Source of the DNA: a virus
Taxonomy: Duplodnaviria > Caudoviricetes
IMG/VR virus record: IMGVR_UViG_3300037961_003327
Span: 1-54,053 of that record
DNA: 54,053 nt
Direction: 5' to 3' (one strand)
A program made the position numbers and the translations under genes. The notes below the pieces were generated by a model. It ran no database searches. It saw only the letters and a program-made list of their open reading frames with translations, and was not told the DNA's origin. This document shows, piece by piece, positions 1 to 54,053 of this stretch (within the stretch, counting starts at the first letter, position 1; the number at the start of each line of letters is the position of its first letter).

Positions 1-967
1 CAGCATCGTAGTTAAAGGCTGTCGTGTCCATGCACCCCCAGGTGTGAAGCGTGATGCAGTCTCCTGGCTCCGTAGCGTTTGGGTTGTAGTCAACGTAATC
101 GTCATCCATGCAGCCAACTACTGGAGGATCGACAGGGCAAGGGTCTACGAAAACAGCCCCTGAGTAGGCCACCAGTCCGTCACCCTCTGCAAAGGCGATA
201 TCCTCAAGCTCCCACACAACAGAGTCGTTGCATGCCGTGATTACTACACCGCCATCGGCGATACCGCCAGTCGCGCTTCCGTTTAGTCCGTCTCCGTATG
301 TGTCTGTAAGGATGAGCTCAAAGCCCAGCGAAACACAGAAGTCATAGGTGTACGTAGCTAGTTGATCCCCGAAGTTAAACTGTCCTGGAAACACCTGCTC
401 GTAGAACTGACCTACAGCCAAGTCTACTAGTGTAAAACCAGTCTCGTTGGGCCAGTTATCTAGCGTCAGCTCCATAGATACGAACGCTTCACCCTCTGGG
501 CATTCGCTTACATTGCATGTGCCGTTATCCTCTGTAGCCCATGGGTTGTAGTTGTTGGATGATTCATCCATACACCCAGGAATTGGCAGCTCACAAGGCA
601 CAAGCGTAAACGGAACGTTGAGCTCAGACCCTCCGAAGTCGTACACAGCTGTATCGAGGCCGCAGTTGTTGGTTAGGCTAAACCAGCCCTCACCAAAACC
701 ACAACAGATTCCGTCTCCAAACGAATCGTAGATTACAAACTCGTAATCTCCAGGAGGTAGAATCACCATGCTGTTAAAGAGATTGTTGCCGAAGTATCCA
801 CCAGGCGATGCAGCTACTACGGCTGGACCTGCTGGCAGGTTGGGATTGTATATCTCCCAAGTAGTTTCATTACCATATTGGTCTGTAAAAACAGATACGT
901 TTACCCAACCAGGCTGAGCAAACGCATAAATCGGTAATAACAATAAAAACAGTGTAAGTCTTACCAT
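1..967 (-). CDS. Secreted Cys-repeat protein of Bacteroidota surface-protein type (3' truncated at window edge; not in ORF track)
   Basis: Manual translation from ATG 967: MVRLTLFLLLLPIYAFA|QPGWVNV..., open to position 1. Sec signal peptide followed by Gln; two (D/T)xxGDG beta modules; repeats GCMDESSNNYNPWATEDNGTC, GCMDDDYVDYNPNATEPGDC, GCMDTTAFNYDA. Confidence 0.8.
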   Translation of the reverse strand, partial: MVRLTLFLLLLPIYAFAQPGWVNVSVFTDQYGNETTWEIYNPNLPAGPAVVAASPGGYFGNNLFNSMVILPPGDYEFVIYDSFGDGICCGFGEGWFSLTNNCGLDTAVYDFGGSELNVPFTLVPCELPIPGCMDESSNNYNPWATEDNGTCNVSECPEGEAFVSMELTLDNWPNETGFTLVDLAVGQFYEQVFPGQFNFGDQLATYTYDFCVSLGFELILTDTYGDGLNGSATGGIADGGVVITACNDSVVWELEDIAFAEGDGLVAYSGAVFVDPCPVDPPVVGCMDDDYVDYNPNATEPGDCITLHTWGCMDTTAFNYDA

Positions 968-1257
968 TTCACTTTGTTTGCCCAGTAAGCAGCACTGGAT
1001 GGTCCCTTGGCAATGTTCTTTCTGTGTCGAGCCTTGAATGACTTGCGCTTCGCTTTCATGCGAGCGCTTTCTCCTGGCTTGGGCTTACCAGCGGTTTTAG
1101 CCCCCCTTTGACCAAAGCGAATGATTTTAATTTTACCACCTACTCGAACGGCCACTATGTGTGACTTAGTGGGATGAGATGGGGTCCTTTTTGGCTTGTT
1201 TAAACCAGACAGCCCAAGTCGCTTCAGCTTTGCTTTTTCGCTTTTAGTCAGAGACAT
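961..1257 (-). CDS. Small Lys/Arg-rich phage protein
   Basis: 98 aa, very basic, KSFKARH...SAAYWANKVKW ending typical of a widespread phage family; promoter element 4 nt upstream. Confidence 0.75.
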   Translation of the reverse strand: MSLTKSEKAKLKRLGLSGLNKPKRTPSHPTKSHIVAVRVGGKIKIIRFGQRGAKTAGKPKPGESARMKAKRKSFKARHRKNIAKGPSSAAYWANKVKW

Positions 1258-1281
1258 TAAGCAAAAGTAATAAAAACAAAA

Positions 1282-1452
1282 TTATAGGGTGGCGATGACG
1301 TCTTTGTCAGATTGAGTCAACGATCCGTCACTATCCTTTGATAATTGTGCTGCAACCTTAACCTTGTCGCTATCCTTACCAAGCAAAAAATCTAACACTA
1401 GCTGCTCCCCAACCTCATCTATAACTGCTTGTAATTGTTCCGAATAGCCCAT
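1282..1452 (-). CDS. Hypothetical 56-aa protein (not in ORF track)
   Basis: MGYSEQLQAVIDEVGEQLVLDFLLG...; ATG overlaps the upstream TAA (TAATG coupling). Confidence 0.65.
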   Translation of the reverse strand: MGYSEQLQAVIDEVGEQLVLDFLLGKDSDKVKVAAQLSKDSDGSLTQSDKDVIATL

Positions 1453-2315
1453 TATCCAAAGTTTAAAAAAGTGTCTTCAGCAGTTACTTGAAAGATTGCG
1501 AAGTCGGTTTCTTCACCTGAAAAACTACCTGTGTCGCTGCCTTGAAGTTGAAAATGTGTCGCATCGTTCTGACTATGAAAACGGATTTCCATGCTTTTGA
1601 TGATCGGAATCGTTGAATATGTTCCCGATTCAAATTTTAGTTGCCACCAATTGTTTGTCGCATTTGTAGCCAGAAGCCATGCAAGGTCAAAGTTACTGCC
1701 GTTTACTGCTTTCCAAGCGTCATAACTACTTGAAAACAGATGCCCCTGACTAACCTCGATGCCTGTTTCCGAAGTGTTGCTTGTAAGGTTTGTAGTTGGG
1801 TATTCAGTTCCACTTTGACTTGATCCTGTGAAAAAACTCAACTCGGATATTGCGAGACGTGAACTAGAATTAGCACCCGCTGATGTGACTCCGCGTAGGC
1901 GGATGTATCGCTTTTGTACGAAACTAACATCATAAGTTGCTGTGGCAGCTGCGCTCTGTATGTTGTCGCCAAATTCTTGCGCTCGAACCGTGACCGTTCT
2001 TGTGCCTGTTGCCGTATTAGTGTCGCTGAAGCTCATTGTATCACTAATACTGTCAGCCGCAGTTTCTAACGTATGGTCCACCTGAGTGTCGGTTACCGTA
2101 GTCGTTCCACCAACCGCCGCCGTACATTGATAGTTCGGGTTTGTAAAACTGCTGTGATTTGTTACCTGAACAGTTACTGCTCCAAATACTCCCCCACTGA
2201 CTGAGATTGTTGGTGTCGTTGAGGCCGTTCCTCCACCGCCAGATGGTACGTCCACTCCGTTAATGTCAGCTATGTCAGCCATGGCAATTCCATTTATATC
2301 TCCAGATGTTGGCAT
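1452..2315 (-). CDS. Tail fibre/receptor-binding protein with C-terminal discoidin (F5/8C)-like domain
   Basis: Thr/Ser-rich beta sequence; RYIRL...ISEL, YDAWKAVNG...W...WWQLKF and FQLQGS patterns; directly follows the fibre gene. Confidence 0.6.
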   Translation of the reverse strand: MPTSGDINGIAMADIADINGVDVPSGGGGTASTTPTISVSGGVFGAVTVQVTNHSSFTNPNYQCTAAVGGTTTVTDTQVDHTLETAADSISDTMSFSDTNTATGTRTVTVRAQEFGDNIQSAAATATYDVSFVQKRYIRLRGVTSAGANSSSRLAISELSFFTGSSQSGTEYPTTNLTSNTSETGIEVSQGHLFSSSYDAWKAVNGSNFDLAWLLATNATNNWWQLKFESGTYSTIPIIKSMEIRFHSQNDATHFQLQGSDTGSFSGEETDFAIFQVTAEDTFLNFG

Positions 2316-2317
2316 TG

Positions 2318-4558
2318 TTATGCAAGGTCAATGTAATCTTGTGATGGTGAGAAAAAGACTTTGTTGTCGGCGAGGCAGTGTCCGACAACGCGAACAAAAT
2401 CAGCGCTATCGCTAGGCTGAGTACTAGAAATCTGACCCGTCGCAGAATGACTTATGTAAAGAATATCGCCAGCAGATCCAGGATCATGATTGAGATAGCC
2501 TACCCCGTGTACAAGCATGCCATTTGTAGTAGAGTTGCTACCTAAAGCCATAGCTAGTAACCCTTTTGTTTTTGCTTCGTCGTTAGCATCCACCTCAACC
2601 CATGTTCCACTACTAAATGTGTATACTTTTCCTGCGGTAGTGGAGTCGTTTCCAAACTTAACTATAGTCCCCTCAGCCTCTCCAGCAGCGTTAACCGCTG
2701 AAGTCTGTGTTACAAATTCGCTTTCAGTTCCGTCAACATTTCCAGACAGGTTTCCAGAAAATACGGTAGCTGAAACAGTGCCTGAAGAAGGGTTGTATGT
2801 TAAATCACCGTCTGCTTCTAACCCTACGTTACCGCTGCCTGCTGCCCCAGCAACAAAGGTTATTACGTTTTCTTCGTCAGTGCTTTCATTGTCCGTAACT
2901 GTAACGGTAGTAGCAATAGCAGCCGTGCCAGAGGTGTTCTGGTTCCCTGCGCTATTTACGCCTGGAAGATCTATGTTGCCTGAACCGTCAAAGCTAACAC
3001 CCCCAATGTTTACAGCGGAAGCTAAAGCCGATGCTGTATCAGCGTTGCCTTCAAGAGCTCCGTCAAACTTAGTCGCCTCTATTTCACCTGAGGCTTTCAT
3101 AGTGATTCCGTCTCCGCCGCTAACTCTGAAGATGATTTGGTTATCAGTACCAAACTTGATTCTGTTGTCGGCGTCTCTACCAATTTCTAAGCTAGAGTTT
3201 ACTACGGAGGTGATGCCTGTTTGTGCGGCCTCTACATTTAGAGTTACGCTACCCGAACTACCTCCACCAGAAAGACCAGTGCCTGCGGTAACACCTTCAA
3301 TATCTCCGCTACCACCGCCTCCACCACCTGCGGCAGCAATAGTAATTCCACCGTCGGAGTTTGTAATGGTGATGTTGCTACCAGCCGTAAGGGTACCAAC
3401 TGCTGGACCGCTACTACCGCCTATAAGTAACGATCCGTCTGTAGTCATAGCGGCAGCAGCTAGCGTATCCGTTCCGCTATCCTGAGTAATAATTACAGCC
3501 TTGTCTGTAAACGAAGTTGCGTTGGTTCCGCCCTTTGAAACTGGTACAGTATCAGTCAAGGTAGACCCAGCAGCGGGAACAGTAATTGCAGCGGTCCCGT
3601 CAAAATCCACGCCATTGATTGCTCTTGCTGTGGCAAGTGCTGTAGCTGTACCAGCGTTGCCAGAAGTATTCAAGTCAGAGGCAACCACAAAATCCATATT
3701 GCCATTAGCATCATCATAAGTAACGGCAATGCCTGTTTTTGTTCCGCCAGTAGCGACTAAGGGTCCAGCTATATCTTGGACTTGCTCAGTAGAGAGCTGA
3801 GTATTAGTGTCTGTAGACGCTATCGTAATATTGTCTGCATCTGTGTGAGTCAGGGTTATATTAGATCCAGCAACAAACTTGATATCGTCAGTCCCAGAAC
3901 CTGCACCACCCGTAGTGTTTCTAAGAATGATGTCATCGGAGCTATCTACAAAAGATAGAGTAGTTGTGTTTTGAGTGTTGGTGTCTGACGGCAAAGCAAC
4001 CCAGTCTAAGTTACCGCTAGCATCCGTTTGAAGCACTTTATTAGCATCACCAGAATCTACACCTGGCGGAAGTGTCAAGGTATATGTTGCTCCTGTAGAG
4101 TGAGCTGGGCTTTGGATTTTAACGCCGTGGGTGTTCTGTGAGCAATTTAACTGTATGGCCCCTGTGGTGCCGTCATCAGTCCCATCGCCCATAATCTCAA
4201 CGCACCCTGTTCCGTTGGGGTCAATCTTTACATTTCCGTTACTAGTAGATGTAGTAATCTTGCTAGACTGAACATCCAAGTCTCCACCTAGCTGAGGAGA
4301 GGTATCTAAAGAAATATCGCTTCCTCCATCAGCGCCTGCTGCTCCTGTAGCGCCTGTCGCGCCAGTTGCACCTGTAGCTCCTGTGTCGCCAGTGTCACCT
4401 TTGTCACCCTTGATTCCTTTTTCTGTTACTGTTATGGAGCTAGAAGCAGGAGGGGTAACTGTTACGGAGGTAGAAGATTCATTTACGGTAATCGTAGTGC
4501 CACCAGTTTCCGTAGTGGTGATAGAGTTTCCACCGCTAGAAGTAACTGTTATAGCCAT
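2318..4558 (-). CDS. Tail fibre protein with collagen-like repeat
   Basis: 746 aa, G/T/S/A-rich; Gly-X-Y run GIKGDKGDTGDTGATGATGATGATGAAGADG; DTSPQLGGDLD and repeated (I/V)xGVxFDG fibre motifs. Confidence 0.85.
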   Translation of the reverse strand: MAITVTSSGGNSITTTETGGTTITVNESSTSVTVTPPASSSITVTEKGIKGDKGDTGDTGATGATGATGATGAAGADGGSDISLDTSPQLGGDLDVQSSKITTSTSNGNVKIDPNGTGCVEIMGDGTDDGTTGAIQLNCSQNTHGVKIQSPAHSTGATYTLTLPPGVDSGDANKVLQTDASGNLDWVALPSDTNTQNTTTLSFVDSSDDIILRNTTGGAGSGTDDIKFVAGSNITLTHTDADNITIASTDTNTQLSTEQVQDIAGPLVATGGTKTGIAVTYDDANGNMDFVVASDLNTSGNAGTATALATARAINGVDFDGTAAITVPAAGSTLTDTVPVSKGGTNATSFTDKAVIITQDSGTDTLAAAAMTTDGSLLIGGSSGPAVGTLTAGSNITITNSDGGITIAAAGGGGGGSGDIEGVTAGTGLSGGGSSGSVTLNVEAAQTGITSVVNSSLEIGRDADNRIKFGTDNQIIFRVSGGDGITMKASGEIEATKFDGALEGNADTASALASAVNIGGVSFDGSGNIDLPGVNSAGNQNTSGTAAIATTVTVTDNESTDEENVITFVAGAAGSGNVGLEADGDLTYNPSSGTVSATVFSGNLSGNVDGTESEFVTQTSAVNAAGEAEGTIVKFGNDSTTAGKVYTFSSGTWVEVDANDEAKTKGLLAMALGSNSTTNGMLVHGVGYLNHDPGSAGDILYISHSATGQISSTQPSDSADFVRVVGHCLADNKVFFSPSQDYIDLA

Positions 4559-4559
4559 A

Positions 4560-5012
4560 TCACCTAGAAATATCTTCGTTTACAGTAAATGAACCTCTAA
4601 GAATAGTTGTGACGACATCACCTACTTTTTGCTGGATATCGTAACTAAATATACCGACAGGAAGATTTGCCATCGTATCAGCAGATGCGGTAACTTTTAC
4701 AGTCCCGCTATCAGTAATATCTGTAAACTCAAAGCCTGTGCTCAGCTTACCTTTTTGACTTTCGCTAAGTTGTTTTGCATTTGCTTGAGAAGACGACAAA
4801 GTGCTAGATGCAATAACTTCTCTTTCAGAGACTCCAGACCTAGTTCTTTGAGCAGACGTTTTTACATCCATCAAAAACTCATAGCCCAAAGTAGATAGCT
4901 GCAAAGCAGTGCCACTAGAGTCTTTTAAAGTCAAAGTAAGAGAAAACGTATCACCTCTTCTGCAAGTAATATCTAGTTGTTCTGCTACATCTAAGTTTAC
5001 GCTACTTCCCAT
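4560..5012 (-). CDS. Virion structural protein (fibre-attachment/BppU-N-like beta sandwich)
   Basis: DITCRRGDTFSLTLT...YDIQ...TILRGSFTV pattern; lies between portal and fibre. Confidence 0.55.
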   Translation of the reverse strand: MGSSVNLDVAEQLDITCRRGDTFSLTLTLKDSSGTALQLSTLGYEFLMDVKTSAQRTRSGVSEREVIASSTLSSSQANAKQLSESQKGKLSTGFEFTDITDSGTVKVTASADTMANLPVGIFSYDIQQKVGDVVTTILRGSFTVNEDISR

Positions 5013-5013
5013 A

Positions 5014-7464
5014 TCAACCTAATAGTGTGTTTGTAATATTTACTGGTATATCCGAGCCCTCTGTGATTTCACCCCTTTTGCCCTGACGTTGAGATATAAG
5101 CTTGCTTTGCTTCTCCGCCTGCTTATCTATCCTTTCGTCCTTTCTATTCTCTTTGAGAACTTCGATTTTTTCTTTAAACTCTTGATCGTCAGTCTTAAAT
5201 CCAAGAGTAGCTTGAGCCTTAATTATCTCAATCTCTTTTCTAAACTGATGGCGCATCTGTTCAAGCTGCGACTCTAACTGAGTTTTAAGCTGCATCTTTT
5301 GAGCGTCTATCTGTGCTTCCATCTGCATTTCTTGCATCCTACCTTGAGAAGCCGCCTGAGCAGCAGCCTGAGCTTGCTGAGCTTGAAATTGAGAGTTTTG
5401 TGCAGCAATCTGTTGTTGAGAAGCAATCCTCTTTTTTCTTCGAATCACAAGCAAACGCTCAGCTTGATTCACATCCTTTATGTTGCGAATAGCTATAGCA
5501 TCCTCAATATCTATTTCTTTTTGCTGCAAAGAAATCTGTATGTTCTGCTCCAAGTATGCTTTGTCTTTGTCCTCCATTTCTTTGACTACCTGCACGCCGA
5601 AGTTGTACATCGGCAAGTTGCTAAACGAAGAAAGGACAGACATGTTTTCTTTTCCGATAGCGTTCTCATAAACCCTATACAAAACAGACTCAGAAGGAAG
5701 TATCTGTATGCACTTCACTATGTCTTCGCACACATACTTAAACAACACCATAGAAGCATTAGTGATGTCGTATATAGCATTGTTCCCAGCTGCTATAGCT
5801 TGCTGCTGAACACCCACGAGTGTATCGCCTTTCGGTGTAGAAGCATCCATCATCTCGTTGATTCCCGTAGTGTCACGAATCATTCTGAGATAGTGGTTGT
5901 ATAAACCAATCAATTCATTGATATTGCGGATGCTGTTACCTATCTCTCTGACTGGCGGATTTTGGAACCCACCCTCTGGGTTCTTACTTCTGTAATAAAA
6001 GACACCAGTCTGCTCGTAGATATCGTGAAGATCTAGCGGCTGCAACTCACCGCCCTTGCCAAGCTGTACGTTTTCTAAACCTTCAATATCAATAATCAGT
6101 CCGTCAGGCTTAGCTTTTGCGATAGCCTGCTGCAACTTCAGGTGAGTCAACTGCAACATGTCGGCAAAACCCGTGCAACTATCCACCAAAGACTTTGGCA
6201 TCATGTTGCGGATGTTTGTCGCAACTACAGAATAAGACAGTCTGCACTTAGATATATCATGAATATTCTTAGGGATATTCTTGCTCATCCCATAGTTGAA
6301 AATCATATCAGAACCACCTAGGATATAACTGCCACCGTAAACAGTAGCAATTTCCATTTTGTGCGGTTTTCTTTCAAATACACTTCCCTGTTTGGGCTCA
6401 TAGTTAAAACCCTTCATAAAGAAGTTTACGTTGCCAAACCTGTTTTCTTTTTCTTCGAAATAAATGCAATCAACAGAGATAAATTCAAAGTCTAATATGT
6501 TAACCATATACTCATCGTACCCATACTCTTGACGCATAAGCCGATTGTTGTAAGAGGTCTTGTTTAACGCACTAGAATCATTTCCATATTTGCCACTTAC
6601 AGTCTTAGCTATCTTTTCAAAGTCGTGCTCTTCTAGCTCATGACCAGCTAACCTTTTTAGCTCCTGTATGGATACCGTCTTAATGTGACCCGCATAAATT
6701 AAATCTTGGAAGGTGGGGTCCTCTGTGTAACTATGAATAAACTTAGTTGGGTCAACATAGTTAGTTTTAATTCCCTCATTGGGATCGTTGGTCCTATGTA
6801 CGACAGCCATACCCAAAGAAACCAAGTCATTCACACATCGTCTAAAGATGTTATCAGTGAAGCTGTTCCAAGAAAGAGTCATATTCGTTCCAATCTGAGC
6901 TGCCACTTCAGCATCGGTCTTGGTGTTTGTGCCTAAAAATATTTCCGACTCTTCTAAAGAATCTGGAAGTTCGTCAGGATTGATGTCAAGAACCAACCCG
7001 CCGCTTTTTTCTTTTAGAGCTTGAAGCTTTTGTTTTGCTTGAATCTGAATTTCTACTCTTCTTTTCTTTTTGTCTTTTTCAGAAGAAGAAAGCGGATCTA
7101 CAGCTTCAAGGTTAGGGTAGGGATTTCTAGAGAGAATTTTGTTTACAACAACACGAACAAACTTTGGGAGAATAGGAACTGGAGTATAGTCCAGGTTCAT
7201 CAAGCTGCCATCGCCATCGTTCGGATTTAAAGACCGAAGAAGCTTCTTGTATATATTGGTGTCTTGATTACCGTTAGCGTAATCTCTACTCCTTTCAAAA
7301 ATAACATTTCTCTTCCCATAAAGAGATGTGGAGCTAGTCATTTTTCCCCACTGAGACTCCATCGCTTTTGCGTATGCAATCCCGTAAGCCTTACTGTTTT
7401 TCGTTTCAGTGCTTGCTAACGGATCGGGAAACGAGCCTTTCTTGTTGTCGTTTTTATAATTCAT
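5014..7464 (-). CDS. Portal protein
   Basis: 816 aa directly downstream of terminase; PVPILPKFV, IRDTTGINE motifs and Gln-rich coiled-coil C-terminus as in podovirus/crAss-like portals. Confidence 0.85.
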   Translation of the reverse strand: MNYKNDNKKGSFPDPLASTETKNSKAYGIAYAKAMESQWGKMTSSTSLYGKRNVIFERSRDYANGNQDTNIYKKLLRSLNPNDGDGSLMNLDYTPVPILPKFVRVVVNKILSRNPYPNLEAVDPLSSSEKDKKKRRVEIQIQAKQKLQALKEKSGGLVLDINPDELPDSLEESEIFLGTNTKTDAEVAAQIGTNMTLSWNSFTDNIFRRCVNDLVSLGMAVVHRTNDPNEGIKTNYVDPTKFIHSYTEDPTFQDLIYAGHIKTVSIQELKRLAGHELEEHDFEKIAKTVSGKYGNDSSALNKTSYNNRLMRQEYGYDEYMVNILDFEFISVDCIYFEEKENRFGNVNFFMKGFNYEPKQGSVFERKPHKMEIATVYGGSYILGGSDMIFNYGMSKNIPKNIHDISKCRLSYSVVATNIRNMMPKSLVDSCTGFADMLQLTHLKLQQAIAKAKPDGLIIDIEGLENVQLGKGGELQPLDLHDIYEQTGVFYYRSKNPEGGFQNPPVREIGNSIRNINELIGLYNHYLRMIRDTTGINEMMDASTPKGDTLVGVQQQAIAAGNNAIYDITNASMVLFKYVCEDIVKCIQILPSESVLYRVYENAIGKENMSVLSSFSNLPMYNFGVQVVKEMEDKDKAYLEQNIQISLQQKEIDIEDAIAIRNIKDVNQAERLLVIRRKKRIASQQQIAAQNSQFQAQQAQAAAQAASQGRMQEMQMEAQIDAQKMQLKTQLESQLEQMRHQFRKEIEIIKAQATLGFKTDDQEFKEKIEVLKENRKDERIDKQAEKQSKLISQRQGKRGEITEGSDIPVNITNTLLG

Positions 7465-7508
7465 ATTTTTTAAAGCACAGTACGCTTGTTTGCAAATATA
7501 GCAAATCG

Positions 7509-9626
7509 TTAATTGACCTTATACTTTCTAAAAAATACGCGATCATTGAAATTAGATTGTTTCTTTTGTTTTTGTTTTTGACACCCTAACAATGCAAGAC
7601 CAGAACTAATAGTCAAGTCATATTTAGTTCTCTTGTCTATTTTAAATCCTATCCAATCCTCTAGCGTTCTGTTAAAATACATATTACCTACTTCGCCAGT
7701 TTCATAGCTAACACCTACATGTTCATGAATATATTTTTCTATAGATTGAGCATGAGCCTGTATGACATCTTGAGAGTTAGATGGGATACCTTTTGTTTTC
7801 ACATTTGTGTGTGAAGAAGCACTAAGAAGGTGTTTCGGTCTGTCCATTAAGTAACCATCATAACCTCTTGACTCAAAGTATCTTACAATACCATACTTGT
7901 TGTTCTCTACGAGCAAAGGGTATCCGTAATAAAAAGCACACATCAACACATCTTCATAAAAGATGCTAGCCAAGTCTGGACGTGAAGCATATTCTACAAC
8001 AAACATGTTTGATGGTCGATTCATGTTAAACTTATTGTACATGTGTAGGGCACCTTTAGAGCCTCTATTATCTACCGTAGCATCTAAATCATAAGAGTCA
8101 ACACCACCACATCCATATTCAGGGAAAGGAGCAACTCTCTTCCCTCTCTCTAGCTTACATATATTCCTTTCGTTGGATTCAGGCATCCAGCATACCTTGA
8201 ATCTGCCGTTTGGAGTTGGAGAAAAAACAACTTCTTTGTCTTTTTCTTTCCAAGTAAAGTTTCCTGTAACTACGGGGTTGGGATATAGCTCATCGTTGTG
8301 CTCTATCTGCTGATAAATTTTGCCTATGTTGAAAAGGCTGCTTTCAATACTGTCTCTAAATGCTTCGTCCTCGGTAAACGGAAACTGCCTGGTTATCTCA
8401 TTAAGCTCAGAAGGGTTATCTTTAAAAGATTTTCTTTCGTTCTTCAAGTAAGACTTACTCCCGCTTTCTATGACTTCTCCGTCTATGCCTTGTATTTTGT
8501 CATTTTGATCGGGGTCTTCTATTACTGCGTTTCCGTATTCGTCAAAGAAACCCTCTAGGGCTTCGTATGCAGGAATGAATATTCTGTAAAGACCCGACCT
8601 AGTTCTTCCGTTGGCATTTCTTTCGTTGGGATTTGAGTCATTCCACAAACCCCTGTACTCTTTCCCTCCTTTATTCATAGGGTTGACAGTAGATCCAACA
8701 ATTGCTTTTCCGACAATCCTCTTACCTACAATCAAGCAAGTTCTTTCTATCCTCCAAGCCTCACGGATGTCTGTAGGCTTCTCCCACTTGCCCGCCTCAT
8801 CGAGGTACAGCATGTGTAGCTTCTCACCATCGTATGCGTTGTTCGTGGTGTTCTTCCAGTTAATTACGGTGTTAAGTGCATCACCACGGTAAGACGTCTT
8901 GTTGTTTTTCGTGATACGTTTCGATGGCTCACGAAACGCTAACTCCATACGAGGGTTAGTCGTACCGTCTTGGATAGGCTTGAAAAAGAAAGGGTAGCCT
9001 CTAAAAATAGAGACTACTTTTTTCATAAAAATATTTTCTTGAGCGTCTTTACCAGTCTTTGACTGAATCCCCAAAAGCTTCTCTTTAACTTGACTAGCTT
9101 CGTCAACAAGTACAGCAGAGCATATATTAGTGTAGCCAGAACGACGACACTTAGTATATAGCTGACCGAAACAACGGGGATCAGCTTCGCAAGCAGCCAT
9201 GTGAAGAAAGATTTCTCTTTGGAAAGCAAGGTATGATGGGTATCCGATATCGATTTTAGACCATTGTAGAAACATATAGTGTCTCCCTGTAATATACGTA
9301 GGGACCCCATTGTTGTAAAACCAAACGCCGTTCCTCCTGCGTTGAAACTCTTTTTCGATGTATACACGAAACTTTGACCGAAACTCGGCAGGTTTTTCGA
9401 ACCACTCATCCATACTTCGAATCCTTTGCAGTTCTTCGGGCATAGGCAAGCGCCTCCACAACTGCAACTCCTTTGGCTCTTCATGGAAGAGTATCTCAGA
9501 TCGCTTCGGTTTTTTTGGTAGCACAATAAGTAGCCCACTCGATTCGAAGTGATTTCCCTCTGTGCCGTTAGGGTCGATTTTAATCCCTTTAGTTTCATAG
9601 CCATCTATATCTACAAGTACAGACAT
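7509..9626 (-). CDS. terL: Terminase large subunit
   Basis: Walker A-like KCRRSGYT, Walker B YLDEAGKW, GST motif, nuclease GVDSYD, ENN, and YDLTISSGLA. Start moved to ATG 9626 because the track start falls in the tRNA. Confidence 0.92.
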   Translation of the reverse strand: MSVLVDIDGYETKGIKIDPNGTEGNHFESSGLLIVLPKKPKRSEILFHEEPKELQLWRRLPMPEELQRIRSMDEWFEKPAEFRSKFRVYIEKEFQRRRNGVWFYNNGVPTYITGRHYMFLQWSKIDIGYPSYLAFQREIFLHMAACEADPRCFGQLYTKCRRSGYTNICSAVLVDEASQVKEKLLGIQSKTGKDAQENIFMKKVVSIFRGYPFFFKPIQDGTTNPRMELAFREPSKRITKNNKTSYRGDALNTVINWKNTTNNAYDGEKLHMLYLDEAGKWEKPTDIREAWRIERTCLIVGKRIVGKAIVGSTVNPMNKGGKEYRGLWNDSNPNERNANGRTRSGLYRIFIPAYEALEGFFDEYGNAVIEDPDQNDKIQGIDGEVIESGSKSYLKNERKSFKDNPSELNEITRQFPFTEDEAFRDSIESSLFNIGKIYQQIEHNDELYPNPVVTGNFTWKEKDKEVVFSPTPNGRFKVCWMPESNERNICKLERGKRVAPFPEYGCGGVDSYDLDATVDNRGSKGALHMYNKFNMNRPSNMFVVEYASRPDLASIFYEDVLMCAFYYGYPLLVENNKYGIVRYFESRGYDGYLMDRPKHLLSASSHTNVKTKGIPSNSQDVIQAHAQSIEKYIHEHVGVSYETGEVGNMYFNRTLEDWIGFKIDKRTKYDLTISSGLALLGCQKQKQKKQSNFNDRVFFRKYKVN

Positions 9627-9639
9627 TGAATTTAATTTG

Positions 9640-9713
9640 TACACCCGACAGGATTCGAACCTGTGACCGTCTGCTTAGAAGGCAGATGCTCTATCCAACT
9701 GAGCTACGAGTGC
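9640..9713 (-). tRNA. tRNA-Arg, anticodon UCU
   Basis: Reverse complement GCACTCGTAGCTCAGTTGGATAGAGCATCTGCCTTCTAAGCAGACGGTCACAGGTTCGAATCCTGTCGGGTGTA folds as a cloverleaf; anticodon arm TCTGC-CTTCTAA-GCAGA; T loop GTTCGAATC; CCA not encoded. Confidence 0.95.
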
Positions 9714-10048
9714 ATTCGCTCATGTGTTTTTTTACGATGGCAATTTGCACACCTTATCTCACACTTTCTAATTTCTTCTTTTATAGTTTCTATACTGTAG
9801 GAGTGGGACACCATATCAGCTATAGCTTTTTTCTTTTTGCCTCTTACGTGATCAAACTCAAGGACTATTGGCTCTGACTCTCCACAGTCCACGCAGTTAA
9901 ACATTCTTTTTAATCTGTCTACAAATGCTTTATTTTTTGCTATTTGTTTTTTGTTTCTAGCAGTACTTCTGCAAACTATTTTCTTTTTGTTTTTGCGATA
10001 GTGTCTTGCCGCTGCCTTAGCTTGATCTTCTTTATTTTTGTAAGGCAT
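9704..10048 (-). CDS. HNH endonuclease
   Basis: CVDCG...LEFDHV...CEIRCANCHRKKT; located in the packaging module. Confidence 0.85.
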   Translation of the reverse strand: MPYKNKEDQAKAAARHYRKNKKKIVCRSTARNKKQIAKNKAFVDRLKRMFNCVDCGESEPIVLEFDHVRGKKKKAIADMVSHSYSIETIKEEIRKCEIRCANCHRKKTHERMHS

Positions 10049-10058
10049 GCGGCGACGA

Positions 10059-10223
10059 TTACGACTTTAAGTATCTAACCTTAAAGTTTTTGTTTAAGTA
10101 ACCAGCCGTATCTGACTGATTATCAAAGTCATAGTCGTCCCAGTATATCAAACCGCTAGGCTTATTTTGAGAATTTTTCTGCGAATCCCCCCGAGTAGTC
10201 TTTGTCTTGTTCGATTTCTCCAT
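10059..10223 (-). CDS. Possible 54-aa protein overlapping the 3' end of the upstream gene (not in ORF track)
   Basis: MEKSNKTKTTRGDSQKNSQNKPSGLIYWDDYDF...; fills the gap before the HNH gene. Confidence 0.4.
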   Translation of the reverse strand: MEKSNKTKTTRGDSQKNSQNKPSGLIYWDDYDFDNQSDTAGYLNKNFKVRYLKS

Positions 10224-10452
10224 TTGCTTGTAGCTCTTTAACCATTTGTTCTAAACGCTGACGCTCTATCAGCAACTCCTTACAATCCACAGCGGTCTGT
10301 TTAATAGACTGTAACTCTGCTTTTCTGGCAGAACCCCCAGCCTCAGGATCAACAGGCTTTTTGATTTCTTCAATCATATTGTTGATGGCTACTTCCATGC
10401 TAGACATCAATCTTTTAGATGCGCTAACTGTAGTAAACTTACTCGCCATCAC
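10162..10452 (-). CDS. Putative terminase small subunit
   Basis: 96 aa helical/coiled-coil protein upstream of terL, ending GGFAEKFSK; call is positional. Confidence 0.5.
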   Translation of the reverse strand: MMASKFTTVSASKRLMSSMEVAINNMIEEIKKPVDPEAGGSARKAELQSIKQTAVDCKELLIERQRLEQMVKELQANGEIEQDKDYSGGFAEKFSK

Positions 10453-11038
10453 TATCTAATTCCTTGTACATTAAATCTTCAGTACGAGTTCTGTAATACT
10501 CCTTACCGTCTATTTTAATGCGATAGTCTCGGTTTTCTTTAAAGCCAACTACGTCGCCAACCTCTAACCCTAGCGCTTCAATCCCAGAAGACGTAAATGC
10601 GACTCTACCTCTTGTTGTTGGTTTCTCTGTAAGTTTAACAACTTCGATAATCTCCGATTCTTGAACTTCCTCTTCTTCGACGGGTTCAAGAAGGCTCCAA
10701 CCCGCAAGAGGTTGGATAGCACCAGTACTGCCACTTTTAAAGCCAATAGCTTGATTATTGATAGCGTGGTCTTGATCGTACCTGACAAGGTAGTGATTAT
10801 CATTGCCAGTAAGTGGTTGACCTTCGTTGATAACCACGAGATGATGGAAGTACAGCGTGTCGCCAGGCTCGACACCAGTTTCGTACTTGAACGGGACAGC
10901 CACAACAGGGCCTTCTGTAACTCTGTTTTCAAACTCATTAAATCTATTGTCTATGTACAACTCTAAACCACCAGACGTAGTGATGGTGTCGTTTATCGTC
11001 CTGTCTAATTCGACGACAAACAAATTGAATGTTTTCAT
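10439..11038 (-). CDS. Tandem (two-domain) GroES/Cpn10-like co-chaperonin
   Basis: Domain 1: TTSGGLEL...GPVVAVP...VEPGDTLYF. Domain 2: QPLAGWSLLEP...GRV...LEVGDVVGF...IKIDGKEY...EDL. Confidence 0.75.
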   Translation of the reverse strand: MKTFNLFVVELDRTINDTITTSGGLELYIDNRFNEFENRVTEGPVVAVPFKYETGVEPGDTLYFHHLVVINEGQPLTGNDNHYLVRYDQDHAINNQAIGFKSGSTGAIQPLAGWSLLEPVEEEEVQESEIIEVVKLTEKPTTRGRVAFTSSGIEALGLEVGDVVGFKENRDYRIKIDGKEYYRTRTEDLMYKELDSDGE

Positions 11039-11048
11039 TAATTAAAAT

Positions 11049-11393
11049 TTAGTAACCCCCACCGCCACTTCCTCCGCTAGGAGTAGATGTAGTTGTAGGA
11101 GTAGTTTGCATTGGAATACTCTGTGTTCTTACTGGAGGCGTGTACCTTACAGGCGGGATTACGATTGGTAATCTCCTTTCAATGACTGGCGTTGGAATCT
11201 CTGCCTGTCTAATTGCTACGGTTTGTCTAGACTTTGAACTTACAGGTTCAAGAATAGCATGAAACCTATCTACGTGAACAGCGCCCACCATAGCACCTTT
11301 CTTAGGGTGGATATGGTAGTAACCTCTGTATCTTCTTCCGTTAGGCAGTTTGAACTCCGATCCGTCTGTATAAAGGTTTTCTGTTGCCATCAA
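11049..11393 (-). CDS. Hypothetical phage protein (YxGYYHIH motif, Ser/Gly tail)
   Basis: ORF track; translationally coupled to neighbours. Confidence 0.65.
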   Translation of the reverse strand: MMATENLYTDGSEFKLPNGRRYRGYYHIHPKKGAMVGAVHVDRFHAILEPVSSKSRQTVAIRQAEIPTPVIERRLPIVIPPVRYTPPVRTQSIPMQTTPTTTSTPSGGSGGGGY

Positions 11394-11626
11394 AAATTAA
11401 GATCAAATTCTAAAACACATGACATCTCATCTATGCTCTTCCATAGCATGGTGCCTTCATCGTTTTCAATGTATATCAAATACCGTTGCTTACCAAACTT
11501 GTGAAGATGTCTGTCGTCTTCTACTATAGCAGATACTTCTCCACTTCCCGCTCGCATACCTACATAGTAAGCCATTCCGTTCTTGGGGTCTTTTCCAACC
11601 ACAATCTTTCTAATAAGTCCTTCCAT
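11390..11626 (-). CDS. Hypothetical phage protein
   Basis: 78 aa, overlapping start/stop with neighbours. Confidence 0.7.
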   Translation of the reverse strand: MEGLIRKIVVGKDPKNGMAYYVGMRAGSGEVSAIVEDDRHLHKFGKQRYLIYIENDEGTMLWKSIDEMSCVLEFDLNF

Positions 11627-11925
11627 TAGTTTAATGATATTCCTAAGTCACCCAACAAGTTATCTAAAGGATCGTCTTCGTCCTTGTAGGCGTTATCCAT
11701 TATGGTCTTCACAGTTTCTAGCTCTTGCCTGTCTTGGATATTGAAGCTGTACATAGTCTTCATCTCAGCTTCCGTATCTCCGAATTCTACGGCATCGTAA
11801 TCTATTACTCCGATTACAATAGAAGCAACGGTCCTGTCCTTCATGTCAAACTCATCGATAGTCTCTTCCATCTTTTTTACAAGGCTGTACAATTCAGCAA
11901 AGAAGAGAGTATCGTTGGGGCTCAT
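11626..11925 (-). CDS. Hypothetical acidic protein
   Basis: 99 aa, first gene after the TATATTTG element at 11945-11952. Confidence 0.7.
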   Translation of the reverse strand: MSPNDTLFFAELYSLVKKMEETIDEFDMKDRTVASIVIGVIDYDAVEFGDTEAEMKTMYSFNIQDRQELETVKTIMDNAYKDEDDPLDNLLGDLGISLN

Positions 11926-11965
11926 GTTGTAAATTCGTTTGACTCAAATATACGACAGAATAGAG

Positions 11966-12385
11966 ATGCCAAAATCGACAGTTAAGAAGAAGCGGATGTT
12001 TAGAGATATGTCTAGACTATCTAATAAATATGTAAAGCAAAACCATCTTAAAAATCTAAGAACGGCTATGAACGAGTTCTTAGAAGACAACCCTAGCCTG
12101 ACTAGAGGATATATTTATTTTATGCTATACGCTTACGACTTAGAGTTCTTCACTATTTCTTGGGCGGCAGAAAACTATCAGATGAGCAAAGGCAATCTAG
12201 CTGACAGAATCATATACCCGCTGATGAGTCTTGGGTATATTTATAAAGTATTTGATAAACTTAGCCCTTCTCAGACTTTAGAGGATCACTTGTTCCGTGA
12301 TGAAACAAAGTATAACTACAGAGTTCGTTATGGTCTGTCGCAGAAAGGTAGACTAGCGGTACAGCGTTTCTACAATTCTCTTTAG
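11966..12385 (+). CDS. Putative winged-helix (MarR-like) DNA-binding protein
   Basis: Helical region then IYPLMSLGYIYK...YGLSQKGRLAV wing pattern; lone + strand gene in the late arm; ATG 11966 preferred. Confidence 0.55.
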   Translation: MPKSTVKKKRMFRDMSRLSNKYVKQNHLKNLRTAMNEFLEDNPSLTRGYIYFMLYAYDLEFFTISWAAENYQMSKGNLADRIIYPLMSLGYIYKVFDKLSPSQTLEDHLFRDETKYNYRVRYGLSQKGRLAVQRFYNSL

Positions 12386-12516
12386 CGGCCCTGACCACGA
12401 TAAGCTTTCTTGTAGCTTTTGCTTTGCTTGTTGCTAGACGTCTTCGTCTTAGCGTGTACCCCTGGCCGCTTTTTTTTGCTGTCGCCAGGAGCGTAGTTAA
12501 ATACTTGCTTAGGCAT
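12382..12516 (-). CDS. Small basic 44-aa protein (not in ORF track)
   Basis: MPKQVFNYAPGDSKKKRPGVHAKTKTSSNKQSKSYKKAYRGQGR; start overlaps the end of the endolysin gene. Confidence 0.7.
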   Translation of the reverse strand: MPKQVFNYAPGDSKKKRPGVHAKTKTSSNKQSKSYKKAYRGQGR

Positions 12517-12979
12517 TTTCTACTGTGTAGTAAACCTTATTCTTTTTGTCTCTGCGGGCTCGCTTAATCTGTTTGCGATTCTGTCCCACAGACTTATATG
12601 AGATATGTACCCAGTTGGGTTCTTCGTCATCCCCAAACTCCCAGATCATTTGGTCCCACACTAGGTTGTCTTTCACGAAGTTGAAGATATCTGCGTTTGT
12701 GATGCGTCCGAATACATCTGCATCTAAGTCGAGAGCTTCCCCCACCATGTGCTGAGAGTACTTGCTCCCTCCGATAGCTTTGTTTAGCTCCTTCCCTCTG
12801 TATCCAGAGCTCACGGCAATAGGTACACCGAAGTGATCGCGGATAGGTTGGAATACTTTTTCTGCTATGGCCGTGAGATTTTTAATCTCCCAGTCTTCTG
12901 GGGTGTTGTCAATACCGAGGCGGCTGGCCGTGTTTGACTTTACGACCTCCTTCAGTGATAGATTTTTGCTTAACTGCAT
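12509..12979 (-). CDS. Peptidase M15 family endolysin
   Basis: SSGYR...LNKAIGGSKYSQHMVGEALDL...WVHISY (His/Asp/His zinc ligands). Confidence 0.9.
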   Translation of the reverse strand: MQLSKNLSLKEVVKSNTASRLGIDNTPEDWEIKNLTAIAEKVFQPIRDHFGVPIAVSSGYRGKELNKAIGGSKYSQHMVGEALDLDADVFGRITNADIFNFVKDNLVWDQMIWEFGDDEEPNWVHISYKSVGQNRKQIKRARRDKKNKVYYTVENA

Positions 12980-13056
12980 TTTTTTTTGCTACCCAGCTAG
13001 GGTTGATTCGTTTTAATTTAGGATTGAAGTAGTTTTTATTTGACAACTAATCAGAA

Positions 13057-13470
13057 TTATTGTCGAGGTCTGACATCTTTTCTCATCATCATTGTATTTT
13101 CTTCATCAGAAAACAAATCAACCAAAAATTTTAGTATTTCCTGTCGTTTTTTTTCTATAGTGTCAGGATTCATTTTCGACATTAAAGCATCCAGCGGGTT
13201 TCTAGAAAGACCCGCCGCTTCTCTAGCGTCTAACACAGCCTCGATTCCAAAAAGATCTAAGTCCGCACCCCCTTCAGGGATTCCAAACGACTTTCTCAAC
13301 TTATCGATTTCAGATAAACCCTCCATCTCAGCGTCCCGTTTTCTTTTTGCTTCTAACACAGCCTCCATTCCAAAAAGATCAATTCCTTCGCCCTCGCTAG
13401 TGCTATCCCTTTTTACTGGGCCGCCATTTTGATATCTGATAGATCCGCCGTTTTTTTTCTTTATGTACAT
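13057..13470 (-). CDS. Hypothetical protein with KNGG/YQNGG N-terminus and internal repeat
   Basis: Repeat DLFGMEAVLEA / DLFGIEAVLDA. Confidence 0.65.
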   Translation of the reverse strand: MYIKKKNGGSIRYQNGGPVKRDSTSEGEGIDLFGMEAVLEAKRKRDAEMEGLSEIDKLRKSFGIPEGGADLDLFGIEAVLDAREAAGLSRNPLDALMSKMNPDTIEKKRQEILKFLVDLFSDEENTMMMRKDVRPRQ

Positions 13471-13501
13471 AACTATAATATGTTTATTGTTATTTTTAGG
13501 A

Positions 13502-13990
13502 CTAGCTAGCTATAAATACTTCTAGTTGCGCTGTGGCGTTTTCATCATTAATAGCGATGATGCTCTCAAGATCTACTAAGCTACCTATCGCAGTAGCAGT
13601 AGCAGCGTCATCATCTACTGCTGCGACCCCTACAGCCTTACCCAACATAAAGCTTTTACCAGCTTCTAACAATATAGTTGCCTGAGTGCTAGCGGCAGCA
13701 CCGCCGTTTGCTGCAAGCTGTAGAGAAAGAGTCACAGAGTTCGTACTCTCTAAGTTCGTTACTCTTACATACTTGACATCGTCGTCATCTAAAGCACTAT
13801 CCGCTGTAGTAACGTCAGTTCTAAAGTTGGCTATCGTAGTTTGAGTGGCAGATCCTCCCCCGTCAGCAGGTAAAGTGACAAGTCTCTTGAAAGACTGTGT
13901 AACACTAGCAATATTTAGCGTGTTTGTTGCACCCTGCTGAGTGCCATTGAGCGAAAGCTCTTCTCTAATTGTTACAGTGAGTACTCCCAT
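13502..13990 (-). CDS. Putative virion structural (decoration-type) protein
   Basis: Ala/Thr-rich beta protein, VKYVRVTNL motif similar to the 51475-52301 proteins. Confidence 0.6.
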   Translation of the reverse strand: MGVLTVTIREELSLNGTQQGATNTLNIASVTQSFKRLVTLPADGGGSATQTTIANFRTDVTTADSALDDDDVKYVRVTNLESTNSVTLSLQLAANGGAAASTQATILLEAGKSFMLGKAVGVAAVDDDAATATAIGSLVDLESIIAINDENATAQLEVFIAS

Positions 13991-13994
13991 GAAG

Positions 13995-14002
13995 CAAATA
14001 TA
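13995..14002 (-). promoter_or_regulatory. TATATTTG (-7 element), representative of a repeated late-arm motif
   Basis: TAnnTTTG on the minus strand also at 1262, 7493, 11945, 15914, 16531, 37012, 45592, 47026, 47922 and 52322, each just upstream of a gene start. Confidence 0.8.
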
Positions 14003-14004
14003 CT

Positions 14005-15909
14005 TTATTTCTTTTTTAGGATATTGAACTTACCCCCATCTCTAAAAGCAGTTATGTTATAACCGTGTTTATAGTTTCTAGAGATATCGTTAGCGATGTA
14101 CTTTTTGTATCCAGTAGAGTCTATAGTCCCCTCTCCTTTAGTATCAAAATAATACTGATATCTACCATTATCAATTACAATAGGTATTGCAGACATCTGG
14201 TTATCTGCTAAAAATTTATTTGTAAAATTTACAGACTCTTCGGGTGAGTTTGAATAAAAGAATGCTGATTTTTTAGTTTCAGGAGAATACAATATTATTT
14301 TTCCCTCGCTTCTTATGTTTTGATATATTGGGTTTCCGTTATCATCAACTATCCTAAAAGATCCATCAGCCACTACGGCCTCTTTAATATTACGAGGATT
14401 GTATCGAAGAGGAACTATTTTGGTGTCATCTTGAAATAATTCTGCTTTTCCAGCTAATAACTTACCATCTTCAACTCCGTAGTACAATCCCTCCTTTGTA
14501 TTAAACTGTACCTCTCCTTGAATAGACGGTAGTTTAATTACTTGAGGTGCGTCTTTATATGTAGAGGCATTTCTTACTGTAACTGCTGCGTCACTATCTT
14601 CAACAAACTCTCCACCTAAAATTAAATTTGCATTGACTTCAGGTTCTTCATTAGGATCGTTTTCAACATAGTCTAACCGTCTATTGGATAAGTCGATATA
14701 TTGTGATTTCTTACTAGCCAAATCTGGTAAGTCTTGAGGCAGTCCTAGTTTTCTCCTTGCTGCATTTCTATAAGATTGAGGAGCTGCTGTTGCCGTTGCC
14801 AAAGCTGCGGTTGCCAAAGCTCCCGTTGCAGCTAATGAGGCTGTTTTTTTATTGACAGACTCTGTGCTTGCATGCGCCTCTCTATGAAAATTACTGTAAT
14901 TTAAATTATATCGTCTAGCGGATTGGCGGCCTACTAAATCACGATTATTTTGAACTAATTCATCTAGATTAGGGGTAGAGTTCTTGATATTAGTATCACC
15001 AAAATAAGAGCTAAGAACAGGGTCTAAGTACCACTCATCACTTGTGCCTACTGCTTTTACTCTGTCTTTTAAAAGTTGAGGAGGTATTCTTTCTCCTTGA
15101 AGGGTTGAAAGTGTATTAGTGAGGTTAGGATTGTTTATTGCTAAATCTGCATCTGCTATAACCGCAGCTATTTCTTCTTTAGTCAAAGGTTGTGTCGCTA
15201 AGTTTAAATCATTTAATTCTTCTGATGCATCAACATAAAAAGAGTTTTTTGCTCTTCCTCCTTCTGATGCTCTTTTTTCTATTTCAGATTTTTTGGTATT
15301 GAAAATTTTTCTAGATTCTTCTGTATAATTACGTAGAGACTCATCGTCAAAAACTGAATAGCTATTTTCGGCACTAAGCAGCGCAGAATTTCGTTGATTA
15401 GCTAAGTCTTGAAGTATTCCTCGCCTTTTTAGTAAATTTTTAGCTTCTTTTTTAATTGGTTTTATTAAAGCCTTAATTGGTTTTTCAATTAAGTTAGGAA
15501 CAAGGTATCCTGCTGTAGTTAAACCTAAAAGTAAGTTTGGGTCTACTTCATCTCCTGAAAAGTCACTACCTGTTTCATACGCATTTACTACCTCCGCCGC
15601 ATCTAAAGTTTCACCTAGTATTGGTATATATCTAGCAGCATCCATAAGTGGCCTAACAAATTCACCTCTATCCTCCCGAACTGCACCTTTTACTTCTCTA
15701 AGCTTTTGAACACCAGAAAAACCAAGATTTTTATAAATGCTAGCTTCATCTTCGTCTCTAGGTTCAAAATCACCAACTACTTCTGCGCCTTTTAAAGGTA
15801 CGATTACTGGCCTACCAAAAGGATCTGTCAAAAAATCTTCAGGTTTCCCTTGATTTTCAAAAGGACCGCCGTTCTGAAATTTCTTGTATTTCCGTTTTTT
15901 AAGCTGCAC
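14005..15909 (-). CDS. 634-aa putative head-packaged/effector protein
   Basis: GTG start 4 nt after promoter element; FQNGG near N-terminus, FRDGG near C-terminus; YIPILGETLDA pre-toxin-like segment; hydrophobic Ala-rich stretch. Confidence 0.7.
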   Translation of the reverse strand: MQLKKRKYKKFQNGGPFENQGKPEDFLTDPFGRPVIVPLKGAEVVGDFEPRDEDEASIYKNLGFSGVQKLREVKGAVREDRGEFVRPLMDAARYIPILGETLDAAEVVNAYETGSDFSGDEVDPNLLLGLTTAGYLVPNLIEKPIKALIKPIKKEAKNLLKRRGILQDLANQRNSALLSAENSYSVFDDESLRNYTEESRKIFNTKKSEIEKRASEGGRAKNSFYVDASEELNDLNLATQPLTKEEIAAVIADADLAINNPNLTNTLSTLQGERIPPQLLKDRVKAVGTSDEWYLDPVLSSYFGDTNIKNSTPNLDELVQNNRDLVGRQSARRYNLNYSNFHREAHASTESVNKKTASLAATGALATAALATATAAPQSYRNAARRKLGLPQDLPDLASKKSQYIDLSNRRLDYVENDPNEEPEVNANLILGGEFVEDSDAAVTVRNASTYKDAPQVIKLPSIQGEVQFNTKEGLYYGVEDGKLLAGKAELFQDDTKIVPLRYNPRNIKEAVVADGSFRIVDDNGNPIYQNIRSEGKIILYSPETKKSAFFYSNSPEESVNFTNKFLADNQMSAIPIVIDNGRYQYYFDTKGEGTIDSTGYKKYIANDISRNYKHGYNITAFRDGGKFNILKKK

Positions 15910-15921
15910 AACGCAAATATA

Positions 15922-16050
15922 CTATTTCTTGTTTTTGAAGAACTCAATCTGTCGCAAACGCTTCAGTGCAGCCTTCTTAGTCAAGAATTTACCTAGTAGC
16001 TTACCCGTTTTACTGCGGATTTCATAGGTATTCTTCTTTTTTACTATCAT
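15922..16050 (-). CDS. Small basic 42-aa protein (not in ORF track)
   Basis: MIVKKKNTYEIRSKTGKLLGKFLTKKAALKRLRQIEFFKNKK; ATGA overlap with upstream stop. Confidence 0.7.
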   Translation of the reverse strand: MIVKKKNTYEIRSKTGKLLGKFLTKKAALKRLRQIEFFKNKK

Positions 16051-16526
16051 TGATTGACCCCTGTGTTGTAATCCTTTAAATATTGCTCTGGGGTTTTGTT
16101 TATGCCTGGAACACTGAACTGCGTACCGTCTCTTAAAGACGCAAAATACTCTCTAGTTCCTTGCCTCCCCAAGAAGTGAGACAAAGCGGCTACCTCATCA
16201 GGACGAAAATCCCACTTATCTCCTAGCTGAGGCTTGTACTCTCTCTCTAAATCAACTGCATTCTTAGAAAGGCTAGGACCACCAATACCTTCGGTAATCC
16301 TTCTGTCCATAATTAACTCTTGCAAAGCAGGATTTCTACTTAAGCTGTCCCTGCTTACCCCTCTCATCTCTGGTTGATCCTTAATAAGGTTGTAAAGAAT
16401 TTGATATTTACCCGTAGCAGAACTCCTAGGGTTCATAGCAGCAGGGTTGTTCCTGCTTTCCACATAAGCCAACCCCTTCTTTAGCTTCTTGGGGTCAACA
16501 GGATCTCCGTTTTTTACAATTATCAT
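16047..16526 (-). CDS. Lysozyme-like/lytic transglycosylase domain protein
   Basis: Catalytic-type VES motif followed by NPRSSATGKYQI. Confidence 0.75.
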   Translation of the reverse strand: MIIVKNGDPVDPKKLKKGLAYVESRNNPAAMNPRSSATGKYQILYNLIKDQPEMRGVSRDSLSRNPALQELIMDRRITEGIGGPSLSKNAVDLEREYKPQLGDKWDFRPDEVAALSHFLGRQGTREYFASLRDGTQFSVPGINKTPEQYLKDYNTGVNQ

Positions 16527-17401
16527 AGCACAAATATACTGAATACAGTCTTTGTGCCTTCACAGCTCGTATGGTTTGATTGACGTGGTATTATTTTAAA
16601 GTGCATACGCACTCATAAATTTACCAATGTAGTGTTTAAAACAACTTATTGTGTCACTTCACTAACAATGTAGGCAAAGTTACAGCTTTTTTTTTAAAAA
16701 GTCAACCGCTAAAGTAGATTCTAAGCAAATGGCACTAACTTCTTGAATATCAAGCATATAAATACCACCACTTAAGCAAAATGTTTAATGTTTTTTGCAA
16801 AAGGTTAAACAAAATGTTTGTGTAATACAGATCCTGGGGATTATGTAGGTATGCACACGCGCGCGCGCACACACAAAACACGCTTTGTAGATGGCCACCC
16901 CTGTATATTGCCTGCATTGCGCGTAGATATTTTAGCTTTTGTATGTGCCTGGCTATCAGCAAGTTAGGCAACCTTACCTAAAGGATCACATGAGGTGACA
17001 AAACCTAAACGACTGAGGCTCAACGAAGAAACAGCCATGACAATCCCCGTGATAAAATCCTTGGCAATGCTAATACCATCGGCAACGTATGCGCACAAAT
17101 GTTAAAAGGCTTGGATTTTTACGGCGGATTTCGTATGGCAAAAAATCACGGTGAAAAGTTGCTTTTGGTTTGCGAATCGATTACTATACGCGCGCGATCG
17201 CGCACGCGCCCGTTCGTATTAGGGGCCAGATTTTCTCCTATCAACTATTTAGAATCATTCTAAATTAGGGGTCTAACTTGTTGGTTGTCAATCAGTTACA
17301 AATTAATTTCAAAAAAAGTCGTGAAAAAGTTTGGAGGTAAAGGATTCACCACCGTATGTTTGCCCTGTATCCAATCGGGGGTACATTCTAAAACTCAAAC
17401 A
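16527..17401. other. Major non-coding region between divergent arms (candidate genome termini/pac/origin)
   Basis: About 870 bp without a credible gene at the strand switch; contains alternating purine-pyrimidine tracts. Confidence 0.6.
17330..17362 (+). promoter_or_regulatory. Early promoter, Bacteroidota primary-sigma consensus
   Basis: TTTG (17330-17333), 21-nt spacer, TATGTTTG (17355-17362), matching -33 TTTG / -7 TAnnTTTG. Confidence 0.75.
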
Positions 17402-17590
17402 ATGATTACCAGGTACAAGGACACCATCCTGTATGATAAGCGATATCGCCGCGAATACTCCACAAAGAGTTGGACGGCGTCGAAAGGCCAAAAGGCCAAC
17501 CGAGCGCGAATCATTACGGAAGGACAAGTGGACGCGATTAGCGACCGTATCGAACGCAAAGAGCAGCGGCGGCGAATGCGCCGACACTAA
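17402..17590 (+). CDS. First early gene, small basic protein
   Basis: ATG 17402 after A-rich leader, downstream of the promoter; 62 aa. Confidence 0.65.
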   Translation: MITRYKDTILYDKRYRREYSTKSWTASKGQKANRARIITEGQVDAISDRIERKEQRRRMRRH

Positions 17591-17714
17591 GCCAACGCGA
17601 ACACATACGAACCGTGCTTAAATGCGCGCGGGTAGTGGGGATGCCAACCACGAAAAACACGGGCCACGGTTAAAGCCGTGCCCTAAATTTTGCAAACTCT
17701 AAAAATCAAATAAG

Positions 17715-17897
17715 ATGAAAAAATCAGTATGGGACCACGTGTATGAAAACCACGGCGACCAGTTAAACATGACACGTAAGCAGGTTTATGAAATGACGTT
17801 GGACGAATTGGCCGAAATCATATACGCCGACGAGGAATGGAGTGACGAGCATCAATGCTGGATTAACACCCGAACAGGAAAGAAAATAGAACAATAA
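17715..17897 (+). CDS. Early hypothetical protein
   Basis: 60 aa with A-rich leader. Confidence 0.7.
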   Translation: MKKSVWDHVYENHGDQLNMTRKQVYEMTLDELAEIIYADEEWSDEHQCWINTRTGKKIEQ

Positions 17898-17908
17898 AAC
17901 CATATGAT

Positions 17909-18064
17909 ATGAAACTGTCAAAAGAACAAATTGATCAACTGCGCGAACAATTAGAGGAGTTCCAACTATGGAATATGGATAACTCCGCGCCGTATTGGAA
18001 GCAAGACGATGAAGCGATACAGGGCGCAATCGATGTGTTGAATGAGCACTTAGAAGAAGAATAA
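17909..18064 (+). CDS. Early hypothetical 51-aa acidic protein (not in ORF track)
   Basis: MKLSKEQIDQLREQLEEFQLWNMD...HLEEE. Confidence 0.65.
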   Translation: MKLSKEQIDQLREQLEEFQLWNMDNSAPYWKQDDEAIQGAIDVLNEHLEEE

Positions 18065-18151
18065 ACCAAAACATAACGATATGGACGAATTGAATCAAGA
18101 ACTGTTTGAAGCATTCGGGGAATGCTTGGATTTTAACCAAAACTTTGAAGC

Positions 18152-18460
18152 ATGAGAAAAGTAACAAGCGACGCGGTATCCGCTTTTATGAGTGGCCGCT
18201 TTTTTAACCGAGGCAATACAACCGTTCTCGTAATCCCGCAGGACGGCGGCGGCTCTTTGGTATTGATGAACCTACACGGCAATACCATCGCACGACACGA
18301 AACGTGGAACGGGCGTACCTACATAAGTAACTGCGGATGGCCTACGGTTACGACTAAGGAACGGCTCAACGGACTCCCAAACGTAGACATACGGCAAAAG
18401 AATTTCCAATGGTACCTAAACGGGAAAGCATGGGATGGTGAACTAATCGAAGTGAAATAA
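18152..18460 (+). CDS. Conserved-looking phage early protein
   Basis: MRKVT...GNT...LHGNTIA...GWPTVTTKERLN pattern. Confidence 0.75.
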   Translation: MRKVTSDAVSAFMSGRFFNRGNTTVLVIPQDGGGSLVLMNLHGNTIARHETWNGRTYISNCGWPTVTTKERLNGLPNVDIRQKNFQWYLNGKAWDGELIEVK

Positions 18461-18465
18461 GAAAC

Positions 18466-18747
18466 ATGAAAGGCAAATTGAAAGTAACGAAGGTTCGATA
18501 CTTTAAAACCCGTAACGGTTTAGGGTACGAATGCAAAACAAACATCCCCAACGTAGTAATATGGAATGATGGGCATGGTGGTCCCTGCTATATTGATCGG
18601 TGGGGACTCACCCGAGAACAAGCTCGAAAGTTTGACAAATTATCGGAGTCGGATTTGGTTGCTCTGATTGACGAATTTGAAGGAGTAAAGCGATGGGGCA
18701 AAGATGTGGTACAAGTTGGATTAAAGTTTGAAGGAGTAAAGCGATGA
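18466..18747 (+). CDS. Early hypothetical protein with duplicated C-terminal FEGVKR
   Basis: WNDGHGG motif; 20-bp direct repeat at the 3' end. Confidence 0.7.
   Translation: MKGKLKVTKVRYFKTRNGLGYECKTNIPNVVIWNDGHGGPCYIDRWGLTREQARKFDKLSESDLVALIDEFEGVKRWGKDVVQVGLKFEGVKR
18676..18746 (+). repeat. 20-bp direct repeat TTTGAAGGAGTAAAGCGATG
   Basis: Copies at 18676-18695 and 18727-18746. Confidence 0.9.
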
Positions 18748-18950
18748 TTCAAAAATTAATTAAAGACCTATACGAACACGGATTCTGTGAGTTCGATTCA
18801 CACGATAATCTGATGTACTTCCATCAAGATGAAGGCAAGCACATAACAGAAGATGATTTGAACCGAGCCACAGAAATAGCTGAAAAACTTGGGTTGTCGG
18901 TCAATGTTTACGGACATACCGACCTAACAATGACAATCGAAATAAACTAG
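18744..18950 (+). CDS. Early hypothetical protein
   Basis: 68 aa, ATGA coupling. Confidence 0.7.
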   Translation: MIQKLIKDLYEHGFCEFDSHDNLMYFHQDEGKHITEDDLNRATEIAEKLGLSVNVYGHTDLTMTIEIN

Positions 18951-18955
18951 GAAAC

Positions 18956-19180
18956 ATGAAGAATTCAGTAGACATATTTATTGGCGTTCAATCGGCTGAC
19001 GAAGTATCGAAATCCATACGCGATTATTACGAGGAATTATCATGGGATTTAATAGAGGACGTACAGCCGTTTGACAATGGTGTAATTGTCACGACAAAAC
19101 CGTTAGACCGTTACGACCGTGACGATTTGTACGCTGTATTGGTAGAGGAATACGGCGTGAATGCAGTGAATGAATTGTAA
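18956..19180 (+). CDS. Early hypothetical acidic protein
   Basis: 74 aa, tightly packed with neighbours. Confidence 0.7.
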   Translation: MKNSVDIFIGVQSADEVSKSIRDYYEELSWDLIEDVQPFDNGVIVTTKPLDRYDRDDLYAVLVEEYGVNAVNEL

Positions 19181-19200
19181 GCACATAAACCAGTAAAACG

Positions 19201-19449
19201 ATGAAGGAAAAAATAACCTATTTGGTCACACTAACTGATGCAATCCATGACGGACAAACTTGGTGCGCCAATGGCTGCTTAGTTACGAGGAAAAACATCG
19301 AATTGAACCAAGGACATACCGACAGGAAACTGTGGATAGAAGCCCGAAAATGTATGGGGTATTCAGGGATTAGAGGAAGGTATTTAGATGACGATACATG
19401 GATGCCTTACAATTCGGTAATGATGTTGCACGTAATGTCAAATGATTAA
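19201..19449 (+). CDS. Early hypothetical protein
   Basis: 82 aa with A-rich leader. Confidence 0.7.
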   Translation: MKEKITYLVTLTDAIHDGQTWCANGCLVTRKNIELNQGHTDRKLWIEARKCMGYSGIRGRYLDDDTWMPYNSVMMLHVMSND

Positions 19450-19468
19450 TAAACAAATAAGTAAACCA

Positions 19469-19678
19469 ATGGGAAACATGAGTTATTGCCGCTTCGAAAA
19501 CACGTCAATCGATTTGGACGACTGTATCGAAGCAATTGAGAACGGAAACATTAACGAACTCAGCGTATACGAAATACGCGGGATTCTCAACCTCAGAGAT
19601 CAGGCCAAGTACATAGTAGAGCTATGGTCGGACATTGAAGAAGGAGTAAAACAATCCAAGCGGTACAATTTAGAATGA
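19469..19678 (+). CDS. Early phage protein (MSYCRFENT motif)
   Basis: MGNMSYCRFENTSIDLDDC; start probably 19469 rather than 19442. Confidence 0.7.
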   Translation: MGNMSYCRFENTSIDLDDCIEAIENGNINELSVYEIRGILNLRDQAKYIVELWSDIEEGVKQSKRYNLE

Positions 19679-19758
19679 GAAAAATTTGGAAGTAAACAAT
19701 TCGCGTTATTAAATTAGCAACGCATCCAATGACGGGTGCAATTCAAAAACTCAAACAA

Positions 19759-20076
19759 ATGGACAATAAAACTTACACCAAGAGAAGCCCATCGGACCTT
19801 GGGTACACAATTGGGCTACAAGATGCAATCGACGCGCTGCGAGAGGCGTTCAAAGACGCTGACACGGAGAAGACCTTTCACTATAGAAAGATAACAGACG
19901 GCGTTACGATAGGCGAAGCCTACACGCACCATCGCAGCCGTTATGAGTTCTACGACGGCAAGTGCGATGCGTACGCAGAGGCTATCAAAGCACTTAAGGC
20001 TAACCTTGAGTCGATTAACAAAGAGTACGTAGTACAATTTGAAATGAGAAAAATTTGGGAGTCTGAGGCATACTGA
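19759..20076 (+). CDS. Early hypothetical protein; stop codon lies in the ribozyme core
   Basis: Starts MDNKTY at 19759 (track start 19729); TGA 20074-20076 is part of CTGATGA. Confidence 0.7.
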   Translation: MDNKTYTKRSPSDLGYTIGLQDAIDALREAFKDADTEKTFHYRKITDGVTIGEAYTHHRSRYEFYDGKCDAYAEAIKALKANLESINKEYVVQFEMRKIWESEAY

Positions 20077-20156
20077 TGAGCCCTGACAGGGCGAAACTGG
20101 GCAGGAGGTCAACCATAACTCCGAGCAGACTAACCAACTGCACCCAGTCTATGTCT
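20066..20156 (+). ncRNA. Hammerhead ribozyme, type I
   Basis: Stem I AGGCATA(20066-72)/TATGTCT(20150-56); core CTGATGA(20073-79); stem II GCCCT-GAC-AGGGC(20080-92); GAAA(20093-96); stem III ACTGGG(20096-101)/CCCAGT(20143-48) extended by CAG/CTG; cleavage triplet GTC ending 20149. Confidence 0.9.
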
Positions 20157-20174
20157 AATCTAAATTCAAACACT

Positions 20175-20456
20175 ATGGACAATAAAACTTACAACGGTTG
20201 GTTCAACTACGCAACGTGGAGAATCAACTTAGAGATTTTCGACGGCTTCGATGCTGAAGATCACTACGGGATTGATTCGGATTGTGATGCTTACGATTTG
20301 GGTCAGCATCTAAAGGACTACGCGGAATCGATAATTGAAATTGACGTCCCTTCTAAATCGTTGGCGTTATCGTATGCTTACGCCTTTATGCAAGATGTGA
20401 ATTGGTCAGAGATTGCGCAACACATGATTGACGAAATAAAAGAAAACGAAGAATAA
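20175..20456 (+). CDS. Early acidic phage protein (YNGWxNYATW motif)
   Basis: Real start probably MDNKTYNGW at 20175; the track's upstream extension runs through the ribozyme. Confidence 0.75.
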   Translation: MDNKTYNGWFNYATWRINLEIFDGFDAEDHYGIDSDCDAYDLGQHLKDYAESIIEIDVPSKSLALSYAYAFMQDVNWSEIAQHMIDEIKENEE

Positions 20457-20478
20457 TACAAACTGAATACATCAAATC

Positions 20479-20685
20479 ATGAATGTAAACGACATCATCG
20501 ACTACGAACAGGGCAAACTCAACGATGCCCAAACCCTAAAGTTATTCTCCTCGCTCGTTCGATCAGGCGCAGTATGGTCCCTTCAAGGACATTACGGACG
20601 AACTGCATCCGCCCTGATTCAAGACGGGTGGATTGATAGTGACGGATGCATAACAGAAAAAGCAGAACTAAACGGATTAACATGA
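20479..20685 (+). CDS. Early phage protein (WSLQGHYGRTA motif)
   Basis: 68 aa with a motif typical of a common small phage family. Confidence 0.75.
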   Translation: MNVNDIIDYEQGKLNDAQTLKLFSSLVRSGAVWSLQGHYGRTASALIQDGWIDSDGCITEKAELNGLT

Positions 20686-20770
20686 CAATTGAGCAACTGC
20701 AAGACCTGTACGGTCTCGAATGGATTGACTACCTCGATACACAAGAAATCCAAGAGCTAATTGACGAACG

Positions 20771-21034
20771 ATGAGCAGGCTAACACAACGTCAGGGCGTG
20801 TGCCCGAACTGCAAGGCTGACAGCCACATCAGCTACAGCAAGCTGAAAGACCAGTACGACCCCGATGTTGTGTACTTCGACGTCAAGTGCCACAACTGCG
20901 GTACTACGTGGGATGAGCATTACAGCCTCGTATTCTTCGAACAAGACAACATTCAAATACCTTCACAACATGAGCACAGCAATCATAGTAGCCTACGCAG
21001 TAGGAGCAGTAATAGTTACAATCCAATCCCTTAA
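20771..21034 (+). CDS. Zinc-ribbon protein
   Basis: CPNC...CHNC pairs. Confidence 0.7.
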   Translation: MSRLTQRQGVCPNCKADSHISYSKLKDQYDPDVVYFDVKCHNCGTTWDEHYSLVFFEQDNIQIPSQHEHSNHSSLRSRSSNSYNPIP

Positions 21035-21037
21035 AAA

Positions 21038-21235
21038 ATGAATTCAGACAACATGATCAGAAGTTCTTTTGATAAATGGATTCGCAGAGGTGAGGCCATT
21101 CGCAGCCACCGCTGTGTAAACTACGCTAAGATGGGACTGGCGGCATGGGCGCAAGGCAGGGATCTTGATGCCTTCGCTTACTTAGCAAAAGCCAAACACG
21201 AATATTTTATTGATAACGAAGAACTACCATTCTAA
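21038..21235 (+). CDS. Early hypothetical protein
   Basis: 65 aa ending EELPF. Confidence 0.65.
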   Translation: MNSDNMIRSSFDKWIRRGEAIRSHRCVNYAKMGLAAWAQGRDLDAFAYLAKAKHEYFIDNEELPF

Positions 21236-21474
21236 TGAAAATGTACATAGCGATTATGCCTGAAGTGTGGGGTTATGGATACACCGCCATATCTGAAATC
21301 AGCGAAGAAGACGCAGTAAACAAAATACGCGAAGCCTACACGTTCGATATGGCCCGCATAGGACAGGATTTAGGCTGTTTGAAATCAACCAAATTCGAAG
21401 ATCGATACGACTACTATGGTGGGTATAGCCTACAAATAGACACCGACAAAATTTATACCGATGGGTTCAAATAA
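21235..21474 (+). CDS. Early hypothetical protein
   Basis: 79 aa, TAATG coupling. Confidence 0.7.
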   Translation: MKMYIAIMPEVWGYGYTAISEISEEDAVNKIREAYTFDMARIGQDLGCLKSTKFEDRYDYYGGYSLQIDTDKIYTDGFK

Positions 21475-21475
21475 G

Positions 21476-22171
21476 ATGAAAGTAATCGAACTATTTGCGG
21501 GATCGCGAAGCATTGGAAAGGCGGCAGAACAAATCGGATTGGAAGTATGGTCAACTGACATTTATGATTTTGGAGGTATCGACTGCGTAGCTGATATTTT
21601 AAAGCTGTCTGCTGACGATATACCGCACGAAGGGGAGAACACTATACTGTGGGCATCACCTCCGTGTACTTCATTCAGCGTAGCCTCGATAGGTCACCAC
21701 TGGAATCCTGACAGGACACCAAAAACAGAAGCGTGCAAATTAGGAGTCAAACTAGTTGAGCATACTTTGCAACTCATAAAGGAAATCAACCCAAGGTATT
21801 GGTACATAGAAAACCCTAGGGGTATGTTGAGAAAGCTAAACATGATGCAACCCCTCATGCGGAACACAGTAACTTATTGTCAGTACGGCGATGAGCGTAT
21901 GAAACCGACCGATATATGGACGAACAATAAGTATTGGCATCCTCGACCGATGTGCAAGAATGGTGATCCGTGCCACGTAGCTGCCCCTAGGGGTTCACGG
22001 ACGGGAACGCAAGGAAGAAAAAATAATCACGACCGTAGTAAAATACCGCACGATTTGTGCCTAGAGGTATTAAAAAGCTGTCTTGACAATGAAGAAACAA
22101 AAAGAGCAAAACCTTACCGAACACCAGGAGTGCAACAAAAACTTTGGTCGCATGGTGTGTGTGCAATCTAG
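21476..22171 (+). CDS. DNA (cytosine-5) methyltransferase, short orphan phage type
   Basis: Motif I ELFAGSRSIG, motif IV ASPPC, motif VI IENP; start MKVIELF at 21476. Confidence 0.88.
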   Translation: MKVIELFAGSRSIGKAAEQIGLEVWSTDIYDFGGIDCVADILKLSADDIPHEGENTILWASPPCTSFSVASIGHHWNPDRTPKTEACKLGVKLVEHTLQLIKEINPRYWYIENPRGMLRKLNMMQPLMRNTVTYCQYGDERMKPTDIWTNNKYWHPRPMCKNGDPCHVAAPRGSRTGTQGRKNNHDRSKIPHDLCLEVLKSCLDNEETKRAKPYRTPGVQQKLWSHGVCAI

Positions 22172-22289
22172 CGCAAACGAAAATCCCGCAAAGGATTTCA
22201 ATGAGTGGATACAACACGTCTACTCACAAGTTAAAATTAATTACGAACGCAAACTAAAAAATGAAAAGCCTATGGAAAAACCTGAGTAA
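22083..22289 (+). CDS. Hypothetical protein
   Basis: 68 aa bridging methyltransferase and ParB-like gene; start uncertain. Confidence 0.5.
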   Translation: MTMKKQKEQNLTEHQECNKNFGRMVCVQSSANENPAKDFNEWIQHVYSQVKINYERKLKNEKPMEKPE

Positions 22290-22320
22290 AGTAAAATCAC
22301 AATTAACAAGCAAAAACAAA

Positions 22321-23124
22321 ATGAATTTTAATCGAATCTTTGAAACAACAGACTACAATCAATTTGACTGGACCGAAATAAACAGAGACATAGTAGAGTC
22401 CCAAGTCAAGAAACTAGAGGCCGATATCGACAGCGGTATGGGGATTATGACCCCCATACTAGTGAACCCAAAAAAGGTAAACGGTAAACTTCAAGTTCCT
22501 GACGGTCAACATAGATTGGTAGCACTAAAAAACAAAAATCGACCAATCCGTTACGTGTTCGCAACACGTCAGATGGATTTGAACGATATCACTAGGATCA
22601 ATACCCAACAGCGGCCCTGGTCTACCATGGACTATATCAAAGCCTTTGCGAAAGCAGGCAAACAAGATTACGTCCGATTGCTAAACTTCCATGAAGAGGT
22701 GCAAGAAAGGATAGATATGATACCCAACGTAAAAAGGATTTCTGTGAGAGCGGTTTCTTTTTTAGCCCAGGGGGACGCAACAAATCCTAATACGGCAGGT
22801 ATCTTTAAAATAAAAGACGGAACATGGAAGTTCAGGTCAACTGAGAAGCAAGCCCGCAAAAACCTGAATATGTTTATTCAGTTCGCTGAGATAACAGGGT
22901 CATGCTTAACAGAGTGCTTCATCCAAACCATCTTTTCTATGATTAAACATCAAGATGAGTTCAACGTAAACCGATTGCTACGACAGGCAAAGGCTTACCC
23001 TCACTTGTTTTATAGTTGCTCAAGGAATCAGGACTACATGCGTATGATTGAGGAGCTGTACAACCATCGCAAGAAGAGTAACAATCGGGTCTACTTCCGA
23101 TTCCGTAAAAAGTTAAACGCATGA
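22321..23124 (+). CDS. ParB/Srx-like domain protein
   Basis: INR...PILV...DGQHRL motif; start probably MNFNRIFETTDY. Confidence 0.75.
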   Translation: MNFNRIFETTDYNQFDWTEINRDIVESQVKKLEADIDSGMGIMTPILVNPKKVNGKLQVPDGQHRLVALKNKNRPIRYVFATRQMDLNDITRINTQQRPWSTMDYIKAFAKAGKQDYVRLLNFHEEVQERIDMIPNVKRISVRAVSFLAQGDATNPNTAGIFKIKDGTWKFRSTEKQARKNLNMFIQFAEITGSCLTECFIQTIFSMIKHQDEFNVNRLLRQAKAYPHLFYSCSRNQDYMRMIEELYNHRKKSNNRVYFRFRKKLNA

Positions 23125-23288
23125 AAAAAGGATTCAGCATGCACAAATTAGCATACTATATGGTTCACGGCAAAGCAATCGAAGAAGAGGATGAGATGGA
23201 CGATCGCACGGAAGAGGAGAAGGAACTCGATGAAATATGGAACGCTTGGGAGGACAAGGCAGATGCAAAACGCAAATACAACGAATGA
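23121..23288 (+). CDS. Hypothetical 55-aa acidic protein (not in ORF track)
   Basis: MKKGFSMHKLAYYMVHG...KYNE; ATGA coupling at both ends. Confidence 0.6.
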   Translation: MKKGFSMHKLAYYMVHGKAIEEEDEMDDRTEEEKELDEIWNAWEDKADAKRKYNE

Positions 23289-23416
23289 TGTTTAAACAGA
23301 AAGACGCAGCCAAGCTATTCAAGCGATTCATGGAAATCATGAGGAACCCCAAAGCCATAGACGCTTTACGCCAGCTTAAACAGTTAGAGCAGGACGGAAA
23401 GAAGTACGGATTCTAA
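23285..23416 (+). CDS. Hypothetical 43-aa protein (not in ORF track)
   Basis: MMFKQKDAAKLFKRFMEIMRNPK...YGF; ATGA coupling. Confidence 0.6.
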   Translation: MMFKQKDAAKLFKRFMEIMRNPKAIDALRQLKQLEQDGKKYGF

Positions 23417-23420
23417 AAAT

Positions 23421-23540
23421 CCTAGTCAGAACGCTGACAGGGGGAGGGGCGTATGGTGTGCGGGGAGAACCCGTAACGGGAAAAGAACACATGCATCATG
23501 TGCTAGTTTGAGACCCTGAGAAACAAAGTCCCTCTTTTCC
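23421..23540 (+). ncRNA. Candidate structured non-coding RNA
   Basis: GC-rich intergenic segment with hairpins GTCAG/CTGAC, TGCGGG/CCCGTA, CACATG/CATGTG and closing helix GGGGAGGGGC/GTCCCTCTTT. Confidence 0.5.
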
Positions 23541-23571
23541 TTGCATTATTAACATTATAACAGTACGTTTG
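23540..23571 (+). promoter_or_regulatory. Promoter for the replication/recombination genes
   Basis: CTTG (23540-43), 20-nt spacer, TACGTTTG (23564-71). Confidence 0.6.
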
Positions 23572-23589
23572 GTGGATAAAGTCAATTTA

Positions 23590-23994
23590 ATGGAATCGAA
23601 AGTTCAACACATGTTGGATGAGTATTACAAAGAATTAAATGTTACTCCCAACTACAACAGCAGATTACAGCATCAAGTAAAACCCAGGGCTGCCATGATG
23701 GTAGCCATGACAAAAGAGATGAGCGTAACTGGCGTAGCAAAATCATTTAATATGAATCACGCTACGGTTCTTCATCACAGCAGAAAACATCTAGAAAACC
23801 TAAAGCATTGGGATGGCTACAAAGAAAACTACAAGTTAGCCGCCTCTTTGTGTGATGTTTGGCTGAAACGAGAACGGATAGAGACCGCTATCTCTAGGGT
23901 GAATAATAGAATTAAAAGGCTACAAAGTGTAGCAGAACAATTAAATCAAAGGTTAAAAAATGAGCAACTACAAGTTCAAAACAACGAAAATTAA
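23590..23994 (+). CDS. DnaA C-terminal (domain IV)-like HTH protein
   Basis: SR...VKPRAAMM...SVTGVAKSFNMNHATVLH resembles the DnaA-C signature; coiled-coil tail. Confidence 0.65.
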   Translation: MESKVQHMLDEYYKELNVTPNYNSRLQHQVKPRAAMMVAMTKEMSVTGVAKSFNMNHATVLHHSRKHLENLKHWDGYKENYKLAASLCDVWLKRERIETAISRVNNRIKRLQSVAEQLNQRLKNEQLQVQNNEN

Positions 23995-24475
23995 AGGCAA
24001 GGACTACGTAGAAGTCAACGAGCGAATCAAGTTCTTTCGACAAGAAGAGCAGTACAAAAACTGGAGCCTAATCACAGAGTTCCCTGTGCTAGATAGTGAA
24101 CACTGCGTTTGCAAAGCTTCCGTAGCCGATCCTGAGCACAGGATTATTGCTACAGGACACGCTCACGAAGTTCAAGGCAGTAGCATGATCAACAAAACTA
24201 GTTTCATAGAGAACTGTGAGACATCGGCAATCGGTCGTGCATTAGCTATGCTTGGCATAGGGATTGACACCTCTGTAGCTTCATTCAACGAAGTGTCAGA
24301 TGCTATAGCGCAGCAACAACAGACATCAGAGCCTGAAGAAAATATCATGGACAAAGCTGTCGCATACATCAAGTCCCAGGATGACAAGAAGAAAGCATTC
24401 GACCTCATCATCAAACAAAAGGGAAATCAACTAACAGAAAAGCAAATAGCGGGATTGAAGAAGTTTGTTCGATGA
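23960..24475 (+). CDS. Putative single-strand annealing protein (Rad52/Sak-like)
   Basis: KGKDYVEVNERI...ATGHA...ENCETSAIGRALA; lies upstream of exonuclease and SSB. Confidence 0.65.
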   Translation: MSNYKFKTTKIKGKDYVEVNERIKFFRQEEQYKNWSLITEFPVLDSEHCVCKASVADPEHRIIATGHAHEVQGSSMINKTSFIENCETSAIGRALAMLGIGIDTSVASFNEVSDAIAQQQQTSEPEENIMDKAVAYIKSQDDKKKAFDLIIKQKGNQLTEKQIAGLKKFVR

Positions 24476-24762
24476 GATTAGATACCACGCGCACAGACGA
24501 AAAGAGATACGCGCAGTTCAGAGCTTCAGCATTGAAGCTGAAGACCAAGAAGTTTTGGGTGTCTACCGAAGAAAGAAATCCTGAATTTGATGGGTTATTC
24601 TTTATCAAACACCCAGACTTCATGGGTGACATAGACATAGCTGAGTTCTACATCAACTCCAAGGGGAAAAGGTTTTGGCTTACGCCTAGCCCTCCTACGC
24701 ATTGGGCTGAGATAGAGACGTATGATTACAGAGACGAACACGGAGATTTAATTTATGACTGA
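24472..24762 (+). CDS. Hypothetical protein
   Basis: 96 aa, WVS..ER.P...PTHW pattern; coupled to neighbours. Confidence 0.65.
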   Translation: MRLDTTRTDEKRYAQFRASALKLKTKKFWVSTEERNPEFDGLFFIKHPDFMGDIDIAEFYINSKGKRFWLTPSPPTHWAEIETYDYRDEHGDLIYD

Positions 24763-25544
24763 TGAACATACCTGAAAAACTACAAGAGAGATACAACAAG
24801 CCACATCTGTCGTATTCCTCCATCAAGCAAGCCCTAGGTGATATGGCTCAGTTCGATCGCTACATGCGAGGTGAAATGATTTACAAATCCGATGCTTTGG
24901 ATTTTGGTACACTGTATGATATGCTGCTTTTTGAGCGGGAGAAAGCCATGAGTCACTACGTAGTAATGTCGGACACGCACATCTTGGCACAACTATCGGA
25001 CAAAGCTAGAAACTCAAAGAAGCCTTCACTAACTTCAGAATACAAAGCTGCTGTACAACGTTTAAAAACCCAGGCGATAGAAGAAGACAAAAAGATTGTC
25101 TCGCATGACGATTGGCAAATGGCAAACGACATGATTGACAGACTTTATACTTGTGGACTTATGGATACTTACTTGGCTGGTGAATACCAAGTAGAATTCA
25201 ACGATCACATCAAAGGCGTACAAGTAAAAGGTTTTTTAGATTGTTTAGGCAATGGTTTTATTAGCGACAGCAAGTCATCGCGGAGTGTTTCTAAGTTTAG
25301 ATACGCCGTCAAAGACTTCTGCTACGACGTTCAAGCCTACATATACACTACGGTTTTTGGAATAAAAGATTTCTATTGGGTTGCCCAGGAGAAAACTTAT
25401 CCCTATCTTCCTGCTCTCATCAAGTGTAGCGATGAGACAATCTTTGTCGGAGAAATGAAATTCAATGATGCCGTAAACAGAATCCGAAAGTTCTTGGAAC
25501 AGGACTATAAGCCAACCAAAGATTATTTAGAGTATGAGGTTTAG
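24762..25544 (+). CDS. PD-(D/E)XK exonuclease (RecE/Cas4-like)
   Basis: LSYSSIK...FGT...KGFLD...DSKS...YDVQAYIY. Confidence 0.8.
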   Translation: MNIPEKLQERYNKPHLSYSSIKQALGDMAQFDRYMRGEMIYKSDALDFGTLYDMLLFEREKAMSHYVVMSDTHILAQLSDKARNSKKPSLTSEYKAAVQRLKTQAIEEDKKIVSHDDWQMANDMIDRLYTCGLMDTYLAGEYQVEFNDHIKGVQVKGFLDCLGNGFISDSKSSRSVSKFRYAVKDFCYDVQAYIYTTVFGIKDFYWVAQEKTYPYLPALIKCSDETIFVGEMKFNDAVNRIRKFLEQDYKPTKDYLEYEV

Positions 25545-25586
25545 ACAAGTTTTTAGGTACAATTTTTTACAACTAATTCATTTAAA

Positions 25587-25895
25587 ATGAGTGATCAAAA
25601 CAAGAAGTACGAGAGTGTTCTCGTAGGCTGGGCAGACGAGCCTAGTTATAATGACAACGGTGATTTGATGGGGTGGAGCTTCCGCCTCAAGGACAACGAG
25701 TTGAAAGATGCTATTGACCAGTATGCCACTAAGCGGGACGAGAACGGTCAAGGTGGTAACATTCGATTCCGACTATTCATGTCGAAGTCGGGCAAGCCAT
25801 GCCTTAGCGTATGGGATCCCAATAGCGAAGCGGCACAAGAACGCCGTAACAACCAGGCTAAAAACGGAAAGGGCTCAGACGACCTGCCGTTCTAG
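25587..25895 (+). CDS. Putative single-stranded DNA-binding protein
   Basis: 102 aa with acidic C-terminal DDLPF, in the recombination module. Confidence 0.65.
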   Translation: MSDQNKKYESVLVGWADEPSYNDNGDLMGWSFRLKDNELKDAIDQYATKRDENGQGGNIRFRLFMSKSGKPCLSVWDPNSEAAQERRNNQAKNGKGSDDLPF

Positions 25896-25921
25896 TATAT
25901 CGTGTAAGGGTTTGTGGAAAG

Positions 25922-25949
25922 GGTCGAGATTGTTCTCGGCCTTTTCTTT
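25922..25949 (+). terminator. Intrinsic terminator
   Basis: GGTCGAGA-TTGT-TCTCGGCC followed by TTTTCTTT. Confidence 0.7.
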
Positions 25950-25966
25950 CCCTTGTATATTACGTA

Positions 25967-26245
25967 ATGAGTAGACCAATATATTTTATCGAGGCAACGG
26001 CTACCGTAATTAAAAATAAGCGGCCTACGTCGAGAGAAGTATGGATAGTTAGTACATACGATAACCCCTCCGACATCATGAAAAACGACTCGAAAACAAT
26101 GAGTCGGTTACGCGAGGAGTTACTGAGCAAAAACGCGAAGAACAAAACAGTTCTTATTGAATCAATCAAATCAATCAAACGAGTCGGCACTACCTCTAAT
26201 GCAAGTAACTATCTACAAAAATCTGTACAAGAAAAGCGCAAGTGA
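25967..26245 (+). CDS. Hypothetical basic protein
   Basis: 92 aa upstream of primase-helicase. Confidence 0.65.
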   Translation: MSRPIYFIEATATVIKNKRPTSREVWIVSTYDNPSDIMKNDSKTMSRLREELLSKNAKNKTVLIESIKSIKRVGTTSNASNYLQKSVQEKRK

Positions 26246-28013
26246 CGCGAATACAAGGCCGATAGCAGTTGCTCTTAAAAGAATCCAAGAGGGTGCTTCT
26301 AAAGATAAGATTGATAAAATACGATCAGGAGAGAAAGAGTTTAAGATGTCCTTGCCCGTAGTTCTTTTCAGCGGAGAGTTTCGAAACAGGCAAGACAGTG
26401 ACTTAGTTAGACACAGCGGTTTCATAGTTCTAGACTTTGATCACATAGATATTGAAAAGTCGAAGCCGCTGATTGGGACCGACCCATACATCTATGCTTG
26501 TTGGATATCTCCATCAGGAGATGGAATCAAAGCATTGTCCAGGATATCAAATCCTGAAAGACATAGGGATCACTTCAAAGCTTTGGTGGCTTATTTCAAA
26601 AAGCAGTACGACTTAGAAGTGGATGCATCGGGCATCAATGAAAGTCGGGCGTGCTATGAATCCTACGATCCTGACATCATCATAAACGAAGAGAGTAGTG
26701 TCTTCGGAGCATTTCAAGTAGATTCTAACCAAGAGCAGGTAGCTGTCTCACAATCAGACAGTTACACGGATTACTTCAAGTTAAATCTAGCTGCAAAAAT
26801 GATTCGTCAAGCTGCTGATGGAGAGAAGCATAACACGCTACTACGGGCAGGTCGATTGTGTGGAGGATATGTCGCAGCGGGACGCATGGAGGAGGATGAG
26901 GTCATTCGAGTTTTAACAAGAGAGATTCTTAAAAGAGATGTGGATGATGAGGAGCATACGGTGCGCACGCTTAGGGAGGCCGTAGACAAAGGCAAAGAGG
27001 ATCCGATAACCGTTACCATACAAGACGAGAAGAAAGCCAGGAGAGAGCTTCTAATCAACGACGGGGACATGTCGTTCATATCTTCCGACGATGAAGACTT
27101 TAGGTGGATTGATGACTTTGCAAACGGTAAGATACCCGTCGGTTTAGACACTGGTGATGCAGAACTGGATAAATTTTTTAGATACAAGAAAGAGTTTGTT
27201 ATTGTAAACGGGCACAGCAACGTAGGTAAGACCACGATGGTTCTGTATCTGATGATTAACTCTAGTCTTAGACATGGATGGAAATGGGTGGTTTACTCCT
27301 CAGAAAATCGAACAGCCTCTTTGAAAATGTCGCTGATACAGTTCGCTATGAACAAAGCGATATCGTCCTTAAACTATATGCAAAGAAAAAAAGCGTATGA
27401 GTGGGTGGGCAATCACTTCACTATCATTAGCAACAAACAGATATACAGCTACACGGATATCATTGTATTCTTAGAAAAGATATTGAAACAGCAAGCTGTT
27501 GATGCTGTATTTGTAGACCCGTACAACAGCCTCAAGCTGGATATGCGTAATAGTTCTATAGGTGTTCATGATTACCACTACGAAGCTGCTTCTGAGTTCT
27601 TAACCTTTAGTACTACGCACGACGTAGCGGTTTGGCTAAACATGCACGCTGTTACCGAAGCGCAACGACGCAAGGGCAACGACGGCCTACCTGTTGCACC
27701 ATACGCAGAGGACACAGAGGGGGGTGGCAAGTTTGTAAACCGCTCGGATTGCTTTGTTACAATACACCGTAAAGTGCAACATCCCGATCCTAATGAGCGC
27801 AAGGTGACAGAGTTTCACGTTCGCAAAGTAAGAGACGTAGAAACAGGTGGGGAACCAACGCCTTTAGAGCAGCCAGTACGCTTTGAAATGAACACATCTA
27901 GGACAGGATTTAGGCTGTACAAAAGTCAAAAAGATTTATTTGAAGTTCTTGATTTAGAGCCAAGTGAGCAATCTTACTTGGAGTGGGGCGCTAACACTTC
28001 ATTTTTAAAATAA
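26199..28013 (+). CDS. Primase-helicase (VirE-N/BT4734-like N-domain plus SF4 helicase)
   Basis: HSGFIVLDFD and ISPSGDGIK; Walker A GHSNVGKT, YSSEN, FVDPYN; start probably MQVTIYKN. Confidence 0.85.
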   Translation: MQVTIYKNLYKKSASDANTRPIAVALKRIQEGASKDKIDKIRSGEKEFKMSLPVVLFSGEFRNRQDSDLVRHSGFIVLDFDHIDIEKSKPLIGTDPYIYACWISPSGDGIKALSRISNPERHRDHFKALVAYFKKQYDLEVDASGINESRACYESYDPDIIINEESSVFGAFQVDSNQEQVAVSQSDSYTDYFKLNLAAKMIRQAADGEKHNTLLRAGRLCGGYVAAGRMEEDEVIRVLTREILKRDVDDEEHTVRTLREAVDKGKEDPITVTIQDEKKARRELLINDGDMSFISSDDEDFRWIDDFANGKIPVGLDTGDAELDKFFRYKKEFVIVNGHSNVGKTTMVLYLMINSSLRHGWKWVVYSSENRTASLKMSLIQFAMNKAISSLNYMQRKKAYEWVGNHFTIISNKQIYSYTDIIVFLEKILKQQAVDAVFVDPYNSLKLDMRNSSIGVHDYHYEAASEFLTFSTTHDVAVWLNMHAVTEAQRRKGNDGLPVAPYAEDTEGGGKFVNRSDCFVTIHRKVQHPDPNERKVTEFHVRKVRDVETGGEPTPLEQPVRFEMNTSRTGFRLYKSQKDLFEVLDLEPSEQSYLEWGANTSFLK

Positions 28014-28033
28014 TTAGCTGTACCTTCCACGAT

Positions 28034-28552
28034 GTGAAGCGAAAAGGGAAGGGTACTCCAAGACGTAAAACCGCCAAGAAAAAAAACTTAGGCAAGTATA
28101 AGAGCGGGTTAGAGAAAACATGCGCTGACCTTTTAGCTGAATCGGGGCTAAGTTTTGACTACGAGAAACACGAGTACATCCTGATGGACAAGTTTAGATA
28201 CCCAGGAACGTATCTGAAGATGACATCAAAACGTAAGGATCTATCGGACAGAACCAACAAGGTCGTCCTCCCAATAAAATACACTCCTGACTTTGTAGGA
28301 CCAAGCAAAGGATGGATAATTGAAACCAAAGGGTATACGCCGTCGCATCACGATTTCCCGATGCGCTGGAAGCTATTCCTACACCACTTGATAAACTCAG
28401 GAGAACCAGTCCCCGCACTGTTCATCTGCAAAAACAAACAGCAGATTGAAGAGGCGATAGAAAAGATTAAAGAAATGGGGTATGGTAAAAAAAGAGCTAA
28501 CAAAAGAACAACTAGCGGAAAGCTACAGAATAGCGACAGTCAGGCTGCATGA
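28034..28552 (+). CDS. T7 endonuclease I-like Holliday junction resolvase
   Basis: YKSGLE...YE...YTPDF...IIETKG. Confidence 0.85.
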   Translation: MKRKGKGTPRRKTAKKKNLGKYKSGLEKTCADLLAESGLSFDYEKHEYILMDKFRYPGTYLKMTSKRKDLSDRTNKVVLPIKYTPDFVGPSKGWIIETKGYTPSHHDFPMRWKLFLHHLINSGEPVPALFICKNKQQIEEAIEKIKEMGYGKKRANKRTTSGKLQNSDSQAA

Positions 28553-28766
28553 GCTAGCAACTAGGCTGTACGAAGACCTCTTCGACCAAGAGGGTAACCC
28601 GCGCTGCGATAGTGGGAACATAGCCAACATGATTGCTTCGCACAGGATATCAATCAATCAAGAGCTAGAGTTAATTAAAGACGCCTCATACGAACACCTC
28701 GAATCAAATACGAATGAACAATCAAAACAGGAGGGTATATTCTTCTACGACGGGCAGGGTAGCTGA
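28482..28766 (+). CDS. Hypothetical protein
   Basis: 94 aa helical protein. Confidence 0.6.
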   Translation: MVKKELTKEQLAESYRIATVRLHELATRLYEDLFDQEGNPRCDSGNIANMIASHRISINQELELIKDASYEHLESNTNEQSKQEGIFFYDGQGS

Positions 28767-29211
28767 AACGCGATTTCAAAGAGCAGCAGAGAAGCTAGGC
28801 TTGAAAGTGATGAAGAGCCAAAACGATCACGACATACATCTGCATGTGGATTACTGGTTGAGCTACGACGGCGGCAACAACCACGGCGTAGATGTCAAGG
28901 GAAACAACTTACCCGATGAGATATGGTGTGAGTTCAGAAATGTAAACGGAGAGCCTGGTTGGATGTACGGATATGCTAGTATCGTTGCCTTCGACATGCC
29001 TGAAGAAGGTGGATTCTGTGTGGTAGATACTAAAGACTTACGAAAGTATTGTGAGGATTATGTAGAGGATGTCCTGGTGTCTAACAAATCAGACGCCTAC
29101 AAAAAGAAGTATCAACGTAAAAACAGGAGAGACATTATCACGAGGATTTATCTATCCGACCTGAAGACAATTAGTTCTTACAGAGTGTGGGAGTACAACA
29201 AAGACTACTAA
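28714..29211 (+). CDS. Putative PD-(D/E)XK nuclease-fold protein
   Basis: GRVAE...HVDY...VDVKG...E..NVNG.PGW pattern. Confidence 0.6.
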   Translation: MNNQNRRVYSSTTGRVAETRFQRAAEKLGLKVMKSQNDHDIHLHVDYWLSYDGGNNHGVDVKGNNLPDEIWCEFRNVNGEPGWMYGYASIVAFDMPEEGGFCVVDTKDLRKYCEDYVEDVLVSNKSDAYKKKYQRKNRRDIITRIYLSDLKTISSYRVWEYNKDY

Positions 29212-29501
29212 GCCCTGTTGTGCATTCTACGTATAGCCTCTTTGCCTGCCCTAGCTATGCGGGCTTGCTCCGTCTTACCCGCTACTTTAGCCCGTTGCTC
29301 TAACACGGTGAGTATCTGAATCTTTCTAGCAAACGGCTTGTTAATCCTTTTGACCTTGGCTACAGTAGCTCTCGCGTCAGCGGGAGTAGCAAACTTGATT
29401 GATACGGTATCCTTTGGATTCTCGTCCGTATACAGTCTCCTGTCTGATCCTTTGGGCTTCTTGCCCGTACCTACCTTGGGGTCACGCTTTTTTGTCTTCA
29501 T
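29208..29501 (-). CDS. Small basic phage protein
   Basis: GTGKKPKGSDRRLYTDENPKDTV motif. Confidence 0.75.
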   Translation of the reverse strand: MKTKKRDPKVGTGKKPKGSDRRLYTDENPKDTVSIKFATPADARATVAKVKRINKPFARKIQILTVLEQRAKVAGKTEQARIARAGKEAIRRMHNRA

Positions 29502-29935
29502 CTCTTCGCCTTCTCGATGGTCCTACCCGCAAAGTATGCACCAAAGGCTGTTAACATGAGAACTTGCAGCAAGTCTATATAGCTGTCTTTGACATTGAAC
29601 GGCCAGTTGTCTAGGCTGTCAAGAATCATCGTAACCATAAACATACTCATCAAAGCAATCAAAGTGATGGGACGAATCAACTTCGCAAGCTTTACATCGC
29701 TGCTCATGTCAGCCTTCCATCGCTCAGTTACGTTTTTCTGGAACTCAATCTCTGCATCAACCATAGCAACACCTTCGTCGGTGTTTACATCAGGGTCTTT
29801 GTCAATCAAGTTCTTTACTATTCCAAGCGCCCCTTGATCGGGAAGTAAGTCTCCTACGGTGTCAAGCACGTTAGGAGCCTTGCTCTTCAGCCAAGCACCA
29901 AGCTTGGTATCTTTTATTTTCTTGTCTTTGCTCAT
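29498..29935 (-). CDS. Putative holin (GTA 3TM-holin-like)
   Basis: RWKADM...IRP, two hydrophobic helices, ending GAYFAGRTIEK. Confidence 0.7.
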   Translation of the reverse strand: MSKDKKIKDTKLGAWLKSKAPNVLDTVGDLLPDQGALGIVKNLIDKDPDVNTDEGVAMVDAEIEFQKNVTERWKADMSSDVKLAKLIRPITLIALMSMFMVTMILDSLDNWPFNVKDSYIDLLQVLMLTAFGAYFAGRTIEKAKR

Positions 29936-32900
29936 TGTCTTTCTCCTGTTATGGGGTTTCTAGCTCTTTTGCTTCGTTTTCCAAATATACCGACGCCTGG
30001 TCTCAGCTCTAGCACACCTTTAGGTTGTGATTTTTCTAGCTGCTTGTAATAATCATCAATCAGTTTGCTGTAGATATCAATATTTTTTTCCGCTACTTCT
30101 AAATCTATTTCGATTTCTTCTTCAGTTTTATCTCTTAGTTCACCATCGTCAATGGTTCTGTTAGCTTCTGATTGTATTTTCTGTCTTGTTATAGGCTTTG
30201 GCGGTATGGGTTTCAACTCAATAAAATCTTCCACATCAGCAGAAGCTACGTTATTAGGAAACACCGCTCTAATTTTTTCATCAGTCATTCCAAGACCTTT
30301 TGCAGTGCCCATGTAACGGATTACTTCATCACTGTAAAGAGCATTTTGTGCTAACACAGACTGAAATATTTCATTTACCTCATCCGTTGATAACTCTCTT
30401 TTTCCAAACAAAGGGTACTTTAATCTAGCAATTTTATATCTATGATCAGAACTTAAATCCGTTATTTTTCCCCTAAGAGATATCCCAAAATTCATGTGTG
30501 TTCTTCTGAATCCAAAAAAACCATACAGGGCATCTTCTACCGTGTAATCTCTATATCTAGTTGTTTTTTCTCCAAAGACAGAAGGCGCTAGCCCTACGGC
30601 CCTACCTAATTCTTGAACATTATTGTATATCCCAGGCCCCGCTTTTTTAGCATAGTAGTTTAATATTTGACCTGGACCTTTCTCACTATGGAAGAACCCG
30701 TTCATAAGCTTACTATCTGTAGGTCCTGCACCCTCGTCATATATCTTACGTCCATACTCATCTTGATTGTCCCTCAACTCCTTAAAAGCTTTTGTCGTAA
30801 GGTCTAAAGAAATATATGGTGTTGCTGTTTCATAAAGCATTTCCTCCACACGCTCAGCTAAATTATCCGCGTCAGGATTATCAAAAATCATTCTTAACGG
30901 TTTGATTATCACTTCTGAAGGGAAGATAGCAGTGCCATCTATAAAGTTGACACCCTCTTCTGTGATTCCCGTATAGATTAACTCAGAGTCAGCAGAGTAA
31001 GGAGGATTTAAACTCTTTATGTTTTCATCATCTTCATCTGACAAGCCCAATAAGTTTCTTGTTCCTAACGACAAAGCCGTTAAAGCTCCATTGGCAAGTA
31101 TCATCCCAGAAGCTCTTTGCATAGCCATCTTTTTTCTTCCCGCCCTTAGGTCCTCTGCTACATATAAAAGGTTATTCTTAGTTGTTCTTACAACCTCGTA
31201 AGGGAAAGAAACAAAAGATCCGATTAAAGGATTTCTTCTTAGTTTTTGAATGTTTCTAGGTACGTATGAATATGTCGGGTAACTGTTTCTAATTCTCTGC
31301 GCTGCTTTAGCCGTAGCCGCTTCTTCTGTCAATCCCGCCTCCATCAATCTTTTTCTCTCTGTGTAAAAGCCTGATACTTTGTAAAAATCGTCACCGAAAG
31401 CATACAGCCTTTTTGCAATATTGATGACCCCTTTGTCATTAGCTATTGACAAATCATTTAAGATAGCTACAAGTTCACCAGCCCTAGAGGCATCACCTAA
31501 AACGCCAAGCCTTATTAACTCTTCTCTTTCTAATTGAAGTTCTTTCTTACTTTTTTTCGATCCGAACGCTGTTATGACCGACCTCTGCAAATTAGTTCTG
31601 CCTTCTTTAGTGCCAACATTAAGCAAGGTGTAGTGACCTGAATTTAAAGCTAAAAACAAACCACTGTAAACATTTCTAAATGCTGTAGTAGGAGAAAGAA
31701 CAGTTTTACTAAGCTTTCCAGCTTGTGCTATTTTACCTAATACGCCAAAAAAATCATTCTTCATGGGGCCAAGTCCTGCCATATCTTCCATGGCTTGCTT
31801 TACCTCAAGGGGAACGTAAAGACCATTTAGGTATGACCATTCTTCAGAATCAGGAGACAGAGGAGTAAGCCCTGGGGCTTGCTCTGTCGAAGCAATTCCA
31901 CTCTCAACTAGCAGGTCATGAAGTGATTGTTGATATTGAATGGAGGCTAAGTAGTTTTCTAGCTTCGAGGTAGTATTCGCGTAATTTTTTAGCGGGTCTT
32001 TTATCTCTCCTAATAACTGTCTAAATTCAACAGGAATGTCTTCATTCTTTTTCCTTAAGAAAGGAGCCCTAGCAGATCCTTGTGGGCCTAATCCCAACTC
32101 GCTAGTGCTCTTAGTTGCTATGCTTTCGATATATTCAGAAACCTGACGTATGGCAGTCTGTTCATCTACTTTGTTTTCAGTCACTAGTAATTGAACAGCA
32201 GCATCAAACCTTTTCTTGGCGTTAGCAGACATCTTATCTAGCGGCACTCGATACTGATTTAAAAACTCAGCGTCTGAAAACGCTTGATAACTTCTCCTTA
32301 AATATTGTCCTTTGTTTTGCTTGATTGTTTCTATTACGTCTGCCGTAGCTTCTTGCTGCTTCTCCGTTAAAACAATTCTACCTTCACTTGCATCCTGTAA
32401 TCTTTGCTCTAAGACAGTAATAATTTGATCTGAAAGGTTGTCTATCTTTTCTCTGCTGTAATTTAAAGTAGCGATATCTTCCTCGTTTAAGAAATCTAGA
32501 TTCACTTCTTTTCCTTGTAGATATTCGTTGATAGCATTGAGCCTTAAATCTTCCTCATCTCTACCTACTTTTCTCCCTGCTTTTCTTCTTATTGCGTTTA
32601 AGGCATTTAACTCCCTATTAATTGCTTCCGTAAAGGCAGCTTTATCTCTAGCCAACTGACGTATTACCTCCGCAGTATTTGAATCTAAACCTGAGTTGCT
32701 TTTAAACGTGTTGTTCCACGCTCTTCTTAACTTTCTCTTCAGAGAATCAAAGTTTACTTTTTGGCCTGAGGCATCTCCTGAAAGCGTGACGTCTCTTCTT
32801 CCTCTTCTGTTTAAAAGCCTGCCAAGTAAGCTTCTTGGAGCTGAAGGCTGAGGCGCAGTGTCGTCTGGCTCAGGAGGAGGAATTGGAGATGGTTCAGGAG

Positions 32901-34542
32901 TCTTGGTGTCAATGGGCTCTGCTGGTTTAGGCTCTACGGGCTTTGCTTCTGCATCCTCCTTAGCCTTAGTCATTATAGCGTCTATCTCCGCATCTATTTC
33001 TTTTGCTCTTCTTTTAGACGACACCAAGTCTGATCCCGACAGCCTCCTTCTTTCTTGTTCTAAAGTAATCAGCTTTGCCCTGTCTTGCCCCACAACAATA
33101 GGAGGTATTTCAGCATCTATCGCTGATTGTTCTTTTATTGCACCTATGATGGCGGCCAATTGCGGGTCTCTAGTAACCTCTATTGCGTCAAGAACGCCGT
33201 CTTTAATTTGCTCTGGATTTTTAGCAGCGGTTTCTATGATTTCTAAAACCTGATTCTTGCTTGCTTTGGCTCCGTTTACCCTGTATCTAGGTCCTGTTAT
33301 TAGCGTAGACCCTACAGAAAGCGAAGCCTGTGGGATATTTCCCAAACCTTCAAATCCAATCTCAGCAACATCTAGCTCTTGACCGACAAGAATCCTAGCG
33401 AGCGTTTCACCTCCAGCGCCTGTTAATGATTCAGAGACTGCACCTACAGCACCGACCTTTACGGGATCAGGTATAAAGCCTGTCCTAGCCGTTCGGGTAA
33501 GCACTTGACCACCGAGAGCCCTAGTGAGTGATCCGCCTATAAAGTCTGTAGCTGAGATAGTTGCACCCCTAGCTAAGCTTCTATTCCTAATCCTAGAAAA
33601 TGCCTCAGGGTTTTGTAAGACTGCTAAAACATTTTCATCGTTAAACTCCTTGTCGCCTAGCTCCTCCATCAAGAACTCAGTAAAAGAAGCTGTAGTTTCT
33701 ATCGTGCCTCCCACTACCGACAAAGCGGTAGGCACAGCTCTAGCAGCTCCTGCCACAACGGTTGCAGGTCCGCCACCAATGCCTGTTACGGCGCCACCTC
33801 CTAATACCACTCCCGCCTCTGTTAAACTTGTTGGGTTGAGCATACCAGCAAAAGATTGGAGAGCTACTTGCGGTAAAACACTAGGGTTTTTAGCCAAACC
33901 TTTTACAAATCCCAATACACCTCTCCCCTCTCTTTCATAAATTTCGTTGAAATCTTGCATCTCTTGACTCTGCCCAGCAACTTGCTGAACACGTTGAGAT
34001 TCAGTGATGGCATCTATGTATTCACTCACGATTTCCCTATCAACATTTGAACCAGCGGTGATTAAGGCTAAAGTTTCATCAATAGTGCTACCCTGACCTT
34101 GACCGATGTAAAATGACCTAGCCATATCATCAGCAAAATCAATGACTTCAGCTAGGAAAGGATTATTGTTTGCTATTGCAAACGCACTGGCTCTGTTTAG
34201 AAAATCACCTACCTTCCCCCCAATAAAATTAGTTTCTGCATCAGGGTTTGGACTCGTCAGCGATGCTAAATCCAAGTCGATAGATTCTCCCTCTGCTCCG
34301 TATAATGAATCCAATAAATTCTGCTGTTGCACAGAATCTGAAACATTTTCTTTTTTTTTTAAGGGGCTGTACTTAACGTCAAACTCTTCACGAGAGTTAG
34401 TGTAGAGGCCATCCCTTGTTATCACTCCAAACACTTTGTCCCTGTATGCGGGGTCTTCGTACTGAGCCTGAAACTCTTCAAAGGATTTGGTGTAGTAGCC
34501 GTCTCGTGACAGAACGTCATATAACTTTTGAAGTTCGTCCAT
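29932..34542 (-). CDS. Large internal virion/ejection protein
   Basis: 1536 aa, helical with Gly/Ala-rich membrane-like segment; third of three genes after the nozzle; no RNA polymerase DxDxD motif noticed. Confidence 0.7.
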   Translation of the reverse strand: MDELQKLYDVLSRDGYYTKSFEEFQAQYEDPAYRDKVFGVITRDGLYTNSREEFDVKYSPLKKKENVSDSVQQQNLLDSLYGAEGESIDLDLASLTSPNPDAETNFIGGKVGDFLNRASAFAIANNNPFLAEVIDFADDMARSFYIGQGQGSTIDETLALITAGSNVDREIVSEYIDAITESQRVQQVAGQSQEMQDFNEIYEREGRGVLGFVKGLAKNPSVLPQVALQSFAGMLNPTSLTEAGVVLGGGAVTGIGGGPATVVAGAARAVPTALSVVGGTIETTASFTEFLMEELGDKEFNDENVLAVLQNPEAFSRIRNRSLARGATISATDFIGGSLTRALGGQVLTRTARTGFIPDPVKVGAVGAVSESLTGAGGETLARILVGQELDVAEIGFEGLGNIPQASLSVGSTLITGPRYRVNGAKASKNQVLEIIETAAKNPEQIKDGVLDAIEVTRDPQLAAIIGAIKEQSAIDAEIPPIVVGQDRAKLITLEQERRRLSGSDLVSSKRRAKEIDAEIDAIMTKAKEDAEAKPVEPKPAEPIDTKTPEPSPIPPPEPDDTAPQPSAPRSLLGRLLNRRGRRDVTLSGDASGQKVNFDSLKRKLRRAWNNTFKSNSGLDSNTAEVIRQLARDKAAFTEAINRELNALNAIRRKAGRKVGRDEEDLRLNAINEYLQGKEVNLDFLNEEDIATLNYSREKIDNLSDQIITVLEQRLQDASEGRIVLTEKQQEATADVIETIKQNKGQYLRRSYQAFSDAEFLNQYRVPLDKMSANAKKRFDAAVQLLVTENKVDEQTAIRQVSEYIESIATKSTSELGLGPQGSARAPFLRKKNEDIPVEFRQLLGEIKDPLKNYANTTSKLENYLASIQYQQSLHDLLVESGIASTEQAPGLTPLSPDSEEWSYLNGLYVPLEVKQAMEDMAGLGPMKNDFFGVLGKIAQAGKLSKTVLSPTTAFRNVYSGLFLALNSGHYTLLNVGTKEGRTNLQRSVITAFGSKKSKKELQLEREELIRLGVLGDASRAGELVAILNDLSIANDKGVINIAKRLYAFGDDFYKVSGFYTERKRLMEAGLTEEAATAKAAQRIRNSYPTYSYVPRNIQKLRRNPLIGSFVSFPYEVVRTTKNNLLYVAEDLRAGRKKMAMQRASGMILANGALTALSLGTRNLLGLSDEDDENIKSLNPPYSADSELIYTGITEEGVNFIDGTAIFPSEVIIKPLRMIFDNPDADNLAERVEEMLYETATPYISLDLTTKAFKELRDNQDEYGRKIYDEGAGPTDSKLMNGFFHSEKGPGQILNYYAKKAGPGIYNNVQELGRAVGLAPSVFGEKTTRYRDYTVEDALYGFFGFRRTHMNFGISLRGKITDLSSDHRYKIARLKYPLFGKRELSTDEVNEIFQSVLAQNALYSDEVIRYMGTAKGLGMTDEKIRAVFPNNVASADVEDFIELKPIPPKPITRQKIQSEANRTIDDGELRDKTEEEIEIDLEVAEKNIDIYSKLIDDYYKQLEKSQPKGVLELRPGVGIFGKRSKRARNPITGERQ

Positions 34543-34543
34543 A

Positions 34544-36037
34544 TTAATTTAATTCTCCTGTTCTAGTTTCAGTACTACGTGGATTCAATTCACTATTATC
34601 AATGTTTGCCCCTCTGTAGTTAATCATCATTGGCACCGTTAAGGTCTCTGCCCCAGAAATAAAGTATTCTGATCTTACTAATTCAGCAATCCGTTGATAC
34701 ATCTTTTCTTCTTGCTCATTTCTTTCTGAGGCTTCCATTGGCAAACTAAAGTCGCCATTTTGTTCAGTTTCAAACCTAATTAAACCGTCGTTTGCTTCTT
34801 CCGTCGTGGGCGGATATACCTCTATGCTTAACACCTTGTCTGAAACAAACTCACTGCTGATTAATGCGAGTTCACTAGCTGTTCTCCGCGCTCGCTGAGA
34901 TCTAGTAATTTCTTTTTGATATTGAATGTTTGGAACTGCTATTTTCTTATTATTAATCAAAGTGGGCACAAAAGTTCTACCTGTCCTTTGCTGAACCACT
35001 TCAGTTTTCTCAAACCTAGCGCCCGTTAGAGCGTCGCCTCCCTCATCTACACCTACAGTAAAATCAAAGTTTACCGTGTTTAAAGCCTCGCCAACACTCA
35101 AGGTTGACTCAAAACTATTTTGCAAAACTTCCGTAGATAACTTAGCAGTTCTACTACCGCCCCTAGCGTCGGGTTTGTCCATCGGCAACAAATCTAAAGC
35201 GGCTTCAACATATCTCTCTTTAAAATCGTCGTCCTCTAGCTCTACAAGGTCACGATAAAGATTTTTTGCGCTAGCAGAATAAGCAAGCCTATTATCGTAT
35301 TCGCCAAGCATATCCGCCTTTATAAGCTCCCTAATTTTTTCAGGTGTCTTTTCGCCCTCGTTTACCAAAAACTTAGCCGTATCTTGGTAACGATCAGCAA
35401 ACTCTTCAGGCGTTATGTTATCCTGAGGGCCAAAGTCCCGCGTATAGTAGCCCTGCCTATTGATGCCTGGAGCGCCTAATATACTTCCAGACTCATTGAG
35501 GTCCTCTCCGCTAGCACCTACATACTGAACAGTAACGCTTCCATCAGGATTTACAGTGTGTGAACCAATACCGCCAGCGTCATATTCGTTATCGTGCTCT
35601 ATAAGCTGTAATGCGTCCCCTGTAAACTTTGAATCTTCCGTGTCTAGTGATCCTATCTGCAGTATTCCTTTAACGTATTCTTCTCTTTGTGGAGCAACCT
35701 CTGTAGCGTGGTTATTATAAAAATCATAATGAACCGACACATTATCTAGTATGGTATTTGCCATAGGGCTACCGTCTAAAATAGCATTGACCGCTAATAT
35801 TTTTTGCTCTTCAAAAATATCTCTATGTTTTTCAGACCAACCACCAGTATTGTAGCCTCGGATTTCTTTTAAATTATCATCTCGCTGCTTTCTTCTAGCG
35901 GTTTCTCTAGCTAAATTGTTTCTAGCAGCCGCAGCCATCAAGGGACCTAGGTTTTGTGTACCCTGAGTTATCGCCTCACTAAATGTTTTGCTAGGCTGTA
36001 AAGGGGCTACGTAAGCTGGAACTGGACCGTTTGCCAT
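34544..36037 (-). CDS. Putative internal virion/ejection protein
   Basis: 497 aa; positional. Confidence 0.6.
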   Translation of the reverse strand: MANGPVPAYVAPLQPSKTFSEAITQGTQNLGPLMAAAARNNLARETARRKQRDDNLKEIRGYNTGGWSEKHRDIFEEQKILAVNAILDGSPMANTILDNVSVHYDFYNNHATEVAPQREEYVKGILQIGSLDTEDSKFTGDALQLIEHDNEYDAGGIGSHTVNPDGSVTVQYVGASGEDLNESGSILGAPGINRQGYYTRDFGPQDNITPEEFADRYQDTAKFLVNEGEKTPEKIRELIKADMLGEYDNRLAYSASAKNLYRDLVELEDDDFKERYVEAALDLLPMDKPDARGGSRTAKLSTEVLQNSFESTLSVGEALNTVNFDFTVGVDEGGDALTGARFEKTEVVQQRTGRTFVPTLINNKKIAVPNIQYQKEITRSQRARRTASELALISSEFVSDKVLSIEVYPPTTEEANDGLIRFETEQNGDFSLPMEASERNEQEEKMYQRIAELVRSEYFISGAETLTVPMMINYRGANIDNSELNPRSTETRTGELN

Positions 36038-37005
36038 TACGCTTCATTAAATTGTGGTTCCTCTAAAAATTCAGCGGCTTTATACAGGGCAAGCAGCTGA
36101 TCGTAAGTGGGCTCTTCTTTATCTACCCTGGCATAAGCTTCTTGCATACCTGACGACTGCTCTGGGTTAATGATAAGCTCACCACCAGTAGCTTCCGCTT
36201 CTTTTTCGCCAGTCTCTTCGTCTATGATAGCCTTTTTGTTGGTGCTGTGATCAAACTCTCCTTTTAGCTTTTGCACTGGGGGCTGCTTTGAATCTTGCAA
36301 TATTGCAATCATCACATCTTCTTTCATCTCTCCTCCGTGACCGTACTTTACTTTACCGCCTTCTTCGAGAAAAGCCTGTGGGTTTCCAGCTAAAGCGGTA
36401 GCAGTTTGAGTAATGCCTTCAGCTGCGTTTGGTAATATGCTAGCTCTTTGAGCCTCTAGCATAGCCAAGTTTTGTGCAGCCGTAGCCTCTGACCCCATGG
36501 CTCTTTGCAGCCTGAGTTGTTCTAGGCTTCTATCTAAATCTATGTTGCTAGTCAAAACATCTTGCTCTAACCCAGCTAATCTACCCTCTGCTGCTAGCTC
36601 TCTAGACAAATCGGCTTGCTGTGCAGCTGTAGTTGCCTGTTGAGTAGCTTGCGCAAGTCCTGGTACAGCTCCCATCAAAGCTCTAGGATCAGTAGATAAA
36701 GCTTCCAACGCAGTAGCCTGCTGTGCAGCTATAGGCGACAAATCTGTAGGGCGCATACCCGTCTTAGCCAGTTGTTTTTCTGCCTCGGAAACGGTGTACT
36801 TTACGTCAGCCAACGAGCCAAAAGCAGACTGAACGTCTTGCCTGGCTTGGTCTAAAAGAGGCTGCTGAGCTTTTTGTTGCTTTTTTATCCTTCTATTATC
36901 CGCAGCGGCACCAACCCCCTGTACTGCTGTGGTTATAAGTAGTAATGTTAGTGGGTCTATTGCATAACTCAATCCTGGGAATTCGAACCAAAATAAATCC
37001 ATCAT
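36037..37005 (-). CDS. Putative ejection (pilot) protein
   Basis: Hydrophobic N-terminus, Ala/Gln-rich coiled coil, EEGGKVKYGHGG, then KGEFDH...EATGGELIINP domain. Confidence 0.65.
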   Translation of the reverse strand: MMDLFWFEFPGLSYAIDPLTLLLITTAVQGVGAAADNRRIKKQQKAQQPLLDQARQDVQSAFGSLADVKYTVSEAEKQLAKTGMRPTDLSPIAAQQATALEALSTDPRALMGAVPGLAQATQQATTAAQQADLSRELAAEGRLAGLEQDVLTSNIDLDRSLEQLRLQRAMGSEATAAQNLAMLEAQRASILPNAAEGITQTATALAGNPQAFLEEGGKVKYGHGGEMKEDVMIAILQDSKQPPVQKLKGEFDHSTNKKAIIDEETGEKEAEATGGELIINPEQSSGMQEAYARVDKEEPTYDQLLALYKAAEFLEEPQFNEA

Positions 37006-37016
37006 AATCTACAAAT

Positions 37017-38018
37017 TTAAGCGTTTTGATTTAAACCCTTATCTAGCTTAGAAAAGGCGTATTCTGCGTTGATAGAGTGAAGCTCCAAGGGTTTCGAACT
37101 AGCAGATTCTAACCTAAGGTTTAGGTATGGACCCCTCATCTCATCACCGTTGATTTCAGCTGGAGAAACAGCAAAAAGGTTTGACGCTGTAGTAAGATAC
37201 TGCTCAAAAGCTTGGAGGTATAATGTAATAAAACTAGAATCACCTAAGAAATTTGACGGGATAGGCAAACTTAAAGTCATAACTCCATTACCAATAGAAA
37301 CAATGTTTATATCAAGCCCCAATAATGAATTCTCTAGCACTACAAAAGGAGGGGTAACAGCAGAAAAAGAAGAAAGTGTTTGCAACTGACCTGACAAATC
37401 GGGATCATCAAAAGAAGCCAAGAGAATTATTGAGTTGCCAAAAGGAGCCGAAGGAAAAGAGTTTACCTCTATGGCATTTAGATTTACATCGACTAACACG
37501 TTAGGACCAGCTTCTAAAAGTATTTCTTGCAAAACCTCTGAAAACAGTCCGTCTACAGAGGTAGCGCTAGGTACAGGAACTATGTTAGCACTAGAGTTCA
37601 GCCTAGATCTTGGGACCTCTAAATACTTAAACCCTTCTTTGTCCTCAAGGATTTTAGCGGTCAGCAAACTTTGCTGATTGTTTGAGTCGTCGTACTCTTC
37701 GTTAGTGCTAAATATGTATGACCAATTATTTCTGTTTGTCTCTAAGGAAACAGACTTGAATATTTTTACAGAAGACGGGTCATCATTAAAAGACAGCTCT
37801 ATACTAGACTTGTTTTTAACTCCATAGAAGTCATTTCTAGCTGAGTTCTTGTCATGCAGCCACGCTGTGCCTACGTTGTCTTTAAACGACAGCATTTCGT
37901 CACCAGAGGAAGCGTAACACGTCGGGACAAAGGAGTACCTAGTTGTCCAAGCGCTTTGTCTTTCTGAGTAAGCAAAAGTAGCTTCAAACCCGTTTGATGT
38001 TAAAGGTATATCTGCCAT
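37017..38018 (-). CDS. Tail nozzle/stabilisation protein, C-terminal part as a separate gene
   Basis: TFAYSE...WTTRYSFVP...N.FYG...FNDDPS.VK.F...KEG...GDEMRGPY motifs. Confidence 0.6.
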   Translation of the reverse strand: MADIPLTSNGFEATFAYSERQSAWTTRYSFVPTCYASSGDEMLSFKDNVGTAWLHDKNSARNDFYGVKNKSSIELSFNDDPSSVKIFKSVSLETNRNNWSYIFSTNEEYDDSNNQQSLLTAKILEDKEGFKYLEVPRSRLNSSANIVPVPSATSVDGLFSEVLQEILLEAGPNVLVDVNLNAIEVNSFPSAPFGNSIILLASFDDPDLSGQLQTLSSFSAVTPPFVVLENSLLGLDINIVSIGNGVMTLSLPIPSNFLGDSSFITLYLQAFEQYLTTASNLFAVSPAEINGDEMRGPYLNLRLESASSKPLELHSINAEYAFSKLDKGLNQNA

Positions 38019-38023
38019 GGATA

Positions 38024-41000
38024 TTACAGATTAAAAGCTGGGTCATTTAAACTGTACGAAGTGCCTTGCTCTTGCGTTCCAAATCCCCAAGTGCCTAACA
38101 TATTTAACAAATCTGCGGCGCTAACTTGATTGTCTTCGTTAGAATCAGCTTTTGCAGCTAACTTAACGTAGCTAGCAAGATAGAAATACTGCCCTACAGT
38201 CATAGTCCCATCGTCTATCAACCACAATATTGTTTCTAAAGAAGACGGTCCAGCAGGAATTCCTCCTTGGTCTGGAGTTGGCGTGCTAGCAAAGGCAGGT
38301 TCGTCAGGATCGGTTGTTACTCCGAATACTTGAAGCATTTGAATTAAATCAAAAGTATTTACTGGTCCCTGTTCGTTTAGGTTAAGACTAAAGTTGTCAT
38401 TGATTTGAGCTCTAAGCAGGTGGTACTCCCCTACTGTAAGTTCATTTTGAACAAACAAATAGTTTATGGCTCCATCAACACTTTTAAAGTAGTTTACCGT
38501 AGTTGGCTTTGGTTTACTTGGAGGTGGTGGGGTAGCTTTAGGTAGCGGAGGAGTGGATGTTGCTGGTATCAAACCAGAGAACATACCAGTGCCTTCAATG
38601 TACTCCTCTCCAAAATTTTCAGCGAACAGTAAAAAATCACCAACCGTATCAATCAGTTGGTTTCCATTTAAATCAAACCTAGCCATCTTTACGTTGGTTT
38701 GATTGTCCACTGCGCTCTCCATGAAGTTTCTTAAATCTAATAGCGTAGGCTCACCTGCGGTGCCTTGTAAGTCTTGTAGGTATTGGAATGCTAATTCTTT
38801 GCTCATGTCTTGGTCTGTTAAGTCAGTTCCATAAAAATCATTGTATGCTTGTGTAAACGGAGAAAGCGCTTCACCGTCAGAGTCATCTTCCGATCCGTCA
38901 TCACCATTACCTTCATCTTCTGATTCTTTAAACAAAACAGTTAGTGGTAAATCTACAATTGGTGTATCTGGGTCGTTGCTGTATATTTCTAAGAAGCTAT
39001 TTATTGGTCCATCTTCCTCTGGAATTACGATAGAAATCAATATTGTTTCTAATCCACTAGGCTGTATCACCATCGGATTGTCAGCGCTAACATTAGCGTT
39101 AGCAGAGACCAACTCAAAGTTTATGGCCTCACCATCGTTTATGTCAAAGTCGGTTATAATCAGATTGTCTGATCCAGTATTAGATACTATTACCTGTTTT
39201 GGAGTAACAGTGTCTGTAAGGGTTAGCACTCCGAAATCTAAAACATCCGAAGGGTTTATTACTATGTTTGGCTCAAGCTCTTCTACGGGAGTTACATCAT
39301 CTTCTTGCGTCTCTTGGACAACCTCTTGGACAAAGCTTGTGCTCCTTACGGGGATGTTTACAATGGACAACAAATACTCTTCTTTTAGAGTATCATAGCC
39401 TCCTACTACGCGGACATTATCACCTACTTCTATGGCTTTTTGTAAAGAAGCTCTAATCAAAGAAGACATACCCTTCTCAGATATTTCTTCAACACCAGAC
39501 TGCCTAGTAAATCTGTAAACTTTAGACAGAGACTTATTACAGAAGTAAACTTGCTGACCTGAATCATAAACAGAAGAAGGATCATCATCACATCCTGAAA
39601 CACCAGGGTATGCTATAACTTCTCCAAGCACATTTAGTGAAGCTATAATCTGTTGATTGCCTGAAGCATCCGACAGCACGTTTTTGTTTACAGGAACGAT
39701 ACTGACTTTTTCTTTCTGAATGACTACTATGTAATCGTTGTGGTTGGCTATGTACTCTATATCTCCGTAACGATCTGATAAGTCTTTGAAGTTTGCTAGA
39801 GAAGAGTTAAAAGAAGAATACCTGATTCTAAATGATTCAGGGTTACTAGGGTCTGAGTAAGTTATAGTAGCCTCCCTTTTAGTCTCTGCTGCATCTTCGA
39901 ATATGACATTTGGTCTACCTCTAGAAAAAGAATCTGATTTAAATAAATCTGTAGCGGACTGCGTTTCTAAGAATACATTCTTAAAGTTGGGCTGGGGTGC
40001 AGGATCTGCGCCGTCATCGTCGGGTATGATGTCTACATACTCTCCGTTTTCAAACTCTCTAATATTTGTAGCGACTGGTCTGAACCAGACATCGCCATTT
40101 TTTACTACAACAGGATTTACATCATGAACCAAATTGCCAAAGTTGTTTTTTACAACTTTATAGTGATCACTTATTTCATAGTAAATCTGATCTTCTACGT
40201 CTATAGACTTCTTTGGAGTGCGTATCTCTACAATACAGTTCTTTCCCCAGTTATGGAAGTCTGACAATACATCAGCATGGCTAAATCCAAAAGCTTCTGG
40301 ATTATCTTTTATCACTAGAAACTCTCCTTGTTGATTTTGCTCAGGGTTATTGGATAATGGATTTTCTGCATCACCCAAAATGACTAAATCAACCACATCA
40401 AACTCATAATCTTTATAGTTGATTCCCGTCCCATCAAAGTAAGATATCACCCTTAGTTTATCACCCTCCTCAAATTTGTAAAGATTCAAACCACCCTCTT
40501 GAGTTCTTGCTCCAAAAGCGTTGACATAAGAAACTGGGTGTCCTTGCAAATAATTTAACGAAACGTATATGTTTTTGTTAAAGTCAGAGGTTTCAAAATC
40601 ATCTGGGTCTCCACCAACAAAAGCGCCACCTGCACTGTACTGAACGAAGTCTTGAACTGTGCTGTTTTCTCCGTAAACTATTTTGTAGCTATGAGCCCAA
40701 TCAGGAGGCGTACCAGTAAGCTGTAAAGATACTTCTACTGCACCTTTACCATCATTGCCCAACCCTCTTTCTTCATTTGTATATCCCTCAACAAAGGCAG
40801 TAGTTAAGTAGTCCACAAATCCGTGCCTGCCTCTTTCGTCATAGTAAACAATACCGAAATCGTGGCTTGCCTCTGTTTTGAAAGACTCTACACCACCAAA
40901 ATCATAAGAAGAGCTGGCAAAATTTACAGTTTTCTTTAGCTCTACTACAGATTGTTGTTTTGAAAAATCTACGCTGTCAAATGTTAAAGATGTACCGTCT

Positions 41001-43990
41001 ACTTCGGCCTCTGGCAGCTGATGGATATAATCATTACTGTTATCGTCATCAAAGATTCTTTTCAAGAACGGGAGAGTTGTTCCATAAACAGGTGAACTCA
41101 AGAGGCTAGCCCCATCTAAATCTAATCCAGGAGGGCCAGTGGGAGGAGTAACAATTTGTATTTGACCAGTTGGTCTTAGTCTTCCACCATAAAAAACAGT
41201 GTTTTCGTATTTATACTCTTCAACGAATGGAAGTAAATAATTTGGATTATCAGGATCAGTAGCAGCAAGAGCTAATTTCTCATAAGGGTTCACAGTAACG
41301 GAACCCTGAGCATACATCTTTAAACGATCATAGTCATTTTCGCTATCAAAAGACCTAGCGGGGCCACCTCCTGGGCCTCCCTCTCCGTCCGCAATAATCC
41401 CTACAGAATTAACAATTAAATCAGCACCTAAATCAAGTCCCTGCGAAAGAACATTTGAAAAAGCAAAGTTCGAATCAACCGCATTAAAGCCGTTTGCAGG
41501 AGCGGCATAGCTGTGGAAAATGTATTGAGGCCCATCAATAGGAAACACAGTGCCTCCTGTATAGTCTGTTTGATTGCCACTACTTAAAAGATATCCAATT
41601 TGATGTCCATACCCGTTAGTGACTATAGATTGTGAGTTATCTCCATAAGGATTATTAGCAAACCCATGAATTTGATCAGAGCCTATTCCTACAGAATCTA
41701 ACCAAGAATCCATGTTGAGTCCAAATTCTATTACATCTTCCTCAGATATAACAATCCAACTTAAAGCAGCAGCAGTTTGAGTGTCAGGAGCCGTATCATG
41801 CAAACAAGTCAAAGGCTCTACATCACTAAAATCAACCAAATGCAACATAAAGTGCGATGAAGTTGATGAATTATAATTAAAGTAAGAGTCTCCAGAAAAA
41901 AACCCATCACCACTTCCAGAGTAAGCATCTGTGAGTGCCTGGGAGTTTTCTGAAAGCATCCACGTAGCCTTGCCTTTATTAAAAATAAAGTAACCAACAG
42001 GCACTCCGCTGTCTTGGCTTGTAGACGATCCTACATTATGTCCATAAACAGCGTTAATTAATTTATTTCTACTGTCAGGATTGTTTAAATCTTCTTTACC
42101 CACGTAGGGTTGTGATATTAAATCACCACTAGACAATCCCAAATCAAAAGAATAAGAAGGCGTGCAGTTATTTTCTAATATTGTTATGCCAAATTCTGGT
42201 ATTTCAAAAGGCTCAACAGTTGTGTTGAAAGTAGAAGAAGGTATGTTCTTGTTTATAAAGGCTTCTCTAACAGCTAAATTTAACGCTGATTGAGCATTAG
42301 ACAAATCCTGAGTTATTTCCAATCTAGTAGAAAAGGTAATTGATTTGCCTTTAATAATAATCGGATGAGCAGCAGAGGTACCAAGAATAGCTGTCTGTTG
42401 CTCTTCCAGCGCAACACCTTCAATGCTACTAGGACCTGTATACTTCCAATAATTAGCGAGGAGATAATTGTAGTTATTCGGCGTAGGGTTAGCACCAGGA
42501 GGGTCGCCAAATATCTCACCATCATTAAAAGCGCTCACTCCTGTTTCTGACGGATCAAGTGCATTTCCTTGGTTAGCATTAACACCGCTAAATAAACCTT
42601 GGTCGTTAGAGGATACTGGTTGCGGGCCTACCTGCCGAGTTTGACTAACCCCTCCTTCTTTGCTTTTAAAGAAGTGAAAGTTTGTGTCAGGAGTCAGAGT
42701 GACAGAAACATTTACGATTGTATCCGCTGGAAGAGAGTCAGGCATCTCTTGAAAATCCATAAAGAATGACACGCCCTGCCCAAACTTTGGGCTAAAAATA
42801 GAAGGCACAACATTTATTGTGTATGAAACAAAGTCCTCTGGTCTATTCTTATAGATAACAGTAGCTATAGCTGTAGTAGTAGACTTGTTAAAACCGTCTA
42901 CATAGTTTCCGTACATCAGCCTGTTTGAAGAAACTGTTTGAGCTACAGCGCTACGCGGAATAGAATCAAACTGCTTGTTTACTTCGTTTGTACTTACACC
43001 CTTAAGTATTCTGTCGTTAAAGAAATTGTACGATGTGACTCCTGCCTCTAGTTCGTCTATAATTAAAAAGCTACCGTCGTTTCCCTCTCTACAAAGCAAT
43101 CTTACCTTTTCTATCTCTGGACCTTGAGCAGGTATAGTAAGAACGCACTTGTTGAAATCTGAATGGTTTACGTATGTCTGCGACCCCTGATCTAAGATGC
43201 TAGGTGGGAAAGCCACGTTAGAATAAGATGAGATAGCGCTTTCTGCTCCGTCTTTATAAATAGTTTGGTATGCAAACTGAAACCCTCTAGTTCTCTCAAA
43301 GTTACTAGTAGAGCGGTCTGGTTCATTCTGAAAAACAAACTCGATAGGGACGAGCGGTGTTTTAGGACATGCTGTTATAAAGTCAGCCTCTGCATAAATA
43401 TCCGAACCGTTAATCTGTTGGCCTTCCGATTCTACAAAGGCTCTATATGCATTTATCTTTCTCGGTTCATTTACACCATCAGTGAAGTATAGGATTACAT
43501 CCTTGTCTAAATCTTCATCCTCAAAGCTTCTAGATGCATTGCTGTATACGATATCGCCCTTGACAAATCCATTTTGCGGGAAATTAAACTGAGCACTTCG
43601 GTAGATAAGTCTCAACACAGGGTTGCCTGTGCTTTCACCTCCAAACGCAGTTGATAGGATATCTTTTTTATCGTAAGCCCAAACACCATGTTTGTCGGCA
43701 TTTACGCTGTAGACAAAGAGATAAGTAATGTCAGTCCTTACATCCTCAACCGATCCTAAAACCCTAGCGTCTGACGGAAGACTTTCTTCAGGATATGCAT
43801 CTACAGCTACGTTGCCGCGTATGTTTTTTAAGACGTCTTTGCCTGCGTCTAGCTTCTTGCCAGTAGCGTCGAAACCTTCGTTGTCAGGACCTGAATAAAG
43901 ATTTAAGGCATCCGACATGGACACCTTATTTACGGTCTTATTGTCAGCATCTGAGTTTAAGACCCTAGGTATTCTTTTATCTATAGCCAT
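38024..43990 (-). CDS. Tail nozzle/stabilisation protein (P22 gp10/crAss muzzle-like) with C-terminal Ig-like and dockerin-like domains
   Basis: LYFTDGVNEPRKIN, FQFAY, NRLMYGNYVDG, FGIVYYDERGR, WAHSYK, GGYD motifs; follows two ring proteins. Confidence 0.75.
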   Translation of the reverse strand: MAIDKRIPRVLNSDADNKTVNKVSMSDALNLYSGPDNEGFDATGKKLDAGKDVLKNIRGNVAVDAYPEESLPSDARVLGSVEDVRTDITYLFVYSVNADKHGVWAYDKKDILSTAFGGESTGNPVLRLIYRSAQFNFPQNGFVKGDIVYSNASRSFEDEDLDKDVILYFTDGVNEPRKINAYRAFVESEGQQINGSDIYAEADFITACPKTPLVPIEFVFQNEPDRSTSNFERTRGFQFAYQTIYKDGAESAISSYSNVAFPPSILDQGSQTYVNHSDFNKCVLTIPAQGPEIEKVRLLCREGNDGSFLIIDELEAGVTSYNFFNDRILKGVSTNEVNKQFDSIPRSAVAQTVSSNRLMYGNYVDGFNKSTTTAIATVIYKNRPEDFVSYTINVVPSIFSPKFGQGVSFFMDFQEMPDSLPADTIVNVSVTLTPDTNFHFFKSKEGGVSQTRQVGPQPVSSNDQGLFSGVNANQGNALDPSETGVSAFNDGEIFGDPPGANPTPNNYNYLLANYWKYTGPSSIEGVALEEQQTAILGTSAAHPIIIKGKSITFSTRLEITQDLSNAQSALNLAVREAFINKNIPSSTFNTTVEPFEIPEFGITILENNCTPSYSFDLGLSSGDLISQPYVGKEDLNNPDSRNKLINAVYGHNVGSSTSQDSGVPVGYFIFNKGKATWMLSENSQALTDAYSGSGDGFFSGDSYFNYNSSTSSHFMLHLVDFSDVEPLTCLHDTAPDTQTAAALSWIVISEEDVIEFGLNMDSWLDSVGIGSDQIHGFANNPYGDNSQSIVTNGYGHQIGYLLSSGNQTDYTGGTVFPIDGPQYIFHSYAAPANGFNAVDSNFAFSNVLSQGLDLGADLIVNSVGIIADGEGGPGGGPARSFDSENDYDRLKMYAQGSVTVNPYEKLALAATDPDNPNYLLPFVEEYKYENTVFYGGRLRPTGQIQIVTPPTGPPGLDLDGASLLSSPVYGTTLPFLKRIFDDDNSNDYIHQLPEAEVDGTSLTFDSVDFSKQQSVVELKKTVNFASSSYDFGGVESFKTEASHDFGIVYYDERGRHGFVDYLTTAFVEGYTNEERGLGNDGKGAVEVSLQLTGTPPDWAHSYKIVYGENSTVQDFVQYSAGGAFVGGDPDDFETSDFNKNIYVSLNYLQGHPVSYVNAFGARTQEGGLNLYKFEEGDKLRVISYFDGTGINYKDYEFDVVDLVILGDAENPLSNNPEQNQQGEFLVIKDNPEAFGFSHADVLSDFHNWGKNCIVEIRTPKKSIDVEDQIYYEISDHYKVVKNNFGNLVHDVNPVVVKNGDVWFRPVATNIREFENGEYVDIIPDDDGADPAPQPNFKNVFLETQSATDLFKSDSFSRGRPNVIFEDAAETKREATITYSDPSNPESFRIRYSSFNSSLANFKDLSDRYGDIEYIANHNDYIVVIQKEKVSIVPVNKNVLSDASGNQQIIASLNVLGEVIAYPGVSGCDDDPSSVYDSGQQVYFCNKSLSKVYRFTRQSGVEEISEKGMSSLIRASLQKAIEVGDNVRVVGGYDTLKEEYLLSIVNIPVRSTSFVQEVVQETQEDDVTPVEELEPNIVINPSDVLDFGVLTLTDTVTPKQVIVSNTGSDNLIITDFDINDGEAINFELVSANANVSADNPMVIQPSGLETILISIVIPEEDGPINSFLEIYSNDPDTPIVDLPLTVLFKESEDEGNGDDGSEDDSDGEALSPFTQAYNDFYGTDLTDQDMSKELAFQYLQDLQGTAGEPTLLDLRNFMESAVDNQTNVKMARFDLNGNQLIDTVGDFLLFAENFGEEYIEGTGMFSGLIPATSTPPLPKATPPPPSKPKPTTVNYFKSVDGAINYLFVQNELTVGEYHLLRAQINDNFSLNLNEQGPVNTFDLIQMLQVFGVTTDPDEPAFASTPTPDQGGIPAGPSSLETILWLIDDGTMTVGQYFYLASYVKLAAKADSNEDNQVSAADLLNMLGTWGFGTQEQGTSYSLNDPAFNL

Positions 43991-44817
43991 CAGTACTTAG
44001 GCGCTTGCATAAAGTTCTTTCGAATAGTCTTTAAGGCTTCATCTTTTGTGAAGTTGCTGAGTCGTGCGTTCGCCTTTCTTCTTTCGTTGTAAAACTCAGC
44101 TCTCGCTCTTTTCTTCTCTTTATCTGGCACAGACGATTTACGCTCAATAATTTTGTAGTACATATAGCAGCGTAACGCTTCTTCAGCATACACATGTACT
44201 TCAGGGTCAGTTGACCTAGCCTCATCTGCAATGTACTCAATCACTACATCGCCAAACCCATCGTTGGTTTCAATCTCTATCCTATTCTGGTCTAAGTTTA
44301 GTCTGTACTCTCCCGCTAAGTGCCCCCCTCCAGCACCGTACAGCCTACCTGCACCGCCTTGGTATATGTAGTTTTCAAAGACGTACTGACCAAAATCGTT
44401 ATCAGAACCAGAGCTATTATCTGTAGCGGTCTTATCGTCTTCTCTATTATCAATAAAGTTATCTTCAATGTTTAGTGGATCACTAGCACTATCCGTAGCA
44501 ACATTGGGACTGCTTATCTTTCTAGAGTAGTTTATGTTCTTGTTTTGCGCAAAAACTCTAACTATACCGTCAGAGTCGATGATGCCAATCTTAATCAAAT
44601 CAACAAAGTCCTGCGGAAGAATTATGGTATTGTTTGACTGTATAGTCCGCTTCAGTGATTTCACCTTTTGACCAAGATCAAATCCAATCTCACGTATACC
44701 TCTTAACGCAAAATTTCTTATAGCTGTGTCAGAAGCATTGCTAGCATAGTCGTCCCCGTCCAAAGTGATAATGAAATCCCTTATGATTTCACTGAGTTTT
44801 ACCTTATTAAATGCCAT
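43990..44817 (-). CDS. Tail tubular/ring (adaptor) protein
   Basis: ILPQDFVDLIKIG, VIEYIADE motifs; position before the nozzle. Confidence 0.65.
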   Translation of the reverse strand: MAFNKVKLSEIIRDFIITLDGDDYASNASDTAIRNFALRGIREIGFDLGQKVKSLKRTIQSNNTIILPQDFVDLIKIGIIDSDGIVRVFAQNKNINYSRKISSPNVATDSASDPLNIEDNFIDNREDDKTATDNSSGSDNDFGQYVFENYIYQGGAGRLYGAGGGHLAGEYRLNLDQNRIEIETNDGFGDVVIEYIADEARSTDPEVHVYAEEALRCYMYYKIIERKSSVPDKEKKRARAEFYNERRKANARLSNFTKDEALKTIRKNFMQAPKY

Positions 44818-45587
44818 TATTCAGATGCTTCTTCTCGTGATGCAAACACAGATACCTGCGTTTCTCTTAACCTAATTCCAATCAACTTAGCCAGCTCCAT
44901 CACCACCTCTGTCAAATAGTGAGGAGGTAACATAAAGTTTCTAGAGCCTTGAGCATTAAATACTTCTAAAGATTCGCCGTTGTAACTTGCTGTCCTGAAG
45001 TCATAGTATGGTGCGTCAGGCAAGACGTTTCCTTCGCTATCAAACGAAGTGGGTTTAGCGTAGTAATTTAAGTAAACAACGGGTATTGTAGGCGGAAATA
45101 TTTCTATGTCTACAGCAGAAACTAACGCTACTGGAAAGCTCTCTGTGGGGTAAGAAAGATTACTACCTACTATTCTGTCAATCTTCTCAGGATCGTACAC
45201 TAGCTCACAGTTAACTAAATCTTGATTGGCGTTTGTAGCGCCTTGAGGGTCGAACAAAGAACCTGCGTATATGGATACTATCTTGGATAAATCAGACGGT
45301 TTTTCTAGCAGGCCGTTGTTGTATTCTAAATCCAACAAAGCAGCTTTTCTTCTCAAGTAAAAGGCTAAGTCCTCTTGCTTTTGCTTTCTTACAGACTTAT
45401 CTCTACCAGGCTCAAAATTCTGTCGGCTCAAGCGTTTAGCCGTCACAAGCTCAGCAAACATTTCATTGTAGATATTCATCTGAGCCAGTGCTGCAAATGA
45501 ATTGAATACTTGAGGCGTAATGAAACCTTTTTGCTCTTTATTAGCGAGGTCCCTTAGAGCTGTATATACTTGTAATACGCTTACCAT
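44817..45587 (-). CDS. Tail tubular/ring (adaptor) protein
   Basis: NKEQKGFITPQVFN...AQ, YYAKP, FMLP...LIGIRLRE. Confidence 0.65.
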   Translation of the reverse strand: MVSVLQVYTALRDLANKEQKGFITPQVFNSFAALAQMNIYNEMFAELVTAKRLSRQNFEPGRDKSVRKQKQEDLAFYLRRKAALLDLEYNNGLLEKPSDLSKIVSIYAGSLFDPQGATNANQDLVNCELVYDPEKIDRIVGSNLSYPTESFPVALVSAVDIEIFPPTIPVVYLNYYAKPTSFDSEGNVLPDAPYYDFRTASYNGESLEVFNAQGSRNFMLPPHYLTEVVMELAKLIGIRLRETQVSVFASREEASE

Positions 45588-45620
45588 AATACAAATATAC
45601 TAAAAACAAATAGGGTGTAA

Positions 45621-47021
45621 TTAGTAGCTAATTCTTGCAGAGGTAGCTACCCTCGTGGTAGATTTAGTTGATGTACCTGTAAGCTTGCTTCTCTTTCCAC
45701 CATACAAAGAGTATAGCTGAGCGGCTAAGTTTGCAGCTTCACTAGCTCCGATGTCAGAATTTATAACTCCAAACCTGTAAAGCTGCACCCGCTGTGTGCT
45801 TTGAGCACCTCCAACCTCTCCTATAGAGCCCAAAACTAAATCACCATCTGTTCTAAAGTCAGAACTATTAGTAAGGTTAGGATCTAGCTCAAGGGTTTTT
45901 GCGGGCAGCTTACCAACGATGTCGCCGTTTCTATTGTGAAGAAACATATTACCAAGTATGTCTCTACGAATAATAAAGACATGATTTGCATCATACCCTT
46001 TAGCGTCTGGGTCGGGATCGGGGAATGCAAAAGACTTAGTTCCATCCTCAGTGGATGTGGTGTCTACAAAAGCTGGATAGCCAGTCAGAATAGTAGAGCT
46101 AGCAACAGCAGCAGAATCTGTTTTAGTGTGCCTTACAGCAAATATATTTTTGCTTTGACGCATAGTGTTGCTTCCATCAAACTTGCCGTTATCAGAAGGG
46201 ACGGCCCCAAAACCAAAGCCACCGCCACCAACATCACCATACAAAGCTCCAATGCCATACGTAGCGCTGCCAGCAAGACCGTTTAAATTTACAGCTACAT
46301 AGATGGTGTAATCCTGCTTTATCTCAAAAACATTGTCTAGATTAAAAGCATTAGTGCTTCCAATATTAACAGCTGGCTTAATTAATGTTTCGTCACCACC
46401 GCTTGCGAGTTGAGTCCTAGTGCTGCCCGACTGCTGAGAAAGATTGTGATCTACACCTGCTGTGCCTGAGTTCTTCCAAGAAGTATTAGCTGTGTTGTGA
46501 GTTTGAACCAAGTTTTCATGATTGTAATCAATCACGGGAAGCTCGTTAAAGAAAATCTCAGCTATTGTATTCTGAAACTCTCTTTCTTGCCTTCCAACAG
46601 AAGGCCGCTTGTTTATCGTCTTTACAGGGGCAGAAGAAATCGCAGGCAAGACATCATTAACGTCTTCAACAACGGCTTCTCTAAATGTAGATTCACTAGA
46701 CACTACATCAAACTTCATGATGTTTTTAGGAGTGTTCCTAGACATAAAGTTTATAATGCTTTCTATTAGGCTTGCTTCTTCACCCTGATTGCAAGAGACA
46801 GTTATAGTTGTTTTGAGCAATGACTCTCCCTCTTCTAAGGCAGCCTCATCAAAACCGTTGCAGTCCTTGAAGGTAAACCTCACCCTTCCGAGTTCCGAAG
46901 TAATGAACGTCAGATTTTCAGACGGTATTGCTATGGTGCTTATACCAACACCAGTATCTGAAAATGAAGCACTAGTTGGAGACTCTATCTCTCTACGGAA
47001 AAAGAAGAACTTTCTGTCCAT
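45621..47021 (-). CDS. Virion structural protein with LamG/concanavalin-like C-terminal domain
   Basis: N-terminus resembles 47983-48357; SWKNSG, YTIYVAV and HVFIIRRD beta-sandwich motifs. Confidence 0.55.
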   Translation of the reverse strand: MDRKFFFFRREIESPTSASFSDTGVGISTIAIPSENLTFITSELGRVRFTFKDCNGFDEAALEEGESLLKTTITVSCNQGEEASLIESIINFMSRNTPKNIMKFDVVSSESTFREAVVEDVNDVLPAISSAPVKTINKRPSVGRQEREFQNTIAEIFFNELPVIDYNHENLVQTHNTANTSWKNSGTAGVDHNLSQQSGSTRTQLASGGDETLIKPAVNIGSTNAFNLDNVFEIKQDYTIYVAVNLNGLAGSATYGIGALYGDVGGGGFGFGAVPSDNGKFDGSNTMRQSKNIFAVRHTKTDSAAVASSTILTGYPAFVDTTSTEDGTKSFAFPDPDPDAKGYDANHVFIIRRDILGNMFLHNRNGDIVGKLPAKTLELDPNLTNSSDFRTDGDLVLGSIGEVGGAQSTQRVQLYRFGVINSDIGASEAANLAAQLYSLYGGKRSKLTGTSTKSTTRVATSARISY

Positions 47022-47039
47022 GAAACAAATATACGAAAC

Positions 47040-47066
47040 AAAAAAGCCACCCGAAGGTGGCCTTTC
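47040..47066 (-). terminator. Intrinsic terminator
   Basis: Minus strand GCCACC-TTCG-GGTGGC followed by a T run. Confidence 0.85.
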
Positions 47067-47067
47067 T

Positions 47068-47901
47068 TTATGCTAGCTTGTCTAGCCTTTCCTCTAGAGC
47101 AGAAAGCACCGAAGCTCCTTTCTCTGTTAGACAGAATCTAACCATCACGTCTACGGGGTCTTGACCCACAGGGACAGAGACAATTAGGCTGTTGGAATCA
47201 AACCAATATACCCCGTTAGATTTTACATTAATGATTTGATAATTCTTTGATTGAACTACCAAGGATCGTGCTTGCACGTGCGGAGAATCAAAGGCTTGAA
47301 TAAATTCTTGCGGTTTTGTTTTAGCAATACGCAACAGGTTGTATCTAATCTCTGATACAGGGGTATTGATGTTGATGTTAAAGTACATCGCTATTGGCAA
47401 GAGGTCGTTGATATCTTTATCTCTTACAAGCGCCACTGCATCTGTAGTTAAGAACTCTTTTTGCAGCTCCATTTCAGCGTCTTTCTTTTTGTTCACCTCT
47501 CTAAAAACTGTTCCTCCATTAGCTTTATTTTGTGGGTGAAGCTCTAAAAACTTACGAAGGTTAGGTTTTTCTTTAGGAACAAATATTCTCCCCTCTCTAA
47601 AGGCTACAGATTCGCGCTTAGCGTTTTCAGACTGTTGATCTCTAAATATAGATTGTTCGTTAGGACAGTATCTAATTTCCCTAACAGAGTCAGAATCACT
47701 ATCGTAGATAGTCACGCCTTTTTGTGGTAGCATGTAAACTATTCCTCCACCTTTGATAATCTCGTATTCTTTGTGCTGAAGCACTTGCTCTTTTCTCTTG
47801 ATAGAGCGCTTCTTTTTTGCAGGGGTAGCAGGTGCTACTGCCTGTGCGGGTGCCTGGGCTTTTTTAGGTCTCCCAGGAGACTTCTTAGTTTGTGTAGTCA
47901 T
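47068..47901 (-). CDS. Conserved-looking late protein downstream of capsid genes
   Basis: Start MTTQTKK at 47901 lies after the promoter element; the track start lies in a terminator. REIRYCPNEQSIF motif. Confidence 0.7.
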   Translation of the reverse strand: MTTQTKKSPGRPKKAQAPAQAVAPATPAKKKRSIKRKEQVLQHKEYEIIKGGGIVYMLPQKGVTIYDSDSDSVREIRYCPNEQSIFRDQQSENAKRESVAFREGRIFVPKEKPNLRKFLELHPQNKANGGTVFREVNKKKDAEMELQKEFLTTDAVALVRDKDINDLLPIAMYFNININTPVSEIRYNLLRIAKTKPQEFIQAFDSPHVQARSLVVQSKNYQIINVKSNGVYWFDSNSLIVSVPVGQDPVDVMVRFCLTEKGASVLSALEERLDKLA

Positions 47902-47933
47902 ATTAAATTGAATTAGTAAGGCAAATATAACTA

Positions 47934-47963
47934 AAATAAAAAAGGGGACCGAAGCCCCCTTTC
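47934..47963 (-). terminator. Intrinsic terminator after the capsid operon
   Basis: Minus strand AAAGGGGGC-TTCG-GTCCCCTTT followed by TTTATTTT. Confidence 0.85.
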
Positions 47964-47982
47964 TCATAGTAGTTTTTAATTA

Positions 47983-48357
47983 TTAAGCTTGGTCAGCCTG
48001 AACTGTAAAGTCAGAAACCGCACTAATATCCCCTACAAGGTAATCACCTGTAACATCATCAGCCACGACCAAAAATGTTTGCTTTGATAAAGCAAACGCC
48101 TCGGCTAAGCCCTGCATTACAGCTTTTTGATTGTTTGTGCCTACTGTCAACGTAACGCTATCATTCTTTCCAAAAGCAGCATCATCATGAGATGCAAAAC
48201 TATTGTGCTTTTGAGCAAAGAAAAGGGTCAAAGTAGTGTCACTTACAGACTCCATTCCTTTGAATGAAGAAAGCGGGTACACATTTGATCCGTCAGCAGC
48301 ATCATCGTCATTACCAAGGGTGGCATCGCCACGAAAGTATAGATATTTTTCAGCCAT
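47983..48357 (-). CDS. Putative capsid decoration/auxiliary protein
   Basis: 124 aa between the capsid gene and the terminator. Confidence 0.6.
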   Translation of the reverse strand: MAEKYLYFRGDATLGNDDDAADGSNVYPLSSFKGMESVSDTTLTLFFAQKHNSFASHDDAAFGKNDSVTLTVGTNNQKAVMQGLAEAFALSKQTFLVVADDVTGDYLVGDISAVSDFTVQADQA

Positions 48358-48385
48358 ATTTTCTAAGTATTTATCAGTTTAACAA

Positions 48386-49801
48386 TTAGCCCTTAATGAT
48401 AACGTGCTGGTTAGCAGCGCGAGTAACCAAAGCAATTTCAGAGCGGTAGTGGAACGTAGCAACGTCTCTACCAGCATCTCCGTTGTTTGTGTGACCCAAG
48501 ACACCACCACCAGTTACCCAGTGCTCCATCTCACGAGAGTAGCCGTTTGCTTCTTTGTAGTACATAGCCAAAGCAGGAGCCTTGTATCCTGTACGTGGGT
48601 CAGTTACTTGGCTCATAGGAACCATGCAACCTTGCAAGAAGTTAGTGGCACCCAAAAGCGTAGGATCGTTCAACAGCTTGAAATCGTGCTTGTGGAAAGT
48701 ATATCCACCACGAGTAAAGCTCTTGAATCCAAGCTTAACAGCCAAATCAGCGTCGTTGTTAAACGCACCAAACTGACCAGCCAAACCAGCAGTAACGCCA
48801 GTAGAAACACCAGAAGCGAGCATGTCATCAATAGCAAGGTCTTGCTTTCTGTTCAAGTACATAGCGTACTCAGAAGTAGCTCCGTTCTTGTCAAGTTCCA
48901 AGATGATATCATCGAACTCAGCAAAGCTGTCCAAAGGATTTGCGTTCGCATTAGATACGACAATACCTCTAGATTCAACAGCAGAGATATAACCCTCTGA
49001 ACCGAGACCTGGAGATTGTGCATCGTTATATGCAGCAGAAGCAGCGTCACCGAAATCGTTGTCATTATTCTTCTCCGAGAACAACAACATCATTTCCCGA
49101 CGATCCTCAAAGCGTCTACGAGCTTCTTGCTCACCGTACATGAACCAACGGAAGTCACCTCCACCCACATCGATGTAGCCAATGTTAGTTGCTTGTGAGC
49201 CATTTACTTGGAAACGGTCCTTTACAATCATGTAAGGGTTCTTACGTCTTACAACGTCAGCGTCAGTAAAGTGAGCTGGTTGCTCAGTTCCTTGTCCATA
49301 AGTGTTTCCAAGAACAATGAATTCTCTGTCTGTAGAACGAGAACCAGTTGCGGCCTCGCCATCAAGAGTTGCAAGCATGTATTCAGCAGCGGTAGTAGGA
49401 GAGGTAGTGTCCGCATCAATAACGATGTAGCGTCTTCCATCGTCTGAATCCATCAAAACATCGTTTGGACCGATCGGCAAGCCGTTAGTGCTATCAGCAG
49501 AAGCATGAAGTTCTACTTGGTCACCTGAAGCAGCATCATCAAGAGATCCAGTAATTGTTCTGTGTCGTCTTCCGACTTCGAAGTATTCAATCTGGTCGGC
49601 AGTTCCTCCAGAGTTGATTGCGCCAGTGAGCTTCAAGAAACCAGTGATGCCTTGATCACCGTAAGTTTCTACGAGCTGTGGCATGACATCGGGCTTGTTA
49701 TGATCAAGCAGCGTGTCAATAGTTGTATATTTTTCGGGTGTCAGCCTAAGATTAGCGGGTGCGCCATCTACGCCTCCAGCCGCAGCAGCAGTAGTAGCCA
49801 T
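48386..49801 (-). CDS. Major capsid protein
   Basis: 471 aa after an acidic scaffold-like gene; GTEQP, REMMLLF, LGFKSFTRGGYTFH, HYRSE motifs; strongly biased codon use. Confidence 0.85.
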   Translation of the reverse strand: MATTAAAAGGVDGAPANLRLTPEKYTTIDTLLDHNKPDVMPQLVETYGDQGITGFLKLTGAINSGGTADQIEYFEVGRRHRTITGSLDDAASGDQVELHASADSTNGLPIGPNDVLMDSDDGRRYIVIDADTTSPTTAAEYMLATLDGEAATGSRSTDREFIVLGNTYGQGTEQPAHFTDADVVRRKNPYMIVKDRFQVNGSQATNIGYIDVGGGDFRWFMYGEQEARRRFEDRREMMLLFSEKNNDNDFGDAASAAYNDAQSPGLGSEGYISAVESRGIVVSNANANPLDSFAEFDDIILELDKNGATSEYAMYLNRKQDLAIDDMLASGVSTGVTAGLAGQFGAFNNDADLAVKLGFKSFTRGGYTFHKHDFKLLNDPTLLGATNFLQGCMVPMSQVTDPRTGYKAPALAMYYKEANGYSREMEHWVTGGGVLGHTNNGDAGRDVATFHYRSEIALVTRAANQHVIIKG

Positions 49802-49806
49802 AATTT

Positions 49807-50943
49807 TTACACTTTAAAAGTTAGTTTGCTAGACTGACCATTAATAATATTTTTTAGTTGGTCAGCTAACGGATTAGTTTGTTGGTTTTGATTCCCTTGC
49901 TGCGGAGTTTCAGTAGAGACATTGGCCGCTGTGTCTACAAGTGTTTTTTGTCCGTCACCCAATCCTCTGGTGTAAGCAGACTTAACGATTCTGTCAATGT
50001 TGTCAATGACAGCCATGTGAGACGACAGCAAGTCGTAGTCCCAAGTACCGTCCTCACGAACGTAGGGATCAAAGAACTCGTCGAGACGAGCATTGCGATT
50101 CTTTAATTGACTTTTGTACTGATTATCAAGACCAAATTCAAACGTCTTATCGTCACCAAGGTCAAACTCTAGACCCGCTAACGAATCAACTTCTTTGGAC
50201 ATTTCATAGATCCAGTTATCGTCAATTATAGATTCTGGTTCGGATGCTGACTGTTCTTGTGGAGCAGGAGCAGAGTAGCTACCTCTGATATTCTCAATGC
50301 TCTTTCTAGCTTTGTCACCATCCATTTTCAACTGAAGCTTGCCAAGCGTAATCTCCTCTTCGGTATACGTGTCGGGGTCAAGCTTGTATTTGCTGTTGAC
50401 TAAAAGATTGAGTTCATCATACGAAAGGTTTGGATACTCATTCGCCATTTCAATGCGAATAGCTGTCATATCATCCATACCCTCTGGATTCAATGACTGA
50501 TATCTAAACCAATCTTCTGGTGCGCGGCCCGTTTCCTCTACGAACTTTGCGATGGCCTCGATTCTTTCGTCTAAAGCTTTTGCTTCAGTCTGTTGAGTAG
50601 CAGACAGGTCATCAAGAGAAGCTACGTTTCTTCCAAGCTTATCGCTCAAGAAAGAAAAGACAGCAGACTCGATATCCTCTTCTGAATACTCACGTTCTGT
50701 ATATTGTTCAGTCTCAACAGTTTCTGCTTGAGGCTGTACGGATTCTTCTACTACGGGAGCTGATTCCTGTACGGGTGGCTCCTCGGTAATTGGTTGTTCT
50801 ACGGGCTGTTCTACGACAGCTTCTTGTTGTTCTACGGGTGCTTCAGTTGTAGTTTCTGAAGCGGAGTTCATAGATGCAGCAAGGTCCTCAGGATTACTGA
50901 AGACCTTCATTCCTGCAATCTCTTCGATTGGAGTTTGTTCCAT
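49807..50943 (-). CDS. Putative capsid scaffolding protein
   Basis: 378 aa, highly acidic, E/Q/P-rich N-terminus, directly upstream of the capsid gene. Confidence 0.7.
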   Translation of the reverse strand: MEQTPIEEIAGMKVFSNPEDLAASMNSASETTTEAPVEQQEAVVEQPVEQPITEEPPVQESAPVVEESVQPQAETVETEQYTEREYSEEDIESAVFSFLSDKLGRNVASLDDLSATQQTEAKALDERIEAIAKFVEETGRAPEDWFRYQSLNPEGMDDMTAIRIEMANEYPNLSYDELNLLVNSKYKLDPDTYTEEEITLGKLQLKMDGDKARKSIENIRGSYSAPAPQEQSASEPESIIDDNWIYEMSKEVDSLAGLEFDLGDDKTFEFGLDNQYKSQLKNRNARLDEFFDPYVREDGTWDYDLLSSHMAVIDNIDRIVKSAYTRGLGDGQKTLVDTAANVSTETPQQGNQNQQTNPLADQLKNIINGQSSKLTFKV

Positions 50944-50963
50944 TTTATTTAATTAAGTGTGTA

Positions 50964-51464
50964 TTAGTATTCAAAGCCGAAGACAAAATCAACACTGTCT
51001 GCGGCGGTAAAATTTGGGGTTGTAGAAGCAACGGAAATTACAGCGCTAAAATAAATGGCATTTCCAGATTCAATACTGTTTAAAGGTAGCTCTAAACCTC
51101 CTGTTGGACTTGGATCATCTTCATCGTAGTACCTATCTGCAAATCTAACATTCAAGTTATCTAATTGATTTCCAGGAGATGAACCACTCATATTTACAAC
51201 CCCGATAAATTGATTCGCCCTAAAGTTAGCAATGCTTATGTCAGCTGTTGCATTTGCCGTACCTAAGTTGTTTGTATTTTTTTGAAAAAAATAAATAGAG
51301 AGCGTTTCGTTATTAAGCTGATTTTCAGTATCAACAACAAACAAAGATGTTAATTTAGCACCCCGATTAGGAAGTTTTAATTCAGTGGGATTAAAAAGAA
51401 CGTCCCCCTGTACAAATTGCTCTGCCGCAATACTTGGTGTTACAGTTACTGTCTTAAATGCCAT
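50964..51464 (-). CDS. Putative structural protein
   Basis: 166 aa beta-rich. Confidence 0.55.
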   Translation of the reverse strand: MAFKTVTVTPSIAAEQFVQGDVLFNPTELKLPNRGAKLTSLFVVDTENQLNNETLSIYFFQKNTNNLGTANATADISIANFRANQFIGVVNMSGSSPGNQLDNLNVRFADRYYDEDDPSPTGGLELPLNSIESGNAIYFSAVISVASTTPNFTAADSVDFVFGFEY

Positions 51465-51474
51465 ATCTTATCTA

Positions 51475-51882
51475 TTATCCGAGTTGAACTGCTGAGTTGT
51501 CGTTACCAAAGACGCCGTACTCAATGATTGAGTCAACCCTTGTGGCGATAGCTTCGTATGTTTTGTCTGGAGCAATAGGAATAAAAGCAAACTCTCCACC
51601 GCCGATTTTGGCTACAAGTGCGGTGTTAGATTCTGTTTCGTTTCTGACGTAGATGTAGTTCTCCAGCTCTGTTTCTAGATTTCTGATAAACAGATAGGCT
51701 CTGTCATTTTTCTGATTAGCCTTATACAATAGCTTATCATCAGTATCAGCAGTCGTGCCTTTTACTTTTGCCCTGATCAAACTGCCAGAGTCACAGCTAA
51801 TAACTGAGTTGACCGTCAAGGCTAGATTGCTTGTCAGGACATCAGCGCTGTTTATGCTAAGAGCTGCTGTTACTGTTGCCAT
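51475..51882 (-). CDS. Putative structural protein (paralogue of 51882-52301)
   Basis: MAT.TA...I.SAD...LAL, YLFIRN, GGEFAFIP. Confidence 0.65.
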   Translation of the reverse strand: MATVTAALSINSADVLTSNLALTVNSVISCDSGSLIRAKVKGTTADTDDKLLYKANQKNDRAYLFIRNLETELENYIYVRNETESNTALVAKIGGGEFAFIPIAPDKTYEAIATRVDSIIEYGVFGNDNSAVQLG

Positions 51883-52301
51883 TATGCTTCAAAAATCAGT
51901 GCGTACTCAATAGTAAACGCTGTGCTGACGCTGGGTGTGATGCAAATGTCATTCGCTGCATCGTGCGCAGACCAAGGAATAAACATCCAATCCCCTGCAT
52001 ACAATCTTCCGATTTCTTCTGGAGTACCACCAGAATCACCAATAGAAATTGTAGCGTACTCTGTAGCTACAGTGCTAGTGTTCTTGATGTAAAGCTTGTG
52101 AGCTTTTGCAGCAGTGTATGCGCTACCATCAAACAAGTTGTACAGTGAAGTAGAAGTAGTTGTTTTTCTACCTACACCTGTAGTCTGATCTAAACCAGTA
52201 AGCGTTCCCGCCTTAGTGAGTGTCGCTGTAGTTGACAGCGCAAGAGCGTCACCAGTGAGGTCAGCGCTCGAAAGTGTAATTGTTGCAGTAGTTGTAGCCA
52301 T
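51882..52301 (-). CDS. Putative structural protein (paralogue of 51475-51882)
   Basis: MATTTATITLSSADL...LAL, KLYIKN, AGDWMFIP. Confidence 0.65.
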   Translation of the reverse strand: MATTTATITLSSADLTGDALALSTTATLTKAGTLTGLDQTTGVGRKTTTSTSLYNLFDGSAYTAAKAHKLYIKNTSTVATEYATISIGDSGGTPEEIGRLYAGDWMFIPWSAHDAANDICITPSVSTAFTIEYALIFEA

Positions 52302-52333
52302 AATTATTAGTTATATGAATGCAAATATAACGA

Positions 52334-52573
52334 TTATTTTTTCTTCTTCTTTTTACCCTTTCCCGCTCTAATCTTAGCAGCCTCTCTTTTTCCAAAGGCA
52401 GACTTTACCCTAGCCATAGCCCAAGCGTGTTGAGATACTTTTGGTCTGTTACCAGAAGACATATAAGCAGCAAGACCTCGGCGATAGACTTGTTTTTCTG
52501 CGGCGTCTAAATCTTTAAAGGACCGACCTTTTTTCTTCTTCTTGGTCTTTCCTCCCTTTTTAAGAACTATCAT
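52334..52573 (-). CDS. Small basic protein
   Basis: KKGGK N-terminus; QVYRRGLAAY...RP...WAMARV motif. Confidence 0.75.
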   Translation of the reverse strand: MIVLKKGGKTKKKKKGRSFKDLDAAEKQVYRRGLAAYMSSGNRPKVSQHAWAMARVKSAFGKREAAKIRAGKGKKKKKK

Positions 52574-52776
52574 TACATTCCCATTTGTTTTCTGACGTTA
52601 GGGTTTTTCGCCGCAGCCTTAGCCTGTACAGGATCCTCTAGGATGCCCTCCAGCATAGTGCCTCCGTCTTTGAATACTTTGCCACCATACATGTACATAG
52701 GCATTTTCTTTTTCATCATGCCACCGCCTGGCATCTTCTTGACTTTCATCTTCCCGTTTCTGTTACCGTGATCCAT
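52573..52776 (-). CDS. Small Met/Lys/Gly-rich protein
   Basis: MPGGG, YMYGG, FKDGG. Confidence 0.7.
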   Translation of the reverse strand: MDHGNRNGKMKVKKMPGGGMMKKKMPMYMYGGKVFKDGGTMLEGILEDPVQAKAAAKNPNVRKQMGM

Positions 52777-52795
52777 AGTTTTATTTTTTAAAGGT

Positions 52796-53068
52796 TTATA
52801 TCTTGTCTCTTTCTGCCATCAGCCTTTTTAGTCTTGCGGCTACAGCAGGGGGAAAGCCTTTCTTTTTTCTTTTAGCTTTTGTCCCTCTATATTTTTTATA
52901 TATGGCAGCAATCTGTGCCATGAGCTTTTTTCTTCTCTCTACATCCGAACTACCACGAGTATACTTCGGGTTGAACTTCATCCCCTTCTTCGCGGACTTA
53001 GGCTTTTTCCCTGCCTTCTTCATAGCGATAGCGATCGCTGCTTGCTGTGCTGGATTCTTTGCCATCAC
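52796..53068 (-). CDS. Small basic protein
   Basis: QQAAIAIAMKKAGKKPK...PKYTRG. Confidence 0.7.
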   Translation of the reverse strand: MMAKNPAQQAAIAIAMKKAGKKPKSAKKGMKFNPKYTRGSSDVERRKKLMAQIAAIYKKYRGTKAKRKKKGFPPAVAARLKRLMAERDKI

Positions 53069-53259
53069 TTCTTCTTTGGGTGGTCAGCCATCTTGAACGT
53101 AGCTTTCTTTACAGCACCAGGGTGTGGCACGTAATCGCCTTTCATCAAATAATATCTTCCGCTTTCTTCCATCCAGTGAAAACCTTTGGGTGGGTCAATA
53201 GACATTTTTTTATTAGTGATGGTAAATTTACCACCTTTTTTATATCTCATAGTTTTCAT
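53065..53259 (-). CDS. Small basic protein
   Basis: YKKGGK; PPKGFHWM...YYLMKG..VPH.GA motif. Confidence 0.7.
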   Translation of the reverse strand: MKTMRYKKGGKFTITNKKMSIDPPKGFHWMEESGRYYLMKGDYVPHPGAVKKATFKMADHPKKK

Positions 53260-53624
53260 CAGAACGAGCTCATTATGATTTCATCTATAGCACCCTGAAC
53301 GTCTTTTTTAGTTGCATCTAAAGACATCATGATGTTGGCTTGAAATCTTTTTTCTTCTTTTCCTTCGTTAAATATAATAACAGTAGGAACAACAACTATG
53401 CTGTGCTCCTTCTGCATATCAGGTCTTTCTAAGATATCTACCCTAGCGACTTCACAATCAATAAGCTTGTCAATCCAATCTACACTGTTTTGGGAGTTAA
53501 ACTGAGCGTTAAACTCCACAACACAAATGCCCGACGGACAGACCTCTGATTCTTCAGCCGTTACAACAGCTACAAAAGCAGTTGCCGATAATAGCGCAAA
53601 TAATACAGTTGCAAGCGTTTTCAT
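53259..53624 (-). CDS. Exported thioredoxin-fold protein lacking CxxC
   Basis: Hydrophobic signal/TM N-terminus; VVEFNAQFNSQN in place of VDFxAxWCxxC; VDI...I.VVPT.IIF..GKE..RF. Confidence 0.75.
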   Translation of the reverse strand: MKTLATVLFALLSATAFVAVVTAEESEVCPSGICVVEFNAQFNSQNSVDWIDKLIDCEVARVDILERPDMQKEHSIVVVPTVIIFNEGKEEKRFQANIMMSLDATKKDVQGAIDEIIMSSF

Positions 53625-53627
53625 TTC

Positions 53628-53912
53628 TCATTTTAGTTTATCGATTTTTTCTTCGATTCTTTTCATGTCCTCTTTAATCTCGGTGACATCTTCCTGAGTA
53701 GACATAATAGTCTGTCGAATTAGTTGGTCCTTCATGTCAAATTCCATACGTGTAATCTCTGGATCTGGTGGCACAGGCAACTCCTTTGCCTCTGCTATAT
53801 CAGCTTGAAGCACAAACCACATGCTAATCACGGCTGCCATGCCAGCACCAATGCCTACTAGCGTTTTTACACTTACGTGAAATCCAGTATCCTCGTTCAG
53901 TTCTTTTGCCAT
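53628..53912 (-). CDS. Single-TM protein with coiled-coil C-terminus
   Basis: LVGIGAGMAAVISMWFVL followed by a heptad-rich tail. Confidence 0.7.
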   Translation of the reverse strand: MAKELNEDTGFHVSVKTLVGIGAGMAAVISMWFVLQADIAEAKELPVPPDPEITRMEFDMKDQLIRQTIMSTQEDVTEIKEDMKRIEEKIDKLK

Positions 53913-53913
53913 A

Positions 53914-54053
53914 TCAAATAATTACGTAGTTCAAACCGACAGAAAAGTTGTGCCACTCTCTGTTCCAGTACTTATGGTATCTGCCCTCAAGAAACATCCC
54001 TAGGCTTTTGTTTAGTTTCCATCCGAGTATCAATCCGCCTGAGTAGTCAATCC
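53914..54053 (-). CDS. C-terminus of a putative outer-membrane beta-barrel protein (5' truncated; not in ORF track)
   Basis: ...IDYSGGLILGWKLNKSLGMFLEGRYHKYWNREWHNFSVGLNYVII*: three amphipathic strands and a terminal GxNY beta-signal-like strand. Confidence 0.6.
   Translation of the reverse strand, partial: IDYSGGLILGWKLNKSLGMFLEGRYHKYWNREWHNFSVGLNYVII

Follow-up and report, generated by a model that had tools for sequence, protein, structure and literature searches.

The stretch of DNA analysed here (54,053 nt, hereafter the window) comes from a virus of the class Caudoviricetes. Its + strand carries a block of small genes followed by genes for a DNA methyltransferase, a ParB-like protein, an exonuclease, a primase/helicase and an endonuclease; the terminase, portal and structural genes are encoded on the - strand. 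A predicted type I hammerhead ribozyme (20066-20156, + strand) lies among the small genes, co-oriented with the genes on both sides of it. The first-pass annotation of this sequence had placed the site in an early operon. The small co-oriented genes upstream of the DNA-metabolism genes agree with that placement, and we regard a location in an early or middle operon as plausible.

The upstream ORF (19729-20076, + strand) may start at the ATG at 19759 (MDNKTY...); it matched no Pfam family and gave a weak match to phrog_24994. The downstream gene (20175-20456, + strand) encodes a protein of the Pfam family DUF7249 (33.9 bits; cutoff 27). In its 93-aa form, residues 3-92 align with positions 2-90 of the 93-position profile and, as the profile is covered from position 2 onwards by this form, the start is fixed at 20175. 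Paralogy of the two flanking proteins was considered and rejected, their alignment being confined to the shared MDNKTY (E 0.028).

Start codons in this phage are preceded by A-rich sequence and its genes do not use Shine-Dalgarno (SD) motifs, an SD-like tetramer being present at -18 to -4 in 6 of 65 ORFs compared with 8.8 % of random 14-mers. The exact motif GTATATTTG occurs in seven copies, all of which lie on the - strand and precede ORFs of that strand, the start codon following within a few bases in five; we take it to resemble the TAnnTTTG -7 element of Bacteroidota promoters. This stretch is contained in sequencing runs of marine, seawater, estuary and marine-plankton metagenomes. Based on the A-rich starts, the GTATATTTG motifs and the marine runs, the phage probably infects a marine member of the Bacteroidota.

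The anatomy of the type I hammerhead was found to be complete at 20066-20156 and was confirmed base for base in a reading of the sequence from 19900 to 20320. The 5' strand of stem I (AGGCAUA, 20066-20072) pairs over 7 bp, including one G.U, with the 3' strand (UAUGUCU, 20150-20156), which would form the 5' end of the downstream cleavage product. Between these strands lie the catalytic core CUGAUGA (C3-A9, 20073-20079), a 5-bp stem II hairpin (GCCCU/AGGGC, 20080-20092) in which G20080-U20084 pairs with A20088-C20092 around the loop GAC, and the second core segment GAAA (G12, A13, A14 and A15.1; 20093-20096), read directly. Stem III (ACUGGG/CCCAGU, 20096-20148) has 6 bp, formed by 20096-20101 with 20143-20148, and encloses a branched insert of 41 nt (20102-20142) for which two 4-bp hairpins are predicted. 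The GUC triplet at 20147-20149 sets the predicted scissile bond between 20149 and 20150, i.e. after C17 (C20149).

All conserved hammerhead positions are present, i.e. C3 U4 G5 A6 N7 G8 A9 in CUGAUGA (20073-79), G12 A13 A14 in GAA (20093-95), the A15.1-U16.1 pair as A20096-U20148 and the NUH triplet as GUC, whose H17 is not G. No mispair adjoins the core (10.1-11.1, G20080-C20092; 1.1-2.1, U20150-A20072; 15.1-16.1, A20096-U20148), and the topology is that of type I, with helix I open and helices II and III closed. Three points had been claimed beforehand: a complete type I hammerhead with these stems and this cut site, an upstream stop codon inside CUGAUGA and a cut 25 nt before the next ATG. 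Sequence, fold and descriptor bore out the first point; the upstream ORF does end with the UGA at 20074-76, and the next ATG stands at 20175. By every sequence criterion tested, 20066-20156 is a genuine hammerhead, predicted to be self-cleaving. The leader that cleavage would give to the downstream gene (20150-20174, + strand) is 25 nt long and A/U-rich, with no SD motif.

As to a tertiary contact of loop II with helix I, the latter is predicted to be extended and to contain an internal loop, and a 3-bp GUC/GAC pairing could form, which the natural variant T20062C would break; on this ground, the pseudoknot of the loop II GAC with the GUC at 20061-63 is not supported. Separately, 7 nt of the insert (20132-38) were seen by eye to be complementary to 20197-20203, which was judged to be within chance.

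Both the minimum free energy and the centroid structure of 20060-20165 (ViennaRNA) were exactly the hammerhead three-way junction, at -29 kcal/mol, an energy that is unexceptional when compared with shuffled sequences (z -1.28). The junction was retained in a 156-nt context (z -0.24 against shuffles), in which an A/U-rich helix extends stem I beyond the internal loop. A strict descriptor (CUGAUGA, stem II of at least 4 bp, GAAA, stem III of at least 5 bp, UH and stem I of at least 6 bp) gave one match on the two strands of the window and none in 600 windows simulated with a first-order Markov model. When relaxed to 4/3/3, it returned the same single site in the window, compared with 6 matches in the 600 simulations.

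A search with the Rfam hammerhead models had been proposed as a check, and went against the site: none of RF00163, RF00008, RF02275-7 and RF03152 reached its gathering threshold there, and a gathering-threshold Rfam scan of the whole window yielded a tRNA alone (9640-9713). With permissive settings, RF00008 aligned the 5' half of the ribozyme (23.4 bits, cutoff 48.5); the type III reading that it offers lacks a real helix I. The type I model RF00163 had no match at the ribozyme, its sole match in the window being spurious (10.6 bits, 22546-22578). RF03152 (RAGATH-1 hammerhead) was the only Rfam model to align the ribozyme end to end, with the correct GUC and stem I, at 14.4 bits against a cutoff of 56.3. 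This score is low because the 5' hairpin of the family is missing and the 41-nt insertion is charged: the conserved extra 5' hairpin of RAGATH-1 is mismatched and does not form here, and the insert is absent from that family.

As a control, nine loci with canonical compact phage type I hammerheads (including three in L011) were scanned and were likewise without a hammerhead match at gathering, so that sub-threshold scores are weak evidence against membership. Since none of the compact phage type I hammerheads examined was picked up at the curated Rfam thresholds, annotation pipelines would under-report an abundant class. We also built a covariance model (R1) from 56 other phage type I hammerheads among the matches listed. 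Its best match in the window was 20064-20117 (28.2 bits, E 3.4e-6), compared with 43-71 bits for true members. The model misaligned the 3' half of the ribozyme, picking a GUC at 20107-09 inside the insert, because it cannot pay for 41 additional nucleotides.

To place the ribozyme among phage hammerheads, a degenerate core pattern was run over viral contigs, which gave at least 120 loci and, with the contig L002 (see below), at least 135 other cores. The descriptor classified these cores, as listed, into 85 type I, 47 type III and 3 that are neither. Among the 85 listed type I ribozymes, 72 distinct sequences passed the thresholds (stem I of at least 5, stem III of at least 4, complete flanks), and 56 of them, of at most 62 nt, were aligned; the 16 with a long stem III, including that of L002, were excluded. 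Two-sided changes were observed in this 56-sequence alignment at all six stem I pairs, at three of the five stem III pairs and at one of the four stem II pairs, the remaining stem II pairs being fixed by the search pattern. The covariation score was 0.79, against 0.06-0.10 for slid partners. The 99 % pairing of the alignment is partly obtained by construction, because its rows were chosen by a pairing descriptor.

The distance from core to cut is 77 nt in the window ribozyme, the longest among the 86 type I examples listed, for which 37-42 nt is typical; other long phage examples are L064 (72 nt), L083 (71 nt) and L015 (60 nt). In L121, stem I is identical on both strands (AGGCAUA/UAUGUCU) and stem III is compact, so the window ribozyme looks like the L121 type with an insertion in the stem III loop. 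Homologues of window genes occur in L104 and L075; in each of these two loci, and in L121, a pair of type I hammerheads is found, separated by 0.5-0.85 kb, which matches the picture of hammerheads flanking single prophage genes drawn in the available text of PMC3088659. Judged from its letters, the window ribozyme is an ordinary member of a large and already known class of phage hammerheads. What is unusual here is the 41-nt branched insert in stem III and a clean presence/absence polymorphism shared with the upstream gene.

No close relative of the window was detected in the phage GenBank collection, whether by DNA or by tblastn with either flanking protein, and neither protein retrieved relatives from the viral contigs. 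Exact-pattern scans of the viral contigs for the core with stem II and for the leader gave 0 matches each. A pattern made of the core, stem II and the start of stem III retrieved one other viral contig (L002), whose hammerhead has a different stem I, a stem III of 13-14 bp and an upstream stop codon, TAA, directly before CUGAUGA.

In the near-identical metagenome contig L123, the sole difference within the ribozyme is A20088G, which changes a stem II U-A pair to U.G. A contig of the run X11 covers 19713-20210 with 10 differences; its variant C20083U changes a stem II C-G pair to U.G, A20142G adds a pair with C20102 and so lengthens stem III, and T20062C lies outside the helices. Thus, the three variants within the ribozyme (A20088G, C20083U and A20142G), all from near-identical relatives, spare the core and are compatible with pairing, and none is two-sided; they are compatible with constraint and too few to prove it. 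In the metatranscriptome run X20, a 151-nt contig shares 20066-20097 with one difference and has different flanks, and on this resemblance it is a related hammerhead located elsewhere. A second X20 contig matches 20147-20258 after an unlike 5' part of 39 nt. Neither contig ends at 20150, and assembled contigs carry no information on cleavage.

Altogether, we consider it quite likely that the locus holds a bona fide type I hammerhead within the small-gene operon of the + strand, which would cut the polycistronic mRNA between cistrons. Once transcribed, the RNA would fold into the three-way junction and cut itself between C20149 and U20150. Hammerheads cleave 3' of C17, leaving a 2',3'-cyclic phosphate and a 5'-OH. 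The upstream product would then comprise the cistron with its stop codon intact, followed by 73 nt of folded ribozyme (20077-20149) and a 2',3'-cyclic phosphate 3' end: owing to the type I topology, the upstream RNA would keep the stop codon along with the entire ribozyme body, so that termination would be normal and the 3' end structured. The downstream product, bearing a 5'-OH, would consist of the DUF7249 cistron behind a short, A/U-rich and unstructured leader of 25 nt. The two cistrons would in this way be uncoupled in stability and decay and in 5' translation context, as by a natural intercistronic insulator, and the site would mark a likely mRNA processing site of the phage. What we infer here, rather than show, is that the RNA cleaves itself in vivo, that its ends have this chemistry and that expression is affected.

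Synthetic insulators such as RiboJ place a hammerhead before a cistron, giving the latter a standard 5' end that is independent of the sequence upstream; these parts were engineered from plant satellite RNA and the ribozyme body stays on the downstream RNA. The window ribozyme differs from them in its type I topology, by which the body would stay on the upstream RNA.

Hammerheads of phages and prophages, located between genes, have been proposed to process long phage transcripts (Perreault et al. 2011, PMC3088659); the examples in the available text of that paper include a triple arrangement around ardA in A. tumefaciens, PaP3 and Bcep176, and such elements are summarised in the accessible part of a 2019 review (PMC6765202). 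The mRNA processing suggested in the first-pass annotation would thus be a role already on record for this kind of element (PMC3088659). As far as the available text of PMC3088659 goes, the window ribozyme is like those hammerheads in its consensus core and in its position between co-oriented phage genes of variable identity, and also in that several occur per operon in loci related to the window and that cutting of the transcript into gene-length mRNAs is proposed; the window ribozyme, for its part, is of type I and has a 41-nt branched insert in stem III.

The same text describes HHphage of the haloviruses HF1 and HF2: in a polycistronic transcript, 13 nt separate it from the start codon of an early gene, and a 5' end was mapped within 3 nt of its cut (PMC3088659). 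The 25-nt leader in the window is analogous to this 13-nt spacing, whereas HHphage, as described there, belongs to an archaeal virus and has a variant core thought to need high salt, the core in the window being canonical. A longer helix III in bacterial and phage type I hammerheads is reported in the accessible portion of a 2026 paper (PMC13725137). The type I hammerheads of fungal and plant RNA viruses also have a longer helix III and stand just upstream of an ORF, and the available text of the paper describing them likens them to bacterial and phage type I hammerheads; unlike here, the role proposed for them in that text is translation initiation in eukaryotic cells.

Together with one repeat copy, the upstream gene body, the hammerhead and the leader form an accessory cassette of 416 nt (19778-20193, + strand), which is absent from the relative L124 and from one X11 contig. 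A 19-nt direct repeat (D2, + strand) marks the left edge (19759-19777) and the right edge (20175-20193) of the cassette; its two copies are 100 % identical and encode MDNKTY, the start of both flanking genes. Another direct repeat (D1, 31 nt, + strand) is found at 19663-19693 and 20032-20062 with 90 % identity, the second copy lying immediately 5' to the ribozyme. In L124, the DUF7249 gene comes directly after the first D2 copy, and the 416 nt with gene body, ribozyme and leader are missing. The same joint, from 19768 to 20174, was observed in the X11 contig at a depth of 21.9, the cassette-bearing contig having a depth of 11.1. As the ribozyme is carried by the cassette, its arrival or its loss went together with that of the upstream gene, and as the close relative L124 does without it, the ribozyme is dispensable for the downstream gene.

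In a further reading of this polymorphism, the ribozyme would be the portable insulator of a mobile cassette, travelling with the upstream gene and, on landing in an operon, providing the resident downstream gene with a fresh 5' end and leader, thereby avoiding polar effects. The unit is bounded by a perfect direct repeat, its absence leaves the DUF7249 gene fused to the other repeat copy, and L104, L075 and L121 have their pairs of type I hammerheads at other gene junctions, all of which fit such a role. However, the polymorphism is a single indel event, which may have been an insertion or a deletion between the repeats, and the DUF7249 gene of L124 is expressed without any ribozyme before it. 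Moreover, type I loci are not confined to SD-less hosts, the SD-like fraction ranging from 0 to 1.0 over 70 loci. We therefore hold this reading to be possible but rather unlikely. On the same range of fractions, a general rule tying hammerheads to SD-less hosts was rejected. As a side observation, an X5 contig of low depth (2.5) joins 20029 to 20148 via 12 other letters; this contig, a lead only, in effect retains the strands of stem I but has no core and neither stem II nor stem III.

The position of the upstream stop codon was surveyed over the listed type I ribozymes with two gene proxies. In the first, the nearest same-strand ORF of at least 60 codons, open from stop to stop and ending between -150 and +40, was considered. 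Such an ORF was found for 69 of the 85 ribozymes, and its stop was the core UGA in 10, inside stem I in 22, within 20 nt before stem I in 18, further upstream in 13 and deeper inside the ribozyme in 6. The second proxy, a greedy set of non-overlapping ORFs of at least 50 aa, was applied to all 85: the core UGA provided the stop in 5, stem I in 22 and the 20 nt before stem I in 16; in 3 it fell within the ribozyme at +2 to +15, in 3 at -60 to -21 and in 30 further than 60 nt away, and six had no upstream same-strand gene.

A stop in the core UGA or in stem I was thus obtained for 32 of 69 listed ribozymes (first proxy) or 27 of 85 (second proxy); stop-in-core recurs in 5-10 of the 85 others listed, with a stop inside stem I in 22 more. 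According to the second proxy, the next start codon is located 16-50 nt past the cut in 33 of the 85. Since the stop lies in stem I or the core, or no more than 20 nt away, in about half of the listed type I ribozymes, the arrangement seen in the window is typical rather than special. For the type III ribozymes of the same scan, the stop lay 22-38 nt upstream of the ribozyme in 25 of the 43 listed, from which the type I overlap is not simply a matter of genome compaction. In addition, the two in-frame UGAs of CUGAUGA oblige one reading frame in three to terminate there anyway.

A ribosome that terminates at 20074-76 necessarily sits on stem I, the core and part of stem II, and upstream translation should therefore transiently prevent folding. 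This geometry argues that a terminating ribosome would block folding for a time; it does not imply that translation is a requirement. Going further, and refining the dependence on upstream translation suggested in the first-pass annotation, cleavage could be gated by ribosomes: a terminating or passing ribosome would melt stem I, the core and half of stem II, cutting would occur only in gaps of the traffic, and separation of the cistrons would depend inversely on translation of the upstream one, as a layer added to the processing role and not an alternative to it. The stop UGA inside CUGAUGA, the recurrence of such overlaps across the class by either proxy, the more distant stops of type III ribozymes and the presence of stops in at least two reading frames within -12 to +16 of the core C (73 of the 85 listed type I) are in line with this proposal. 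Against it, the two in-frame UGAs alone could produce much of the class with its stop at +1, and stops in stem I may reflect tight packing together with conserved stem I flanks (xxAG, UAA). Besides, the two proxies disagree in size, and 30 of the 85 listed have no gene within 60 nt by the second. On balance, ribosome gating is unlikely.

The main text of PMC3088659, whose supplementary alignments may already contain this class, nowhere uses the words 'stop codon', and our search, which covered literature other than subscription journals, retrieved no publication that deals with phage hammerheads overlapping a stop codon or coupled to translation; the overlap is not claimed here as unpublished. 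With an upstream stop in or at the ribozyme in about half of the 85 listed, the function of phage hammerheads becomes testable through the coupling of translation and cleavage.

Combining both proposals, phage type I hammerheads would be a class of ribosome-gated, portable intercistronic insulators that have the upstream stop codon built into stem I or the core and move with accessory gene cassettes, the window providing one clear instance through its stop in the core and its cassette indel relative to a sibling phage. If this were true, upstream ribosome traffic would time folding and cutting, and cassettes would enter operons without polar effects; as a statement on the whole class, we find it quite doubtful.

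Under a different reading, the hammerhead would be structurally complete but catalytically poor or decaying, and too slow to matter in vivo. Its core-to-cut distance is the longest listed, owing to the 41-nt branched insert, and folding could be slow as a result; the weak z-scores of the fold (-1.28 and -0.24), the candidate tertiary contact broken by T20062C and the low Rfam scores point the same way. The core is nevertheless perfect, all three natural variants within the ribozyme keep or improve pairing, and long stem III inserts also occur in L064, L083 and L015. To our knowledge, helix III length is no constraint on hammerhead catalysis, which also counts against this reading. A ribozyme too slow to matter is therefore very unlikely, and intercistronic cleavage by a functional hammerhead is retained as the preferred interpretation.

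Finally, it is extremely improbable that the motif arose by chance in the N-terminal coding region of a 126-aa protein, as could be proposed from the core AUG (20076-78), which overlaps the stop codon as UGAUG, follows a GAGG (20065-68) located 7 nt upstream and opens an ORF (20076-20456) in frame with the ATG at 20175: the 93 positions of the DUF7249 profile are already covered by the 93-aa form, the L124 ortholog is without the extension and has unrelated sequence upstream, SD motifs are not used in this phage beyond the chance level given above, the strict descriptor had no match in the simulated windows, and an ATG-initiated ORF of at least 50 codons opens inside the ribozyme in 18 of the 85 listed type I loci (11 of them at the core AUG), or in 11 of 85 with the greedy ORF set. 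Gene calling at this locus is corrected accordingly, the gene being that of the 93-aa DUF7249 protein starting at 20175 and not the 126-aa ORF that runs through the ribozyme.

The predicted type I hammerhead ribozyme (20066-20156, + strand) lies in a 416-nt unit of the window (19778-20193), a cassette made up of the body of the upstream gene, the hammerhead, the leader and one copy of a 19-nt repeat. This unit is bracketed by two pairs of direct repeats, one of 31 nt with 90 % identity (19663-19693 and 20032-20062) and one of 19 nt with 100 % identity (19759-19777 and 20175-20193), and the two genes flanking the hammerhead (upstream ORF 19729-20076 and downstream DUF7249 gene 20175-20456) share their first six codons (MDNKTY). 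The unit was absent from the sibling phage L124 (953-1264) and from one contig of sequencing run X11. Its repeats look like boundary sequences for the shuffling of small early genes.

A 149-nt contig from sequencing run X5 joined window position 20029 to 20148, with 12 letters of other sequence between them, and was devoid of the hammerhead core and of stems II and III. Judging from its sequence, both strands of stem I would remain, as a small hairpin. This contig is a possible ribozyme-less allele; because of its low depth (2.5), it may also be an assembly artefact.

The ribozyme region opens with stops in all three reading frames: UGA at 20064, 20074/20077 and 20084 all fall in its first 25 nt (20064-20086). 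Among the 85 type I hammerheads in the matches listed for the viral-contig scan, stops located between -12 and +16 of the core closed three frames in 29 cases and two frames in 44. Concerning type III hammerheads (loci L003-L122, matches listed), the stop of the upstream ORF was found 22-38 nt before the ribozyme 5' end in 25 out of 43, a spacing that differs from that of the type I set listed; the gap may be filled by an unmodelled 5' element.

Within the stem III insert, AGGAGGU (20103-20109) is a perfect complement of the anti-SD; no start codon stands behind it, and the genes of this phage are without SD motifs. The predicted 3' cleavage product (20150-20230) gave a fold with z = -4.04, including a strong hairpin (20196-20229) within the DUF7249 coding region, and its new 5' end (20152-57) pairs weakly, over 6 bp, with the start-codon region (20176-81).

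Using Rfam 15 at gathering thresholds, no canonical type I hammerhead was reported in nine phage loci (L121, L018, L002, L064, L083, L015, L104, L075 and L011); standard annotation therefore misses this class. In L083 (6139-6227, - strand), stem III of a type I hammerhead contains what resembles an intrinsic terminator, a G+C-rich hairpin with eight U directly after it; if so, termination at this point would leave the ribozyme incomplete and read-through would complete it. In L104 (7528-7596 and 7629-7684, both - strand), a type I hammerhead is followed, about 33 nt further downstream on its own strand, by a tRNA gene, and the ribozyme would thus cut just upstream of the tRNA.

Seven exact copies of GTATATTTG were found in the window, all on the - strand (11945, 13995, 15914, 16531, 29982, 45592 and 47026), five of them 4-5 nt ahead of a - strand start codon. 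Together with the scarcity of SD-like motifs (only 6 of 65 ORFs), they suggest that the promoters are of the Bacteroidota type, that late mRNAs are nearly leaderless and that the host belongs to the Bacteroidota. Finally, a tRNA (71.8 bits; 9640-9713, - strand) lies directly upstream of the large terminase ORF (7509-9644), overlapping its GTG-start call by a few bases.
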